Below, piece by piece: positions 1 to 64,000 of a DNA stretch of 64,000 bases. This DNA is from Candidatus Thorarchaeota archaeon (GTDB lineage: Archaea > Asgardarchaeota > Thorarchaeia > Thorarchaeales > Thorarchaeaceae). The notes beneath the pieces were generated by a model that was given only the letters and a program-made list of their open reading frames with translations, had not been told where the DNA came from and did no database searches. Position numbers and translations under genes: made by a program. The stretch covers positions 39 through 64,038 of the forward strand of contig JAOUFI010000001.1 in assembly GCA_029858305.1 (NCBI GenBank). The letters are read 5' to 3'. Position 1 is the first letter of the stretch, and each line of letters begins with the position of its first letter.

Positions 1-79
1 GCCTTCTTTGGAGAGATAAAGTGAGAGTTACATCAACTCAATCACATGAACAGACGACATACTCAATTGTATTCCATTC

Positions 80-2197
80 CTATTTCGCACGCCGTATCTC
101 TTCTACAGCCTCTGGGTTGACCAACGATGATGTGTCCCCAGGATCTTCTCCAAGATATGCAGCACGAATCATTCGTCGCATTACCTTTGCGTTTCTTGTC
201 TTGGGTAGATCTGATACAAACAACACAGCCTTTGGCGTTAGGGGTTTGCCCATAGCAGTAATTACTACCTGCTTGAGTTCTTCTCTCAATTGTTCGGAGG
301 GTTCTACTCCTGGTACTAGTACACAGAAGACCACAAGTTCGTTCAATTTTATCTCATGAGGAACTCCTATCGCTGCAGCTTCTGCGACTGATGGGTGACT
401 GACAAGTACAGATTCCGCTTCAGCAGGTCCAAAGCGTTTGCCAGCTATTTTGATGATATCATCAGACCTTCCAAGAATGTACCAGAGATTATCCCAATCA
501 ATTGCAGCAAAATCTCCATGAACCCAAACATTCTTCCATCGAGACCAGTATGTGCGTTCATATCTTTCTTTGTCTTTCCAGAATCCTCGAGTCATTCCAA
601 TCCATGGTGATTTGATCACAAGCTCTCCAACTCTATTTCGTATAGGCTTTCCATCCTCATCAAAAACGTCTGCAGCAATCCCTGGACAGGGACCAGAAAA
701 GGCACATGCCTTGAGAGGGAGCAAGGGATTTCCCATGACAATCCCACCAGAGATTTCTGTTCCACCAGAATAGTTCATGATGGGTATCTTCCGCTTTCCA
801 ACCTTCTCGAAGAGCCACATCCATGGGTCGGGATTCCATGGTTCACCTGTAGAGCCGAAGAAGCGGAGTGACGACAGATCATGTGGCTTAACAGGATTCT
901 CTCCATGAGTCATCAACAACCGAATGAGTGTGGGTGAAACACCTAGAATCCTTACCCCATGTCTTGCAACCATTTCCCAAAGCCGGCCAGGATTGGGGTA
1001 GTCTGGTGCTCCATCGTAGAGGAAAAATGTCCCTCCGAGAATGAGCGCTCCAAACACAAGCCAGGGACCCATCATCCAACCCATGTCGGTCATCCAATAG
1101 ATTAGCTCGCCAGAGTGGAGGTCAGTGCCAAAGGCCATATCTTGAGCTGCCTTTACTGGGAAGCCGCAGTGGGTGTGTACTGCACCCTTAGCTAGACCTG
1201 TTGTCCCAGACGTATAGATAATCATCAGAGGCGCTTCTGCGTCTGTAACTTCAGTTGGAGCAGAATCGGATTGACCAGAGATAAGCTCGTCCCACCAGTG
1301 ATCTCTGCCGGTTTTCATTTCAACAGTTTCGCGGATCTGTCGGAGAACTATCATATGCTGTAGAGTAGGAATCAGTTTTGCAGCATCATCAGCGACTGGT
1401 TTCATGAGTATTGTCTTGTTTCTTCGGACAACTCCATCTGCAGTGAATAGAACCTTTGCATCCGCATCAGCGAGTCTGTCAACAATCGCATTTACTCCAA
1501 ATCCTGAGAAGAGAGGTAGAATTATTCCCCCAATCTTTGCAATTGCCAAGAGCGCAACCGCAATCTCTGGTACCATCGGCATGTAGATTCCTATTGCATC
1601 ACCAGGACCCAGTCCTAAGGAACGAAGTGCATTTGCGACTTTGTTCACTTCTTGGAATAATTCACGATAGGTCAAGGAACGTGTTGTCCCATCTTCTCCT
1701 TCCCACAATAATGCTGGCTGACGTTCAGTTGATGTTCCCATGTACTTGTCCAGGCAATTATGGACGATGTTTAGCTTTCCACCAATGCACCAATGTGGTC
1801 TTGCTATGCCCCCTGAGAGATCTACGACCTGCATATAGGGTTCATAGAACCTAATGTCGAGGAACTTCAGGAGGGCGTCTGAAAACCATGCAACATCATC
1901 TGTGGATCTGCGCATCAATTCTTCAAAAGACTCTATTTGATGTGCTTGCATGAATTTGGTAAGATTTGCCTTCTGTATGTGCTCTGCTGTCGGTCGCCAG
2001 ACTATCTCGCCACCAAACTCGAAGGTCTCTTTCACGGTCCTGGTTCCTCTCTCATCATGAAGATGCCATAATTGTTGAAGTTCTTTCATCAGTACGTATC
2101 CGTTATTACTCTTCTTAATATGCAACATCAATAAGCCTTTTAGCGATAAAATTCCTGCGAGGGTCAGAGGTTTATCTCGTGACTGAGACTGCTCCAA
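80..2197 (-). CDS. acs: AMP-forming acetyl-/acyl-CoA synthetase
   Basis: 705-aa ORF. AMP-binding signature YTSGTTGLAKGAVHTH. The N-terminal region (WRPT..ANLTKFM..GGKLNIVHNCLD) is typical of acetate-CoA ligases. C-terminal PKTRNAKVMRR. The first 23-36 codons overlap the divergent korB ORF, so the real start is probably an internal Met (2128 or 2089). Confidence 0.85.
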   Translation of the reverse strand: MEQSQSRDKPLTLAGILSLKGLLMLHIKKSNNGYVLMKELQQLWHLHDERGTRTVKETFEFGGEIVWRPTAEHIQKANLTKFMQAHQIESFEELMRRSTDDVAWFSDALLKFLDIRFYEPYMQVVDLSGGIARPHWCIGGKLNIVHNCLDKYMGTSTERQPALLWEGEDGTTRSLTYRELFQEVNKVANALRSLGLGPGDAIGIYMPMVPEIAVALLAIAKIGGIILPLFSGFGVNAIVDRLADADAKVLFTADGVVRRNKTILMKPVADDAAKLIPTLQHMIVLRQIRETVEMKTGRDHWWDELISGQSDSAPTEVTDAEAPLMIIYTSGTTGLAKGAVHTHCGFPVKAAQDMAFGTDLHSGELIYWMTDMGWMMGPWLVFGALILGGTFFLYDGAPDYPNPGRLWEMVARHGVRILGVSPTLIRLLMTHGENPVKPHDLSSLRFFGSTGEPWNPDPWMWLFEKVGKRKIPIMNYSGGTEISGGIVMGNPLLPLKACAFSGPCPGIAADVFDEDGKPIRNRVGELVIKSPWIGMTRGFWKDKERYERTYWSRWKNVWVHGDFAAIDWDNLWYILGRSDDIIKIAGKRFGPAEAESVLVSHPSVAEAAAIGVPHEIKLNELVVFCVLVPGVEPSEQLREELKQVVITAMGKPLTPKAVLFVSDLPKTRNAKVMRRMIRAAYLGEDPGDTSSLVNPEAVEEIRRAK

Positions 2198-3024
2198 TCC
2201 TTAAGCATCCAATGTCGAAGTACATTAGGGAAGACCGTCTTCCATATATTTACTGTTCGGGCTGTTCTGTAGGTATTGTATCGGGGATGCTTGCCAGAGC
2301 AATCGATAACCTAGGACTCGATTTCAATAATACAGTCATAATCTCTGGTATCGGGTGTACGGGAAGAACATCAGGTTACTTCAAGACAGGAACTTACCAC
2401 ACCACTCATGGAAGAGCGATAGCTTTTGCCGAGGGTGTAAAAATTGCTAACCCTGAGCTTGAGGTCATCGTCGTTAGCGGGGATGGTGATGTTGCAGCAA
2501 TTGGAGGTAACCACCTCATCCATGCGTGTCGGAGAAACATCGATATCACGGTAGTCTGCATTAATAACGAGAATTATGGAATGACTGGAGGACAATTCGG
2601 TCCGACCACTGAACATGGGCGGTTTTCCCAGACAAGCCCTGCACCAATTGGAAACATAGAGCACCCATTCAACCTTGTAAAACTTGCAGCATCCTCAGGT
2701 GCGACCTTCGTAGCAAGATGGACTGCAGTTCAAGTCCGAAGAGCGACAAAATCGATTGAGAAGGCAATAATGAGGAAGGGCTTCTCATTTGTCGAAATAA
2801 TTGGTGCTTGCCCCACAGCCTATGGTAGAATGAACCGATTAGGCGATGGAATGGCAATGCACAAACACCTATTGGAAGTCGCCGAAATTCAAAATGGGCT
2901 TCCGCCGCATGAGGCTGAAATGGATTATGATACAAGAATAGTGTGCGGCGAGTTTGTGGATATTGAAAAACCAGAGTACACAGCCGTATTACGAGAGATG
3001 CAGCGCCGAGCCAAGGGTGAATGA
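2179..3024 (+). CDS. korB: 2-oxoacid:ferredoxin oxidoreductase, beta (TPP-binding) subunit
   Basis: 281 aa. Motifs CSGCSVG, GIGCTGR, HGRAIAFAEG, GDGDVAAIGGNHLIHACRRNIDI, NNENYGMTGGQ match the KorB/OorB family. GTG start at 2179 or ATG at 2212. Confidence 0.85.
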   Translation: MTETAPILKHPMSKYIREDRLPYIYCSGCSVGIVSGMLARAIDNLGLDFNNTVIISGIGCTGRTSGYFKTGTYHTTHGRAIAFAEGVKIANPELEVIVVSGDGDVAAIGGNHLIHACRRNIDITVVCINNENYGMTGGQFGPTTEHGRFSQTSPAPIGNIEHPFNLVKLAASSGATFVARWTAVQVRRATKSIEKAIMRKGFSFVEIIGACPTAYGRMNRLGDGMAMHKHLLEVAEIQNGLPPHEAEMDYDTRIVCGEFVDIEKPEYTAVLREMQRRAKGE

Positions 3025-3586
3025 TTTGAGCAGGTACGAGATCAGAATCGGGGGTTTTGGTGGTCAAGGTGTAGTCACCATGGCGGTAGTGGTCGGTGAA
3101 ACCGCAGCACTACACGATGGAAAGTACGTTGTCCAGACACAGTCCTACGGACCAGAGGCTCGGGGTGGTGCAAGCAAGAGCGAGATAGTCATCTCTGACG
3201 TAGAAGTCGATTATCCAAAGGTCATCGCGCCAGATGTGTTTGTGGCGATGAGTAGGGCCGCGTATTTGGAGTATATTCATGGTCTAAAGGAGAATGGTGT
3301 GCTCATTATAGATGAAGATCTTGTAGATGTAGAGGGCGAGCTTCCAGAGGGAGTAAAGGTCTATCGGATACCAGCAACAAGGATAGCTGATAAGGACGTG
3401 GGCAACAAACAGGCAACCAATGTAGTGATGTTGGGAGCTTTTACAGTCATTACGCAGGCATTGTCAATTAAGGGTCTGAAGGCAAGAATCGAAGAACGTT
3501 GGCCTAGATTTCTTAAGAGCAACATGCTAGCTTTAGAATTGGGAATAAAAGCTGGCGAAGAGGCATTAGCAAAAGGTGGTAAATAA
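3017..3586 (+). CDS. korG: 2-oxoacid:ferredoxin oxidoreductase, gamma subunit
   Basis: RIGGFGGQGVVTMA...QSYGPEARGGASKSEIVISD is the gamma-subunit signature. The track ORF starts at 2954, but an in-frame GTG at 3017 overlaps the korB stop (GGTGAATGA), giving a typical ~189-aa product. Confidence 0.8.
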   Translation: MNDLSRYEIRIGGFGGQGVVTMAVVVGETAALHDGKYVVQTQSYGPEARGGASKSEIVISDVEVDYPKVIAPDVFVAMSRAAYLEYIHGLKENGVLIIDEDLVDVEGELPEGVKVYRIPATRIADKDVGNKQATNVVMLGAFTVITQALSIKGLKARIEERWPRFLKSNMLALELGIKAGEEALAKGGK

Positions 3587-3593
3587 CTTCAGA

Positions 3594-4376
3594 TTAACCA
3601 CTTAGCCCTCGAATTGCAATAACAGCGGCACCCAAAGCACCAGTGAATTGAGGTTTTTCAGGAATCCATAGCTCGGTTCCTAGTTGTTTGGATATGTAGT
3701 ATCTGAATGCAGGATTCAATGCCACACCGCCAGTTATACAGACAGGACGAACAGTTCCAACACGCTTTGAGAGAGATGCAATTTTTGCCGCCATTGAAGC
3801 ATGAACGCCAGCTGCAATATCTGCTGGATCCTTTCCTGCACCTATGTGGCCTACTACCTCGCTCTCAGCAAAAACAGTACATGTGCTACTGATAGTTGCA
3901 GGAGAGAGTGATTTCAGTGCAAGAGGCCCAAGCTCATCAATAGATACACCGAGAACACCAGCCATAACTTCAAGAAATCTTCCCGTTCCTGCTGAACACT
4001 TGTCATTCAGCTCGAAATCTACTGGTCTTCCATCTTGACCGATACGAATGACCTTCGAGTCCTGACCTCCAACATCAATCAGAAGGCGAATATCTGGATT
4101 CAACGAGTGGATACCCACACTGTGACATGTAATTTCAGTGACAGATTGTTCAGCATTTTCTACACGAGTGCGTCCATAACCTGTGCTGATTATTGGGATA
4201 CCCTTTAGTTTTAGCTTGGAAGAGGATGCAATCTCATCCATTATCTTCTCAACAGCACGAGAGCCAGATGCTCCGGTGGGCATGATAAAGTCAGAAATGA
4301 TTTTTAGCGTATTATCAAGAAGGACGCCTTTTGCAGTAGTAGATCCAATGTCTATACCAATTCCATATTTTCCCAA
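3594..4376 (-). CDS. hgdC: 2-hydroxyacyl-CoA dehydratase activase (BadF/BadG/BcrA/BcrD ATPase family, HgdC-like)
   Basis: 260 aa. N-terminal GIDIGSTTAKGVLL (acetate/sugar-kinase fold), DVGGQDSK, cluster-bridging Cys contexts NDKCSAGTGRF and STCTVFAES, GGVALN. Confidence 0.85.
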   Translation of the reverse strand: MGKYGIGIDIGSTTAKGVLLDNTLKIISDFIMPTGASGSRAVEKIMDEIASSSKLKLKGIPIISTGYGRTRVENAEQSVTEITCHSVGIHSLNPDIRLLIDVGGQDSKVIRIGQDGRPVDFELNDKCSAGTGRFLEVMAGVLGVSIDELGPLALKSLSPATISSTCTVFAESEVVGHIGAGKDPADIAAGVHASMAAKIASLSKRVGTVRPVCITGGVALNPAFRYYISKQLGTELWIPEKPQFTGALGAAVIAIRGLSG

Positions 4377-4386
4377 GTTTACAACC

Positions 4387-5613
4387 TCAAATGAACATCT
4401 CTAGGAGCGCATCAATGCGTGTTTGTATCTGAGCCTCATTGAATACTCTCGAATCTACCATATCGCCCTCGATAATAACACCAGGCACTCCTGTTCGTTC
4501 TGTGACTAACTCCTTCGAAATAAGTTGTCCAAGGGAATATCGTTTGCAGGATCGTACAGAGAACATGAGAAATCCGTCAAGATTGTAGTCCTCGATGAGT
4601 TCACACATCTTGTCAACTTTGGCATCAAGACCCTTGTTGAGATAAACATTCGAATAGATGCTTACAACACTTTCATACAAGTCATCTCCCTCTATTGCTC
4701 CCGACCATGCATGTGTGTAGGTATCAGCTGGGAACACAACTCCTCTCTTCGCCAGACCATTAAAGAAACGGAAAATGGCATGCCAAGGCGGAATATTGTC
4801 CCAGAGAAGTCGTATCTTCTCATCTCTGATGGCACCAATACTATTCTTCACCCTTGATTCAACCTCATCAAGCAGAGTCTGATAAAAGTCAATGATAAGA
4901 TCGGTGCCTCTCATTGAAACAACTGGTGCCATAGCTAGGAAGCGATCAGCACAGTTCAACGGGGAGGGAGTGTTCTTACATGCTGCAAGGGAACTCGTCC
5001 ATAGATGAATCGCTTTACTAGAGAGTGCTGCAACCTCACGCATCCTCTTTTCTGTGAGTGTTGCATTGAATGTTCTTCCAAGAAAGTCAACAAGTCTGTC
5101 AATCCCTCTTCGTACATACTCCTTGTGATGTTCAGGTTGCTCTCCATCAATTGGTGGTGTATCTAGAAGGAATACAGGTGCTCCTGTCTGCTCTGACACC
5201 GCATCATACCATCTAAGAACGGTTCCGCAGATGTTATTACAAGCGAGGAGTGCTTGTGGAGTAGGTAGACCCTCCATGGGACTTTCACTCGGTTTTTCTA
5301 CAGAACCAATACTAGATCTAGCATAAGAACAGAGTTCCTGCGAGTAACCAATCTCCTCTGCATAACCACATAGCTCAGGACCAACCTTCTGGGACCCAAC
5401 AACTGCCCCATACTGTTCGGGATAACTTACACCAACGCCCATAGCTACTGGAATCTCAACAGGAAATCCTGATGTCACCCATGCAAGATGTTTCTCCTCA
5501 CTTGCTTGATGACCTTCCAACATATACTGAAACATTATCTGTTGAAGTAATGTATTCGATTCAAGCTGACGATACACTTTCTCCTCTTTCTTCGTTTCTG
5601 TCAATATAGGCAC
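4387..5613 (-). CDS. 2-hydroxyacyl-CoA dehydratase subunit (HGD-D family)
   Basis: 408 aa. FPVEIPVAMG, LCSYARSS, LLACNNICGT and UDP-like LLDTPP patterns typical of HgdA/HgdB/BcrB-C family proteins. Lies 10 nt upstream of the activase. Confidence 0.75.
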   Translation of the reverse strand: MPILTETKKEEKVYRQLESNTLLQQIMFQYMLEGHQASEEKHLAWVTSGFPVEIPVAMGVGVSYPEQYGAVVGSQKVGPELCGYAEEIGYSQELCSYARSSIGSVEKPSESPMEGLPTPQALLACNNICGTVLRWYDAVSEQTGAPVFLLDTPPIDGEQPEHHKEYVRRGIDRLVDFLGRTFNATLTEKRMREVAALSSKAIHLWTSSLAACKNTPSPLNCADRFLAMAPVVSMRGTDLIIDFYQTLLDEVESRVKNSIGAIRDEKIRLLWDNIPPWHAIFRFFNGLAKRGVVFPADTYTHAWSGAIEGDDLYESVVSIYSNVYLNKGLDAKVDKMCELIEDYNLDGFLMFSVRSCKRYSLGQLISKELVTERTGVPGVIIEGDMVDSRVFNEAQIQTRIDALLEMFI

Positions 5614-5614
5614 C

Positions 5615-6847
5615 TCATGATTTACTAAGCGATTCCAAGAAACTTTGTATTCTTACTTCCATCCGAGCCCTATCAGAGAGTTCTGGATCAATTGGGATTC
5701 TCACGGTTCTAATACCGTGCTTCGAAGCGGCTTTCTCAATTGATGGGGCTTCAAACTGGTCAGGATCACAGAAGGATTGTTCACAAATCATCACCCCATC
5801 AATCTGCAATGCATCGAAAAGGCTCTCAAGATATTTCACTCGATGGATCAGACCTTCTTGGGTTGGTTCACCAGGAGAGGATAGGATAGATTTCGCCATT
5901 TGTTCGAAAGGCGTACCTTTCGTAACTAAAGGTGGCGTAAATGCTGTTTTAAAGCCAAATGAAAGCAAGTCTAGTACTAACACTGAATCTGTTATTCCTC
6001 GAATGCCAGTGATAACATTAGCAATTGCCTGAGGCTCAACCATTCCTCCCGTTACAATAATTCGAGGGCGGATTATTGGTTCAAAATTATCAATATTAGA
6101 GAAGTCTCTTGTTTTCAAAGCTCTGAGTATGGAATCCACAGTACCAGCAAATCCCATATCTTTCATTTTTTCTTTAACTGATGAAGTAATAGCGTAGATC
6201 TCGGAACCTATCACCGGGAGAGGTGTCGTGAGAAAAGCTCTAGCCAAACGGCATAGATCAGTGTAAGATAGAACAGATGGGTCTAGCAATCTTGCACCGT
6301 ACAGATATTGTGAATCCTTTCGGAACTGACCAATAAGGGATTTTGCTCGCTCAAAGTATTGCGAAACAAATGGACGATCTAATGATTTCTCAATTGCTTC
6401 ACTCAGTAGTTGAAGCTCTGTCGTTAGGTACTTCACTGTGGAGCCATCTTTTTCATGTCGCGTGACAGGATAGGTCAAACGAAAAATAGTATCATCGGGA
6501 AAACGAAACCGCCAAACATCAAATAAATTCTGAAGAGAGTCGCAGGTGTTGCCCGGAAAGATTAGACCAGCTAAAGAAGGCATTTGATCATTGGTCCGCT
6601 GGCTGTATAGATTTCTAATGTAAGAACAAGCAAATGTCTGAAGGCTTTCTTCAAAGCCACCAGGTACACCAGGGAGAGCTCGTAGGAGTGATGGTGTCAG
6701 GCCATGTGCCAGAATCAGCTCAAGAGGTGTGTGAGGATAGATGTATCCGATTACTTCCTCACCGTCCTTGAGAAGTTGTCGCAGGTTGGCTGCAGATTGT
6801 TCCAATACTCCTTCGTAGCTCAAGACTGTTTCCTCGCGTAAATGCAA
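5615..6847 (-). CDS. 2-hydroxyacyl-CoA dehydratase subunit (HGD-D family, partner subunit)
   Basis: 410 aa. VIGYIYPHTPLELILAHGLTP and FACSYIRN motifs. Its stop abuts the start of the 4387-5613 gene (1-nt gap), giving a three-gene operon with the activase. Confidence 0.7.
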   Translation of the reverse strand: MHLREETVLSYEGVLEQSAANLRQLLKDGEEVIGYIYPHTPLELILAHGLTPSLLRALPGVPGGFEESLQTFACSYIRNLYSQRTNDQMPSLAGLIFPGNTCDSLQNLFDVWRFRFPDDTIFRLTYPVTRHEKDGSTVKYLTTELQLLSEAIEKSLDRPFVSQYFERAKSLIGQFRKDSQYLYGARLLDPSVLSYTDLCRLARAFLTTPLPVIGSEIYAITSSVKEKMKDMGFAGTVDSILRALKTRDFSNIDNFEPIIRPRIIVTGGMVEPQAIANVITGIRGITDSVLVLDLLSFGFKTAFTPPLVTKGTPFEQMAKSILSSPGEPTQEGLIHRVKYLESLFDALQIDGVMICEQSFCDPDQFEAPSIEKAASKHGIRTVRIPIDPELSDRARMEVRIQSFLESLSKS

Positions 6848-7018
6848 TAGCCTAATGATGAGTTTTATGCACTATCCATCTTATTTCTTATGCTACAGAT
6901 GGAAATCAGGGTCAGTAGAAGAAAATATCAGCAACGAATACTATGTGCATCGGCTATACCTTGAATATATTTGGCTATAAAATCACGTGCCAAGTTGTGA
7001 AAGGGAGAGGAACCAAAT

Positions 7019-8770
7019 ATGAAAGAACAATTATGGCATACGAAAAGATGGCCGCCAACTGTCAAGAAAACTCTTGACTATCCGGATGCGCCTCTCTTCG
7101 CATTGCTTGATAATATTGCTAAGGAACATCCTGATGCGCCTTCGACCCTATGGTCTGGCGTATCTAGATCGTTTGCAGAAGTGAAAGACCATGCGGACAG
7201 AATTGCCAATTTCTTAGTGAGTAGGGGAATAAAGAAGGGAGATCGCGTTGCGATTTTTCTGCCCAACCTGCCTTTTTATCCACCTATCTTCTTTGGTATT
7301 CTGAAGACTGGTGCGATTGCAGTAACATGCAACCCATCGTATACTCCAGGAGAGTTAAACTTCCAGCTGAAGGACGCTGGTGTGAAGGCTGTATTTTGTA
7401 TGGATGATAAGAGATTCACACCAATGACCTACAAAGCGTCTGAAGGAACTGAAGTTGAGACTGTGATTGTATGTAGTGTGAAGAGCTTCCTGCCAAAGGC
7501 GAAAGCTACTATCGGAGGTCTCTTGGGCAAGATACCAAAGAGCCCGTACTACGAAGAGGGCAAGACCTTCTTTTATGACAATATAGTAACTGAATTTGAA
7601 CCGGAAGCTCCGAAAGTCAAAATTAATCCAAAGGAAGATCTTGCGCTCATACTCTATACTGGAGGAACAACAGGTACACCCAAGGGAGCGATGTTGACAC
7701 ATCGGAATTTGTATGCCAATGTGATGCAAATCGACGAATGGGTTCAACTAGAACCCAAAGGTGGTGGAACTCCTGAGAAACTGAAACGGGGTGTAGAAAT
7801 CTACGTTGGGGCTCTGCCATGGTATCACAGCTATGGATTGACTTTGACCATGATTGCATCATATCTGATGGGAAGTGCTGTGATCTGCATTCCTGACCCA
7901 AGAGCCGGAAAGCCACCGTTGACAGAGTTGCTTGCGGATGTTCAGAAGTATAAAGGGAGCATTATGCACTGCGTTCCAGCACTCTATGCTGGGATGGTTA
8001 ATCATCCCAATGTTGGCAAGTATGACCTATCTACAATCAAGGCTTGCGGATCTGGAGCTGCACCACTACCACCAGAACTAGCAAAGAACTTTGAAGCAAA
8101 GACTGGGGCTATTGTGTTTGAAGGATATGGTTTGACTGAAACTTCACCTATGACTCATGCAAATCCATCTCTTACGAATCTTCGTAAGTTTGGTTCTATT
8201 GGAGTACCAATTCCAGACACACATTCCATTATTCTCGATATGGAAACTGGAGAGAAAGAACTAGCCCAAGGAGAAACTGGAGAGATAGCAGTTAGTGGTC
8301 CACAAGTATTCCGAGGCTATTGGAACAAACCAAAAGAAACAGCTGAAGTTTTCCGTGAAATTAAAGGTACAAAGTACTTCCTTACGGGCGATATTGGTCA
8401 TATCGATGAGGATGGTTTCTTTGTCATCTCTGACAGAAAGAAAGACATGGTCAATATTGGTGGACTCAAGGCTTATCCACGAGAGATTGAGGATACTTTG
8501 TATGAGCACCCTGCGATTGCCATGGCAGCCGCTATCGGAGTGCCAAAAGGTGATGACACAGGAAACGAATTCGTAAAGGCGTTTGTTGTCCTGAAGGATG
8601 GACAATCTGCAACACCGGAAGAGATTGTGGAATGGGCTAAGGAGAAACTAGCCAGCTACAAGAGACCTCGAGAGGTTGAGATTATGGACAAACTCCCGGT
8701 CAGTACAGCAGGCAAAGTTTTGAGAAGAGAACTCCGTGCAAATGAACTCAAGAAGAGAGGTCTTGAATAG
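7019..8770 (+). CDS. fadD: long-/medium-chain acyl-CoA ligase (FadD-like, AMP-dependent synthetase)
   Basis: 583 aa. YTGGTTGTPKGAMLTH, YGLTETSP, TGDIGHIDEDGFFVISDRKKDMV, GKVLRREL. GGGAGAGG SD lies 9 nt upstream of the ATG. Confidence 0.85.
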   Translation: MKEQLWHTKRWPPTVKKTLDYPDAPLFALLDNIAKEHPDAPSTLWSGVSRSFAEVKDHADRIANFLVSRGIKKGDRVAIFLPNLPFYPPIFFGILKTGAIAVTCNPSYTPGELNFQLKDAGVKAVFCMDDKRFTPMTYKASEGTEVETVIVCSVKSFLPKAKATIGGLLGKIPKSPYYEEGKTFFYDNIVTEFEPEAPKVKINPKEDLALILYTGGTTGTPKGAMLTHRNLYANVMQIDEWVQLEPKGGGTPEKLKRGVEIYVGALPWYHSYGLTLTMIASYLMGSAVICIPDPRAGKPPLTELLADVQKYKGSIMHCVPALYAGMVNHPNVGKYDLSTIKACGSGAAPLPPELAKNFEAKTGAIVFEGYGLTETSPMTHANPSLTNLRKFGSIGVPIPDTHSIILDMETGEKELAQGETGEIAVSGPQVFRGYWNKPKETAEVFREIKGTKYFLTGDIGHIDEDGFFVISDRKKDMVNIGGLKAYPREIEDTLYEHPAIAMAAAIGVPKGDDTGNEFVKAFVVLKDGQSATPEEIVEWAKEKLASYKRPREVEIMDKLPVSTAGKVLRRELRANELKKRGLE

Positions 8771-8780
8771 ACCAAATAAA

Positions 8781-8812
8781 GCGGGAGGTTCGTCTCCCGC
8801 ACTCTATTTTTC
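8781..8812 (+). terminator. hairpin plus T-run after fadD copy 1
   Basis: GCGGGAG-gttcgt-CTCCCGC perfect 7-bp stem, 11 nt after the stop, followed by ACTCTATTTTTCT. Confidence 0.4.
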
Positions 8813-8914
8813 TACTATCCTCAAAGAATATCAATGGCTTTAGCAATACCGTAGGGATAGGCAATCATCAAAGATTGCATTAATTCGAGATTGAAAGAGA
8901 GGAGATGAAGCATT

Positions 8915-10666
8915 TTGGATGATATGTATTGGCAATCAGGACCTGCTTGGCCAAAACGTGCTAAGAGGGCTCTTGAATATCCCAAGGAACCTCTGTTTGC
9001 AATGTTGGACAGAGCAGCTGAGAAGAGTGGCTCCTTACCATTCACAGTATTCATGGATAGAACACAGACCTTTGCGGAAGTAAAAGAACACGCGGACAGG
9101 ATTGCTAATTTCCTAGTCACTAAAGGAATCAAGGTAGGCGATAGGGTCGCCATCTTTCTACCCAATGTACCTCATTTTCCTGCAATTTTCTTTGGTGCGC
9201 TCAAGGTCGGAGCGAAGGTTGTAACATGCAACCCGCTTTACAAAGCAGGAGAGCTAAATTATCAGCTTAAAGATACTGGAGCTAAAATGGTATTTGCGCT
9301 AGATCATCCAACCTTCATTCCGACATGCTATGAAGCTATCAAGGGCACAGATGTCCATACAGTTATTATTTGCAGTGTGAAACCATTCTTGTCCAAGGTA
9401 AAAGCAACAATTGGTGGGCTCCTTGGTAAGATACCCAAGAGTCCATACTATGAGGAAGACAAGACTGAATTTTATGAAACAATACTTACAGATTATGAGC
9501 CAAAGGCACCTCAGGTCAGTATCAATCCCATGGATACCGCGGTTCTAATCTATACCGGTGGTACGACAGGAACACCGAAAGGAGCTGAACTCACACACCA
9601 TAATCTAACATCTAATATTCTTCAAATAGTAGAGTGGGTCTATTTGGAGAAGGAAGATGCAGAGAGAGAAGGCGGTGTTCGATATGGAGAAGAGGTCTAT
9701 GTTGGAGCTGTACCTTGGTATCACAGCTATGGGCTCACTCTGACGATGCTCATATCTGTCTGGTATGCAGGAAAACTTGTCTGTATTCCAGATCCGAGAG
9801 CTGGAAAACCACCCCTATCTGATTTACTTAAAGAACTATCAAAGAACAGAGGAACAGTTCTGAATTGTGTACCAGCACTCTATGCGGGAATAGCTAATCA
9901 CCCAAATATTGCAAAATATGATCTTACTTCTGTCACGATCTGTAGTTCAGGAGCAGCTCCGTTACCACCAGAGGTAGCTAAAGCGTTTGAAGCTGTGACC
10001 AGCACTCTTCTGTTTGAGGGATACGGACTCACCGAAACGTCTCCCGTGACACATATCAATCCCACAAATAGAAAGTTTCGTAAGTTCGGTTCAATAGGAC
10101 TTCCGATTTCAGATACGATTTGCAAGATTGTTGACATGGATACAGGAACAAAGGAGATGCCAATAGGAGAGGTTGGAGAGATAGCAATCCACGGCCCACA
10201 AGTCTTCAAGGGGTACTATAACAAGCCCGATGAAACGGCGAATGTAATGCGGGAGTTCAATGGAAAACGATTCTTCCTGACTGGAGATGTAGGATATATG
10301 GATGAGAATGGCTACACCTTCATCAGTGACAGAAAGAAGCAGATGATCAATGTCGGCGGAATGAAGGCTTATCCTCGTGAAATCGAAGATGTTCTGTTCA
10401 CCCATCCAAAAGTTCAGATGGCAGCAGTAATTGGACTCCCTCGTGATGAAGATCCGAGTAATGAGTTTGTCAAAGCCTATATCCTGCTGAAGGAAGGTGA
10501 AACGGCAACACCTGACGAATTCATTGAATGGGCACGTGATAAAATGGCAGGCTATAAACGACCAAAAGAAGTCGATATAGTTGATCGGCTCCCAATGAGT
10601 AATGTCGGAAAAGTGCTTAGAAGAGAGCTTTGGGAAGCAGAAATGAAGAAGAGAGGGCATTCATAA
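8915..10666 (+). CDS. fadD: acyl-CoA ligase (FadD-like), tandem paralog
   Basis: 583 aa, colinear with 7019-8770 over the full length (roughly 55-65% identical by eye). Same AMP-binding motifs. TTG start at 8915 (GGAG 10 nt upstream) or ATG at 8924. Confidence 0.85.
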   Translation: MDDMYWQSGPAWPKRAKRALEYPKEPLFAMLDRAAEKSGSLPFTVFMDRTQTFAEVKEHADRIANFLVTKGIKVGDRVAIFLPNVPHFPAIFFGALKVGAKVVTCNPLYKAGELNYQLKDTGAKMVFALDHPTFIPTCYEAIKGTDVHTVIICSVKPFLSKVKATIGGLLGKIPKSPYYEEDKTEFYETILTDYEPKAPQVSINPMDTAVLIYTGGTTGTPKGAELTHHNLTSNILQIVEWVYLEKEDAEREGGVRYGEEVYVGAVPWYHSYGLTLTMLISVWYAGKLVCIPDPRAGKPPLSDLLKELSKNRGTVLNCVPALYAGIANHPNIAKYDLTSVTICSSGAAPLPPEVAKAFEAVTSTLLFEGYGLTETSPVTHINPTNRKFRKFGSIGLPISDTICKIVDMDTGTKEMPIGEVGEIAIHGPQVFKGYYNKPDETANVMREFNGKRFFLTGDVGYMDENGYTFISDRKKQMINVGGMKAYPREIEDVLFTHPKVQMAAVIGLPRDEDPSNEFVKAYILLKEGETATPDEFIEWARDKMAGYKRPKEVDIVDRLPMSNVGKVLRRELWEAEMKKRGHS

Positions 10667-10739
10667 CCAATACCAAAGGGCTTTGAATAGAAATCGCCTC
10701 TTAGCCTGCGAATAGACATAAATCAGAGTAGAATTTAAT

Positions 10740-11324
10740 GTGCATAGGGTGAGGACAATTTCCTCTGAGAATCGAAATGGATATCGCTTGAAATGTCCAT
10801 CTTGTGGTGCAACGTATTGGTATGCCTCGGAGAACATTGACAAGTATGGTTCTGTGGAGTGCCAAAACTGCGCTATGCATATCTTTGTAGACTCTTTTCT
10901 ATCAGATGAAACTACCAAGAGTGGGGATATGTCTGATGCTATAGTTCCCTCCAAGAAACCATTCTTGACCTTGGCGACCTCTGAAGGTGTACGGATAAAA
11001 TGTCCACACTGCAGTGCACAATATATCTACAAGGATTCTCAGAGAACGGAGGATGGACAGGTACGGTGTCAGAATTGCAGTGCAATAATTGATGGCGTGG
11101 GACAGGATGTTTTAGTCTATCAAGCACCAGTAGATACAACTAAATCATCAGAGAATACTGCACTACTTTGCATCATTGTGTTAATCCTCCTATTCGTACC
11201 ATTATGGATTGCTGCGCCATTAGTCATCTGCATTGTCGCTTTGAAGTTGTGGAATCCAGCTAAGACAGAAGAGCAAGAAACAATGGTTTACACAGAGGAC
11301 ACTCAGGGGTCAGACCTTTGGTAG
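10740..11324 (+). CDS. membrane-anchored protein with two zinc-ribbon modules
   Basis: Two repeats, RLKCPSCGATYWY..GSVECQNCAMHI and RIKCPHCSAQYIY..GQVRCQNCSAII (CxxC..CxxC, MJ0042-like ribbons). C-terminal hydrophobic helix ALLCIIVLILLFVPLWIAAPLVICIVAL. Confidence 0.5.
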   Translation: MHRVRTISSENRNGYRLKCPSCGATYWYASENIDKYGSVECQNCAMHIFVDSFLSDETTKSGDMSDAIVPSKKPFLTLATSEGVRIKCPHCSAQYIYKDSQRTEDGQVRCQNCSAIIDGVGQDVLVYQAPVDTTKSSENTALLCIIVLILLFVPLWIAAPLVICIVALKLWNPAKTEEQETMVYTEDTQGSDLW

Positions 11325-11349
11325 ATCCATAAAAAAACGAAAGGATGCA

Positions 11350-11883
11350 TCAGTCCAAACTGCCAGACACGGATTTCTTGTGGGTCTTTCCTAATTCAAT
11401 GTATAGCTGAGCTCCAACAAGAAAAGCTTCTCGTAGGTTCTCAGGTACTTCCCTAATGACTTTTCCAGGAACACCCAGGATAAGGCTTCCATCTGGAATC
11501 ACAGTATTATTAGTTACTACAGAACCAGCACCAATAACACAATCATTACCAACCCTAGACCCATCAAGAACAATTGATCCCATTCCCACAACAGTCCTAT
11601 CCCCAATCTCACATGCATGAATCACACAGTTGTGTCCACCTGTCACATAATCCCCGATGATAGTGGGATTCGTAAATGTGGTGTGTACTGTCGCATTATC
11701 TTGAATGGATGTTCCCTTTCCAATACGAATGTAGTTCATATCAGCTCGAAGCACTGCGAACTCCCAGATACTCGAGTCAGCTCCAACCTCAATATCGCCT
11801 ATGAGGGAGGCTCTGGGAGAAACATAAGCTTCAGGATCAATCTTTGGTTTCTTTCCGTCGAACTCGTATAAGCCCATATTCAC
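11350..11883 (-). CDS. gamma-carbonic-anhydrase-like / hexapeptide-repeat (LbH) protein
   Basis: 177 aa. Left-handed beta-helix hexapeptide repeats (IGDxxxIG, VGMGSIV, IGAGSVV) and His pattern (VHT..GHNCVIHAC) as in the YrdA/Cam family. Confidence 0.8.
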   Translation of the reverse strand: MNMGLYEFDGKKPKIDPEAYVSPRASLIGDIEVGADSSIWEFAVLRADMNYIRIGKGTSIQDNATVHTTFTNPTIIGDYVTGGHNCVIHACEIGDRTVVGMGSIVLDGSRVGNDCVIGAGSVVTNNTVIPDGSLILGVPGKVIREVPENLREAFLVGAQLYIELGKTHKKSVSGSLD

Positions 11884-12002
11884 ACCTAAAACGGTCGTAA
11901 TGGTGCATTCTCTTTAAGAGTATCGTAATTGGTAGTGATAGATTCAATATGAGAATGGAATCTATGAAATGCATAAGGAAACCATAAAGAGTACGTTCCT
12001 TT

Positions 12003-12650
12003 GTGCTTCGAAAGCAACTTATTATTAGATTATTTGATGTATCAGGTGTTGAATTGAAAATGCCTGTGACGCCACTTCACTATCCATTTGCGTTTCTAGT
12101 TTCCAAGTTAGACAGACACCTATTGCTACCTGGTCTGATTGTTGGATCTGTGATTCCTGATATCGAAGTTTCATTCATGTGGATGTTCTTTGCCAACCGT
12201 CCTGATCACCTCTTCATGCACAGCTTAGTTGGAGCGTTGACTATAGGAACTATACTCGCATTGATAGTCACACGGTTCCTTTACTCTCCAATTATCTCAT
12301 CCATTTTTAAAATGGAGAGAGATGAATTGAATCGGGTATGTAGGATTACACCTTGGATGGGAATTTCTTGCATTCTTGGAGTGATATCACATCTTGTACT
12401 TGATTATCCGATGCATTGGTATAATCCGATTCTATGGCCGTGGGTGAATCCGTTTGACATAGTCGGTCCACTTGTTCTCCTGTTTATGCCAACCTTTGAC
12501 GTTTGGACAGCTTATTTGATTGCCAGTGCAATTATGCACACTGTTATGATAGTCAGCTGGTATAGTATCATACGGATAATCCGTTCCAAAGGAAATCTCT
12601 GGTATCGACACTGGATTAAAGATACTGCAGTGACGAAACACATTGTATAG
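12003..12650 (+). CDS. polytopic membrane protein, possible membrane-bound metal-dependent hydrolase (DUF4184/YdjM-like)
   Basis: MPVTPLHYPFAF..IPDIE..HSLVGA..HLVLDYPMHW pattern with about 6 hydrophobic helices. The likely start is the ATG at 12060 rather than 12003. Confidence 0.4.
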   Translation: MLRKQLIIRLFDVSGVELKMPVTPLHYPFAFLVSKLDRHLLLPGLIVGSVIPDIEVSFMWMFFANRPDHLFMHSLVGALTIGTILALIVTRFLYSPIISSIFKMERDELNRVCRITPWMGISCILGVISHLVLDYPMHWYNPILWPWVNPFDIVGPLVLLFMPTFDVWTAYLIASAIMHTVMIVSWYSIIRIIRSKGNLWYRHWIKDTAVTKHIV

Positions 12651-12665
12651 GATACACCTTGAATA

Positions 12666-13628
12666 TCATCGGATAGGGAGGAACCATTCTTCCAACGAAA
12701 TGTAAGACTCAGTATCTAGAACATCTTTACTCTCATACAATCGTCTGAGAAACTGGTTGAAAGCCATGACACTACTTATCCTCACCATTGCGAGAAGACT
12801 ATAATCCTCGCTTGTGCGATAGAGGTCCCATACTTCGCGCATACTAGTGAGCTTTTGCGCGATGTCACTTGCAGTTCCGGGACTCACCTTTATTCTGACA
12901 AAGAACTTGACAGGCAGACCAATGAGAGAAAAATCTGTGCTGATAGAATAACCAATAATTGCACGTTTTATCATGAGCTTCTCAATAGATTTCGAAACAG
13001 CAGGTTGGCTAAGAGGGGGATTCATCCGAGTACCTATCTCTTCCTGAGTCAGAGGAAAGGGATTTTCGACTGTTGGTTCATGACGGTACATTACTCTAAG
13101 AAGTGCCAACTCCTTCCGAGAGAGATAAGATTCGGGAGATGACGAGGGAATTATTGTGAAACGATTCTTCTTGTATGTTGTAAGCACCTGCACTATATTA
13201 TATTTTCCAGCCCCTGAACTTGCCACTACACTATCCACACGATCCAAAAGGTTCTCAAAGGCCCCTTGGCTATCAAATCTGAAGGTTCCAAGAAGTGAAA
13301 AATCACCAGCAATCCCATCAAGGGACTCAAGCTCTTCCATATCCATGAGTTTTGAGCTCACATCCTGTTCCCTCGGATTACTCTTCATGAACAAGATAGT
13401 CTCTCTTGTGCCTTGAACGTGGGCTGGATCGATAATCGTAGTGTAGCTCCGTATTGCACCACTCTTCACAAGACCTTTAATGGTACGTGAAACCCAATTT
13501 CTGCTCTTGCCAATTAGCTGTCCTATTATAGCAGGAGTATATCGTGAGTTTTGTACTAGAGCTTCAAGAAGGCCTCGCTCCGCATCAGAAAGTATTACTT
13601 GCATGCTTTCAACCCATCTCTGGTGCAT
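12666..13628 (-). CDS. transcriptional regulator with two tandem Lrp/AsnC-like modules
   Basis: 320 aa. Two wHTH segments (LLEALVQNSRYTPAIIGQLIGKSRNWVSRTIKGLVKSGAI and TQEEIGTRMNPPLSQPAVSKSIEKLMIKRAI), each followed by a RAM-like beta-alpha domain. Confidence 0.7.
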   Translation of the reverse strand: MHQRWVESMQVILSDAERGLLEALVQNSRYTPAIIGQLIGKSRNWVSRTIKGLVKSGAIRSYTTIIDPAHVQGTRETILFMKSNPREQDVSSKLMDMEELESLDGIAGDFSLLGTFRFDSQGAFENLLDRVDSVVASSGAGKYNIVQVLTTYKKNRFTIIPSSSPESYLSRKELALLRVMYRHEPTVENPFPLTQEEIGTRMNPPLSQPAVSKSIEKLMIKRAIIGYSISTDFSLIGLPVKFFVRIKVSPGTASDIAQKLTSMREVWDLYRTSEDYSLLAMVRISSVMAFNQFLRRLYESKDVLDTESYISLEEWFLPIR

Positions 13629-13693
13629 TTTATTCCAGCATGCTATGTAATATTCATATACTTAATGCTTTTCCGCCACGACTGTGAATTACA

Positions 13694-14950
13694 ATGACTG
13701 AATATAAGGTCAAAGATATTGGTCTTGCCGATGAAGGCAGAAAACTCATCGATTATGCAGAGAAACACATGCCAGTTCTCATGCATCTGAGAGAGAAGTA
13801 TTCCAAGACAAAACCTCTGAAGGGAATGAGAATTGCTGGTTGTTTACATGTCACCAAGGAAACTGCAGTATTGGTCGAAACACTACGAGCGGCTGGTGCT
13901 GAGGTCGCTTGGTCTGGATGCAACCCACTCTCAACAAATGATCAAGTAGCTGCTGCGCTTGCAGCCAATGCTGTACCAGTTTTTGCTTGGCACGGGTTGA
14001 GTACCGAAGAGTACTATTGGTGTATCGAGCAGACTTTGAAGATCAAACCAACACTCACACTTGATGATGGTGCTGACTTGATATTCACTTTGCACAACAA
14101 ACACACGGAACTGATACCAAACCTCTATGGTGGTTCGGAGGAAACAACGACTGGTGTGATTAGAGTAAGAGCAATGGCAGATGATGGTGCACTCAAGTAT
14201 CCAATCATGGCAGTGAATGATGCAGATACAAAACACCTGTTCGATAATGTATATGGAACAGGACAGAGCGTCATCGACGGTCTCCTACGAGCCTCTGCGA
14301 TTCTTATTGCTGGAAAGACTGTGGTCATTGGTGGTTATGGGTACTGTAGTCGGGGAATGGCTACTCGGGCGAAGGGTATGGGAGCTGATGTCATTGTCAC
14401 AGAAGTGGATCCAGTTCGAGCTCTGCAAGCAAGGATGGATGGATTCCAGGTCATGAAAATGGATGATGCGGCTCCATTAGGAGATGTCTTCCTGACTGCA
14501 ACAGGAATGAAAGATATAGTCACCGGGAAGCACATGAGAAAGATGAAGTCTGGAGCTATCATGGGCAATGCTGGACATTATAATGTGGAAATCAATGAAC
14601 CAGATTTAATGGCACTTACTTTGGAAAAGAAACGGGTTAGGCACGCACTGGATCAATATGAAACCAAGGATGGGCGTTTCCTCTATCTACTTGGCGAGGG
14701 ACGACTTGTCAATCTAGCGGCAGCTGAAGGACATCCGAGCTCTGTCATGGATCTATCATTCGCGTCTCAGTTCAACGCAATGATGTGGCTCACTAAGAAT
14801 GGTAAAGGACTGAAGCCTGCAGTTTATGAGTTTCCTAAGGAACTCGACAAGGAAACAGCAAAGCTGAAACTTCACACCATGGGAATCACCATTGACGAAT
14901 GGACAGAAGAACAGAAACGATATGCAAAAGCTTACAATGAAGGAACATAA
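13694..14950 (+). CDS. ahcY: adenosylhomocysteinase
   Basis: 418 aa. YKVKDIGLADEGR, CLHVTKETAVL, GCNPLSTND, DDGADL, EETTTGV, GYGYCSRG (NAD-binding), GHYNVEI. This is the short form lacking the ~40-aa insertion. Confidence 0.95.
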   Translation: MTEYKVKDIGLADEGRKLIDYAEKHMPVLMHLREKYSKTKPLKGMRIAGCLHVTKETAVLVETLRAAGAEVAWSGCNPLSTNDQVAAALAANAVPVFAWHGLSTEEYYWCIEQTLKIKPTLTLDDGADLIFTLHNKHTELIPNLYGGSEETTTGVIRVRAMADDGALKYPIMAVNDADTKHLFDNVYGTGQSVIDGLLRASAILIAGKTVVIGGYGYCSRGMATRAKGMGADVIVTEVDPVRALQARMDGFQVMKMDDAAPLGDVFLTATGMKDIVTGKHMRKMKSGAIMGNAGHYNVEINEPDLMALTLEKKRVRHALDQYETKDGRFLYLLGEGRLVNLAAAEGHPSSVMDLSFASQFNAMMWLTKNGKGLKPAVYEFPKELDKETAKLKLHTMGITIDEWTEEQKRYAKAYNEGT

Positions 14951-14966
14951 ACACATGAGATAGGGA

Positions 14967-15317
14967 TTAATTCCCTCTCTCCTTTTTCTCATCACCTTTT
15001 GCCTTGGATGCTCCGGATTGTGTTTCATTCTTTAATCGCATCACTTCTTGTAATGAATGATCTAATTTCCTCTGAGCCCCTCTTGCTTTACTCACATGAC
15101 GCTTCATCCAACCTTCCAACCGCCCTCTCTTTCGTTTATCGTTTGGAGGGGCTAGAATCCACCAAAGAGCAACATCATCTTCAGAAGATGCCCTGACATC
15201 CCATTTTACGGAAACACGGTCGGATGAAATCGACCTTCTAACCTCACCCGGTGACTGCTCACCTGTCATAATGCCATTTATGCCACAGAGGTGCTTTTCA
15301 TCTTCAATTAAACACAA
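14967..15317 (-). CDS. hypothetical basic protein
   Basis: ORF only, convergent with ahcY. No recognisable motif. Confidence 0.25.
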   Translation of the reverse strand: MCLIEDEKHLCGINGIMTGEQSPGEVRRSISSDRVSVKWDVRASSEDDVALWWILAPPNDKRKRGRLEGWMKRHVSKARGAQRKLDHSLQEVMRLKNETQSGASKAKGDEKKERGN

Positions 15318-15542
15318 TTACATATGACCCCAACACTTCACTATATCAATAACTGACTATACTGGGTTTTTGATAGTTGGTTAATAAGGGATATTCTATC
15401 AAATATAATAAGGTCATAAAACACTGTGTTAGCTTTCTGTATTTTGAATATCAATGACTTCAGGTCTATTAAGATATGTGAGTTGAGAGAATTTGCAGAG
15501 TACGTATACAGTGTAAACAAATGATCAGTTACTCAATGAAAG

Positions 15543-15992
15543 GTGAAAATAATGGATTTATGGCAAATTATCACTCTTGTGCATATTATTGGAATAGCTC
15601 TCGGAGTCGGTGGCGCATCAATTAAACTCGTATTGTTCATGAAAAGCTATTACAACAAGAACTTTACACCTGCCTACACTGTTGTCGCTGAACCAATATC
15701 TCAGCTAATCTTTCTAGGCATGATACTATTAACGGCTTCTGGAATTGGCTATGCTTTAGTAGGATATCCAGAGGGATCGTCATTGTTGGTAAAGCATGTT
15801 CTTGTCGTACTGCTTTGGGTAGTTGGTCCGCTCATTAGTAAAGTATATGGACCTAGGTTCATTACACTCGCTCCAAAACCAAGTGAATCTCCCACATCAG
15901 AGTTTTTGCAGGTTCGGAAACAGTTGCTAGTATTGGAAGTACTAGGCACAGTCTGTTTCTATGCGGTCTCGATAATTGGAATAATTATGTAG
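15543..15992 (+). CDS. hypothetical 4-TM membrane protein
   Basis: Four hydrophobic helices. The ATG at 15552, preceded by AAAGGTGA, is a plausible true start. Confidence 0.5.
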   Translation: MKIMDLWQIITLVHIIGIALGVGGASIKLVLFMKSYYNKNFTPAYTVVAEPISQLIFLGMILLTASGIGYALVGYPEGSSLLVKHVLVVLLWVVGPLISKVYGPRFITLAPKPSESPTSEFLQVRKQLLVLEVLGTVCFYAVSIIGIIM

Positions 15993-16037
15993 TCGTTTCC
16001 TGAATTTCTTCAAGCGACTATCTAACACGATAATTAG

Positions 16038-16076
16038 GATTGGCAGGCTGAGGAGGCAGCAGCCTCCTAGCCAATC
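16038..16076. other. GC-rich interrupted hairpin downstream of 15543-15992
   Basis: GATTGGC..AGGAGGC-agca-GCCTCCT.GCCAATC forms two 7-bp helices. It sits in an otherwise AT-rich spacer. Confidence 0.3.
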
Positions 16077-16234
16077 TTTACCAAGCTCGACCATTCTTCT
16101 TGAGGCCTGCCAACTCCTCAACATGTTAGTAAGAAACAGAGGCGGTTTTTATGATGACCTAACAATCAAACCTCAAGAAGAATTTGGATTCGAAACACAA
16201 CCTTAATATATTAACTATATTTAATATCAATTAG

Positions 16235-16966
16235 GTGCATGTCTTGCCTACTGATTTTGTCTATGATAACTACCGACCTACGTCATTGGACCTAGTGATA
16301 GCAGCGATTGCCGCACTGATAATGCCTGTTTTTGCAGGGTATCTCTTCGACATGACCGGTGCCCTGATTCCTATGGCTATGTACTATGGACTCTTTGCAC
16401 TTATCATTGTTAGATGGCGTAGGGGAAGTCTTGGATATGAAATCGACCGAGAAAATCTGAAAGGTCAATTCAGAAGATATCTCACACCCCTATTTGGTAT
16501 GTTATTTTTCCTCCAGACAGTCTTAGTCATTGTTTCGTGGTTCACACTGGTCAGAACAGGATTTCTTGAGCCTATTGGATGGGTGCTGACTCTAGTAATA
16601 TGGGCACCAATAAACGCTTTTTCAGAACAGTTAATTTGGCTCTACACTTTTGACTCATTCGCTGAATATTACAAGGAAGGCCGCAAGCGCTCAGTAATGG
16701 TTTTCATTGGTGGTGCGCTGTATATCGCTCTAATAGGAATGATCCACGCCCTATTCTGGGGAAAGTTCCTTTTGGAAAGTAATTACGTTTTTGTATTCAC
16801 TGAAGTGTTCTTCATTATCCAATTTATTATACCAATTGGATACATATTTCTCTACAGAAGAACTGGAAGCATGTGGCCTCTGGGAATTATTCATGTTTTC
16901 CTAAACCTGGCCGGTGTTCTCATTAGCGGCTACTCGATTCTTCCCTTTTTGCTCGTGTTTGGATAA
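16235..16966 (+). CDS. polytopic membrane protein, CPBP (CAAX-protease)-like with degenerate motif 1
   Basis: About 7 TM helices. IHALFWG and IIHVFLNLAG resemble CPBP motifs 2 and 3. SEQLIW occupies the position of the EExxxR motif. Confidence 0.4.
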   Translation: MHVLPTDFVYDNYRPTSLDLVIAAIAALIMPVFAGYLFDMTGALIPMAMYYGLFALIIVRWRRGSLGYEIDRENLKGQFRRYLTPLFGMLFFLQTVLVIVSWFTLVRTGFLEPIGWVLTLVIWAPINAFSEQLIWLYTFDSFAEYYKEGRKRSVMVFIGGALYIALIGMIHALFWGKFLLESNYVFVFTEVFFIIQFIIPIGYIFLYRRTGSMWPLGIIHVFLNLAGVLISGYSILPFLLVFG

Positions 16967-17142
16967 TGTGTTATTTTGAAAGCCTAATGGAAAATCGAAT
17001 TAATGACAATTCCAAACACCATATTAAAGGTCAAGCACACGGGTAAATCACAATTCTCAAAGACTATATACATACCATGGTATAGAATATCGTTCAAATT
17101 GCTATGATGATGGAAATCTGGCTATAATGGAGTTGGGCTGAT

Positions 17143-17574
17143 ATGAAACGTCTCACACCCGATTCGCGTTTGATGATTGGCATACTCATTGCATTTGTAT
17201 TATGTTCTATCCCCATCCCTCAGGTCATTGATGAAACTAGAACGAATGATTATATTTCAGACGACCAGATTGAAATTGGATTTGGAGGGCCAAGAATAAC
17301 TTGGGTAAATGTGGTTTGCAATACAACTGTAGAGATTCGATTCATGTATCAGAATGGCACTTGGATATCTACTGAGAATGTTCTGCTTGCTTCTGTTCAA
17401 ACAATGTCAGCAAGTTACAACTTCAATGCAGAGCATTCCACGATTGTGGTACAGATATCAGCAGGTGGCCCGTTTCAAGTGCAGATAACATACACGTATC
17501 CGATTGAGATGGAGATGAGTCTTTTCAGTAGAGCATTCTATACGATTGGGATTTACTCCTTTAATCAGGACTGA
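17143..17574 (+). CDS. hypothetical secreted/membrane-anchored protein
   Basis: N-terminal hydrophobic anchor LMIGILIAFVLCSIPI followed by a beta-rich region. No family recognised. Confidence 0.45.
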   Translation: MKRLTPDSRLMIGILIAFVLCSIPIPQVIDETRTNDYISDDQIEIGFGGPRITWVNVVCNTTVEIRFMYQNGTWISTENVLLASVQTMSASYNFNAEHSTIVVQISAGGPFQVQITYTYPIEMEMSLFSRAFYTIGIYSFNQD

Positions 17575-17604
17575 TACTCTGACGGGAGTAGCTGACTCAT
17601 TTCT

Positions 17605-18141
17605 CTAGCTAGTTTTGTCTAGCTTAAGTTTGAAGACCTTCTCAAACTTACTCAACTTTGGCGCAATGACATACCTACAGTATCCCTGATTAGGATTATT
17701 TTTGAAGTAGTTCTGATGATAGTCCTCAGCAGGATAGAATCTACTAAAAGCAGTAATTTCAGTCACAATGGGTTTCTTGAAAGTCTTATTCTCCTCCAAT
17801 TCATTCTTTATCTGCTCGGCAATCTCTCTTTGTGCCTCATTGTGATAAAAGATGACTGACCGGTATTGAGGACCAATGTCATTACCTTGACGGTTGAGTG
17901 TTGTAGGGTCATGAGTGTTGAAGAACACCTCTAGGAGTTCTTCAAAGGAGATTATGTCTTCATCGAATCTAATCTGACAGACCTCCGCATGACCAGTCTG
18001 ACCTGTTGTGACCTCCTCATAGGAGGGATTCTCTACGTGACCGCCTGAATAACCTGACACAACAGAGGTCACACCTTTCAACTGTTGGAACACAGCCTCG
18101 GTACACCAGAAACAGCCGGTTCCGAATGTAGCAACTTCCAT
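17605..18141 (-). CDS. msrA: peptide-methionine (S)-S-oxide reductase
   Basis: [10 protein letters not shown] active-site motif, [21 protein letters not shown]. Confidence 0.95.
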
Positions 18142-18374
18142 AGTTTACTATTCACAATTGTCTTAATCAATGAGTGGAAAGGGGAAGTAATTTCAATCTC
18201 CTTCAATTTTACATCGATAAACAGACCCTCTTTGATCAAACCAAGTTCAACAAATCAATCATGTGTTTCCACTTACAATCTTCAAAGGCAATCAGAACAT
18301 AATTATCACAATGCTCCAATTCATTGATATGATTGGATAGAAATTATGAAGATTGTATCCAAAACATTACCTAG

Positions 18375-18764
18375 CTATTGATCCCGATCTATCTCAGAAA
18401 TTTCAACCTCCAGCTCATTCTTTTCGTGCTCCCCATTTTCGACTAAACTTACCATTATAGTACTCTCGCTATCTTCATGGATTCGTATCATAGAAATCCA
18501 ACCCATGGGAATAGCACTCGAATGTACTGGTCTTCGCGGCCCGACAATGAAGTAATCCTCTCCAACATAGATAATCCGTACTCCATGAGTTTCAGCAACC
18601 ATCTCATCGCGATCATCAGCATGACCATAAGCACTAGAACAGAGATAGACATCTACAAGACTCTCAGTCTCTGCAAGATAATTCAACATACTTCTCCAGT
18701 CTTTTCCAAACTCTAGCGTGCCATTCATTGTGTCCAAAGAGTTTTCCTCCTTTAGGAATCTCAC
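18375..18764 (-). CDS. hypothetical soluble protein
   Basis: 129-aa ORF with an acidic C-terminus. No recognisable family. Confidence 0.45.
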   Translation of the reverse strand: MRFLKEENSLDTMNGTLEFGKDWRSMLNYLAETESLVDVYLCSSAYGHADDRDEMVAETHGVRIIYVGEDYFIVGPRRPVHSSAIPMGWISMIRIHEDSESTIMVSLVENGEHEKNELEVEISEIDRDQ

Positions 18765-18872
18765 GTGTTAATCGATATGGAGAGTATAAGACCTCAGAGA
18801 TTCAGGGAAGACATTCCATAATAGCTCAAAGAGTGGCAAGATTTGCCGAAATTATGCATGAAAAAACTCTTG

Positions 18873-18934
18873 CGAAACCCCCCGATTGACCCGTTGAGAA
18901 CAGAAAGAAGAACATCCTCGTTCGGGGGATTTCG
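18873..18934. other. long-range GC-rich hairpin in a 375-nt AT-rich spacer (possible small structured RNA or protein-binding site)
   Basis: CGAAACCCCCCGA (18873-18885) pairs with TCGGGGGATTTCG (18922-18934), 12 of 13 positions, enclosing 36 nt. Confidence 0.25.
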
Positions 18935-19139
18935 TGTTAGCAGTTATAAGTTACATTAAAATGTTTTTCGGTTAATATTATGTAACCAAAATATTTATTA
19001 CATGTATCGTGTAATACTATTATGAGGTGTTCGCGTGATTTCGACACCACATGATTACCATTGAACCATATCTGGTTCAAAAGGACGCTTAGATTTCTGC
19101 GAATCACTACAAGAAGCCTCGGTCTAAGGAGGAGCAAGA

Positions 19140-19406
19140 ATGTCCAGCAAGAAATCGGGAAGAGTTGCACTCGCTATTGGAGTATGGCTTGTCCTATCGG
19201 TTGTTGTATTTGGTTCCCTAATCTACGTAGCTTGCACAAGCAACTGTGTAGAAATCATCGCGTCTGAAGATGGAATCTCTGTGGACATGGGGAATGTCGA
19301 TCAAGTTCCAGCCACAGATCAGAGAATTCGACGCGGGCCTATCGAGATGGTACCATTCTACTATCCAGGATTTTGGCGTGGGCCTATTTTTATAACGCCG
19401 ACATAG
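19140..19406 (+). CDS. small single-pass membrane protein
   Basis: 88 aa. Strong SD (TAAGGAGGAGCAAGA-ATG). Helix VALAIGVWLVLSVVVFGSLIYV. Confidence 0.5.
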   Translation: MSSKKSGRVALAIGVWLVLSVVVFGSLIYVACTSNCVEIIASEDGISVDMGNVDQVPATDQRIRRGPIEMVPFYYPGFWRGPIFITPT

Positions 19407-19533
19407 GAATTACCACCAATAACCTCAGAGAATTGAGGTACCAAACGGGGAGGTTCTATCCTCCTCGTCCCCTTCTTTTTTTGTTCTTTGGCTACCTACA
19501 AGTACAATGAAAATGCAATTTCTAAAGGAAAAA

Positions 19534-19911
19534 TCAGCTACTCTCTTCTTGGAAAACACCATACGCATGCTTCTTTGCTGTGTCACGTAATTGACGAATA
19601 TCTTGGGCTTGTCCCTTGATTTCTTCAAATATTTTAAGGCGTGAAGAAATCGCTTGTTCGACAAACGCGGAAACAGCTTCGGATCGGCTCTTAAAAATCT
19701 CAAGCTCTACTAAGGCATCAAGAATCTCTACGATATCAGTACTCATGCGCGTCATTACAGAGATTTCACGTTTCTTTGAAAACAGGTCTTCATCAGACAA
19801 TCGTCCTAGAAGCTGCTCTCTAAGAGTTAAAGTACTCCCCTCACCAACGAGTTCTTTTTCGATTTCTGTAATTTTTTTCACGGCGAATCCCTCCACTAAT
19901 ATATTGTACAT
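19534..19911 (-). CDS. ribbon-helix-helix (CopG-like) DNA-binding protein
   Basis: REISVMTRMSTDIVEILDALVELEIFKSRSEAVSAFVEQAI fits the beta-strand/helix/helix RHH pattern. Divergent from the hydrogenase operon. Confidence 0.55.
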   Translation of the reverse strand: MYNILVEGFAVKKITEIEKELVGEGSTLTLREQLLGRLSDEDLFSKKREISVMTRMSTDIVEILDALVELEIFKSRSEAVSAFVEQAISSRLKIFEEIKGQAQDIRQLRDTAKKHAYGVFQEESS

Positions 19912-19932
19912 TAGCGCTTATATTTCTTTATC

Positions 19933-19949
19933 ATGTAACACTGTTACAT
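19933..19949. promoter_or_regulatory. perfect palindrome ATGTAAC-ACT-GTTACAT (candidate operator)
   Basis: 7-3-7 inverted repeat 22 nt upstream of the RHH start codon, flanked by AT-rich TATA-like sequence. The same heptamers recur at 18950 and 18980. Confidence 0.35.
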
Positions 19950-20107
19950 TATTATATTTATATGTAATGGCCTATAGATTATAGGATCGTTTCTGAATGA
20001 TCCAAGGAGATTTTTGTTGTATCAGCGAAAATATATAGACCTCATAATGGGAAAACGCTCAGACAAAATATCAGGCGTCGACCAAATCAAAGGTCGCAAA
20101 GGGCAAG

Positions 20108-21148
20108 GTGCCAGGTATGCGCATATTAAAAATGCAGTCTAAATTTCTCGATGTGTTCCTCGAGAGTCTAAACAAGTTTGGTAATCTATACGGACCAACG
20201 TATAAGAATAAAGTACTATCTTATGATCGACTAGCAAATATCTCAGACCTCGTTCTCACTGATGAACATCCGATGATACCCATAAAGAAACTCTTCCATC
20301 CAATGAAGTTCACAATGCTACATTTTAACGAGATGGGATTCACTCCAGATTATTCTACAATTGAAAAGAGAGTCATATTAGGAGTACACCCATGTGAGAT
20401 ACATAGTCTTCTCATTCTTGACAGCGTTTTCATGCGAGAGCCGATGGATCCCTATTATGCACAACTTAGACAGAACTCAGCGATAATAGGATTCTCGTGT
20501 CTTCCCACAGAGAACTCTCTGTGTTTCTCAACAGATACAGACATTGTGGAGGAAGGATTTGACTTATTCTTTGTAAACCTGGGTGAGTACTTTTTGGTTT
20601 GGGTTGGTTCGAGCCTCGGTCATGATATGATCTATGAACGAGAGGAGTTCTTTGACAAGAATGTCACTCATGATGATATTCAGGAGTATGTAGAATGGCG
20701 ACAAAAGAAGAATAAAATGTTCAAGAAGAGCTTTGAGTTTGACAGTATGCCGGACATCATGGAACTTAGCTACGAGTCTGAGATCTGGGAAGAATTCGCC
20801 AAGATATGTCTATCATGTGGTCAATGCTCTATGGTCTGTCCTACATGCAACTGTTATAGTGTCACAGATGTTTTTGATGTGACCAACGAACAAATAGGAC
20901 GCCGAGATAGAAACTGGGACAGCTGCATGTATGTTGACTACAGTTTAGTTGCAGGTGGACATAATTTCAGGGCTTCTCGGGGAAACAGACTCAAGCTCTG
21001 GTATGGTCACAAATTGAAGACATTTGGAAAGGACTATGGACGTCCTGGTTGTGTCGGGTGTGGCCGTTGTGTTGATTCATGTCCAGTTGATATCAATGTG
21101 CTGACAATTTCAGAAGCACTGACTACAAAGGAGGTACCAGAGAAATGA
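20108..21148 (+). CDS. hydB: group 3b [NiFe]-hydrogenase (sulfhydrogenase) beta subunit, 4Fe-4S / AsrA-like
   Basis: 346 aa. CLSCGQCSMVCPTCNC and CVGCGRCVDSCP ferredoxin-type motifs. First gene of the B-G-D-A order known from Pyrococcus sulfhydrogenase. The ATG at 20117 is a possible start. Confidence 0.85.
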   Translation: MPGMRILKMQSKFLDVFLESLNKFGNLYGPTYKNKVLSYDRLANISDLVLTDEHPMIPIKKLFHPMKFTMLHFNEMGFTPDYSTIEKRVILGVHPCEIHSLLILDSVFMREPMDPYYAQLRQNSAIIGFSCLPTENSLCFSTDTDIVEEGFDLFFVNLGEYFLVWVGSSLGHDMIYEREEFFDKNVTHDDIQEYVEWRQKKNKMFKKSFEFDSMPDIMELSYESEIWEEFAKICLSCGQCSMVCPTCNCYSVTDVFDVTNEQIGRRDRNWDSCMYVDYSLVAGGHNFRASRGNRLKLWYGHKLKTFGKDYGRPGCVGCGRCVDSCPVDINVLTISEALTTKEVPEK

Positions 21149-21993
21149 CTCTGATTGAAACAGTAGAAAATCCATTCAAACCAAAGGCTGCTAGGATTGT
21201 TAGACATTACGATTTGATTAAAGACCACAGATTCTTCCAGATTCGACACATAGACATGGCGAAAGCAATGTCTTTCTCTTATAATCCAGGTCAATTCATT
21301 ATGCTTTCAATACCTGGCGTCGGAGAGTGTCCCTTTTCAATTTCATCTACACCAAGCCGCCCTGGTATTCTTGAGTTGGGGGTCAGAAGGGTAGGAAAAC
21401 TGACTGAATCTCTTTTCCAAAAGAGAGACAATGAAGTCGTGTACATAAGAGGGCCCTATGGAAATGGCTTCAAACTGGATAAAATGGTCGATAAAGATCT
21501 AATCATCGTCGCTGGTGGACTTGGAGTCATTCCTCTTCGTTCAATCTTATATTATGCATTAGACAACCGAGACCAGTTCAAACGAGTGTTCTTCCTATAT
21601 GGTGCAAGGACTCCCAACGAATTTCTGTTCAAGACTGAATTCTTCCAATTAAAGAACCGTAAAGACATAGAGTGTTTGTATACGGTGGATAAATCGGATG
21701 CAGAATGGCCTCATGCCACGGGTGTTGTAACGAAGCTCTTCAAGAATCTTCCAGAGATAGACCCAAGCGAAACAACAGCGGTCGTGGTGGGACCTCCTGT
21801 TATGTACAAGTTTGTGATTGATGAGTTCTTGAAACTAAAGATACCAAAGAACCTGATACAGCTCTCACTCGAGAGACGAATGAAATGTGGAATTGGAAAA
21901 TGTGGACACTGTGCCATTGAACATCTCTATACCTGTATGGATGGTCCTGTATTCACATATTGGGACACCTTACACTTCAGGGAGTTGATCTAA
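21145..21993 (+). CDS. hydG: sulfhydrogenase gamma subunit (FAD/NAD(P)-binding, 2Fe-2S)
   Basis: 282 aa. PyrK/ferredoxin-reductase-like fold (GQFIMLSIPG, PFSISS, VAGGLGVIPL) and C-terminal CGIGKCGHC..C cluster. ATGA overlap with hydB. Confidence 0.85.
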   Translation: MTLIETVENPFKPKAARIVRHYDLIKDHRFFQIRHIDMAKAMSFSYNPGQFIMLSIPGVGECPFSISSTPSRPGILELGVRRVGKLTESLFQKRDNEVVYIRGPYGNGFKLDKMVDKDLIIVAGGLGVIPLRSILYYALDNRDQFKRVFFLYGARTPNEFLFKTEFFQLKNRKDIECLYTVDKSDAEWPHATGVVTKLFKNLPEIDPSETTAVVVGPPVMYKFVIDEFLKLKIPKNLIQLSLERRMKCGIGKCGHCAIEHLYTCMDGPVFTYWDTLHFRELI

Positions 21994-21994
21994 A

Positions 21995-22789
21995 GTGATA
22001 GAAGTAGGTAACAACAAACTCACCGTCGTAAAACCAAAAGTGGGCATTTATGGATTCACAGGATGCGCAGGGGATCAGCTTCTAATTATCCATACCGAGG
22101 AGGAGATTCTTAACCTGTTTAATTCTGTGGATATACGTTCCTTCGTTATGGCTTCAAGTAATCCAACTGAAGAGGAACTAGATGTTGCATTTATTGAAGG
22201 TAGCATCAGCACGGAAGAGGAAAGAGAACATATTCTCAAGATAAGAAAGAGAGCAAAGATACTAGTAGCAATCGGCAACTGTGCTGTAAGCGGTGGACTA
22301 CAATCAATGTTCACTGGAGACAATACATTCGAGAAGCGGATGAATAAAGTATACGGAGATGTCGAGTTTTTGACAAATCCCCTTGAAGCAAAGCCTGTTG
22401 ATGCGTTTGTTGTAGTAGATTACTATCTCCCTGGCTGTCCAATTAGTGCACCACAAGCTTTTGCTCTGATTTCCAGACTTATCCATGGAGCCATTCCGGA
22501 GCCTTACCCCCACCCAGTGTGCCATGAGTGCAAACTCAATGAAAACCGCTGCTTGTTGCTTGATAAGATTACATGCATTGGTCCATTAACCGCTGGAGGA
22601 TGTGGTTCAGCCTGTCCAAATCATGGTCTTCCATGTGTTGGGTGCTGGGGACCGAATGAGGATGGAAACTTCGAGCACCATCTTGAATTGTTAGAGAGTT
22701 TTGGAAAGACAAGAGAGGAGATACGTAGACTAGTCAGAGGATATGGAGGACATAAAATCCTCAAGTTCATTGACAAGGGAGGAAAATGA
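21995..22789 (+). CDS. hydD: sulfhydrogenase delta subunit ([NiFe] small-subunit-like)
   Basis: 264 aa. GCAGDQL, IEGSIST, GNCAVSGG, LPGCP, CHECK..C and GGCGSACP..PCVGC cluster ligands. Confidence 0.85.
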   Translation: MIEVGNNKLTVVKPKVGIYGFTGCAGDQLLIIHTEEEILNLFNSVDIRSFVMASSNPTEEELDVAFIEGSISTEEEREHILKIRKRAKILVAIGNCAVSGGLQSMFTGDNTFEKRMNKVYGDVEFLTNPLEAKPVDAFVVVDYYLPGCPISAPQAFALISRLIHGAIPEPYPHPVCHECKLNENRCLLLDKITCIGPLTAGGCGSACPNHGLPCVGCWGPNEDGNFEHHLELLESFGKTREEIRRLVRGYGGHKILKFIDKGGK

Positions 22790-22790
22790 T

Positions 22791-24083
22791 ATGCCAAAGA
22801 AAAATGAAATTCGGATAGAACCCTTAGCAAGAGTTGAGGGACATGGCGGTATCAAAGTAGAGATAGAAAACAACAAAGTCAGTAATGTTGAAGTCCAAGT
22901 TCTTGAGGGACCAAGACTCTTCGAAACCCTTGTTGTGGGCAAGACACCTCAGGAAGACCTCAGTATTGTGCCGAGGATCTGCGCAATCTGTAATCTCTCC
23001 CACAAATACGCGGCTCTTCGTGGTTTAGAGAAGGCTGTTGGTGTGAAGGTTGATTCAGGGACTAAGTTATATCGCCAGCTCATGCATCATGGAGAGATGA
23101 TAGAGAGTCATAGTCTGCATATCTATTTTCTTGCACTGCCTGACTTCTTGGGCTATGATAACGCTGTAGCAATGGCGGATAAATATGGAGCAGTTGTTAC
23201 GAAGGCTCTACAACTCAAGAAATTTGGTAATAAAATCATGCGCATGATGGGTGGAAGAATGATTCACGGCGAGAATCCAATCCTTGGAGGGTTCGGCAAG
23301 CTGCCGACAAAGGAAGAACTTATCGAGGTAAAGAAAGAGGCAATAGAGTTACTTCCCTTTGCCGTGGAAACAATAGATCTTCTTGCGGGACTTGAGATTC
23401 CAGCCCATATGGAGAGAGAAACACAATTTCTCTGCTGCAAACCTCCTCATGATGACTATGATTACTATGGTGATGTGCTTATCACATCAGATGGTAGTGA
23501 ATACTCTGCTGATGATTACAAATCGGCAATTAAAGAGCGAGTTGTCAGTCATAGTTTTGCCAAACGAGGACGATACAATAACAAGCCATTTACAGTGGGA
23601 GCTCTTGCCAGAATCTTGCTCTTGGGTACTCGACTCACGGACAAGGCAGGAGAAGCCCGCGACAAACTAATCAATGAGAGGTGGCATCGAAACCCAATCT
23701 TCAATAATCATGCACAAGCAATTGAGCAAGTATTTTCACTGGAAAGCATTCCGAAAATTGTAGACGAACTTCTTGCTGGTGCAAAATCGAAAGTCGCAAA
23801 ATCCACGCAGGCAACAGGTTCTGGTACAGGGGCTGTCGAAGCTCCTCGTGGAACACTGATTCATCACTATGATGTGAAAGAGGGATTAATCACTGCAGCC
23901 GACTTTATAACACCAACTGCGATGTTCCTTGACGATATTGAGGAGTTCATCCGAACGAGTGGAGATACTCTTCTATCAGAGAAACGGATGGACAATATTG
24001 AGTTGGAGTTTGAAAAAATAGCACGGGCTTATGATCCGTGTATAAGTTGCAGCGCTCATTTAGTAAAGGTCGTCTATAAGTAG
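22791..24083 (+). CDS. hydA: sulfhydrogenase alpha subunit ([NiFe] large subunit)
   Basis: IEPLARVEGHGG, L1 motif RICAICNLSH, C-terminal DPCISCSAH followed by a 7-aa tail. The ATG at 22791 sits 1 nt after the hydD stop with GGAGG upstream. The track ORF start at 22743 is unlikely. Confidence 0.9.
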   Translation: MPKKNEIRIEPLARVEGHGGIKVEIENNKVSNVEVQVLEGPRLFETLVVGKTPQEDLSIVPRICAICNLSHKYAALRGLEKAVGVKVDSGTKLYRQLMHHGEMIESHSLHIYFLALPDFLGYDNAVAMADKYGAVVTKALQLKKFGNKIMRMMGGRMIHGENPILGGFGKLPTKEELIEVKKEAIELLPFAVETIDLLAGLEIPAHMERETQFLCCKPPHDDYDYYGDVLITSDGSEYSADDYKSAIKERVVSHSFAKRGRYNNKPFTVGALARILLLGTRLTDKAGEARDKLINERWHRNPIFNNHAQAIEQVFSLESIPKIVDELLAGAKSKVAKSTQATGSGTGAVEAPRGTLIHHYDVKEGLITAADFITPTAMFLDDIEEFIRTSGDTLLSEKRMDNIELEFEKIARAYDPCISCSAHLVKVVYK

Positions 24084-24098
24084 AACTTGATTCAGGTT

Positions 24099-24124
24099 TA
24101 TGGGTGTTCTTGTTAACACCCATA
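24099..24124. terminator. perfect 10-bp hairpin between convergent hydA and the ygbA-like gene
   Basis: TATGGGTGTT-cttgtt-AACACCCATA, followed by a T-rich stretch (CATTTCATTTGTTT). Confidence 0.35.
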
Positions 24125-24193
24125 ACATTTCATTTGTTTACAAAGGATTGGAGGGAAAGCCAAAACCATCAGTATCCTGTACCTGCAAAGAGC

Positions 24194-24598
24194 CTATTCT
24201 GGGGGACTTTCACGGTCATGGAATCTATGTCTAAGCCAGACTACCGGGGCGCTCAATGCAATCCGAGGACCTGAGAATCGCATTACTTGCTTTATTCTTT
24301 CCCGCATTTTTGGACTATAGCAGTGCACAGTACATTTCCTACATGTCGGTTTGTTTTCCTGGAATTGGCAGTGTTCTAATCGATTGTTGGAATAATTCAA
24401 TAGCGTCTGACATTCTGAGCACAAAACTCCATCTGCAGTTTTGTGTTTCTTTTCACAAAAGATGTGAATCATTTTTTGTACTGTCGCTTTTTCCCGTTCA
24501 ATTATTGGCCCAGATTTGATAGGATTGGATTCATCTCGCATCATTAGAACACCAAGAAAAGCAGGTTCGTAGTGAATATCTTTGGAAGTCATGTCCAC
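24194..24598 (-). CDS. nitrous-oxide-stimulated-promoter family (YgbA-like) Cys-rich protein
   Basis: FCEKKH..LCSECQTLLNYSNNRLEHCQF..KPTCRKCTVHCY.PKMRERIKQVMRFSGPR matches my memory of the YgbA_NO family pattern. Confidence 0.55.
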   Translation of the reverse strand: MDMTSKDIHYEPAFLGVLMMRDESNPIKSGPIIEREKATVQKMIHIFCEKKHKTADGVLCSECQTLLNYSNNRLEHCQFQENKPTCRKCTVHCYSPKMRERIKQVMRFSGPRIALSAPVVWLRHRFHDRESPPE

Positions 24599-24658
24599 AA
24601 AGATAATCCTTATGTTTGATACGAATTTGCAGACTCCACTTCTAGATGAGGCTGTTCC

Positions 24659-24937
24659 ATGGTCCAGTATTGTGTAATGGTCAAAGGTCCCTGTCGTGGA
24701 AAGTCATGCGATTTCTGGGCTAGAGTGAAGATTAGAAAACTCACAGTGAATGAATTAATTACTGATATTCGAGAGCACATCAAAAAGTGCAACAAGGATA
24801 ATTCGATGTCGATTAATGAGATACTTCGCATATACTGGTCGGAAGTAGGTATGCACGATTTGGACAAACTCTGTTACGAGGAGCCAGACCTCTGCGCCAA
24901 AATGATGGACGCAGAAGTCAAAGCTCAAATTCTTTAG
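24659..24937 (+). CDS. hypothetical small Cys-containing protein
   Basis: 92-aa ORF. Its stop overlaps the convergent FAD-oxidase stop by 4 nt. No family recognised. Confidence 0.3.
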   Translation: MVQYCVMVKGPCRGKSCDFWARVKIRKLTVNELITDIREHIKKCNKDNSMSINEILRIYWSEVGMHDLDKLCYEEPDLCAKMMDAEVKAQIL

Positions 24938-26634
24938 ATCACATCTGATGGCACAGGAATCATGTTCCCTCTGTTGACAATCCATTTTGGATCGAGAACT
25001 CGTTTCACAGCTTGCATCTCAGAGATACCATTTTCACCATACATAACCTCTAGAAAAGCTCGTTTGAGCTTTCCAATTCCATGTTCGGCAGCCACAGTAC
25101 CACCCAATTCTACAGCTCTCTTCGCAAAGAGCATATAATTGTCCATGCCCTGATCAACCTCTTCATTGTTTCTAGGAATCATATTAACGTGAAGATGATT
25201 GTCGCCAATGTGACCAAAGATAACATATTCCATTCCTTGTTCTTCAAGGGTGGATCTATAGAATTTCAGGTAGTCTCTGAGTGCTTCATCAGGGACTGCC
25301 ATATCTGTGCCAATCTTGTGGACCTTATGGTACTCAGCTTTTCGTTGAGCAATAAGGCCATTGACGGTTTCCGGAACGAAGTGACGAACTGTCTTCATTT
25401 TCTCCAGCTCTGAACGATCCAGACCTGCCCAACTAGATTCTGAGGATGTATTATTCTTGTTAAGCACTTCTTCAAGAGCCATAATCATCTCTTCCATTTG
25501 AGCCTCTGTGTATGAGAACTCAAAAAAGACAATAGCCTGCGTGTCTTCCTTCATAGCAGGAACCTTAATTCCAGCTGAGCTTGCCTTCTCTTTTATCATC
25601 TTGATTGCATATGGATCAAAGTATTCCAAGAAATCCATCTTTATTTTGCTATTCGGAGCACGAATGTCATATACGAAATTAACAGCATCATTCTCACTTG
25701 GGAAAAAGGCCATAACAGTCATTATGCTCTCAGGCTGTTTGGTCAGACCCAATTCGACTTCTGTTATCACTCCAAGAATGCCTTCAGAACCCACAAAGAG
25801 GTCTATGAGGTCCATATCAGGTTTTGTGAACAATCCCGCAGCATTCTTGGTGTTGGGCATCTTGTACGAAGGAACTGTAATCTCAATCTCGCTACCGTCA
25901 CTGTGAACTATAATGAATTTGCCATCTTTTGCCTTCACATCACCTCGGTGGATATCTAGAAAATCACCATTCGAAAGAACGATTTTTATTCGCAGGACCC
26001 AGTTCCTTACAGCACCATACTTGTAGGTCCTTGCACCTGAGGCATTGCATGCAACGATACCGCCTAACCATGCGCTCATCTCTGTGGGATCAACAGGAAA
26101 TGTGAAATCAGCAGATTCCCTATGAAAACGCGCTAAGGCTGCCTGTTGCGCAGAAGTACCAACTCCTTCTAGTACGCCGAGATTCTTTGAAGATACAGCC
26201 TTGACAACATCTTCTAATGTTGCACCAGCTTGAGCTCCAATTGAGTAAAGGTCTTGTTTCTCTGAATAATTCATATAGAGGATTTTATTCATCTTTTCTA
26301 GATTCAGGGCAATTCCGCCCAGTGGAACGGCAGCACCAGTAAGACCTGTTCTTCCCCCCTGAATAGTGACTGGAGTACCAGATTCGTTGGCATTTTTCAT
26401 TAATAATGCAACTTCTGATTCATTCGTTGGGAAAGCTATCTTGTCCGCAGAACCATCAAAAGAATGGCTCTCATCATCCAGATACAAAGCATAGGTATCT
26501 GTAATCTCAGCTTTGTCTGTCACGACCTTCACATGTGAAAGATCAATATCTTCTGGGGCATAAGCTACAATTCGATGAGTCATCATTATCCCTTTTTTTA
26601 CAAGTGTGATAACCTCTGTCGAAACAAAATGCAA
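24934..26634 (-). CDS. FAD-linked oxidase (GlcD / D-lactate dehydrogenase family)
   Basis: PTNESEVALLMK..PVTIQGGRTGLTGAAVP (FAD-binding PCMH domain) and C-terminal FGHIGDNHLHVN, GGTVAAEHGIGKLK. The Met at about 26586 (MMTHRIV) is a possible true start. Confidence 0.85.
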   Translation of the reverse strand: MHFVSTEVITLVKKGIMMTHRIVAYAPEDIDLSHVKVVTDKAEITDTYALYLDDESHSFDGSADKIAFPTNESEVALLMKNANESGTPVTIQGGRTGLTGAAVPLGGIALNLEKMNKILYMNYSEKQDLYSIGAQAGATLEDVVKAVSSKNLGVLEGVGTSAQQAALARFHRESADFTFPVDPTEMSAWLGGIVACNASGARTYKYGAVRNWVLRIKIVLSNGDFLDIHRGDVKAKDGKFIIVHSDGSEIEITVPSYKMPNTKNAAGLFTKPDMDLIDLFVGSEGILGVITEVELGLTKQPESIMTVMAFFPSENDAVNFVYDIRAPNSKIKMDFLEYFDPYAIKMIKEKASSAGIKVPAMKEDTQAIVFFEFSYTEAQMEEMIMALEEVLNKNNTSSESSWAGLDRSELEKMKTVRHFVPETVNGLIAQRKAEYHKVHKIGTDMAVPDEALRDYLKFYRSTLEEQGMEYVIFGHIGDNHLHVNMIPRNNEEVDQGMDNYMLFAKRAVELGGTVAAEHGIGKLKRAFLEVMYGENGISEMQAVKRVLDPKWIVNRGNMIPVPSDVI

Positions 26635-26693
26635 TATAGAGAATTTGGTGTAGCAGTTGTAGTTAATTCTTTAAAGTAAATGCTAATGCAACT

Positions 26694-27626
26694 GTGAGTT
26701 TAGAGGACTGTGCACGAAATTTGAGAATAGCAGCCATCTCGGATCTTCATATCCTGCCAGACGAAAGCGACAAACAGCTTCTTGAGTGCATAAGAGAGAG
26801 AGTAGAAGAAATAGATCCTGATGTCTTTGTGATCGCAGGAGATGTCAGTGACCATTTAGATATCCTAACTGATGCTTTAACCAAGTTGCATGTCGCGGGG
26901 AGTACTAATCTCTATGTTGCGGGAAACCATGATGTATGGTTTGAAGACACTGGAGGCCCAGGCACTCTTGAGAAATATTCTCACAAAATTGGAGAAGCCT
27001 GCAGAGAAGCTGGATTCTTACATCTACCTGATTCTCCCTTTGTTCTAAGTAATATTGCATTTGTGGGAAGTATGGGATGGTATGACTATTCATTTCGAAG
27101 ACATGATTTGGATATCCCGATGGAAAATTATGAAAAGAAAGAATTCCGAGGAGCTGTTTGGTACGACCTTTTCAAGATAGATTGGGTCTTTACTGATGCA
27201 GAGGCGACCTCTCTTTTCAATCAAAAGCTTGAGTACGACCTAAAGACGCTCCCAAAACACATCACGCAAGTCGTGTATATCTCACATCATCTGCCCTTCC
27301 AAAATCTCACAGTATACAAGGATAGATTGCCATGGGACTTCTATAGTGCGTTCATGGGAGCTACAAGCACAGGGAAAATACTCGAAGAGGATGGAAGAAT
27401 AATCATATCTATTTCTGGACATAGTCACATCAGAAATCAGATGTCGAGGGGGAATATTACAGCAATCACTGTTCCACTTGGTTATGGTCGACCTGATAAT
27501 GAGAGTCTTCAGGACTTCGTGAGAGATGCTGTAGCTGCAATTGAGATTGATGGTAGTGTTGTTAGTGTACCCGGTTTTGTTAAGGGAGACCTTAGCGCAG
27601 ATTTGACATATGCACCATCTAGATAA
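26694..27626 (+). CDS. metallophosphoesterase (calcineurin-like)
   Basis: AAISDLH, IAGDVSD, VAGNHD, SHH, SGHSH motif series. Confidence 0.8.
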   Translation: MSLEDCARNLRIAAISDLHILPDESDKQLLECIRERVEEIDPDVFVIAGDVSDHLDILTDALTKLHVAGSTNLYVAGNHDVWFEDTGGPGTLEKYSHKIGEACREAGFLHLPDSPFVLSNIAFVGSMGWYDYSFRRHDLDIPMENYEKKEFRGAVWYDLFKIDWVFTDAEATSLFNQKLEYDLKTLPKHITQVVYISHHLPFQNLTVYKDRLPWDFYSAFMGATSTGKILEEDGRIIISISGHSHIRNQMSRGNITAITVPLGYGRPDNESLQDFVRDAVAAIEIDGSVVSVPGFVKGDLSADLTYAPSR

Positions 27627-27724
27627 TGACTAGATGACGACAGATTAATGAGTAACGCGAGTAGTTACGAATTTTATTCAGATTTGAGATATGTCGGATA
27701 ACAATAGCATATGGGACTAAAATC

Positions 27725-29128
27725 ATGCAGAGGCCAGGTTCAGAGGTTATTGCGTCAATTTGTGTCGCAGTCATGACTGCAATTGCACTCTATATGACAG
27801 TCGTCGATCACAATGTCCCGGGTGCAATCTTAATCATCTTTGTAGGGACATATCTGCTAATCTCCACTGAGAAAGTTAATCGTACAGCAATGTCACTCTT
27901 GGGAGTTGCGATTGCAGGAGTAGTTCTATTCGTAGCTTTTGAGGTTGGGAAAGCTTTAGGTATTGACATTGGTGGAGTAGAATTTACCGCCCTCATTGAA
28001 CACATTGAATGGACAACTATCTTCTTCATCATCGCAATGAGTGTTATTGTATCCGTCGCTGCTGCTTCAGGGCTATTCCAGTATATCGCCTTGAGAATTG
28101 CAGCACGCAGTCAAGGCGATCATAGACAGCTCTTCATTACATTTCTCGTCTTTGTTTCAGGGATCAGTCTCTTTTTTGATACGACTTCGACTATGCTAAT
28201 CGCCGCACCGCTCACCATCGAAATATGCAAAGCGCTCGAGATTGATTTCAAGCCATTTCTCGTTTCAGAAGCAATAGTTTGCAACTTCTCTTCAATCCCG
28301 TCCATTGTGGGTGCTGTGCCGAATCTCGTTATTGCTCAAGAAACACAACTGAATGTTGGATTTCTTTTTGTTCTTTTCATGCCACTCTCTATCATTCTCT
28401 TTCTTGTCAGTTTACCAATCCTATTGAGATGGTATGGATCGACCTTTGGAACAACTGAAGAGCATAGAGTAGATGCAGTATTCTCAATCAGCCCGACAAC
28501 TATGATAAAGGATCGATGGGATTTCAACATCTCAGCTGCAGCAATCATATTTCTCGTGGTAGGCTTTGCAATTGGACCTGCGTTTGAAGTAGCTCCTCCA
28601 ATGATTGCACTCGTCATCGCAGGATTCTTGCTCCTGCTATCGCATGAGCGAGCAAACGAGTTCCTTAACAAAGTAGGTTGGCCCACTGTCTTCTTCCTTG
28701 CAGGTCTCTTTGGTCTTGTTGGGGCACTCAGCATAACAGGAATAATTGATGCTATTGGAGCCGGAATAGGATCGTTGGTCGGCAACGATGCGTCATTTGC
28801 TACAGTCTTTCTTGTTTGGATTCCAGCAATGCTCTCAGCATTCCTAGACAATCTCCCGGTTTCAGCGGTTCTTGCCCCAATTGCGCGAGACTTGGTTCAT
28901 ATTAGCCCTGTGATACCCTTGGCATTAATCTTTGCAGTCAACATTGGAGGGTATATCTTCACCCCACTTGGTTCACCTGCAAACATGGTTGCCATTGGCC
29001 TATCCGAAGCAGAGCATGATCCGATCCCATTTATCGAGTTTGTAAAAATCGGCACCATCCTTGGATTTATTCACCTTGCAATTGGTACAGGGTATCTTTT
29101 ACTCGTCAATAGTCTCCTAGGTGTCTAG
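27725..29128 (+). CDS. ArsB/NhaD-superfamily (CitMHS-like) anion permease
   Basis: 467 aa, polytopic. FDTTSTMLI, IPSIVGAVPNLVIA, LDNLPVSAVLAP, GSPANMVA motifs. Confidence 0.7.
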   Translation: MQRPGSEVIASICVAVMTAIALYMTVVDHNVPGAILIIFVGTYLLISTEKVNRTAMSLLGVAIAGVVLFVAFEVGKALGIDIGGVEFTALIEHIEWTTIFFIIAMSVIVSVAAASGLFQYIALRIAARSQGDHRQLFITFLVFVSGISLFFDTTSTMLIAAPLTIEICKALEIDFKPFLVSEAIVCNFSSIPSIVGAVPNLVIAQETQLNVGFLFVLFMPLSIILFLVSLPILLRWYGSTFGTTEEHRVDAVFSISPTTMIKDRWDFNISAAAIIFLVVGFAIGPAFEVAPPMIALVIAGFLLLLSHERANEFLNKVGWPTVFFLAGLFGLVGALSITGIIDAIGAGIGSLVGNDASFATVFLVWIPAMLSAFLDNLPVSAVLAPIARDLVHISPVIPLALIFAVNIGGYIFTPLGSPANMVAIGLSEAEHDPIPFIEFVKIGTILGFIHLAIGTGYLLLVNSLLGV

Positions 29129-29213
29129 CTATCATTTATAGCGAGCAATTTCTCATGAGGTAGTTGTGATAATAAGTAGCGAAATTTGTCATGGAAACAA
29201 ATAAGGTGAGAAT

Positions 29214-30512
29214 ATGCAAGAACCAGTTGGCACTCTAATTCTTCTCGTCTTTATTGGAACATATGTTTTGATTTCTAGTGAGAAGGTCAATAGAGCAGCA
29301 ATGTCCATGACTGGTATGGGAATTGCAGGACTAGTTCTTTGGTATTATGGTACAAAATTCAGTGATTTGGCTCTTGATATTGAATGGGGTACAATCCTCT
29401 TTATTGTATCAATGATGGCAATCGTAGCTGTTGCAGGACACTCCGGAATGTTTCAATACATTGCATTGACACTAGCAAAGCCAACTGGAGGAAACACGAG
29501 TCGTTTGTTCACAGTATTCATCGTATTCGTCTTTGTGATTTCATTAGTCTTTGATACCACATCAACAATGTTGATAATTGGTCCTCTGACAATAGAGGTA
29601 TGTAAGGCGCTTGAAATCGATTTTAAACCATTTCTCATCTCCGAAGCAATAACCTCGAACTTTGCATCTATTCCATCAATCGTTGGAGCTGTTCCAAATC
29701 TGGTAATTGCAGACCAAGTGCTCAGAGCGCAGGTTTTCGGATTCGATGGTGCGTTCCTCTTCATCGTTATGATGCCACTTTCGATCATCTTGCTTATTGT
29801 TACGCTATTCATTTTGCAGAGGGTCTTCCAGAATCAATTGTTTGACAGCCATGAAGACATTGTCGAACAAGTATTTGTAGTGTCACCTCAGCATATGATA
29901 CGGTCAAAAGCTGACTTCTATCTATCACTAGTAGCAATATTGTTCTTAGCACTCGCCTTCACAATAGGGCAGGGTTCAGGTCTTGAACCACCACTCATTG
30001 CAATTATTGTTGCCTTCACTGTGTTATTGATCGCTAGAGAAAAAGTGGAGAATATACTATCAGAAATCAATTGGAATACTGTGTTCTTCCTAATCGGTAT
30101 ATTTGGTCTTGTGGCTGCATTGAAGATAGTGGGCTTCATTGATGACATTGGAGAATTTGTGGCAGGCATTGTTGGGGGCGATAAAGGTGGGGCTGTGTCT
30201 TTTCTCGTCTGGGTTCCCGCATTACTTTCAGCAGTCATTGATAACATCCCGGTCTCTATTGTACTTGCACCGGTTGCAGCAGAGTTGGCATCACTCTCAC
30301 TAGTCTTTCCAGCGATCCTTGTGTTCGCAGTGAATGTGGGAGGATATCTTCTGCCAATAGGAGCGCCAGCTAACATACTTGCTATGGCCTTATCTGAAAA
30401 TGAGCACGATAGGATAGACTTCAAAGCGTTTGCAAAAATTGCAACGCCACTGGCACTTCTGCATCTATTAATCGGGACTGGATGGCTATTCTTGATGAGC
30501 ACAATTTTCTGA
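29214..30512 (+). CDS. ArsB/NhaD-superfamily permease, tandem paralog
   Basis: 432 aa, colinear with 27725-29128, including the near-identical block CKALEIDFKPFL.SEAI..NF.SIPSIVGAVPNLVIA. Confidence 0.7.
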   Translation: MQEPVGTLILLVFIGTYVLISSEKVNRAAMSMTGMGIAGLVLWYYGTKFSDLALDIEWGTILFIVSMMAIVAVAGHSGMFQYIALTLAKPTGGNTSRLFTVFIVFVFVISLVFDTTSTMLIIGPLTIEVCKALEIDFKPFLISEAITSNFASIPSIVGAVPNLVIADQVLRAQVFGFDGAFLFIVMMPLSIILLIVTLFILQRVFQNQLFDSHEDIVEQVFVVSPQHMIRSKADFYLSLVAILFLALAFTIGQGSGLEPPLIAIIVAFTVLLIAREKVENILSEINWNTVFFLIGIFGLVAALKIVGFIDDIGEFVAGIVGGDKGGAVSFLVWVPALLSAVIDNIPVSIVLAPVAAELASLSLVFPAILVFAVNVGGYLLPIGAPANILAMALSENEHDRIDFKAFAKIATPLALLHLLIGTGWLFLMSTIF

Positions 30513-30536
30513 TACAGTAGTTCCTCTAATGCGACA

Positions 30537-32354
30537 TTACGGAACATCAATCATGTCAGCTGGCTCGATATCCTCAACATCGATTCCTTCTTTCTGGAGT
30601 CGCAGAATGGATAGCTCATACGCCTTTAGTACATCGGCTTTAGTAATATAGCCAATCATTTTGCGTGGATTCTTAGGGTCGGCAATCACTGCATGTCCTT
30701 CGTCACGTTTAATCATCTCTTTGAGCGCGCTATCCATACTGCATTGAGGCGCGAGGTGAAGGAAATTAGGATTCATGAGTTCTTGGACCGTGTACTCTCT
30801 ACCATCCTCTGCAGGTTCATGAAATAGATCTTCTGCAATTAGTATGCCCAGAACGTTGTTAAAATCATCAACAACAGGAAACTTCGTGTGATGGGTCTTG
30901 TCAATAATATCGAATACCTCAGATGTCTTCATTAATGGCGAGAGTGTTGTAGGCTGCTTTGTCATGATTTGAGATACTTCAATGGTGTGAAGAGCACCAA
31001 TATGACTGCCCTGTCGAATACGTATTCCTCTTCTAACAAGCTTCATCGTGTAGATACTTTCACGCTCAATCAATGATGACACCAAATATGAAGCTGAAAC
31101 TGCAATCATCAGTGGAAGAATGATAAAGTAGTCACTTGTCATCTCCATTATCATAACAATACAGGTTATCGGTGCTCTTGCAGTCCCCGCAAAAAGCGCA
31201 GCCATACCAACAAGCGCGAATATCATTGGTTCAGGGACAATACCGGGAAAGATTCCTGCAGGGAGAAAAGCTTCAAAAATCCATCCCATCGCTCCACCAA
31301 AAGCTACACCTATGAAGAGAGTGGGCGCGAAGACACCACCAGAACCGCCGGATCCCAAAGTAAATGCCGTTGTGATGATTTTGAAGACACCAAATGTGAA
31401 TAGGGCTGCTAGACCTACTCTAGCAGCAAGAGCTGCATTCATGAACGTATAGCCAACACCCATAACTGCAGGATAATCTAATTCGCCTGGATCTGCAATT
31501 ATATCATAACCTAGAGGACCATTCAAGAAAATAACTATCAAAGCTACAAATCCTGTAAGAAGTCCACCAATTGCTGGTAGTGCATATCTCCACACTCGAA
31601 TTTTCTCTAGTAAATCTTCAATAAAATAGAACCCGCGCATCCAAACTACACTAGCAATTCCTAAAATTATTCCAAGAATAAGGAAGAGGGGTAGCTCAAG
31701 GAGGCTCCCCATTTCGAAAGCAGGAGCTATGAAGGAGGGAGCAGCCCCCAAGATAGCTTGTGAAACAGCAACAGCAACGACTGATGCTAGAATCACTGGG
31801 AGGAGAGCAAATCCAATGATACCTCCTGCAATCACCTCTATACCAAAGAGCGCTCCTCCGAGGGGTGCATTGAATGTGGCGGCAATACCTGATGAGAGGC
31901 CTGCAACAACAAGCGTTTTTGTTTCTCTTTTGTTAAATTTGAGTAGAGAACTGAGTGTAGATCCAATCCCGGCCCCGATTTGAGCAATTGGTCCCTCTCG
32001 ACCGCAAGAACCACCAGAACCAATTGTTATTGCTGAAGCGATACTCTTTAGCAAAGGAACACGCATTCGAATCTGTCCACCGCGAAGAGCATAGGACACC
32101 ATGACTTCAGGGACACCATGACCCTTTGCTTCAGGTGCATACTTTAGAACAATAAGAGAAACAAAACAGCCACCAAGTGCAGGAATAAGGACCCAACCCC
32201 AGGGCCCAATTATTTGTGGTATGACAACAAACACTGAGCCTATTATGAGGATGAGATATCGTAGAACAACAGCTGTTAATCCTGAAACAACACCAACGAG
32301 GGCACCGACTGAATAGAGTAATATTTGGCGTTTCATTGTATCCCTTTCAATCAT
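30537..32354 (-). CDS. clc: ClC voltage-gated chloride channel/antiporter with C-terminal CBS pair
   Basis: 605 aa. GHGVPE, GREGP and GVFAP selectivity-filter motifs. The C-terminal ~150 aa carry two CBS-like repeats. Confidence 0.9.
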   Translation of the reverse strand: MIERDTMKRQILLYSVGALVGVVSGLTAVVLRYLILIIGSVFVVIPQIIGPWGWVLIPALGGCFVSLIVLKYAPEAKGHGVPEVMVSYALRGGQIRMRVPLLKSIASAITIGSGGSCGREGPIAQIGAGIGSTLSSLLKFNKRETKTLVVAGLSSGIAATFNAPLGGALFGIEVIAGGIIGFALLPVILASVVAVAVSQAILGAAPSFIAPAFEMGSLLELPLFLILGIILGIASVVWMRGFYFIEDLLEKIRVWRYALPAIGGLLTGFVALIVIFLNGPLGYDIIADPGELDYPAVMGVGYTFMNAALAARVGLAALFTFGVFKIITTAFTLGSGGSGGVFAPTLFIGVAFGGAMGWIFEAFLPAGIFPGIVPEPMIFALVGMAALFAGTARAPITCIVMIMEMTSDYFIILPLMIAVSASYLVSSLIERESIYTMKLVRRGIRIRQGSHIGALHTIEVSQIMTKQPTTLSPLMKTSEVFDIIDKTHHTKFPVVDDFNNVLGILIAEDLFHEPAEDGREYTVQELMNPNFLHLAPQCSMDSALKEMIKRDEGHAVIADPKNPRKMIGYITKADVLKAYELSILRLQKEGIDVEDIEPADMIDVP

Positions 32355-32722
32355 TTGCGGTGTTCCCTTCTTAGCGCTCAGGAGGATAGCTGTTGTCTGA
32401 ATTTTGGGACAAAATTATTGACTCTTAAGTCTGACCCTACATCAATTCATTTAGGTGAGATAGACATCGATATCAATGGAGAGCTGGCTCTCTATAGGAT
32501 TATGTTGTCTGATATAAGATATACCATAGATAAAAAGCGGCGCCTGGAACCCAGAAATTTCCACCGGGAGGTAGACACTTGGATACAAGACGCCAACCTA
32601 TCTATGAATCATTTAGTTAATTATCTTTAGGAACGACATATTCAGCTCAAAAAAAGACATCATAGCATACCCATTTAACACAGAAGCAATGACAGCTTCC
32701 TCAGTGAAGAGAGGATTAAGAA

Positions 32723-33220
32723 GTGCCAAAGAGAGCTCGATGTCCACACTGTGATAAACTATATGGACGAGATGTCATTGACAGACATGTCCAGAAGTGT
32801 CGAATGAAGAATAAAGTGACTCTGGATCCGCAATCAAAAGCACCTACGCGCACAGTTATTGTTGATGGAAACAATATAGCATATCATCTTGCACCAGATG
32901 GAGTACCTCTTGTTAATAATTTAATTTTGGCCTACCGGAGTTTGACAAGTAGAGGGCTAAAACCAGTGTTCGTAATTTCAACAGCCCTCATGCATGTGAT
33001 TGACAAACCAAATGTTCTGCGTGATTTGATTGTCCAGCTGGAAGTGGTCGAAGCTCCTAGAGGAACTAATGATGATTTGAAGATCATTGGTGTCGCAATG
33101 GACAGAAAAGCCGATATCATATCGAATGACAGATTCTTGGAGTGGATAGGGAGATACCCATGGGTGACTGATAGACTCAGAAAGTATCGAATGACGCCAA
33201 CAGGTCTAATACTAACCTAA
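32723..33220 (+). CDS. Zc3h12a-like NYN-domain ribonuclease with N-terminal C2HC zinc finger
   Basis: CPHCDKLYGRDVIDRHVQKC, then VIVDGNNIAY..PVFVIS..TNDDLKIIGVAM..ADIISNDRF. The Asp pattern and layout match the Zc3h12a/regnase-type NYN domain. GTG start. Confidence 0.6.
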   Translation: MPKRARCPHCDKLYGRDVIDRHVQKCRMKNKVTLDPQSKAPTRTVIVDGNNIAYHLAPDGVPLVNNLILAYRSLTSRGLKPVFVISTALMHVIDKPNVLRDLIVQLEVVEAPRGTNDDLKIIGVAMDRKADIISNDRFLEWIGRYPWVTDRLRKYRMTPTGLILT

Positions 33221-33301
33221 AGAATGTGTACGAAAAAATGTATCCTGCGAAAGCGTTAAAATCGGTCATTAATTGTTCATGCTAACCGTGCATTTAATGA
33301 G

Positions 33302-35080
33302 ATGTGCAAAATGAAAATCAGTGAACTACGAAGCATGTATTTGGAATTCTTCAAAGAGAGAGGACATGCTGTAATTGCTTCAGCATCACTGATACCTGAA
33401 GATGATCCTTCAGCACTTTTTACATCTGCTGGAATGCATCCGCTGGTTCCATATCTCCTGGGACAACCTCATCCACAGGGTAAACGTCTGACTAATGTAC
33501 AGAAATGTGTTCGGACTACTGATATCGATGATGTGGGAGATACAACTCACCTCACATTCTTTGAGATGCTGGGAAATTGGAGTCTTGGGGATTACTGGAA
33601 GAAACAAGCCATCTCATGGAGCTATGAATTTCTAACATCGAAGAAATATTTGGGTTTTAATCCTGCAAAGTTATCTGTTACACTCTTTGCAGGTGATGCT
33701 GACTCTCCAAGAGATGATGAAGCTGCAGATGCATGGCGAAGCATGGGAATCCCAGATGAAAAAATATACTTCCTGGGAAAAGAGGATAATTGGTGGATTG
33801 CTGGAAATAGTGGTCCCTGTGGACCCTGTACTGAGATGTTCATAGAGGTTGATGAGATACCGAAATGCTCTCCTGATTGTAGGCCTGGCTGCAACTGTGG
33901 CCATTTTGTCGAAGTCTGGAACGATGTGTTCATGATGTATTTCAAGAGTGACGAGGGCGTATATACACCTCTGAGACAACAGAGTATTGATACTGGAATG
34001 GGAGTTGAAAGGACTGCTGCCATGTTGCAGGGAGTGCCGTCAGTATTCGATACAGAGGCGTTTGTACCACTAATCGAGTATATCAAGAAGATTTCTCCAA
34101 AGGAAGAATTCTCGGAACACGATAATACCCTAATCAGAGTCATTGCAGATCATGTCAGATCGGCAATTATGATCATGGCGGATGACCGACAAATTGCGCC
34201 ATCAAATGTAGAACAGGGTTACATTGTGAGACGTTTGTTAAGGAAAGCCATTCATTCTGCGGATCGGTTGGAGATTGGAAGAGGATTCATGGCGGGACTC
34301 ACAGACATTGTCGTCGACATGTTCAAAGATGTCTACAATGAAGTTGAAAGAAATAGGGAATTCATCCTCAAGAACCTTGACGCAGAAGAAAAGAAATTCA
34401 GAACTACATTAGCAAAAGCACTTCGAAGATTCGATAAGATCTATGAGGAAACTGGAACTATTACTGGACAGGATGCTTTCCTTCTCTTTACAAGCTTTGG
34501 ACTGCCCCTTGAGATGACTAGAGACCTTGCTAGAGAGAGAGGTGTAGTCATTGATATGAGAGAATTCACAAGGCAATTTGAAGAACATAGGGAGATGTCT
34601 AGAACTGCGACTCAAGGCAAATTCAAAGGAGGACTTGCAGACCATAGTGAAAATATCACCAAACTTCATACTGCTACGCATCTTCTTCAAGCCGCTTTGA
34701 GAAAAGTGCTTGGTGACTCGGTTCAACAGAATGGTAGTAATATCACTCAAGAGAGACTCCGGTTTGATTTCACATTTCCCAGAAAGATGACTCCTGAAGA
34801 AACTCAACAGGTAGAGAAGTTAGTCAATGATATAATTGCAAAAGATCTTGCGGTTGAACATTCATTCATGCCATATGATGATGCAATAGAGAAAGGAGCG
34901 TTGGCATTCTTCAAGGAAAACTATGGTGAGATTGTTTCGGTGTACAGAGTGGGCGATTTTAGTATGGAACTCTGTGGCGGTCCTCATGTCGAGAATACAG
35001 GAGTGCTTGGAAAGTTCAAGATTGCCAAGCAGGAAAAGATTGGAGCTGGCATCCTACGCATCAAAGCCGTTCTTCAGTAA
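33302..35080 (+). CDS. alaS: alanine-tRNA ligase, bacterial-type, short form lacking the C-Ala domain
   Basis: FFKERGH, FTSAGM, FEMLGNWSLGDYWK, GPCGPCTE, VWNDVFM, DTGMGVER, ADHVR. Editing-domain motifs HTATHLLQAAL, LRFDF, CGGPHV. Ends ...RIKAVLQ at 592 aa. The ATG at 33311 (MKISELR) is a possible start. Confidence 0.85.
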   Translation: MCKMKISELRSMYLEFFKERGHAVIASASLIPEDDPSALFTSAGMHPLVPYLLGQPHPQGKRLTNVQKCVRTTDIDDVGDTTHLTFFEMLGNWSLGDYWKKQAISWSYEFLTSKKYLGFNPAKLSVTLFAGDADSPRDDEAADAWRSMGIPDEKIYFLGKEDNWWIAGNSGPCGPCTEMFIEVDEIPKCSPDCRPGCNCGHFVEVWNDVFMMYFKSDEGVYTPLRQQSIDTGMGVERTAAMLQGVPSVFDTEAFVPLIEYIKKISPKEEFSEHDNTLIRVIADHVRSAIMIMADDRQIAPSNVEQGYIVRRLLRKAIHSADRLEIGRGFMAGLTDIVVDMFKDVYNEVERNREFILKNLDAEEKKFRTTLAKALRRFDKIYEETGTITGQDAFLLFTSFGLPLEMTRDLARERGVVIDMREFTRQFEEHREMSRTATQGKFKGGLADHSENITKLHTATHLLQAALRKVLGDSVQQNGSNITQERLRFDFTFPRKMTPEETQQVEKLVNDIIAKDLAVEHSFMPYDDAIEKGALAFFKENYGEIVSVYRVGDFSMELCGGPHVENTGVLGKFKIAKQEKIGAGILRIKAVLQ

Positions 35081-35179
35081 GATTCCTGAAGGTTTGATAA
35101 ATGGCACAAACCCTATTTATAACCTTGAACACCTCAGAATAAATTCAATTGACAATATGACGCAGTTTCATAGGAGAAC

Positions 35180-35848
35180 ATGAAAATGGGTACGTTTTCG
35201 AGGATATTTGGACTGGGAGATAAAGAATTACAAAAACAAGCAGATGATTTACTCCTGAAACTGAGCAAAGCGTTACAATCAGCGAGTGCAAAGCTGCATG
35301 TCGGTGCTGATGATTGGCTTGAGGGAAAAATGGACCATCTAGATGAACTACAATCTGAGATTATTTCGCTTGAGAGAAAAGCGGATATAATTAAGGATGA
35401 GCTCTTTGAAAAGATATTTTCAAAGAGAGCGTATCTTCCACAGCAAACACAGGACAGGCATCAGTTGGTCATCCATATGGATAGTGTGATTGATGCTGCA
35501 GAGGAAGCAGTGAGGATGATGCTCATCGGTCGCAAGTATACACCTCCTGAAGAGATTCATCAAATAGCAAACAAAGGATGGGTATGTACTGACTTGCTAC
35601 AGGATGCGATTAAATATCTCTTCACAGACTTTGAAAAGTCTGTAGAGTATACTCTAAAGATTGACAAAGTGAGGGAGGAGGCAAGGGACATCCAGTTTAA
35701 TCTTCTTGAACGACTCTTCAACAAAGGGGAATACAGTCCACTCGAAGTTATTCTCTTCAGAGCCATTTCAGACAAGATATTACAGGTATCAATAAGATCG
35801 GAAGAAACTAGCGACTTCATTCGAGCACTGTCAGTCAGACATACATAA
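35180..35848 (+). CDS. DUF47 / PhoU-like phosphate-transport regulator
   Basis: 222-aa all-helical protein immediately upstream of a PiT transporter, the canonical DUF47-PiT pairing. Confidence 0.7.
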   Translation: MKMGTFSRIFGLGDKELQKQADDLLLKLSKALQSASAKLHVGADDWLEGKMDHLDELQSEIISLERKADIIKDELFEKIFSKRAYLPQQTQDRHQLVIHMDSVIDAAEEAVRMMLIGRKYTPPEEIHQIANKGWVCTDLLQDAIKYLFTDFEKSVEYTLKIDKVREEARDIQFNLLERLFNKGEYSPLEVILFRAISDKILQVSIRSEETSDFIRALSVRHT

Positions 35849-35865
35849 GCGGAGGCCTTTCTAGA

Positions 35866-36894
35866 TTGGACCTTCTGCTTCTAAGCACCTTGCTCGTCAT
35901 TAGTTTCCTTGTCGCTTTTTCAATTGGAGGCAATGACGAGGCGATGGCTCCAGCCGTTGGGGCAAAGGTATTCACAGTACGAGCTGCAGTCACAATTGGA
36001 GCATTAATTACAATAATTGGTGCAGTGGTATTAGGAAGCAATGTGTCGGAGAAAGTAGGCTCAGACATGGTTAGTGGCATGGAGATGAGTATAGACATGG
36101 TCTTTGCAGTTCTCATATCCATGGCGATATGGCTTCTTATCGCATCAATCTCAAGGGGTTTACCAATTAGCACGACTCAATGTATTGTGGGTGCAGTGAT
36201 TGGTGTCGCAATATCAGCACCATTAGTCGGATATTCTGAATGGGGGATTAATGTGGTTGATTGGAATGTGGTTCTTGAGGTGTTCGCTGGGTGGGTTCTT
36301 TCACCTCTCATCGGATTCTTATTTGCTGCGGGTGTTTTCGCAATCATGCGACATATCCAAAAAAGAGCGAAAGGATTCACTGACTTTGAAAAACAGGAAA
36401 GAGTCGCAGCTTACCTACTTGCAGCATTTCTGATACTTACATCATTGAGCAGAGGCGGAAATGATGTGGCCAATGCAATAGCACCATTAGTCATCCTACC
36501 TGATTTTCTTGGATTTTATGACTTGGGATTTGTAGTTATACCGCGATATTTGATTCCGTTACTGGTTGGGGGGATTGGTATGGCTCTAGGATTGATTGTA
36601 GTTGGTCGAAAAGTGATTAAGACATTAGCAACCGAGGTAGTTACTCTCTCGCCTTCTTCTGCGTTATCTGCAAGCATATCTGTTTCAGTTATCATGTTTG
36701 TAGGGACTATTCTGGGATTACCTTTGAGTGGCACGCATGTTCTCGTTGCAGCTCTTATTGCGGTTGGGTGGATTTCTCAAACACCAATCCAGAAGAAACA
36801 GGTCAAAGATATTGTCATATCTTGGATAGTCACGGTCCCCATATCAGCAGTATTCGGGATGATTGTTTTATTGGGACTTCAGTTCATCCTATAA
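35866..36894 (+). CDS. pit: inorganic phosphate transporter, PiT family
   Basis: Duplicated signature GGNDEAMAPAVGA and GGNDVANAIAPL. About 10 TM helices. TTG start. Confidence 0.9.
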   Translation: MDLLLLSTLLVISFLVAFSIGGNDEAMAPAVGAKVFTVRAAVTIGALITIIGAVVLGSNVSEKVGSDMVSGMEMSIDMVFAVLISMAIWLLIASISRGLPISTTQCIVGAVIGVAISAPLVGYSEWGINVVDWNVVLEVFAGWVLSPLIGFLFAAGVFAIMRHIQKRAKGFTDFEKQERVAAYLLAAFLILTSLSRGGNDVANAIAPLVILPDFLGFYDLGFVVIPRYLIPLLVGGIGMALGLIVVGRKVIKTLATEVVTLSPSSALSASISVSVIMFVGTILGLPLSGTHVLVAALIAVGWISQTPIQKKQVKDIVISWIVTVPISAVFGMIVLLGLQFIL

Positions 36895-36914
36895 AAAGCC
36901 TAAGAGAAATCTCA

Positions 36915-37661
36915 TCATTGAATATCTATGTTAGGGATTCGGTGAATCAAAAGATACTCCTTAGCGAGGGCACCAAGCTTCTCTGCCTCTTCAACAGACA
37001 AATGAACGCGAGGGCCTGTATCGGGAGCCACGGGACGCGTAGCTTCTATTATTGCCAAGTCGGCATTAGCCACAATTGCTTCTACTCCAGCACAAATCCT
37101 CGTATCGCCAGAGAAGGCAATAACAGACTCTCCTACCTTCACTCTAAAGCCAAGAGCAGGCATGAGAATCTCCTCTCCAGGGCTGCATTCAGATCCATAA
37201 TGTTCAACTCCAAAAGACTTGACCTTGAAGAAGTCGGTGTCAAACTCAGATCCCTGAGTTATTTCATGGTATCGTATTTTGAAGGGTAGCGTTTCATGGT
37301 AACTCTGACAAAAACCTTTGATGATGCTTGTGGCCTCAATACAATTAGTAGGAATAAGGATATTGAGAGATTCTTTTCGTCCGAGCATTCTCATAAATCC
37401 AAGAAGAGTATGAAGACCGCCCACATGATCAAAATGGCCATGAGAAATGGCAATGAGATCAATATCGTGCACAAAATCACTCTTTCTAGTTAATTCAATA
37501 AGATCACGCACAGCTCCGTCACCTACATCCATGAGCATGATGCGTCCGGTAAATTTAGATGTTAAAACAATCGTAGTACCGACTCCAGCCGCACTGTAGG
37601 GTACATTTACTGATAGTTCGTCATTCTCCCAGGCACTTCTGTGCATTCCTTGTGGTGTCAT
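36915..37661 (-). CDS. MBL-fold metallo-hydrolase (RNase Z-like)
   Basis: ISHGHFDHVGG motif, downstream FSGDT and H near the C-terminus. Confidence 0.8.
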   Translation of the reverse strand: MTPQGMHRSAWENDELSVNVPYSAAGVGTTIVLTSKFTGRIMLMDVGDGAVRDLIELTRKSDFVHDIDLIAISHGHFDHVGGLHTLLGFMRMLGRKESLNILIPTNCIEATSIIKGFCQSYHETLPFKIRYHEITQGSEFDTDFFKVKSFGVEHYGSECSPGEEILMPALGFRVKVGESVIAFSGDTRICAGVEAIVANADLAIIEATRPVAPDTGPRVHLSVEEAEKLGALAKEYLLIHRIPNIDIQ

Positions 37662-37805
37662 CTATAATTCAATTCCTTTGATTGATGAAATGGTTCCTAA
37701 CAACAATACGAAATATCTTGAGCATATTATATCTATTGAGGGAATGGATTCAAGAAAGAAAGAAGCGTCGAGCCTAACTGAGGCTCGACATGATTAGAGT
37801 GTCAT

Positions 37806-39041
37806 TCAGTCATATCCGAGCTGTGGTACACGAGCTAGGAAGTTCATGAAGTAGCCTATCAAAACTGATACAACAAGGCCAGCAACAGTGGTTAGGAGGA
37901 TAGTAACCAAATCAGGAGTTGCGCCTCCAATGAGTTGCATCCATGACCAATAAATTCCAGCAAGGGTCATGCCCGAGAATGCAACCTTCTTGAGAGGTAC
38001 CTTGACAGATTTAGTCTGAAGAGCACCCATATCCACAAGGGCTGCCGCAAGAGCTCCTGCCTTGTCAGGTTTCAGGTGGAGCTTCTTTCCAAGTGCACCT
38101 ACAGTGACCTTTGACTTAGGTCGAATCACATTCAGTGCTTTTGGTGCATATTCAGCAATATCTTTGGAGAAAAAGGTGATCGCAGTACTTGTATCAATAC
38201 CACACTTACCACATGTTGGTGAGTTCTTCATCCATTTCTTTCCACATTTGGGACATCGTTTATTGTCCCATGCACTTCCGGCTGCTTTACTAACTCTAGT
38301 CACCAGCTCATCTTTGTCAATCTTCTCGCCGCCCTTCTTGGGCTTTCGACGAAGGACAACAGCCCGTGGGAATATCCCAACATCAGAACCACGTTTCGCA
38401 CCGCGCATCTTTCGAGCCGCCATAATGCCATGCTGGAATTCATCAAGGGACATGATCAAAGTGAATACAGACATTACTGTGAAGCCTACTGTAATTAGAC
38501 CACTTATTGAGAGAATAGCAGCTGTGCCCGTGGGACCTAATTGAAGGACAAAGTCCTCACTGACAGTCCCATTTATACTCGGTGATGTCGTATTTGAATA
38601 TACAAAAGAGAACGCCCCTGTGATTGTCCCTGAGATAAGACTCAGATTTCCAATACTAAAGAGGCTCCCAAGTGGAATTGATGCATTAAGGATACTTGCT
38701 GTGGTATTTTCAGGAATCTCGCCAAGAGAACTCAGTGGGAATACTTGATTGATAATTGGAACTGATAGGTAAGACATTGTGAACCTACCGGATTGAATTG
38801 TCAAGTTAGTACCTGTGTATATCTGAAGTTCAATCGAAATATCCGACGAGATATCGATTGGGATTGGATTCGCAGCATCAGATTCAGCGGCATTTACGCC
38901 ATTGACTTCCAATAAGAATGCTAGACTTGAATCTCCACTCCACCCAACTGGAGGGACTGCCTTCGCGGGAATAAAAACCATAGACCAGAGAAGACATGTT
39001 ATTGTAAATACTGCAAGAAAGTGTGGTAGCGTTTTTCGCAA
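37806..39041 (-). CDS. hypothetical membrane protein with an internal cytoplasmic zinc ribbon
   Basis: Signal/anchor, then ~170-aa S/T/N-rich ectodomain, TM helix, basic linker, CPKCGKKW..CGKCG ribbon, then two C-terminal TM helices. Confidence 0.5.
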   Translation of the reverse strand: MRKTLPHFLAVFTITCLLWSMVFIPAKAVPPVGWSGDSSLAFLLEVNGVNAAESDAANPIPIDISSDISIELQIYTGTNLTIQSGRFTMSYLSVPIINQVFPLSSLGEIPENTTASILNASIPLGSLFSIGNLSLISGTITGAFSFVYSNTTSPSINGTVSEDFVLQLGPTGTAAILSISGLITVGFTVMSVFTLIMSLDEFQHGIMAARKMRGAKRGSDVGIFPRAVVLRRKPKKGGEKIDKDELVTRVSKAAGSAWDNKRCPKCGKKWMKNSPTCGKCGIDTSTAITFFSKDIAEYAPKALNVIRPKSKVTVGALGKKLHLKPDKAGALAAALVDMGALQTKSVKVPLKKVAFSGMTLAGIYWSWMQLIGGATPDLVTILLTTVAGLVVSVLIGYFMNFLARVPQLGYD

Positions 39042-39142
39042 GTTATACTTCCTCCGGGAAATGCGAACTAGAGTAGAACACTACTCATCGCCTTTAACTC
39101 TTATTGAGAAAACATCCACAATTCAATTTACATTTACCAAGT

Positions 39143-39508
39143 TTATTGCTTCCCACGAAGGGCCTCTTCTATCTCGCGATCGAAATCTTCGTCGTCATAT
39201 GGTTCATAGATTATGTGGCTGCTTCGAGGGGGCTCAGAAGATTCAGGCCAATTGTATCCTAATCCAAGGATTAAGCCACCCAAAAAAGAGATTGCAGCCA
39301 AGAAAACTGAGAAATATGATATTGGGAGAATATAATTATACAGAAGGGCAAAAATAACACCGAAGATTGTGCTTATTATAATAGCAAGGACTATTCTTTC
39401 AGTCATTCGTAGACTCTTCATTTCACCAATGCCATATCCAAAGATAATGCCAAAGATAATACCAGGTACAACGATTATCGTAATATCGATGGTGGATACT
39501 GGCTGCAA
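39143..39508 (-). CDS. small 3-TM membrane protein with acidic tail
   Basis: 121-aa ORF. Gly/Ile-rich helices. No family recognised. Confidence 0.4.
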   Translation of the reverse strand: MQPVSTIDITIIVVPGIIFGIIFGYGIGEMKSLRMTERIVLAIIISTIFGVIFALLYNYILPISYFSVFLAAISFLGGLILGLGYNWPESSEPPRSSHIIYEPYDDEDFDREIEEALRGKQ

Positions 39509-39601
39509 TGTACGCTCACTATCACAATTATACTAGCAATGGAACATTACCTTTTCGGATTCGAAAAATTGTGATTGAAATTAAATCAATGATCCTATTC
39601 A

Positions 39602-40168
39602 TCACCATTTTTCCCAATGGACTATTTCAGATAACTCTCGCCGGGTTCTTGGTCTGCTAGCTTTTGCACGGTCCACCTCATCCAACAAAGAGAGGTCTCC
39701 CTCATATCCCAAGAATATTACACACACAATTCGATATTCCTTAGGTATACCTGTGGTATCCTTCAACTCAGCTTCATTCCAGCCAGCTACTGGATGTCCC
39801 ATCAATCCAAGATGGACGGCTTGGAGAAGCATGTTTTCAACCGCCAAACCCACATCCATCATAAAATAGGGGAGACCATGAGCACTGCAGCCTCCATCTT
39901 CTTTTGCTGCAACAATAATCATCACCGGAGCTGCTTTTCCATAAGCATTACCTCCACTTAGTGCTTCATGAGCCTCTGTGAGAACTTCTTTGTCATGAAG
40001 TACGATGAAGTTCCAAGCTTGCTTATTTGAGCAGGAAGGAGCCCATCGACCCGCTTCTAATATCGAATTAAGCATCTCATCCGAAATAGGCTTGCTAGAA
40101 AATGCTCGCCCACTGTGTCTATTCATGATCTCTTCTAGAATCATAGGATATGTCCCCACAATGGGCAT
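39602..40168 (-). CDS. nitroreductase-family oxidoreductase
   Basis: NRHSGRAF....L..ILEAGRWAPSCSNKQAWNFIV is the classic nitroreductase N-terminus. About 180 aa. Confidence 0.85.
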   Translation of the reverse strand: MPIVGTYPMILEEIMNRHSGRAFSSKPISDEMLNSILEAGRWAPSCSNKQAWNFIVLHDKEVLTEAHEALSGGNAYGKAAPVMIIVAAKEDGGCSAHGLPYFMMDVGLAVENMLLQAVHLGLMGHPVAGWNEAELKDTTGIPKEYRIVCVIFLGYEGDLSLLDEVDRAKASRPRTRRELSEIVHWEKW

Positions 40169-40174
40169 TATTTA

Positions 40175-40339
40175 CTATTTTAGCTTCATAGATGTTCCGC
40201 AGTGCGTAGGAATATCCCGATGACCACATGCTGGGCCCATCCAGCATACTAGCTGATCTCCTTCTATGTGCATCTCCTTTCCACAGTGTACTGGTACTGT
40301 CACTTTAGCACCACATTTTGGACAAACAAGGTTACTCAT
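40175..40339 (-). CDS. unannotated 54-aa Cys/His-rich (metal-binding?) protein
   Basis: Hand-translated: MSNLVCPKCGAKVTVPVHCGKEMHIEGDQLVCWMGPACGHRDIPTHCGTSMKLK. CPKC plus a repeated HCGxxM. The stop lies 6 nt before the nitroreductase ATG. Below the ORF-track length cut-off. Confidence 0.45.
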   Translation of the reverse strand: MSNLVCPKCGAKVTVPVHCGKEMHIEGDQLVCWMGPACGHRDIPTHCGTSMKLK

Positions 40340-40460
40340 ACTTCTTCATCACTCTGTTGTTGTAACTTGGAGTGGGCATGATTTATTTCTATAAAGCCTA
40401 CTCCTGTCATAATGTTAACTATTGTTAGTATATGAGTTTTTGCTTCGCTGAAGCAAACAA

Positions 40461-41720
40461 TTACTTTGGGTAGTGCTTCCGAGGATCTTCACTATAGACC
40501 TTCTCTTTTGCCTTGTGTGCGCCGGGTGTATCAAGCTCAACATCTCGTTTCTCAGAACGATCCTCTGATAGTATCTCTTTGAAGACCTCATTTTGGATGA
40601 TTAGTCTTTGAACCTCATTACTGCCTGTCCAGATTGTGGCAAGACGCGCATCTCTGTAAAGTCGTTCAAGAGGGTAAACGTCTGTGTAACCAATACCACC
40701 TAGTATCTGCATAGCCTCATGAACTGCCATGAAACCAGCCTCTGTCGCGAAGACTTTGGCCTGGGAAACTTCCTTTCTACACCATTCACCAGTGTCTGCT
40801 TTCTTCGCAGCACGATACACAAGTCCTCTTGCTGCATCTAGCTGAGTCATACAGTCAGCAACTTTGAAGCTGATGCCCTCATAGCTTTTAATTGGACGGC
40901 CAAAAGCTTCCCGCTTATCCGCATACCTCACTGCAATCTCAAGTGATGCTCGCCCCATTCCAATAGGACCAGCTGCAGAAGTGAGCCGTTCAGGCACCAT
41001 CATAGTGTTGAAGATTGAATTACCATCATTCAAAGCCCCAACAAGGTTTGATTCAGGAACCTCGACATCCTTCATCACAATCCTAGCTGCACCCATTCCG
41101 CGGCAGCCCATGAGCTCATATTCTTCCTCGACCTTTACACCCATGTCTCTCTCCACTATGAACGCACTCAGTGACTCATGAGGTTTTGCAGAAAAGTCAG
41201 TCTTTGCATATATCAGGAAATAGTCAGCACCAATACCGCCTGCAACGAACCTTTTCTCGCCATTAATTATGAATGTGTCATTCCTTTTCACTGCAGTTGT
41301 ATTCGTACCGAAGAAGTCAGAACCACCTCGGGGCTCAGTTAGCCCTTCCCCGCATATCTTCTTTCCTTTAAGAGTGGGAAGAAGATATTCGTTCTTTTGT
41401 GTTTCTGTGCCAAACTTATTGATTGCTTCCCCAACAATACTTGGAAGAGAGAAAGCACACCCAAGGGCGATGCCAAGTACACCTATCTCCTCTAGGGCTA
41501 CCATTTCAGAGACCCAACCTAAGCCTCTGCCGCCATATTTCTTCGGAAACCGCATACCAAGGAGATTGTCATTTGCTGCAGCCTTGATGAATTCGTATGG
41601 ATACTCTTTCTTCTTACTATCCATTGCAATAATCATTTCACGATCTACTTTGTCACGAACAAAAGCACGAACTCTATCCCGAATCAGTTTTTCTTCATCA
41701 CTAAGAATTTCATCAAACAT
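40461..41720 (-). CDS. acyl-CoA dehydrogenase
   Basis: 419 aa. GLTEPRGGSD, FITNG-like FIINGEKRFV, C-terminal YTDVYPLERLYRDARLATIWTGSNEVQ. Confidence 0.9.
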   Translation of the reverse strand: MFDEILSDEEKLIRDRVRAFVRDKVDREMIIAMDSKKKEYPYEFIKAAANDNLLGMRFPKKYGGRGLGWVSEMVALEEIGVLGIALGCAFSLPSIVGEAINKFGTETQKNEYLLPTLKGKKICGEGLTEPRGGSDFFGTNTTAVKRNDTFIINGEKRFVAGGIGADYFLIYAKTDFSAKPHESLSAFIVERDMGVKVEEEYELMGCRGMGAARIVMKDVEVPESNLVGALNDGNSIFNTMMVPERLTSAAGPIGMGRASLEIAVRYADKREAFGRPIKSYEGISFKVADCMTQLDAARGLVYRAAKKADTGEWCRKEVSQAKVFATEAGFMAVHEAMQILGGIGYTDVYPLERLYRDARLATIWTGSNEVQRLIIQNEVFKEILSEDRSEKRDVELDTPGAHKAKEKVYSEDPRKHYPK

Positions 41721-41735
41721 CTTCCTAACCTCACG

Positions 41736-42002
41736 TCAATTCTCATCAGTACCTTGTAACAAAGATTGTAATGTATCCTCCGAACCCCCTTTTCGTTCAA
41801 TGTATATTGCTTTAACGGGGCAGACAATTTCACAGACAAGGCACAGAATGCAATCTGCCTCTCGAATAGGGTCAGCAACCGCTTTTCCTGTCGTATCCGT
41901 CATCATGATGAACACGTCTGTAGGACATGCAGTAACACACTTCTCGCAGCCATAGCACACAGACCAATCGACTCTTACAGTATAGCCATGTACTTTGCTC
42001 AA
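41736..42002 (-). CDS. 2x[4Fe-4S] ferredoxin
   Basis: CYGCEKCVTACP and CILCLVCEIVCP. Lies 15 nt upstream of the acyl-CoA dehydrogenase. Confidence 0.85.
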   Translation of the reverse strand: MSKVHGYTVRVDWSVCYGCEKCVTACPTDVFIMMTDTTGKAVADPIREADCILCLVCEIVCPVKAIYIERKGGSEDTLQSLLQGTDEN

Positions 42003-42184
42003 GTTATTGCACCCTACAATTCAATCAGATTTTGCATGCTGTGTCAAAGCATTGGTCCTTTTAGAGAATACGGATTATAGGAACACAGTTGGCAATAGTT
42101 CAGTTCTCGATTTTTTATCTATTCCAGAATTTAATGCATATTTGTTCTTAAAACAGCCATATCCTACGTATTGGAATGGTGTAA

Positions 42185-43075
42185 TTACGGTTTGTTGCCT
42201 TTAGCATCTTGGAATAGATAATCTAATACGCTCTGCCATATAGTGCCATCGTCGCGGGCTTTGTTTTCAAAATTGTTTGTGTTGGTCCACTCTGCAAGAG
42301 CGATTTTAGCTGAATCAGGAAATGTATTCATACTGACTTTATCTAAATAGCCCAAGGAAACGAGAGCCTGTTGAATCTGAACTGAGAGAACACCCTCTAT
42401 CGGCTTCAAATTACTTGGATTCTCTCTACTAAGGAGCGTCATATCATATATTTTGAAAATACGTTCGAGCTCTTTGATGGGGCTGGGATGTTCATCAACA
42501 CGAACGTCAACATATCTATCATTTCCACCCTCATATCCTCCTTCTTTTCGTACAACAAGGATTGCAGCTGATTGCATTCCACGACGGTCACCACCAGCTG
42601 CCTGTCCAGCACTAAGTGCAGCAAAGAGCTTGTCAATCAGGTCGCCTTCAGTTCCCTCAAAAGCAATAGCCATATTGGCAACAACATCCTCTCCTGCAAG
42701 GATATTTCCTTGACAGGCGAATCCTTCTCCAATATGATGACCCGCCCAGCTCTTACATTCGTTACCTGTGTGCGCAGCAACATGCCCTTTCTGGTCTACG
42801 ATGCCTATCTGTCGATGTTGTGCTCCAGAGTCATTCTTAAGCAGGATTCGTAGGGTTTTTGATGCAGACTTACCCGCAGCCAGATAATCCAGGCCTCTTG
42901 GACCATAGGACACGTTTGCCCATGCCTGTGTTGCAATGGCTCCAATCTCTGCTTTAGCCCATGGTACAACAGAGCCCACTGCTGGAAACTTGGACTGCAC
43001 TATAATTCCAAAATCCCCGTTTGAGGGGTCTCTAGCAACAACAGAAAAGGTTGAGGGATGATTGAGTTTCACCAT
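42185..43075 (-). CDS. DUF1028 (Ntn-hydrolase-like) protein with C-terminal peptidoglycan-binding-like domain
   Basis: TFSVVARDPSNGDFGIIVQSKFPAVGSVVPWAKAEIGAIATQAWAN is the DUF1028 N-terminus (Thr after Met processing). C-terminal IQQALVSLGYLD resembles PG_binding repeats. Confidence 0.7.
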   Translation of the reverse strand: MVKLNHPSTFSVVARDPSNGDFGIIVQSKFPAVGSVVPWAKAEIGAIATQAWANVSYGPRGLDYLAAGKSASKTLRILLKNDSGAQHRQIGIVDQKGHVAAHTGNECKSWAGHHIGEGFACQGNILAGEDVVANMAIAFEGTEGDLIDKLFAALSAGQAAGGDRRGMQSAAILVVRKEGGYEGGNDRYVDVRVDEHPSPIKELERIFKIYDMTLLSRENPSNLKPIEGVLSVQIQQALVSLGYLDKVSMNTFPDSAKIALAEWTNTNNFENKARDDGTIWQSVLDYLFQDAKGNKP

Positions 43076-43271
43076 TTCTTCTTTTGCCTCCTTGTACTAT
43101 CAATCCTTTTGACAAATCCACCTATTTAGAGAATCTGATTTGAGAAGGTTTGGCTACTAGATGAAAGAGTAGATATCAACAATGACTTACTAATACATCA
43201 TGGAGATAGGACATTTCTTTTTTAGGGAGACATTCTATATGCGAATACAAGGCGAGTAGCATGGGAGGAAT

Positions 43272-43772
43272 TTGATAGTGGTATCTGAGATATTCATCAG
43301 GTTCGAAACAACCACGGGTCTTGAAAAGACAGCAAGATTCAGAACTAATGAAACAACTATTAGCTTGGATCTAAAGGACATCGCAAATGTTGACCTTCTC
43401 CCAATTATTTGGTGTGAGAAGCTAGAGTATCTCTGTCTTAGAAATAACTCCCTTTCTGAAATTGATCTTTCACCTCTTGAAAAGTGTGGCAAACATCTAA
43501 AATCCGTCAGACTGAATCATAATAGACTTCAAGACCTAGATCTCAATCCACTCAGTTCTTGTCCTAGTCTTGAAGAATTGAATCTAGAAAATAACAGATT
43601 GAAGCGTCTTGATTTATCACCACTTTTTCAGTGTGCGAACCTCAAAGAACTAGCAATAGACAAAGACGTTGGACTCACTGCGGACCTCTTACTTAGATCT
43701 GTGGGTAGCTGGCCAGAGGTGCTTGTGGAACGTTATCACAGAATTCTCTGGAAATCCAATTCAACAAGTTGA
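43272..43772 (+). CDS. leucine-rich-repeat protein
   Basis: Four to five ~23-aa repeats of LxxLxLxxNxLxxLDLSPL (LEYLCLRNNSLSEIDLSPL, LKSVRLNHNRLQDLDLNPL, LEELNLENNRLKRLDLSPL). Confidence 0.65.
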   Translation: MIVVSEIFIRFETTTGLEKTARFRTNETTISLDLKDIANVDLLPIIWCEKLEYLCLRNNSLSEIDLSPLEKCGKHLKSVRLNHNRLQDLDLNPLSSCPSLEELNLENNRLKRLDLSPLFQCANLKELAIDKDVGLTADLLLRSVGSWPEVLVERYHRILWKSNSTS

Positions 43773-43839
43773 CATCCTATATCGCATGATTGAAAGGGAA
43801 CAAGTATACAATTTCGCTATCATTATTCGAGGGAGCTTA

Positions 43840-44646
43840 ATGGATACAGGACTTTCTGGAAAGCACATTGTAGTCACAGGTGCTTCTGGGGGGATTGGAA
43901 TGGAAACTGCTCAGCTATTCCTATCAGAAGGTGCAAATGTCACTGGGACCTACAACTGCTCGAAACATAATCTTGAAGCTCTGAAGAAATCTTGGCCAGA
44001 ACAATTCTTCATGGTAAAGACAAACCAGACAAAGGAGGCAGATGTTAAAGCCCTATTTGACGCTGCAAATCAGGCATTTGGACGTGTTGATGTGCTTGTG
44101 GCAAATGCAGGAATAGCAAACGCAGAGGGAAAAGCAGTTCAAGATATGACATTGGAACAATGGGAGAGAACACTTTCTGTAAACCTTACTGGTACGTTTC
44201 TCTGTGCAAAATACTTCTTTACAAACCTTGAAAGATACAAAGGTGATTACGCCTCCTTGATTCTAATAGGATCTACAGCAGGATTCTTTGGTGAGGCGTG
44301 GTACTCCGACTATTCCACGACCAAGGCTGGAATGCATGGTCTACTAATGAGCTTGAAAAACGAGATTGTCCACCTCGCACGCAATGGGAGAGTTAACCTA
44401 GTCAACCCGGGATGGACCCTAACTCCAATGGCAGAAGAAGCCCTGACTGACAAGGACATGGTGACAAGAATATTGCAGACCATTCCCATGAGGAAAACTG
44501 CTGTTCCAAGCGACATTGCGGGAGCAATACTCTATCTGGCCTCAGATAGACTTGCAGGCCATGTGAGTGGTCAGACAATAAATGTAGCAGGTGGTATGGA
44601 AGGTAGACTACTATTCACACCTGGAGAGATTGAATCATCAGATTAG
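43840..44646 (+). CDS. short-chain dehydrogenase/reductase (SDR)
   Basis: VTGASGGIG, NAGI, YSTTKAG catalytic Y-x3-K. The track ORF begins at 43669 inside the LRR gene. The Met at 43840 gives the normal N-terminus. Confidence 0.85.
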   Translation: MDTGLSGKHIVVTGASGGIGMETAQLFLSEGANVTGTYNCSKHNLEALKKSWPEQFFMVKTNQTKEADVKALFDAANQAFGRVDVLVANAGIANAEGKAVQDMTLEQWERTLSVNLTGTFLCAKYFFTNLERYKGDYASLILIGSTAGFFGEAWYSDYSTTKAGMHGLLMSLKNEIVHLARNGRVNLVNPGWTLTPMAEEALTDKDMVTRILQTIPMRKTAVPSDIAGAILYLASDRLAGHVSGQTINVAGGMEGRLLFTPGEIESSD

Positions 44647-44650
44647 AGGA

Positions 44651-44941
44651 TTAGTGTCTATTTTGATGTGTTTTAGTCTTCTTTCTTTCTGTCCTTTTAC
44701 CCATTGGAAAAACTGAGGTGGAATCCTTACGTACGGGAAAGTGGACGTTTGCATCTTGACTAAGAGAATCATGCGAGTAGACACCGTGATACTCATCTTT
44801 GTAATGTGTGGATGTGGTTGGACCTGTCCTGCGTGGTTTTCCTGAAGTAAAAACGAGCAAGATTACAACAGCCAAAACAATCACTGCAAGAATGTACTCA
44901 ATCAACTTTTTCTCCCTATGATGACATACACATGAGAACAT
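44651..44941 (-). CDS. small single-pass membrane protein
   Basis: ORF with helix ILAVIVLAVVILLVF and a basic C-terminus. No family recognised. Confidence 0.35.
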   Translation of the reverse strand: MFSCVCHHREKKLIEYILAVIVLAVVILLVFTSGKPRRTGPTTSTHYKDEYHGVYSHDSLSQDANVHFPVRKDSTSVFPMGKRTERKKTKTHQNRH

Positions 44942-45036
44942 ATGAATTTATACCATAACTGATTGTTAGTGAATAGGACAATCAGGTCATTAGTAAAGAT
45001 TGAATACCGAGACAAAACCAGAAGAACAAGATTTCA

Positions 45037-45798
45037 ATGAACTCTTTTGATGAAATCTCACTTGCATATGATAATACGATAGATTGGGTAGCTCGACTGA
45101 ATCGAGAGATTCCATTTCTTGTATCATTACTTAATGAACCTGAGAAGAAACGTGTTTTAGATATAGCCTGCGGAAGTGGACGTCATTCTGTGGCACTTGC
45201 AGCTCAGGGAGCTGAAGTTGTTGGTTTCGATATGAGCAGAACCATGATAGAGGCAGCTCAAAAACATGCAGAAGAAAATAGGGTAAAGCCTACATTCATT
45301 GTGGCAGATATGGTCGACATTGATTCTATAGTAGAGGGCTACTTCGATCTAATCTTCGTTCTAGGTAATTCTCTTGCTCTTTTGCATGATATTGATTCCG
45401 TAAGGAGCCTTGTCGAAACTATCTATCAGAGATTAAATGACGGAGGGTCCTTTCTTGCGCAGGTATTAAACTTCGAGGAAATCCATTGGACCGGATTTCG
45501 TAATTTCCCGACAAAAACAGGCAAATTGAACGATGGAACGGAGGTAACATTCTCAAGGATATTCGAACATTCTGATTATCCTGTTTCTTCGACCTTAATC
45601 ATGTCCGTCTTCAGGAAGACAAATGATGATTGGGTTTCGGAGGTTTCTACTCAGAAAGTACTCAATCTCAATTATAGTATAATGAGTGACATGTTGAACA
45701 TTGTCGGCTTCAGGGATGTAGAATTCTTCTCCGACTATAATGAGAGTCCTTTTGAGAAGAAGGTCAGCAGAAATATGGTGATTCGAGCAATTAGATGA
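45037..45798 (+). CDS. class I SAM-dependent methyltransferase
   Basis: VLDIACGSGRHS (motif I), VVGFDMS, ADM, LGNSL. Confidence 0.8.
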   Translation: MNSFDEISLAYDNTIDWVARLNREIPFLVSLLNEPEKKRVLDIACGSGRHSVALAAQGAEVVGFDMSRTMIEAAQKHAEENRVKPTFIVADMVDIDSIVEGYFDLIFVLGNSLALLHDIDSVRSLVETIYQRLNDGGSFLAQVLNFEEIHWTGFRNFPTKTGKLNDGTEVTFSRIFEHSDYPVSSTLIMSVFRKTNDDWVSEVSTQKVLNLNYSIMSDMLNIVGFRDVEFFSDYNESPFEKKVSRNMVIRAIR

Positions 45799-45859
45799 AG
45801 TCCTTCTCTTTCGTTGGGAGTGATGATCCAAAAATGATCATCTACTCCCGGAGAATAGG

Positions 45860-47413
45860 CTATGCTTTCATCCTTCTGCGAACAAATATTGAAACCACAC
45901 CAATGAATGTGCATAAGCCTACAACAGTTACAATAGCTATAACAGCTGTGTCATCATTGAGTGCTTTGGCAAGCGCAGCAGCAGCTGCATCCCAAGAATC
46001 TGCGATTGCAGTGAGATGAAGTCGAATCTCTGCTAGATCCTCATCAAATTCAGACACTGCAGATGACAAATCTCCATCAAGTACATGTTCATACTGATCT
46101 GCAATGCTGTTGAGAGTTTCAGATGTTATTGTAGCTCCTCCAGTATAGAATAAATTGTTGATACTCGAGTTATCGGTAAGAGCGGCAAAGTGCTCAAAGG
46201 CTTTTTCTCCTTCTGAAACAAATTGATCTAGATCTAGTTCAGGTAGCACATTTGGTAAGGCGCTGATTGCCATACGATATGATTCATACTGCAGTGTCAT
46301 ATACGCTTCAAGTTCAAGACCGATACTTTCTAGGATTCTGGCTTTTATTTGAAGTTCATATTCATCAAACTCATCCAAGTATGATGAGAGCCCAACTTCT
46401 GTCAATTCTGAGGCCAGAGCTCTGAATGCGTTTGACCCAAAATTCCAGAAGAAAATCTCTTCAGAAGCAGGGGCATAGGAAGTTCTATCACCACGTAACC
46501 TATCCAGAATGTAATTTCCGAGGATACTCGTGAAGTCATTGTTAATCCCAGAACCGGGTTTGATGACAACAGAGGCATAGGATTTTCTCCACGCTTGATT
46601 CAATGATGTGAAATTAATTTCATAGAACCAGCTTTCATCATCAGGAGTTGCAACGCAGTTTTCAAGCACGCCAATTGCAGGATCCATGACATAGGCAACG
46701 CCTGCAGTTTCATTGTAACCATTTATCAGAATTGAGTGAGAGGGATTACTGTCACTCAAACCTAAGTCTCTGATGAAATCGTAATCTGGATGTGGAAGAT
46801 GGTATAGATCAACATAGACCTCTACTGGATTCCCGTCATCAATACTACTCTTCAGAACCTGAAATGCATCATCCCATCCATCAAGCTCAGTCCAATTTAC
46901 ATTGTTTGCTTGGAGTACCAATTCAAAGAGAGCTGCAAATTCTGAGCAGTCGGTATCAACATAGAACTCAACATCAAGCCCGTAGAGCTCTGCTATGTTA
47001 GCGTATGTAACTTGCTGTCTATAAATGGGTCCGGACACAAAAATCCAGTTGTCTTCATATCGCACGTAGCCAGCAGAGAATCCAATCCCAGATACTGCAC
47101 ACATGCCGGCTAGGTCCAAGGAAATGCCAACACTTTGTAATGCCATAGCTTGAGTTGCCCAGTGACATAACCCATTCATTTGCTGCGAAACATATGATAT
47201 TCCGGCCACATTTCCAGAATCGGCTAAACTCAGAGTATTAAACGATTCATCGTGGTTTGATAAATAGCCTTCACTATAATGTAGAGTATTCTGAGACCCT
47301 ACTAATAGCAACACTAGGATTATTGCACATATTTTAAGAAAGAAAAAAGATCGAGGCTTGGTGGTAGCCACCAAGACATCGATCGTTGCGCAATAAAGGA
47401 GGTTTATCCGCAA
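45860..47413 (-). CDS. surface-exposed C39-like (papain-fold) cysteine peptidase domain protein with C-terminal TM anchor
   Basis: TTG start with GAGGTG SD. N-terminal hydrophobic segment. QQMNGLCHWATQAMAL (Gln-x5-Cys) and SHSILINGYNE..AYVMDP (His..Asp-Pro) as in Peptidase_C39-like/BtrH-like domains. Helical C-terminal half. Final helix AVIAIVTVVGLCTFIGVVSIF followed by RRRMKA. Confidence 0.55.
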   Translation of the reverse strand: MRINLLYCATIDVLVATTKPRSFFFLKICAIILVLLLVGSQNTLHYSEGYLSNHDESFNTLSLADSGNVAGISYVSQQMNGLCHWATQAMALQSVGISLDLAGMCAVSGIGFSAGYVRYEDNWIFVSGPIYRQQVTYANIAELYGLDVEFYVDTDCSEFAALFELVLQANNVNWTELDGWDDAFQVLKSSIDDGNPVEVYVDLYHLPHPDYDFIRDLGLSDSNPSHSILINGYNETAGVAYVMDPAIGVLENCVATPDDESWFYEINFTSLNQAWRKSYASVVIKPGSGINNDFTSILGNYILDRLRGDRTSYAPASEEIFFWNFGSNAFRALASELTEVGLSSYLDEFDEYELQIKARILESIGLELEAYMTLQYESYRMAISALPNVLPELDLDQFVSEGEKAFEHFAALTDNSSINNLFYTGGATITSETLNSIADQYEHVLDGDLSSAVSEFDEDLAEIRLHLTAIADSWDAAAAALAKALNDDTAVIAIVTVVGLCTFIGVVSIFVRRRMKA

Positions 47414-47428
47414 TTATTACACCTCAGT

Positions 47429-49114
47429 CTAATTATCAGGACTAGAGAGCTTGCGAATCCCTTTCCAGACAAGAATTCCTCCTATCGTCCACTGAACCAG
47501 TACACCAATGAATGACATCCCAATCATCATATTTCCAGGACCAAAGAAATCTTCTACGATTCCAAAGACATTGATGTTAAGAGCGAGCGATGCAAGCAAA
47601 TCAACAAAGATAACCCCGATGATGGAGAATTCCGCAATCATAACTGACGCCATAACATTTGTCTGATGTGCGGGTGATTTTGTATCCTCATAATTGGGAT
47701 TTCCAGCTGTTATGCCAGTTGAAACCAACATGCCTCCAAATATTGCCATATATCCTATACCAACTATCGCCAAGAGTTCTGTGGCAGTCATCCTGATTAA
47801 GAACGACATTACGAGTGAAGGTATCGCGATCAGAGCAATGCAAATCACTGCCTGAGTTACAATTCGACTCTTCACAAATTTGGATGCGCCTGAAGGAGCA
47901 CCTTGGATGATCCAGAGTTGATCTTTGCTCTCGAGGAATCCAGCACCTGCAAAAGGCATTGCACCTACAAGTGCCATCATTGCAATTATAGTGAGGAACA
48001 TATCACTCAGTTGGTAATCACCAATATCCATGGACGTTATGATTACTGGCATTATTATAGCTAAGACTACTCCATAGAAGATCTTGGAGAGGTTCTGTGC
48101 CTTTCGCATGAAGTCCTTGAAGTTTGTCACCATGAGTGATCCAAAGGGACCTGAATTTAGTCTTCGCACACCGCGTAGAATGAAATTCTCCTTGCCAACG
48201 GTAGTGACAACCTCTGTACGAACACCGGCCTCGATTGTAAAGACTCTATCAGTCATTCCCAAGGCCAATCCAATAGTTACCAATACAAAACCACCCATGA
48301 GAACAGTGCTGGTTAGCATATCTAACTGTAAGATACTTCCAAATCCTATGATTTGAGATCCTGTTAGTCCTACACCATTGAATGCCACTGCAAACCAACT
48401 CATGGTATCTGCAAACCATGTTGAGGGCAGAATCAGGAATGCATTCATACCCATCATCTCAGACATCGTAGGTAGAAAGAACATCAAACCGTACATCGGG
48501 ATGATGACTACTATTGCAACAACCATTGCAAGAGCTTTTGCTATGTCATTTCCTCGGGATGATTCGCCTAGTCTAGCTTGAATAACACTAGTTATGAAAT
48601 TAGAGAGCCAGATTGTACCCAAAGACATTAGCGTGATTACTCCATAGATCAGAATCTGACCTATCAGGTTTACTTCAAACGCCAGAACCAAGGGCGTAAT
48701 CAGAAGAGGCGCAAGGAATATCACAATCAATCCGAAAAGGGGTATCTTACCGAAGAAGGTTCCAGCCAGAATGCTTCTTGTTCGAACGTTGTTTGACAGG
48801 AAAATTTCCCATTGACCTACTTTGATTTCTTGGAGAGCGTAAGATAGAGGGAATAATAGAAGCACAATCCAAAGGAATAATGCTACTGTACGCATGAGAC
48901 CAGGAAATACCATCTGAAGCAGGGGTTGAAGTGTTGCCATAGGAATTATCGCACTAATTACACCTCCAATCAATATAGGAGCTCCAATGACTGCCCAGAT
49001 GAAGGCTAGAGATGTGAGAATTCCTAGGTATGCTCGCCTATGCGGCCTCATACTTGCAGAAAGAACCAAGTACTCGGCTTTTGCAATTGCAAGCCATTGT
49101 CGTACCACTTGCAT
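47429..49114 (-). CDS. ABC transporter permease (large, about 12+ TM)
   Basis: Polytopic throughout. The ATG at 49114 overlaps the ATPase stop in GGAGGTAATG, so it is preferred to the track start at 49123. Confidence 0.7.
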   Translation of the reverse strand: MQVVRQWLAIAKAEYLVLSASMRPHRRAYLGILTSLAFIWAVIGAPILIGGVISAIIPMATLQPLLQMVFPGLMRTVALFLWIVLLLFPLSYALQEIKVGQWEIFLSNNVRTRSILAGTFFGKIPLFGLIVIFLAPLLITPLVLAFEVNLIGQILIYGVITLMSLGTIWLSNFITSVIQARLGESSRGNDIAKALAMVVAIVVIIPMYGLMFFLPTMSEMMGMNAFLILPSTWFADTMSWFAVAFNGVGLTGSQIIGFGSILQLDMLTSTVLMGGFVLVTIGLALGMTDRVFTIEAGVRTEVVTTVGKENFILRGVRRLNSGPFGSLMVTNFKDFMRKAQNLSKIFYGVVLAIIMPVIITSMDIGDYQLSDMFLTIIAMMALVGAMPFAGAGFLESKDQLWIIQGAPSGASKFVKSRIVTQAVICIALIAIPSLVMSFLIRMTATELLAIVGIGYMAIFGGMLVSTGITAGNPNYEDTKSPAHQTNVMASVMIAEFSIIGVIFVDLLASLALNINVFGIVEDFFGPGNMMIGMSFIGVLVQWTIGGILVWKGIRKLSSPDN

Positions 49115-49902
49115 TACCTCCATGCAAGAAGGGCCTTTCTGTCCACCTGACCACCGACTACTTTCAAGTAGGCATCTTCAAGATCATCTACTTTCATCGA
49201 GTCAATGATATCATTTGGTGCGCCATGAACTACAAGTTCTCCAGCATTGAGAATACCAATGACATCGCAGACATCTTCAGCAAACGAGGTCTGGTGTGTG
49301 CAGATGAAGAAACTAGTTTCCGTTTCCTCTGCCAAAGCAAGAATCAGATCCTTGACAAGTACGCTCGCTGATGGATCAAGTCGTGAAGTAGGTTCGTCAA
49401 GGAATACTAGCTTGGGTTCATGTAGAAGTGTTGATGCAACCAGTACTTTCTGCTTCATTCCGGAAGAGTATGACTCCAGAAGATCGTCTTGTCGTCCTTC
49501 AAGTCCAAGCATTCCCAATAGACTGTCAATGCGTCTGTTTAGTACCTCGCCACTCTTTCCATTCAGTGCTCCTATGAACTCCAGAAATTCCACTGCTGAT
49601 AGCTTGGAGTACAATCCAGGAGACTCAGGAAGTAGACCGGTTGCAGCCTTGATTGCATCTCGTTGAGTGCTCACATCAAAACCGCACACCGCAGCGTTGC
49701 CGCTCGTCTGTTTCAAGAGCCCAGACAGTATTCTCACAGTTGTGGTCTTGCCTGCCCCATTGGGGCCAAGAAAACCAAACCTGCTACCAGAGGAAACCTC
49801 CAGGTTCAGATTTCTGACAGCCTGAACAGAGCCGAAGTTCTTGTTCAGGTCTTCAGTCCGAATTACCGTTCCATTTCGTGCCATTATTGTTAACCACCGC
49901 AA
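49114..49902 (-). CDS. ABC transporter ATP-binding protein (ABC-2/DrrA-like)
   Basis: Walker A GPNGAGKTT, signature YSSGMKQK, Walker B LVFLDEPTS, H-loop CTH. Confidence 0.9.
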   Translation of the reverse strand: MRWLTIMARNGTVIRTEDLNKNFGSVQAVRNLNLEVSSGSRFGFLGPNGAGKTTTVRILSGLLKQTSGNAAVCGFDVSTQRDAIKAATGLLPESPGLYSKLSAVEFLEFIGALNGKSGEVLNRRIDSLLGMLGLEGRQDDLLESYSSGMKQKVLVASTLLHEPKLVFLDEPTSRLDPSASVLVKDLILALAEETETSFFICTHQTSFAEDVCDVIGILNAGELVVHGAPNDIIDSMKVDDLEDAYLKVVGGQVDRKALLAWR

Positions 49903-49932
49903 AGCTGTAAAAGTTTACAGCGCGATGGTAAA

Positions 49933-49956
49933 GATTTATATTCGTTTGCATATAAA
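49933..49956. promoter_or_regulatory. palindromic pair of TATA-like boxes in a divergent 123-nt spacer
   Basis: ATTTATAT-tcgtttgc-ATATAAAT between the ABC operon (-) and the 50026 operon (+). Confidence 0.3.
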
Positions 49957-50025
49957 TGTTTACCACAACGCAGTAAAGTTTGACCAGAAAAGGTTAAAAC
50001 GTAGCGTGACACGAGGAAGTGTGCA

Positions 50026-50682
50026 ATGGGATTACTCTCGACTCATGAAGCAGTGGTCTGGTGGGAATACCATCACGGGAAACCCACTTCAGATATCTTC
50101 AGTGAGTATGAGAAGCCCAAGGATATTCCTGAGTATATTTTCAACATCCTTGCTAGTGAGATTGATGGCAAGATCAACGACAAGAAGAAAGCAATGAAGG
50201 AGAAAGAAAAAGTACGCAGGATGCAATTCACAAGCGCAGCATATGTTTCTAGGGTTCTGAGTAGAGCAAAGTCAAAGATTGAGGATACTCTCAAGCAACA
50301 TGCCAACAGTCATCGATTGGATACTGAAAATGTTGACGGAGAGAAGGGTTTTCTCACAGGCTTTGATTATCAAGCCAACACGAACGTATACATTGTCTTT
50401 ACGCTCGGACTTGGTGTAATCATCTGGTATGAACACACCAACTATGGTGGAAAACTATGTGATGGAACACCATTTGAGTCCCAAAAAACAAGTGATGGAA
50501 AACAGTGTCCAAAACTTGAGGAGTGTAGAGAGACCCTCAACACCATTCTCAAAGAATACAATCTGACCTTGAACCCTAAGGAAGAAGAGATGTATATGAC
50601 TCAGCAGTCTATACGCATCTTTGGCAAGCTTGGTGCAAAACAACTTCCTCGCTATCAGAGAGAAACACAAGAAGGTGAATAA
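50026..50682 (+). CDS. hypothetical soluble protein, possible DNA-binding lead gene of the bPH2 operon
   Basis: 218 aa. Lys/Glu-rich helix followed by FTSAAYVSRVLSRAKSKIEDTL (HTH-like, weak) and a Cys triad CDG..CPKLEEC. Its stop overlaps the next gene's GTG (GTGAATAA). Confidence 0.5.
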   Translation: MGLLSTHEAVVWWEYHHGKPTSDIFSEYEKPKDIPEYIFNILASEIDGKINDKKKAMKEKEKVRRMQFTSAAYVSRVLSRAKSKIEDTLKQHANSHRLDTENVDGEKGFLTGFDYQANTNVYIVFTLGLGVIIWYEHTNYGGKLCDGTPFESQKTSDGKQCPKLEECRETLNTILKEYNLTLNPKEEEMYMTQQSIRIFGKLGAKQLPRYQRETQEGE

Positions 50683-51409
50683 AACGAACGAGGAAGTAGC
50701 AGCTGGGTATTTTCCAGCAATTGAGAGTATAACTAGTGGAAAGACGTTCAGGCCATCAAAGGCCTTGCGGAGCAAGTACTGGTTCACTGCCATAATGGTT
50801 GCCATAGTAACCTGGTTTATGGTCATTGGACTTGTCTACGGTGTATCATTCCTGATATCATTGGATGAGGGTTGGAATCATGCATTCTTCATCAGCCAGT
50901 GGTTGGGTGTTGTGAACTATTGGACAATTGTAGGTGAACTAGTCTGGTTGATTCCTGCATTAATTGGCATTCCAGTCTATGTCAACTCCATCGAGTACTC
51001 GGTGATTTCCGAAACTGGAGAGGCATCTCCGGAGATCTATGTTCGCAAGGGAATCATCAACATTACCAAGAAACATGTACCATTCAGAACAATTACGAAC
51101 ATCTCATCGAGAGCTGGTGTGATTGACAGGCTTTTTGGCATCGGAAATGTAGAGATTCAGACAGCCGGATACTCAGGAGGCCCGAGTGGTCAATCAGGTC
51201 CAGAAGAGAAACTTGAGGGAATCAAGTCCTACGAGGCATTGACACGATTTGTTCTAGGTGAGCTCAGGAAATTCAGAGATCCCTATACAACAGGCACGGA
51301 AGTCATCTTTCCACGGGATGAAGCAGTCCAAAGAATTGAAGGTTCTTTGGACGACGAAATTCTGCTGGCAATTCGAGATATTCGAGAGATTCTTAGGAGC
51401 AAACTGTAA
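50675..51409 (+). CDS. bPH2 (YdbS/YdbT-like, PF03703-type) membrane protein, paralog 1
   Basis: N-terminal SGKTFRPSKA, TM hairpin(s), then IEYSVISETGE..PEIYVRKGIINITKKHVPFRTITNISSRAGVIDRLFGIGNVEIQTAGYSGG. GTG start at 50675 is inferred from alignment with paralogs 2-4. Confidence 0.7.
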   Translation: MNKTNEEVAAGYFPAIESITSGKTFRPSKALRSKYWFTAIMVAIVTWFMVIGLVYGVSFLISLDEGWNHAFFISQWLGVVNYWTIVGELVWLIPALIGIPVYVNSIEYSVISETGEASPEIYVRKGIINITKKHVPFRTITNISSRAGVIDRLFGIGNVEIQTAGYSGGPSGQSGPEEKLEGIKSYEALTRFVLGELRKFRDPYTTGTEVIFPRDEAVQRIEGSLDDEILLAIRDIREILRSKL

Positions 51410-51424
51410 CATAAGAGTAGGAAA

Positions 51425-52186
51425 GTGAATAAAATGGGAAGCGAAGAAGGGCGGGTCATAAGACCACCAATGGAAGATGTGACTAGGGGTAAAGTCTTTA
51501 CACCGGATACGAGATTCTATTACAAAGAATGGTTCAATGCAACATTTGCTGCAATTTTCTTGTGGATGATGGCAATTGGAGTACTCATCTTGGGTGCATG
51601 GATCTATATGATGGATAATGATGAGTCATGGGCAACCTTCTTCGCAATTTTCTTTGATGTACTCCCTATTCTCAGCTTCTGGTATGCAATTTCATTGGTA
51701 TTCTGGTGGCTTCCCATCATGGTAGGTATTCCTTTGTACATCAGAAGTATCGAGTATAGCGTCATCTCGAAGTCCGGATTAGTAATGCCGGAAATATACG
51801 TCAAAAAAGGATTGATCAATGTCACCAGAAAGCATGTTCCATTCAGGACTATAACTAACATCTCTTCGAGAGCTGGTCCTGTGGACAGACTATTTGGTAT
51901 AGGGACTGTTGAGATTCAGACAGCCGGATACTCCGGAGGCGCAGGTGGCCAAACGGGGCCTGAAGAAAAATTAGAGGGGATAACCTTCTATGAGGAGGTC
52001 AGAGACTTCATTCTGCAGGAACTGAGAAGATTCAGAGACCCCTATGTCACAGGGACAGAGGTAGTTCTACCCAGAGATGAGCCAATCCCTAGATTGCATG
52101 ACAGTCTAGACGATGAGATGCTCATGACACTTCGTGAGATTAGAAACGTGTTAGAACGAATCGAAAAGAAATTGGAGGAGAGTTAA
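51425..52186 (+). CDS. bPH2 membrane protein, paralog 2
   Basis: Same architecture and core motif (IEYSVISKSG..KKGLINVTRKHVPFRTITNISSRAGPVDRLFGIGTVEIQTAGYSGG). Confidence 0.7.
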   Translation: MNKMGSEEGRVIRPPMEDVTRGKVFTPDTRFYYKEWFNATFAAIFLWMMAIGVLILGAWIYMMDNDESWATFFAIFFDVLPILSFWYAISLVFWWLPIMVGIPLYIRSIEYSVISKSGLVMPEIYVKKGLINVTRKHVPFRTITNISSRAGPVDRLFGIGTVEIQTAGYSGGAGGQTGPEEKLEGITFYEEVRDFILQELRRFRDPYVTGTEVVLPRDEPIPRLHDSLDDEMLMTLREIRNVLERIEKKLEES

Positions 52187-52188
52187 AG

Positions 52189-52911
52189 ATGGCAGGAGAA
52201 GGAAAAGTAATCAAACCACCAGTTGAAAATGTAGCAAGTGGAAAGGTATTCAGACCTTCCAAAGCCTTTCGAAATAAGATGTGGTTTATTGGAGTTTTCA
52301 CTGCAGTGGTACTCTGGATAATCATTTTCGGCTCATTCGCCCTTACACTCTGGCTTGTAGATTGGATTACAGGGTCTAGTACAAGCGTTTCATCATTCTT
52401 TCAGTACTGGTGGTTGACTCTGAATATCTGGTACTGGGTCATTACAGCAATCTGGTTGATACCAGGAGTCATAATTGTCCCATACTATCTGAGATCCATA
52501 GAGTACTCGGTGATAGCGCAGTCTGGAGAAACAATGCCGGAAATCTTTGTGAAGAAAGGAATAATTAACATAACGCGAAAACATGTCCCATTTCGTACTA
52601 TAACGAACATTTCCAGCAGAGCGGGACTTTTCGACAGACTGTTTGGAATCGGATCTATTGAGGTTGAAACAGCTGGGTACTCTGGTGCGACCACATCAGC
52701 GGAGGAGAAGCTCGAGGGGATAACATTCTATGAAGAACTTAGAGACTTCATTCTGAGAGAGTTGAGGAAGTTCAAAGATCCTTATGTTACCGGAACGGAG
52801 GTTGTACTCCCGGAAGAAGACCAGATTGTAAGAATCGACGACAATCTTGAGGATGAGATCCTATCGGTTCTACGAGAGATACGTGACTTACTAAGAAGAC
52901 AGAAAGAGTGA
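52189..52911 (+). CDS. bPH2 membrane protein, paralog 3
   Basis: Same architecture and core motif. GGAGGAG SD lies inside the end of paralog 2. Confidence 0.7.
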   Translation: MAGEGKVIKPPVENVASGKVFRPSKAFRNKMWFIGVFTAVVLWIIIFGSFALTLWLVDWITGSSTSVSSFFQYWWLTLNIWYWVITAIWLIPGVIIVPYYLRSIEYSVIAQSGETMPEIFVKKGIINITRKHVPFRTITNISSRAGLFDRLFGIGSIEVETAGYSGATTSAEEKLEGITFYEELRDFILRELRKFKDPYVTGTEVVLPEEDQIVRIDDNLEDEILSVLREIRDLLRRQKE

Positions 52912-52923
52912 GGTTGGTATCTA

Positions 52924-53682
52924 ATGACCCATGATGAGGAGCGAGTGATAAGACCTCCAATAGACCAGATATCGAGCGGTAGAGTGTTCCAACCAACTAA
53001 TGCGTTCCTCTACAAGAAAATGCTCAAGGTCGGAACAGTCCTTGTCCTCATATGGTTTGCATTACGAGTTTTGTTTATCGGATTCACTAATCCCACCTTT
53101 CTAGAAATTATCCTGGCTTTGTCACAACCACTAGAGATTCTAGTCATGATTGGATGGGAAACAACCAACATAGTCTATGTTTCAGTTGCGCTCGCCTTCT
53201 TTATTGTGGGTTCGATATACTCATTCATCTACGTGAGGAGAATTGAGTATTCAGTTTTAGGATGGGAAGGAGATGCAATGCCAGAGATTTACACTCGAAA
53301 GGGGATTATCAATATCACAAAGAAGCATGTCCCATTCAGGACTATCGTGAACGTGCGAACGCGCAAAGGGATCTTTGATAGACTGTTTGGCATCGGAACA
53401 GTCTTGATTGAGACCGCAGGAGGCTCAACAGGTGTCCAGCCAACTGGACTTATTTCAGTCATAATTCAAAGATTGAGATCGGAAGCTGAAGAGAAGATTG
53501 AGGGCATAAAATTCCACGAGGAACTACGAGACTTCATACTCCGAGAGATGCGATTTTTTGGTAGGAGTGCTCCGATATCTACGACTGCAAGACATTTGAG
53601 GAACAGAAGACGAGTTTTAACCAGGAATACCTTGGATGCTTTTATAGAGATTCGAGATGTTCTGAGAGAAAGCGAGAGATAA
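52924..53682 (+). CDS. bPH2 membrane protein, paralog 4 (divergent)
   Basis: The core is retained (IEYSVLGWEG..RKGIINITKKHVPFRTIVNVRTRKGIFDRLFGIGTVLIETAG). The GYSGG loop and the acidic C-terminal tail are replaced by a longer loop and a basic tail. Confidence 0.65.
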   Translation: MTHDEERVIRPPIDQISSGRVFQPTNAFLYKKMLKVGTVLVLIWFALRVLFIGFTNPTFLEIILALSQPLEILVMIGWETTNIVYVSVALAFFIVGSIYSFIYVRRIEYSVLGWEGDAMPEIYTRKGIINITKKHVPFRTIVNVRTRKGIFDRLFGIGTVLIETAGGSTGVQPTGLISVIIQRLRSEAEEKIEGIKFHEELRDFILREMRFFGRSAPISTTARHLRNRRRVLTRNTLDAFIEIRDVLRESER

Positions 53683-53700
53683 AACAGGAGGTGACTGTAA

Positions 53701-53793
53701 ATGGACTGGAGAATTATAGCGGCTTTGATATTATTGATACTGGGTTCTATTGCGTTTATGGTACTTTACCTGATTTCATCTGGTTTCTTTTAG
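53701..53793 (+). CDS. unannotated 30-aa transmembrane micropeptide
   Basis: Hand-translated: MDWRIIAALILLILGSIAFMVLYLISSGFF. GGAGGTG SD lies 7 nt upstream. It starts 18 nt after paralog 4. Confidence 0.35.
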   Translation: MDWRIIAALILLILGSIAFMVLYLISSGFF

Positions 53794-53799
53794 GAGAAT

Positions 53800-54645
53800 C
53801 TATAGTACATAGTTGAAGATTTTCATGATTTGTCCGATATTGACTAGACTTCTATGAGCCTCTTCTCGGGGCCGTACTTCAAACACAAACTGCGGTTTTG
53901 CAGATAGTTTGCTGAGGAAACTTAATGTTTCTTGAAAGTCGATAAGTCCATTTCCGACAACCTGATGCTCCCCAATCTGAGGAATGAGATCATGAACATG
54001 AACAACCTCGATAGATCCCTTGTATCTTTGGAATAGATTCCAATCTGCCTCCTTTAGTTTTAGATCTAAGCCATATAGCTTTGGAATATCAAGACACAGC
54101 TTCAGACCTTGGGGAATGAGATGCTCTATCACTTCGCGAATGAGTGGTGTCCAATTTACATTTTCAATAACCAGTCTGACTTGTGGCCGCGCATGTGTAA
54201 GAAGCTCTGACAGATTTTCGCGAAGGACTTGAGCATAGACCGATTGGTATTGTTGGCTGAAGCCATCTGGGGGGTGGTTGCCTGCTTTTCTAAAGCTTGG
54301 TGGAACCCCAGCATGTATGACCACATTTGTTGGTCCTATACTGAGCTCTCGTGCCAGATTGATGATTTGTTTGAAGTGTGAAATCACTCCGTTTCTGATT
54401 GGAGGATAGGTCGATAGCAAGCTGACATCGTCACCAGGCGCATGAAATCCCCACTCGATGGAGAATTCTCGCGATAAATCTCGTAAAACAGTCCGCTCAT
54501 TGGATGAAATTTTCTCTGGTGAGAAAATCGGGACACCTAGATCAGGAACTATACCATTCCAATCATTCGCGGCAGCATATCTGATTGATTCAGCTAGTGA
54601 GGTGTCGTACACTGCATGGTATGCTCGTCGAGTGGGAAATTGCAT
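53800..54645 (-). CDS. xylose-isomerase-like TIM-barrel protein (sugar phosphate isomerase/epimerase family)
   Basis: GFHAP, VVIHAG, LVIEN, CLDIPK, VHVHD series typical of the AP-endonuclease-2/TIM-barrel family. Confidence 0.65.
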   Translation of the reverse strand: MQFPTRRAYHAVYDTSLAESIRYAAANDWNGIVPDLGVPIFSPEKISSNERTVLRDLSREFSIEWGFHAPGDDVSLLSTYPPIRNGVISHFKQIINLARELSIGPTNVVIHAGVPPSFRKAGNHPPDGFSQQYQSVYAQVLRENLSELLTHARPQVRLVIENVNWTPLIREVIEHLIPQGLKLCLDIPKLYGLDLKLKEADWNLFQRYKGSIEVVHVHDLIPQIGEHQVVGNGLIDFQETLSFLSKLSAKPQFVFEVRPREEAHRSLVNIGQIMKIFNYVL

Positions 54646-54811
54646 AGAAGAAGATATTTCATGGGTTCTTATGAGCTTGACTAAGTGGACTGATGTGCTT
54701 TATTTTCTAAGACTACAAAAGATTCATGTCGCTGATGTCAAGAACTTTGAATCAAAGTATACATTGAAATGTAGAACTTGTTCATAGACAATAAACCACA
54801 TCGAATGAGGG

Positions 54812-56068
54812 GTGCCCATGAAACCAGTTGAGATTATTATTGCAGGTGCAGGAGATCGGGGATTCGTTTATGCGTCATATGCAAAGGAACATCCAGACAG
54901 AGCGAAGATTGTTGGTGTAGCTGAACCACGTGACTTTTACCGAGAAAAAATGGCGCGAGAATATGATATACCAGGAGAGAATGTCTTCGATGATTGGAAA
55001 GACCTAGCGAAACGGGACAGATTTGCAGATGTGGCGATAATCACAACTCAAGATCACATGCATCGAGATCCTGCAATTGCATTTGCAAAGAAGGGGTATC
55101 ACATCCTTTTAGAGAAGCCAATGGCTATTGATGAGAAAGGCTGTCGAGATATAACTAAGACTATCCTCGAAAAAAAGGTCTTATTTGCTGTGGGACATGT
55201 ACTCAGATATACAAAATATACGCAGATACTGAAGGGACTAATCGAATCTGGCATAATTGGTGATGTCATTAGTATCCAACATCTTGAGCCGGTTGGATTT
55301 TGGCATCAGGCACATTCATTTGTGAGAGGGAACTGGAGAAATGAGAAAGAATCCTCATTCATGTTACTCACGAAATCTTGCCATGACCTTGATTGGATAC
55401 GTTATATAATAGGGAAAAAATGCGTGTCTGTTTCTTCCTTTGGTTCACTCACTCACTTCAAAAAAGAAAACAAACCTAACATTGCAGGAAATAATTGCCT
55501 AGAATGTGATTTCGAACCGGACTGTCCTTATTCGGCAAAACGAATCTATCTCGGATTCATTAAACGTGGAAACACTGGGTGGCCTGTGAGTGTTGTCACA
55601 TCGGATGTTACTGTGCCAGGAGTTATCAAAGCTCTGCGAGAGGGGCCCTATGGAAGGTGTGTTTACGATTGCGACAACGATGTAGTGGATCATCAGGTTG
55701 TAAATATGGAATTTGAGGGCGGCGAAACCGCAACATTCACTATGACCGGTTTCACTAAAGCAAGGCAGAGAGAAACTCGGATTTTTGGCACTAGAGGAGA
55801 AATATATGGAAATGGGACAAAGATTCAGTTTTTCGAGTTCCTGACAGGCAGGTCTGAGATTGTTGATATTTCTGCAGAGGAGCCATCGTCGCTTGCGGAC
55901 CATGGAGGAGGAGACTATGGGTTGATTCATTCATTTATTTCAGCTGTCGCAGAGAATGATTCTAGCAAGATATTATCTGGTCCTGAAGAAACGCTTGAGA
56001 GTCACCTCATGGTCTTTGCGGCAGAGAGAAGTCGGAAAGAGCGAAAGGTTGTTGATTTCAAGATATAG
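54812..56068 (+). CDS. Gfo/Idh/MocA-family NAD(P)-dependent oxidoreductase
   Basis: IIIAGAGDRG Rossmann N-terminus, HILLEKPMA, C-terminal alpha/beta domain. The ATG at 54818 is the likely start. Confidence 0.85.
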   Translation: MPMKPVEIIIAGAGDRGFVYASYAKEHPDRAKIVGVAEPRDFYREKMAREYDIPGENVFDDWKDLAKRDRFADVAIITTQDHMHRDPAIAFAKKGYHILLEKPMAIDEKGCRDITKTILEKKVLFAVGHVLRYTKYTQILKGLIESGIIGDVISIQHLEPVGFWHQAHSFVRGNWRNEKESSFMLLTKSCHDLDWIRYIIGKKCVSVSSFGSLTHFKKENKPNIAGNNCLECDFEPDCPYSAKRIYLGFIKRGNTGWPVSVVTSDVTVPGVIKALREGPYGRCVYDCDNDVVDHQVVNMEFEGGETATFTMTGFTKARQRETRIFGTRGEIYGNGTKIQFFEFLTGRSEIVDISAEEPSSLADHGGGDYGLIHSFISAVAENDSSKILSGPEETLESHLMVFAAERSRKERKVVDFKI

Positions 56069-56235
56069 ATTTTTGGGATTCCTTAGCATCATAATCGACG
56101 ATTCTGTCCAAGGTGGCTACAAGTATAGAATGCCAAAGCACTATTGAGAATAAGTGGTGGAAAGATATTGACATCAACTATTCTATGTGCATCTTGCCCA
56201 AATTCGATGAACGGAATGACAAGTACTGTGATGAT

Positions 56236-56398
56236 CATATACTCAATCGCTGCTGTAGAGAATGATTCTAGCAAGATATTAGTAGATTCTGAAAAAGCGC
56301 TTGAGAGTCACCACATAGTCCATGTAGCAGAGAGAGGTAGAAGAGAGAATACTCAGACCAATCTAGTAAAATCATTCGCCTTTCTAATAGTTGAATGA
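56236..56398 (+). pseudogene. relic 3' fragment of a Gfo/Idh/MocA paralog
   Basis: IYSIAAVENDSSKILVDSEKALESHHIVHVAERGRRE aligns with the C-terminus of 54812-56068 (IHSFISAVAENDSSKILSGPEETLESHLMVFAAERSRKE). A 25-nt identical run AGAGAATGATTCTAGCAAGATATTA is shared. The rest of the gene is absent. Confidence 0.55.
56362..56383 (+). repeat. 22-nt direct repeat, copy 1 (TCTAGTAAAATCATTCGCCTTT)
   Basis: Exact match to 62095-62116. Confidence 0.7.
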
Positions 56399-56416
56399 AA
56401 ACAAATAAAATAGAGC

Positions 56417-57526
56417 CTACTTCTGCTCCTTTTTCATAGTCTTCATTATATCCTTTCCACGCAGATAATCTGTTCTTGCGTTTAGATATGCTAGAGTAAT
56501 GTATTGCTGGTGAATGGCAAAGGTCATTGCAGGAGATAGATAGAAGTTCTTAACAGCACCTATAGATCCTGTGAATCTCTGATCATAATCTTCTTCCCAT
56601 GCAAGATGGTCACCGATTCTGTAGAAACTACTGAAAGCTAATAGGTTGTATCTCCCAACATTGGCTTTCAATAGCAGAGACACATGTGAATCTTCGGAAA
56701 GCACTTTGGTTATTCTGGGCTTGTTTCTTATTATTTCTAGCTTTGAGATAACCAAGAAATACTCAGGCGGTGTCCATATTCGAGGGAACCGACAGACTGG
56801 AGGTTGAATAATCTTCTCATTTATGAGTAGGTCGATTCGTCGCTGGACTGTTCTTCGATGAACATTCAGTGATTTTGCGATATTATTTGGATTGACATGA
56901 ATACCCTTGCCAGACAGAAGAGCCTCCAAAAGATCAACAGATAATTCATCTAATTTCAACCCATTAATTGTGGGGTGAAAACCTAGTTTGAAATTCTCTC
57001 TAAAGGTATTAATTGGTGCAGCTGAATCAGACTTTACTATTGCTTTTGTGCTTAGGTAGATAGGATCAGAGGGAATGTAGTCTATTCCCGACCTTGATGA
57101 AACCATATCATCAGTCAATGACCGCTCCTTCCACAATTGGTAGTCATAGAGGTCTTTATGCAGCTCAATCATCAACGTATTATATTCTTCCTCTTTGAAG
57201 AAGAATGCTGCCCAGATATTAGGATCCAATTCAATCCAAAGGTTAGTCTTGGGATCCCGAGGAAGCCCAATCTTCTCAATGACTAGAAGGGGGTGTTCAT
57301 TTAGTAGCCAAGGAAATGGTAGAAACGGCCGATCAATTATCTCATGTTGGAGTAGTTGCTCATATCGGGATTGAATTGTGTTTCTATGTTTTCCTAGGAG
57401 CTTGGAGAGCTCACTAATGTTGACATCAATACCTTCTCCAGCGCAAACGAGTTTCAGGAGTTCAATATTGATAGGATCATTCAGCAGCGTATTCAATGAA
57501 CTTACTCCTAGTAGTTCTTTCCACAT
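56417..57526 (-). CDS. transcriptional regulator with two wHTH (Lrp/TrmB-like) modules
   Basis: NISELSKLLGKHRNTIQSRYEQLLQHEII and NPNNIAKSLNVHRRTVQRRIDLLINEKII, each followed by a ~100-aa domain. Divergent from gdh. Confidence 0.6.
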   Translation of the reverse strand: MWKELLGVSSLNTLLNDPINIELLKLVCAGEGIDVNISELSKLLGKHRNTIQSRYEQLLQHEIIDRPFLPFPWLLNEHPLLVIEKIGLPRDPKTNLWIELDPNIWAAFFFKEEEYNTLMIELHKDLYDYQLWKERSLTDDMVSSRSGIDYIPSDPIYLSTKAIVKSDSAAPINTFRENFKLGFHPTINGLKLDELSVDLLEALLSGKGIHVNPNNIAKSLNVHRRTVQRRIDLLINEKIIQPPVCRFPRIWTPPEYFLVISKLEIIRNKPRITKVLSEDSHVSLLLKANVGRYNLLAFSSFYRIGDHLAWEEDYDQRFTGSIGAVKNFYLSPAMTFAIHQQYITLAYLNARTDYLRGKDIMKTMKKEQK

Positions 57527-57614
57527 TCATTTTGAACACCAGATTCCAATCTTATTGGCTCCAATATCGAGTGATACTCACGCCAATGCTAAAATCATGA
57601 TGTTCAATTCTTTG

Positions 57615-57632
57615 TGGAATCACCAGATTCCA
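57615..57632. promoter_or_regulatory. palindrome TGGAATC-ACCA-GATTCCA (candidate operator)
   Basis: 7-4-7 inverted repeat in the regulator-gdh spacer. The right half plus spacer (CACCAGATTCCAA) is repeated at 57537-57549. Confidence 0.3.
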
Positions 57633-57867
57633 AGATTTGAATAAAAGCATAGTGACGCAGAAAGATTATGTTTGGAAAATCGAAGATATGTGATAGAATG
57701 ACCAAACATGTAATTAATAGTGCCAAAAATGTACGAAATAATAAAAAAATATCGCATATATTAGCAGCGTCGAACATGAATAAAGAAGTATTAATATTAA
57801 CAAAGTTCAATAATAACGCATCCTAATGCCAAATACTTATATTTGATTCATTAATTTTTGTAATTGA

Positions 57868-59082
57868 GTGATACAAATGTCAGCTATGGATGCCAAAACT
57901 GTTCTTAGTACAGAGAGAGTAATTCAAGCTATGGATCAAGTGAATGTATCTTCTTTTCTCGACTCTTGGGGCCCAGAAGAGGTCATACAGGTCTACGATC
58001 CAATTACCCAAATGCAGGGAGTTCTGGTCATCGACAATACAGCATTGGGTCCTGGAAAGGGAGGCATAAGAATCTCTTCAACAGTGACACCTTTAGAAGT
58101 CTTTAGACTGGCAAGAGCGATGACTTGGAAGTGCTCTTTAGCAGGTATTCCTTTTGGAGGCGCTAAGTCGGGTATTCGAGCCGATCCTTATACTATTAAT
58201 AAGTTGAAGTATGTAGAGGAATTCGCGAGAAAAGTCGCACCATCAACTCCTTCGCGATACATTGCTGCCCCCGATATGAATGTTGGAGAGAAGGAGATAG
58301 CTACTTTTGTGGACACAGTTGGAGATTTACAAGCAGCCACCGGAAAACCGAGCAAGCTAGGAGGAATTCCTCACGAACTAGGAACAACAGGATTTGGTGT
58401 TGGGGTTGCGCTTGAAACAGCATTTGAGATGATAGGTGATTCTATAGGCCTTCCGAGCGATTTAGCAGATACGAGGGTTGTCATACAAGGTTTCGGCAAT
58501 GTAGGGCTATGGATAGCTAAATACCTCGAGAACAAAGGAGCCAAGATTGTAGCCTTGAATGATTATTGGGGTACTATATACAACATTGAGGGTATTGATA
58601 TCAGCAAGGCTGAAAAACACGCATATGCTACAAGTGAGAAGTCATCAATTAAGAACTACAAACAAGGAACTGTACTTGGAAGAGATGCTATCCTTGGGAT
58701 TGATTGTGATATCTTTGTACCTTGTGCAGTTGGCGACGTGATAAATGAAGGTACATGGCCTTCCATTAAGGCCAAAATGATTGTGGAAGGCGCAAACAAT
58801 GCAACCAGGCCGATTTCTGAGAGACAACTCTTTGAGAATGGAGTGGTTATTATTCCAGACTTCTTGGCCAATGCCGGGGGTGTCATTGGGTCATATGTTG
58901 AATACAAGAATGGCAATGAAGAAGAAGCATTCGCTATGATAGAATCCAAGATTAAGAAGAACACTGAACTTGTAGTAAGAGATGCTATGGACCGAAAACT
59001 CACTCCAAGGCAAGTAGCCTTAGAAATAGCACAAACAAGAGTGTTGGATGCAATGGAAAAACAGGGTAGAGGTCGCCAATAA
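57868..59082 (+). CDS. gdhA: Glu/Leu/Phe/Val dehydrogenase (glutamate dehydrogenase-like)
   Basis: GPGKGGIRIS, catalytic-Lys context PFGGAKSGI, APDMNVG, QGFGNVG (NAD(P)-binding), EGANN. Confidence 0.9.
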   Translation: MIQMSAMDAKTVLSTERVIQAMDQVNVSSFLDSWGPEEVIQVYDPITQMQGVLVIDNTALGPGKGGIRISSTVTPLEVFRLARAMTWKCSLAGIPFGGAKSGIRADPYTINKLKYVEEFARKVAPSTPSRYIAAPDMNVGEKEIATFVDTVGDLQAATGKPSKLGGIPHELGTTGFGVGVALETAFEMIGDSIGLPSDLADTRVVIQGFGNVGLWIAKYLENKGAKIVALNDYWGTIYNIEGIDISKAEKHAYATSEKSSIKNYKQGTVLGRDAILGIDCDIFVPCAVGDVINEGTWPSIKAKMIVEGANNATRPISERQLFENGVVIIPDFLANAGGVIGSYVEYKNGNEEEAFAMIESKIKKNTELVVRDAMDRKLTPRQVALEIAQTRVLDAMEKQGRGRQ

Positions 59083-59084
59083 AT

Positions 59085-59897
59085 ATGGTAGGTAAACTGG
59101 ATGAATTCGCCGCGCCAATCCTTCCAATTATATGGGGTAGTCTGAGAAATCTGTTCGATTTCGAGAAGATAGAAATCCCTTGTGGTGTTAGACTCGTCGG
59201 AAGTGTGCGCGGCGATTTTCCAGTTGATGCCTACTCCCCTATTTTTCTTGAGATTTCCAAGGAACTTGGTAGAGAGGATTTGTCTGGCAGGTTTGGTTCT
59301 GCAGTAATGAATGACGAACCGAAAGTCTACGACAATGTATGGTACCCAGCAAGAACCATACCATTGCCCATCTATGAAAATGATCCAGAACTAAGTTATG
59401 AAGGATTACGAGATGGTTATTGTCAGTTATTGAGTGGTTGGTTCAATTCACCTATTCCGGATAACTTGCCTTGTGCAGCCGTAGCTGTTAAGACTCGAGG
59501 TAATTACTGTGCTGAAAGAGAGGCGCAATTGATTGTTGTCCTGCTATTATGGCCAAATAATTCAGCTCGGCTTCTGTTTCTAGAATTTTTCGAGGGGGCC
59601 GTAGAGGACTGTATCTCACCAGAATGGTACCTCAGTGTGTCTAAGCTGATGTCAGTTTCTGTGGCAATGCAAGAAATGAAGAGAACATACAATCACCTTC
59701 CAGAATGGGATAGACCTAACTCAACAGTATCTATCAAACCACTGTTCTTAGAATCTGCTCTTACAAATGGGAGAAAGGAGAACAGATTTGAAAGTCATTG
59801 GAAGTATGAATGGATTTACAATGAAAGAAAAAATCTGCTGATTGACATGAATGTGCTACTTGATGATCTATATGCCATTCTACTACAATCATTGTAG
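59085..59897 (+). CDS. hypothetical protein, tightly coupled to gdh
   Basis: 270-aa ORF starting 2 nt after the gdh stop. No family recognised. Confidence 0.5.
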   Translation: MVGKLDEFAAPILPIIWGSLRNLFDFEKIEIPCGVRLVGSVRGDFPVDAYSPIFLEISKELGREDLSGRFGSAVMNDEPKVYDNVWYPARTIPLPIYENDPELSYEGLRDGYCQLLSGWFNSPIPDNLPCAAVAVKTRGNYCAEREAQLIVVLLLWPNNSARLLFLEFFEGAVEDCISPEWYLSVSKLMSVSVAMQEMKRTYNHLPEWDRPNSTVSIKPLFLESALTNGRKENRFESHWKYEWIYNERKNLLIDMNVLLDDLYAILLQSL

Positions 59898-60090
59898 TTT
59901 TTTCATACTTTTCTTTTTGGCTGCTAACGAAACCTGATTGAGTACTCCAAGTGGGCGTGATTGGCAGAAAACCAGTAGTTTTACAATGTTATACACATTT
60001 TTTTCAGACGAATCAAAGAAAGGCGATCTAATTTGGACGAGGTAATTGCAATAACACAAGAAACATAGAATGGTTTCAATCGGCAGTAAT

Positions 60091-60567
60091 TCAGAATGTA
60101 GATTTTTTCTCGATCAGGTATGGAACATAGTCTGTTGCTTCTACATCCTTACCAAGCATTCGAAGTAATGTTACAATCTGTCCTCGATGGTACGTCGCAT
60201 GATTGATGATATTGAAAATCATCTCATCTTGACGAATCATTGCATCTCCAGATCCAATCGATACTGTTGTTGCATCAAAATTATTTTTGTGAATCAAGTC
60301 CATTATGAGTTCATTGAAACGATTGATATGTTCAAACAAATCTTTCCGCGACAGTTTATCTAAATCAACTTTTTCATGTTCTAGGCCTACCCATCGTTGG
60401 TACCAATGGGAATGGCCTAATGCCATGTGGAGATATCGGTCTCGAATGCTACCACTATATTCATTGAACGTGCAGCAGAACTCCTCTTCTGTAAGCTCCT
60501 TCACAATTTTCCAAATCTTCATGTCTGCCCAGAGAGTGTAATCGCCCATCCTTTGTAGCAGTAACAT
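60091..60567 (-). CDS. DinB-family (four-helix-bundle metalloenzyme-like) protein
   Basis: WADMKIW, HMALGHSHW and HATYHRGQIV His triad spacing typical of DinB/YfiT. Confidence 0.7.
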   Translation of the reverse strand: MLLLQRMGDYTLWADMKIWKIVKELTEEEFCCTFNEYSGSIRDRYLHMALGHSHWYQRWVGLEHEKVDLDKLSRKDLFEHINRFNELIMDLIHKNNFDATTVSIGSGDAMIRQDEMIFNIINHATYHRGQIVTLLRMLGKDVEATDYVPYLIEKKSTF

Positions 60568-60644
60568 AAGACGTGCCTGATGTCAGTCTACTTAAACCAA
60601 AGGGCCAGCGCAATCGATGCGAATACAATACACAGGAATTCTTC

Positions 60645-61469
60645 TTACGATGGGGATTCCTCAAGAAGCCATAGACAGATTTTCAACATAAGCCCCCATT
60701 CTGAGTCAGGATCAGAGAACGTATCCCATAAGTCGGTCCCGTCATTCATATTCCCCTCTTCATATTCTGGGTGCGGACTTGAGAGAAACACTGTTCCATT
60801 TCCATATTTGAAGGCAATCATTGAGGGCAACCCTGTATCAGTATAGGTGCAGATTGGAATTATGTCCGTCATGTCTTCTGTTTCAAAATATCCTGATGAT
60901 TCGTAGAAGATAATATACGAATCTGGTTCGTCGCTCAAATCAGGACCAGTTGATTCTCTATTAACATCCATCTCAAGAAGCCAGGTACCGGTCCCATTAC
61001 AGTCGGACCAGATTATTCCTTGGAAGAGACCAAGCCGTAATCCAGTAGCATAGGTTGCGCCACCACCAATTCCGAAATAAGATCCTCCTTGAAGAATAAA
61101 CTGCCGAACGATTTCATAATCATTTAGTATTTCACAACGGTCATCACACCAGCATCCTCCAGGTGCGACAAAGATATCATACGAGGTCAGTACTCCAGAT
61201 TCAACGTCTTCACTACTGATTACTGTAACATCAGCACCCATCCAACCGAACATGTTCTCAAGTGCTGTTTGGCTTGCAAGAGTCGTTCCCCGGTCATCAT
61301 AGATTGCGACCTTCACTCCTGCCAATGGTTCAGATAGAGATGTAGCTATGTAGTAAATTGAGGGTGCAAGAATTACAATGGTGATAATGGCAGCGATAAT
61401 AAGTTTCTTTTCTCTTGTGTATGGACCCATCTCATCACAAGCTTTTAGATATCTACATTCTATGTGCAC
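60645..61469 (-). CDS. membrane-anchored class-I glutamine-amidotransferase-like (BPL_N-like) protein
   Basis: TM anchor LIIAAIITIVILAPSIYY, then VAIYDDRG..SYDIFVAPGG..GGSYFGIGGGATYA, resembling a GATase1-like fold. The likely start is the Met at 61430. Confidence 0.4.
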   Translation of the reverse strand: MHIECRYLKACDEMGPYTREKKLIIAAIITIVILAPSIYYIATSLSEPLAGVKVAIYDDRGTTLASQTALENMFGWMGADVTVISSEDVESGVLTSYDIFVAPGGCWCDDRCEILNDYEIVRQFILQGGSYFGIGGGATYATGLRLGLFQGIIWSDCNGTGTWLLEMDVNRESTGPDLSDEPDSYIIFYESSGYFETEDMTDIIPICTYTDTGLPSMIAFKYGNGTVFLSSPHPEYEEGNMNDGTDLWDTFSDPDSEWGLMLKICLWLLEESPS

Positions 61470-61687
61470 ATTCTTTATACAAAAGGTGCATCATCAAAGC
61501 AAGTTTGGCATAGGTTCAATGTCAGGAGTTAGAGCGATGGAAAGTGATATTTGTATCGAAAATCATCGTACCTATCTCTTGCTCAGCAAGTCATTCATCC
61601 GCGAATTCAGAGAAGGAAACAAGATTACGCGATGAGAAATACTTATTGCAATTAGGGGGTCTTTTAGCAAATTCGGAGGCGTGCAAA

Positions 61688-62056
61688 TTGACAAGTGTAT
61701 GCGTAATCGGGATTTATGTAGATGACATGGATAAAGCTGTGGAATTCTACTGCGAGAAACTTGGTTTCAAGGAAGCTCAAAGATACAATGACGGTTGTAT
61801 TGTGCGTCTTGAGAATGACGGGCCACCACTCATCCTTGAGAAAGTTGAGAAGCAAAATAAAATTGAATATCCAGGCAAGTCGCAAATTGTGCTTGGTATT
61901 GAAACTGACAACATAGAGAAAGCTGTTAGAGAGATGAGAAACAAAGGAATTGAGTTTCTTTATGACAGCCCGCAGGCATTTGTTGCAGGATTTTCAATGG
62001 CAATGAGAGATCCATCTGGAAATGTTTTGGAGTTGCTTCAGTTCAATAAGGAATGA
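61688..62056 (+). CDS. VOC-family (glyoxalase/bleomycin-resistance-like) protein
   Basis: IGIYVDDMDKAVEFYCEKLGF....RDPSGNVLELLQ pattern. TTG at 61688, preceded by GGAGG, gives a normal ~122-aa single VOC domain. The track ORF start at 61544 is unlikely. Confidence 0.7.
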   Translation: MTSVCVIGIYVDDMDKAVEFYCEKLGFKEAQRYNDGCIVRLENDGPPLILEKVEKQNKIEYPGKSQIVLGIETDNIEKAVREMRNKGIEFLYDSPQAFVAGFSMAMRDPSGNVLELLQFNKE

Positions 62057-62094
62057 AAAGCGCGAATTAGGATTCAATAATCAACCTGATGTTT

Positions 62095-62116
62095 TCTAGT
62101 AAAATCATTCGCCTTT
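62095..62116 (+). repeat. 22-nt direct repeat, copy 2 (TCTAGTAAAATCATTCGCCTTT)
   Basis: Exact match to 56362-56383. Lies in the convergent spacer between the VOC and UbiE-like genes. Confidence 0.7.
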
Positions 62117-62129
62117 TCTGCCCAAAAAA

Positions 62130-62852
62130 CTATTTCACGGCTTTATGAATGGCAACAATACCGAAGTTCATTGTTCTGTAGCTGACTTTGGAAAATCCTG
62201 CCTCATGAAGAATCACTGACAACTCCTCTGCTCCAAAGAAACCTTCAACTGAATGTGCTAGATATGCATAACCAGTCCGTGAACCAGAAATTAGTCGCCC
62301 AAGCGTCCTAACAATCCTCTTTGTATATAGATGGTATGCAGCTCGGATTGGTATGCACTTTGGTTGGCTGGTCTCAAGATTGATGAATCGACCCTCTGGT
62401 TTCAAGACACGATGAAACTCTTTGAAGAATCTCATTAATCGTACACGATTGCCAGTGATGTTCCTCGTAGCAAACGAGATTACTATTAGATCAAATGTGT
62501 TGTCGAGAAAAGGAAGTCTGGAGGATTCAGCAAGAGAAATGGATGTTTTTTGAAGTTCTGATTTGATTCTGGCTTTTGAAACCATGGGAAAAGAAAAATC
62601 ACTAAGAACTATTCTGGTACTTGGACTAGCATACTTCTGAAGGTTGACTGCCATTTCTCCAGTTCCACTACAGACCTCCAACCAGAGTGTACCACCATCA
62701 GCTGTCGCAATTTGAGAGGCTCTCTTTCGCCAAGGGATGTCTAAACCAAAGGTAAGAGTATGATTCACTAACTCATACTGATTTGCCACCTCTGAAAATA
62801 TCTTGAGAAGTCCTTTGCTCATCAGGTATGCACCCATTAGTCGAAAAACCAC
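62130..62852 (-). CDS. UbiE/MenG-family SAM-dependent methyltransferase
   Basis: IFSEVANQYELVNHTLTFGLDIPWRKRA is the UbiE/COQ5 N-terminal signature. LEVCSGTGE motif I. The likely start is the Met at 62822. Confidence 0.8.
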   Translation of the reverse strand: MVFRLMGAYLMSKGLLKIFSEVANQYELVNHTLTFGLDIPWRKRASQIATADGGTLWLEVCSGTGEMAVNLQKYASPSTRIVLSDFSFPMVSKARIKSELQKTSISLAESSRLPFLDNTFDLIVISFATRNITGNRVRLMRFFKEFHRVLKPEGRFINLETSQPKCIPIRAAYHLYTKRIVRTLGRLISGSRTGYAYLAHSVEGFFGAEELSVILHEAGFSKVSYRTMNFGIVAIHKAVK

Positions 62853-62932
62853 ATTCTAGGAGACAGATTTGAGTGTAACATGGTGTCTGTTGATAATGTT
62901 GACCATAGAGGCTAATGCAATTGACACATATT

Positions 62933-63505
62933 TTATTTTTCCAATTCTTTCCCGATAGAAAAGGCATCGGCCACTTTCTCGCCAAGAGTCCAGTACCAAC
63001 TAGGTGGTTGTGTATAGACGAGCTGATTGATTTTCTTCTGATCTAATTTTCCATCAGTCATGTATCGTTCTTCAGAATAGGTGTGTTTGACCTCGCCAAT
63101 GATTAGATCTCTATCAAGCATTTCAATAATCTGAAAGACCGTCAACTCAAAACATACTGGACACTCCCTGATCATTGGAACATTTTCTAGTTTGCCATAA
63201 AACACATCAAACAATTTTGACTTGTCCACATTCTGTCCAGAAGTGATCCCACAATAATCAAGTTTCACGACAAGATCAGCTCCAGGAATATTGATACTGA
63301 ATTTTCCCTGTTCTCTGATTCCCTTACCTGTATACCTATTCTTCCTGAGAGACATTAACCACATATGTGGTTTGAAAGAGATACGAGTCAGCCATGCCAA
63401 GTTCATGAAATTAGGTTTTCCGTCGACTATTGCTCCTACAAGTACAGCCGGTTTGGGAAATGGCGCAAATCCATTATCAATCTCAATTTTTTCCATAACA
63501 AACAC
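62933..63505 (-). CDS. flavin reductase-like FMN-binding (split-barrel) protein
   Basis: PKPAVLVGAIVDGKPNFMNLAW...SINIP... pattern of Flavin_Reduct domain proteins. Confidence 0.75.
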   Translation of the reverse strand: MFVMEKIEIDNGFAPFPKPAVLVGAIVDGKPNFMNLAWLTRISFKPHMWLMSLRKNRYTGKGIREQGKFSINIPGADLVVKLDYCGITSGQNVDKSKLFDVFYGKLENVPMIRECPVCFELTVFQIIEMLDRDLIIGEVKHTYSEERYMTDGKLDQKKINQLVYTQPPSWYWTLGEKVADAFSIGKELEK

Positions 63506-63574
63506 CTCTTGATTTGCATATGTAAATCGAAAAATATGATGTATTTAGTCTGACTCTCAACGCATTATGATTAT

Positions 63575-64000
63575 CTATTCAACAACCTCTAATCTGTTTC
63601 TTAGTACAATAATGACAGTGATTGCATCAAATGCAACTATAATCATAATGAGGAGAAAGGGTAGTTGAGAAATGTAATATGACGCAATATCGAATTGCTC
63701 AGTTCGATTGTAAGATGTCCACTCAAATTGAACAAAACATGCATCACTTGGATAGACTGTCACAATGAACCAACTTCCACACTTGACAAAAATAAAACTA
63801 CTATCATATAGTCTCATGTCTCCAACCTCCGTGCCACGTACATAGAAATCTGAAGACACGTTTGTTGTTACACTAAGTAATAACCACTCACGGCGTCCTG
63901 TCCCAATACTGATTCTAAGATATGTATCTCCTTCTATAACATCAGATCTTGAACCTGTGCTATTCCCGGGTGGAAATCTGATAGTTGCGACCGAATAGAG
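63575..64000 (-). CDS. hypothetical protein with C-terminal TM anchor, 5'-truncated by the window edge
   Basis: The track ORF starts at GTG 63859. Hand translation shows the frame stays open without stops up to base 64000 (...LYSVATIRFPPGNSTGSRSDVIEGDTYLRISIGTGRREWLLLSVTTN-VSSDFYV...). Confidence 0.4.
   Translation of the reverse strand, partial: LYSVATIRFPPGNSTGSRSDVIEGDTYLRISIGTGRREWLLLSVTTNVSSDFYVRGTEVGDMRLYDSSFIFVKCGSWFIVTVYPSDACFVQFEWTSYNRTEQFDIASYYISQLPFLLIMIIVAFDAITVIIVLRNRLEVVE

Follow-up and report, generated by a model that had tools for sequence, protein, structure and literature searches.

P218, a putative regulator, appears to control both its own bPH operon and a facing ABC operon from one mirror-symmetric promoter region in the Asgard archaeon studied here. 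The window is a stretch of 64,000 nucleotides of Thorarchaeota DNA. A first-pass annotation of the segment 45860–53793 had listed nine ORFs. Each was found at the position given (Table 1).

Table 1. Features of the locus and their positions in the window.
Feature	Position	Strand	Length	Description and basis
C39-like protein	45860–47413	minus	517 aa	Final gene of the ABC operon; accessory
Permease	47429–49123	minus		Fused 6+6 TM; hydropathy, ~12 TM segments
ABC ATPase	49114–49902	minus		DrrA/ABC-2 type; Pfam ABC_tran, 2.6e-25
Control region	49903–50025		123 nt	Between the divergent operons; archaeal promoters
P218	50026–50682	plus	218 aa	Soluble; putative autoregulatory transcription factor
bPH_A	50621–51409	plus		2-TM hairpin and cytoplasmic bPH_2; PF03703, 1.3e-9
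bPH_B	51425–52186	plus		Paralogue; PF03703, 8.7e-10; orthologous position conserved
bPH_C	52189–52911	plus		Paralogue; PF03703, 6.7e-10
bPH_D	52924–53682	plus		Divergent paralogue; PF03703, 1.3e-10
Micropeptide	53701–53793	plus	30 aa	Single TM; Shine-Dalgarno GGAGGTGA; closes the bPH operon

P218 represents a family of archaeal proteins that had not been described before and that has a predicted LuxR/sigma-region-4-like HTH. An alignment of 23 homologues resolved an N-terminal HTH and a C-terminal alpha/beta domain in which residues H137, C145, C161 and C167 do not vary. Using hhalign, the N-terminus of P218 aligned in register with E. coli LuxR-type HTH domains (91–93%, compared with 0.3–1.2% for a control domain). 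The HTH is atypical; its turn contains an insertion of 3 aa in the short forms of the protein and of ~50 aa, predicted to be helical, in the window form. P218 matched no Pfam family and, by sequence, no PDB entry. Its HTH was not recognised by Pfam; GerE matched one member of the family at an E value of 0.18. The AF2 model of P218 had a pLDDT of 86 and a pTM of 0.82. A Foldseek search with the whole model found no PDB fold match and no DNA-binding fold. The protein had been called "regulator-like" at first pass, a guess now backed by the profile match of the HTH and by a palindrome specific to this gene, described below.

The 123-nt spacer had been described as containing a palindromic TATA pair. 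Since the host, judged by the source names of homologues, is an Asgard archaeon, the pair corresponds to two back-to-back archaeal promoters, with TATA boxes at 49934–49941 and 49950–49957. Both boxes fall within an inverted repeat whose 35-nt arms (49907–49941 and 49950–49984) are 80% complementary. The sequence GTAAA-N2-TTTAC occurs at 49907–49918 (a perfect copy), 49928–49939, 49952–49963 and 49973–49984. These four sites, and the TATA boxes, share a mirror axis at position 49945.5. The spacer shows an inverted duplicate of the putative promoter–operator unit in the window lineage. Hence, putative operator sites are present on both operons, over BRE/TATA and just downstream. Because the four sites are mirror-symmetric over the divergent promoters, the ABC operon shares the putative operator.

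The motif is specific to this context. All four matches in the 64 kb window are in the spacer, compared with 1.55 expected in the window. Upstream of P218-family genes the palindrome abuts the TATA box; of 75 loci, 58 have a perfect copy and 72 have a copy with at most one mismatch. Orthologous spacers conserve the motif, which is also found upstream of stand-alone P218 homologues in other phyla. No perfect copy was present in the background sequence of the fetched loci (552 kb). A further 1.18 Mb contained 11, all within the P218/ATPase spacer. In total, no other gene bearing the operator was seen in ~1.8 Mb. A factor other than P218 could bind these sites.

The four bPH paralogues (240–262 aa) each have a TM hairpin and a bPH_2 domain scoring 38.6–41.8 bits (cut-off 22). 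The original PF03703 assignment thus holds for all four. Translation of bPH_A probably begins at GTG 50675, which overlaps the P218 stop, rather than at TTG 50621. The order A-B-C-D is fixed across arrays and bPH_A has position-specific orthologues in other loci. bPH_C is nearest to the single-copy form and is the best match for most single-copy homologues. bPH_D is 41–45% identical to the other three, and in every array examined the final gene is of the D type. In 17 arrays, a hydrophobic ORF of 25–33 aa occupies the same position behind the final bPH gene, with the common pattern G-x-x-(L/M)-F-x-x-(A/F)-L-x-x-Y. Single-bPH pairs are not followed by such an ORF. PHb domains are known to assemble into rings, and intracellular PHb domains are predicted in DUF304 proteins (PMC2817789). 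The fixed order, the distinct last member, the conserved micropeptide and such rings are compatible with the earlier idea that the bPH proteins may form a hetero-oligomer.

We compared the distribution of these genes across archaea. In Thorarchaeota, Bathyarchaeota and other archaea, the P218 gene almost always has one or more bPH_2 genes immediately downstream. The pairing holds in essentially all of 80 metagenomic loci, and the lone type of exception is explained by an IS607-like insertion. Pairs are found in unrelated contexts in Bathyarchaeota, Thorarchaeota and 'Ranarchaeia'. In a set of 36 P218-bPH pairs, 25 have no ABC neighbour. Thus, the ABC genes are an addition to the pair, whose original function need not have been export. 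The module had been presented as a single unit but its composition is not constant; the core is the regulator and one bPH gene, alone in most lineages. Conversely, arrays of 2–5 bPH genes occur only beside ABC genes (9 of 9).

It is possible, though unlikely, that P218 and bPH proteins are a membrane-tethered signalling pair resembling ECF sigma and anti-sigma factors. The bPH protein would be a sensor and anti-regulator, holding P218 at the membrane and capturing or releasing it upon envelope perturbation. The ABC pump and surface enzyme would then be the sole effectors, and the 4–5 paralogues would diversify the signals sensed. The obligate, translationally coupled pairing, with the P218 stop overlapping the bPH start, is consistent with this explanation, as are the alignment of P218 with sigma-region-4/LuxR HTH domains and a conserved cytoplasmic motif at the bPH N-termini. 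ECF pairs similarly join a small sigma-region-4-like HTH protein to a membrane protein through co-transcription and translational coupling; such operons are autoregulated, as is putatively the case here. However, P218 lacks sigma region 2 (no Pfam match), and archaeal RNA polymerase works with TBP/TFB rather than sigma factors. Unlike that of an ECF sigma factor, the putative P218 site is a palindrome between the TATA box and start site, a repressor position. There is also a single regulator gene for 4–5 bPH genes. Furthermore, because most pairs stand alone, and no other gene carries the operator, a sensor of this kind could regulate only itself.

A related comparison is with ydbST of B. subtilis, for which Butcher and Helmann (2006) reportedly described a role in intrinsic resistance to antimicrobial compounds. 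Like the archaeal genes, ydbST encodes bPH_2 membrane proteins under the control of an envelope-stress regulator with a sigma-region-4 HTH, and belongs to the sigma-W regulon (PMC3498285). However, sigma-W is a genuine sigma factor whose gene lies elsewhere, together with that of its anti-sigma factor, and ydbST has no adjacent ABC or peptidase gene and no palindromic operator.

The whole layout is kept in more than 20 contigs from Thorarchaeota and related lineages, in which identity between C39-like proteins falls to ~39%. This conservation in Thorarchaeota supports the earlier reading but does not extend to the C39-like gene, which is present in only 3 of 9 testable loci (missing in L090–L093, L102 and L126). 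Unrelated TIM-barrel and methyltransferase genes flank the locus and show the same degree of synteny in the clade, so that adjacency, even when conserved, carries little weight by itself. This synteny, and the occurrence of each arm alone, would fit two unrelated operons that are neighbours merely by inheritance. We regard such an explanation as extremely unlikely. The putative operator is highly specific and symmetric over both promoters, and the restriction of multi-copy bPH arrays to ABC neighbours also argues against coincidence. In addition, the same ATPase/permease family adjoins P218-bPH in three orders: divergently from either an array or a single bPH gene, and co-directionally as P218-bPH-ATP-PERM within one operon. 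The proposed link between the two arms is therefore upheld by the operator and the three gene orders.

In addition to its ABC_tran match, the ATPase has TIGR01188 drrA as its best NCBIfam match (4.4e-62, under the subfamily cut-off), and the translated sequence contains Walker A, signature and Walker B motifs. Translation probably begins at ATG 49884, yielding MARNG. One candidate ATG of the permease gene overlaps the ATPase stop within GGAGGTAATG, as originally reported. The ABC2_membrane profile suggested for the permease could not be matched; Pfam and PDB sequence searches with this protein returned nothing. Its relatives number just 174 representatives among 1.84 billion proteins. Remote members of the family match ABC2_membrane_3 below threshold (1e-6 to 4e-3). 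On the basis of these transitive matches, the permease is a predicted member of a small, unnamed ABC-2-like family.

The C39-like gene has a TTG start preceded by a GAGGTG Shine-Dalgarno. Its product matches Pfam Peptidase_C39_2 (33 bits, cut-off 24) and BtrH_N (31.7 bits, cut-off 29.7), so this profile assignment holds as well. Residues Q77, C83, H226 and D244 are invariant across 22 homologues. A PDB profile search matched 3erv, a C39-like peptidase (4.6e-4). The architecture is a BtrH_N/Peptidase_C39_2 domain followed by a helical DUF4872-like domain. With the AF2 model (pLDDT 76.5), the best Foldseek matches were AziU3/U2, CcbD and CtaG (E values of 1.5e-5 to 9e-4; TM-target 0.5–0.6). Alignments to BtrH/CcbD/CtaG/AziU3-U2 covered ~410–460 columns; matches to the PCAT1 C39 domain were weak. 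The modelled fold corresponds to that of the two-domain BtrH/CcbD/CtaG enzymes rather than to double-glycine leader peptidases. Thus, the papain-like profile and Cys/His/Asp set of the earlier assignment stand, but a BtrH-like protein fits better than a bacteriocin-leader C39 peptidase. The BtrH group shares the Pfam match and catalytic set; however, its members are cytoplasmic enzymes of antibiotic biosynthesis that use thioesters of carrier proteins. The archaeal protein carries an N-terminal hydrophobic signal/anchor, and a C-terminal TM segment followed by the Arg-rich sequence RRRMKA. Hence, it is predicted to be surface-anchored and extracytoplasmic, where hydrolysis is more probable than transacylation. 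That the nearest folds are cytoplasmic transacylases does not fit simply with an extracellular protein. The gene is missing from close relatives, many of whose loci keep the ABC genes, and paralogues exist in unrelated contexts.

In FtsEX systems with PcsB, RipC or CwlO, an ABC complex switches on an extracellular hydrolase. By analogy, the ABC proteins might be a mechanotransducer that activates the papain-like enzyme to remodel S-layer or surface proteins, with the bPH operon merely co-regulated. The hydrolase gene closely follows the permease gene in the same operon, the modelled enzyme has long C-terminal helices, and an ATP-PERM-C39 triad without bPH genes is found on Hermod- and Promethearchaeota contigs. 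Even so, we consider this very unlikely. The 12-TM ABC-2-like permease has no large extracytoplasmic domain such as those of FtsX and MacB, and many loci retain the ABC genes without the hydrolase.

It had been stated that no described system has this composition. This was too strong; leaderless-bacteriocin loci combine bPH_2 proteins with ABC transporters. In E. faecalis, genetic data show that the bPH_2 proteins DdE and DdF, whose genes adjoin those of an ABC transporter, are needed for leaderless bacteriocin export (PMC8657885). The Firmicutes loci for enterocin DD14 (ddCDEFGHIJ), lacticin Q (lnqBCDEF) and aureocin A53 (orf7/orf8) share PF03703-type membrane proteins, ABC genes and small hydrophobic peptides with the window. 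Hence, the locus might export or mature an endogenous peptide or surface component, as leaderless-bacteriocin or PCAT-type systems do, with bPH proteins as export accessories and the C39-like enzyme processing the product extracellularly. The papain-like enzyme adjoining the exporter, and the conserved small ORF closing the array, agree with this. We nevertheless judge a producer system improbable. With its single, uncharged TM helix, the micropeptide differs from a cationic amphipathic bacteriocin, and the bacterial loci contain structural genes for cationic bacteriocins; no other candidate precursor was found among ORFs of the locus. The bacterial loci encode a YdbS-like (one PH) and YdbT-like (three PH) pair rather than 4–5 single-PH paralogues, and are without a P218-type regulator or operator and a surface BtrH/C39-like enzyme. 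PCAT1-type transporters also associate a papain-like Cys peptidase with an ABC exporter. However, that peptidase is cytoplasmic, specific for double-glycine leaders and fused to a type IV exporter, whereas the archaeal locus encodes its surface enzyme separately from an ABC-2-like pump. Pfam identified no PF03412-type leader peptidase in the locus, and close relatives do without the C39-like gene. Finally, repressor-type control and a stand-alone ancestral pair better fit a stress response.

The locus is a variant of this known bPH_2 and ABC arrangement. The chances are about even that it is a regulator-controlled envelope export/protection regulon. P218 dimers would keep TBP/TFB and RNA polymerase from reaching the promoters, so that both operons are repressed. 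Repression would be relieved by a signal, sensed through the Cys3His domain of P218, the membrane-embedded bPH proteins, or both, and the induced products of both operons would act jointly in the envelope. The four bPH paralogues and micropeptide would assemble as a hetero-oligomeric ring of cytoplasm-facing PH domains in the membrane. A membrane-active or lipophilic compound would be expelled by the ABC-2-type pump; a peptide is the most plausible candidate. Where present, the surface papain-like enzyme would cleave or modify this compound outside the cell. In this proposal, the ABC cassette would have been inserted between the methyltransferase gene and P218, and amplification of bPH to 2–5 copies would have occurred only in lineages having this ABC neighbour.

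Every reading frame described in the first-pass annotation was recovered in the ORF list and translations. The locus has two divergent arms. On the plus strand P218, a candidate regulator, precedes four paralogues with a bPH_2 domain (bPH_A to bPH_D) and a micropeptide ORF. On the minus strand an ABC ATPase and a permease are followed by a C39-like gene.

Table. Genes and sites of the divergent locus and its surroundings in the window
Feature	Position	Strand	Remark
DUF1028 fusion protein	42185-43075	-	
Class I SAM methyltransferase	45037-45798	+	
C39-like protein, 517 aa	45860-47413	-	TTG start after GAGGTG Shine-Dalgarno sequence
Polytopic permease	47429-49123	-	downstream of ATPase gene
ABC ATPase	49114-49902	-	Walker A, signature and Walker B intact
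Putative operator sites	49907-18, 49928-39, 49952-63, 49973-84		motif match
P218, 218-aa soluble protein	50026-50682	+	first gene of bPH arm
30-aa hydrophobic ORF (micropeptide)		+	after bPH_D, behind GGAGGTGA
Xylose-isomerase-like TIM-barrel protein	53800-54645	-	convergent with bPH operon, 6 nt from micropeptide stop
369-aa protein	56417-57526	-	

Homologous loci on other contigs (given L-numbers) were fetched for comparison. With the C39-like family as seed, a genome scan retrieved 80 loci, and the window proteins were mapped onto their six-frame ORFs. With P218 as seed, a metagenome scan added another 80. The full layout comprises a TIM-barrel gene, four to five bPH genes, P218, ATPase, permease, C39-like gene and methyltransferase. 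Over 20 contigs have it, with the identity of the C39-like protein falling to ~39%. In the P218-seeded loci a bPH gene follows P218 wherever downstream sequence exists, with one type of exception. A single bPH_2 gene lies directly after P218 in three further sequences, one Bathyarchaeota chromosome and one contig each of Thorarchaeota and 'Ranarchaeia'; their contexts are unrelated and contain neither ABC nor C39 genes. For 36 P218 loci there was room on both sides. No ABC gene is adjacent in 25 of these, the ATPase/permease pair is divergent from P218 in 8, and the order P218-bPH-ATPase-permease is co-directional in 3. The core of the module is P218 plus bPH.

The exceptional type, represented by L116 and L115, alone among P218 locus types lacks a bPH gene. 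Here, an IS607-like element with a MerR-type helix-turn-helix (HTH) and a serine-recombinase motif (L116, 8713-9117) stands where the bPH gene is expected.

The first-pass annotation asked whether ABC plus C39-like genes accompany arrays of at least two bPH genes. All such arrays (9/9) adjoin ABC genes. The C39-like gene is less constant; of the 9 ABC loci that could be tested, just 3 have it. Synteny alone would be insufficient to link the two arms. The link is supported by shared cis-elements, together with a recurrent association in three gene orders. The proposed linkage of the arms is thus supported, and it is the idea of one module of fixed composition that must give way to a modular one.

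Stand-alone P218 pairs in Thorarchaeota have a methyltransferase gene directly upstream of P218; this suggests that the ABC cassette entered between them and that the promoter-operator was duplicated in inverted orientation. The class I SAM methyltransferase gene is found in L084 (7116-7877), L116 (7129-7890) and L109 (3-740). It lies immediately upstream of P218 in the stand-alone pairs and beyond the far side of the ABC operon in the window.

Three other neighbours were recorded. The TIM-barrel gene is syntenic in most Thorarchaeota arrays; its product has a weak CbiR-like match (1.3e-14, below cut-off). In the DUF1028 protein the fusion partner is a putative peptidoglycan-binding domain (PG_binding_2, 2.6e-14), which is odd for an archaeon without known peptidoglycan. 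The 369-aa protein, with only a short HTH_30/HTH_36 signal at aa ~200-236, may be another uncharacterised regulator.

P218 has 143 homologues, including 167-aa forms source-named Bathyarchaeota. No Pfam domain was found in P218, and a relaxed Pfam scan of 23 homologues returned noise only; the sole HTH hit was GerE, in 1 of the 23 members (E 0.18). Nothing useful was found among PDB sequences. The AlphaFold model (pLDDT 86) had no Foldseek match below E 0.5 among PDB folds. In the alignment, residues H137, C145, C161 and C167 are invariant. The N-terminal pattern, LSxHExxVW..GK.TS.IA ... YVSRVLxRARxKI, recalls the HTH of LuxR-type proteins and sigma region 4. We used hhalign with a reference set of E. 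coli narL, uhpA, rcsB, sdiA, csgD and evgA plus rpoE and fecI. Against the six LuxR-type domains the N-terminus of P218 scored 91% (P 1e-6), in register over three helices. The value was 93% with the RpoE and FecI region-4 sequences added, and 0.3-1.2% for the P218 C-terminal domain, used as a control. The turn of the HTH contains a 3-aa insertion in the short forms and a helical insertion of ~50 aa in the window form. Judged by these sequence comparisons, P218 is probably a DNA-binding regulator. Sigma70_r2, the region 2 expected of an ECF sigma factor, had no match in any of the 23 family members at E<=5 (Pfam).

The spacer between the P218 and ATPase genes carries GCTGTAAA-AG-TTTACAGC, with a GTAAA-N2-TTTAC palindrome as the operator motif. 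Four matches to GTAAANNTTTAC (<=1 mismatch) fall in this spacer and are all that the 64 kb contain; 1.55 were expected. The four sites form an inverted repeat with 35-nt arms, centred between two TATA boxes, and the motif is kept in orthologous spacers. A perfect motif lies no more than 150 nt ahead of P218 at 58 of 75 loci, and 72 of 75 have a copy there with at most one mismatch. The remaining 552 kb of these loci contain no perfect copies, and one-mismatch copies at 0.025 per kb. The C39-seeded loci (1.18 Mb) contain 11 perfect copies, every one in a P218/ATPase spacer. At stand-alone P218 genes of other phyla the motif comes directly after the TATA box; one instance, from the Bathyarchaeota chromosome, is tttataAGTAAATGTTTACT. 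Such a site, past the TATA box and ahead of the start point, is classic for archaeal repressors. We infer that the motif acts as a repressor site.

The spacer had been described as a palindromic TATA pair. The pair is there. The source-named homologues of the 517-aa protein come from Asgard archaea, so we read it as back-to-back archaeal BRE/TATA promoters rather than by bacterial promoter logic. A sigma-70 promoter scan, of no relevance to an archaeon, found no excess over shuffled sequence. Scans of the window for tRNA and Rfam families found nothing.

The four bPH paralogues are 240-262 aa long and mutually 41-57% identical. All four match PF03703 bPH_2 in Pfam, with scores of 38.6-41.8 bits (cut-off 22), so their first-pass assignment is upheld. 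Each has two to three hydrophobic segments ahead of the domain, a K/R-rich N-terminus and an uncharged loop between TM segments. Going by the positive-inside rule only, the proteins are predicted to have an N-terminal TM hairpin and then a cytoplasmic PH domain. Score profiles showed that the A-B-C-D order is orthologous in several loci, and that the final position is invariably taken by the divergent D-type gene.

Downstream of the final bPH gene, 17 arrays have a hydrophobic ORF of 25-33 aa; no such ORF comes after single-copy bPH genes. The pattern common to these ORFs is G-x-x-(L/M)-F-x-x-(A/F)-L-x-x-Y. Searches with phmmer had returned near-identical contigs only, as if the micropeptide were lineage-specific; the positional search refuted this and found it conserved. 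It is an uncharged single TM helix and the sole conserved small ORF of the locus. Leaderless-bacteriocin loci contain a gene for a cationic amphipathic structural peptide of 30-50 aa, and the locus has none. Soluble PHb domains form pentameric and dodecameric rings, and for membrane DUF304 proteins Xu et al. proposed oligomerisation via their PHb domains (PMC2817789). A fixed set of non-redundant bPH paralogues with a small TM subunit would fit a hetero-oligomer.

The ATPase matches ABC_tran (2.6e-25, Pfam). Its best NCBIfam match is TIGR01188 drrA (4.4e-62), with 210 bits, below the 312-bit subfamily cut-off. The ATPase stop is overlapped by one candidate permease ATG, within GGAGGTAATG. Hydropathy of the permease indicates ~12 TM segments, arranged 6+6 around a basic central loop. 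The window permease had no match in Pfam and none useful among PDB sequences. A word-based homologue search retrieved only close relatives, none named. The family is small (174 representatives among 1.84 billion proteins), and 5 of 10 remote members matched ABC2_membrane_3 at 1e-6 to 4e-3, all under cut-off. The DrrA-like ATPase, the permease family and the layout point to a putative ABC-2-type exporter.

Two variant arrangements were seen. In one Thorarchaeota clade (L016, 4743-11350; L017-L023, L039 and L110), a second ATPase gene lies between the permease and C39-like genes, and there are five bPH genes, not four; L016 has a second permease too. In Hermod-/Promethearchaeota (L065, 3505-9893; L076, 5702-11362) the ATPase-permease-C39 triad is kept. 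It faces two to three tandem polytopic membrane paralogues of ~210 aa, with no Pfam match and a ERKAYLSYHQDG motif at the N-terminus, and then a winged-helix HTH_34 regulator. The layout is that of the window, built from unrelated parts.

The 517-aa protein matches PF13529 Peptidase_C39_2 (33 bits, cut-off 24) and PF14399 BtrH_N (31.7 bits, cut-off 29.7) in Pfam. The papain-type catalytic set Q77, C83, H226 and D244 is invariant among 22 homologues of 36-81% identity. The C39-like label is thus sound. A profile search of PDB sequences gave a sole match, 3erv, a "putative C39-like peptidase". The top structural matches of the AlphaFold model (pLDDT 76.5) are the two-domain BtrH-like proteins AziU3/U2, CcbD and CtaG, over 410-460 columns. 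Matches to the C39 domain of PCAT1 are weak (E 6e-3 or worse). In the PCAT type the peptidase domain is fused N-terminally to the ABC exporter, whereas the window gene is separate and its product has no PF03412 match at E<=0.1 (Pfam). Our small-ORF inspection covered the window ORF list and hydrophobic ORFs past the last bPH gene; no double-glycine leader substrate stands out in that list. The protein has a hydrophobic anchor at the N-terminus and a C-terminal TM segment followed by RRRMKA. Hence, the catalytic body should be extracellular, and we predict a surface-anchored hydrolase. The closest folds, AziU3/U2, CcbD and CtaG, are conversely cytoplasmic transacylases.

Source-named homologues of the 517-aa protein are all Asgard; most are from Thorarchaeota, and others belong to Hermod-, Hod-, Sif- and Promethearchaeota. 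The gene is missing from relatives whose P218 is 84-88% identical to that of the window. On account of these close relatives, and of paralogues in an unrelated context, the C39-like protein was rejected as the core of the module. Paralogous genes occur in some 55 further loci, in another conserved context with no other module gene. This C39/BtrH-like group (L024-L082, e.g. L045 7475-15728 and L059 5258-17424) is 32-38% identical. A DUF3160 gene is directly upstream on the same strand, and genes for a radical SAM protein and a GNAT protein also lie upstream. Downstream are genes for an SBP_bac_5 protein anchored by a C-terminal TM segment and for a thioredoxin-like DUF255 protein. The neighbourhood may be an extracellular peptide-handling cluster.

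Anti-phage defence was considered as a role. PADLOC was run on seven proteins (without bPH_B and the micropeptide). The ATPase gave generic P-loop matches, P218 gave two weak ones (PglX, 7.6e-4; LmuB, 3.9e-3) and the five others none. The defence reading was dropped on this result.

The first-pass annotation knew of no described system of this composition. That claim falls, because envelope modules with bPH_2 and ABC proteins are a known kind. Export of EntDD14, a leaderless bacteriocin of Enterococcus faecalis, depends on the bPH_2 proteins DdE and DdF; their genes adjoin the ABC transporter genes ddHIJ, and homologues occur in the lacticin Q and aureocin A53 loci (PMC8657885). The B. subtilis ydbST genes belong to the sigma-W envelope-stress regulon (PMC3498285). 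What is new is the archaeal setting, with a dedicated regulator family and operator, and the amplified, fixed-order bPH array with its micropeptide and optional surface BtrH-like enzyme. No relevant papers turned up in a literature search on Asgard PH domains and transcription factors.

One reading of the module's function is tentative and, on balance, unlikely: P218 and bPH_2 would be an archaeal counterpart of a sigma/anti-sigma pair. A membrane ring of PH domains would set the availability of a sigma region-4-like repressor and sense bilayer damage or a peptide substrate. The switch would drive the ABC-2 exporter and surface Cys-hydrolase in Thorarchaeota. The ring would be hetero-oligomeric, comprising four fixed subunits and the micropeptide.

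Proteins with bPH_2 (DUF304, YdbS/YdbT) abound in bacteria and archaea, and we know of no mechanism for them. Here, bPH_2 is found with a dedicated partner, from an undescribed regulator family with no Pfam or PDB match. It is also accompanied by an operator that is both short and highly specific and, in one lineage, by a defined group of putatively co-regulated envelope genes. A membrane protein of obscure function thus becomes a circuit open to testing, with one protein, one 12-bp site, one pump and one enzyme, and bPH_2 proteins become accessible to concrete experiments. For Asgard archaea, this adds a candidate transcription factor and a candidate regulon. If the sigma/anti-sigma reading is true, it would provide the first defined signalling role, and cis-element, for this widespread and functionally obscure domain.
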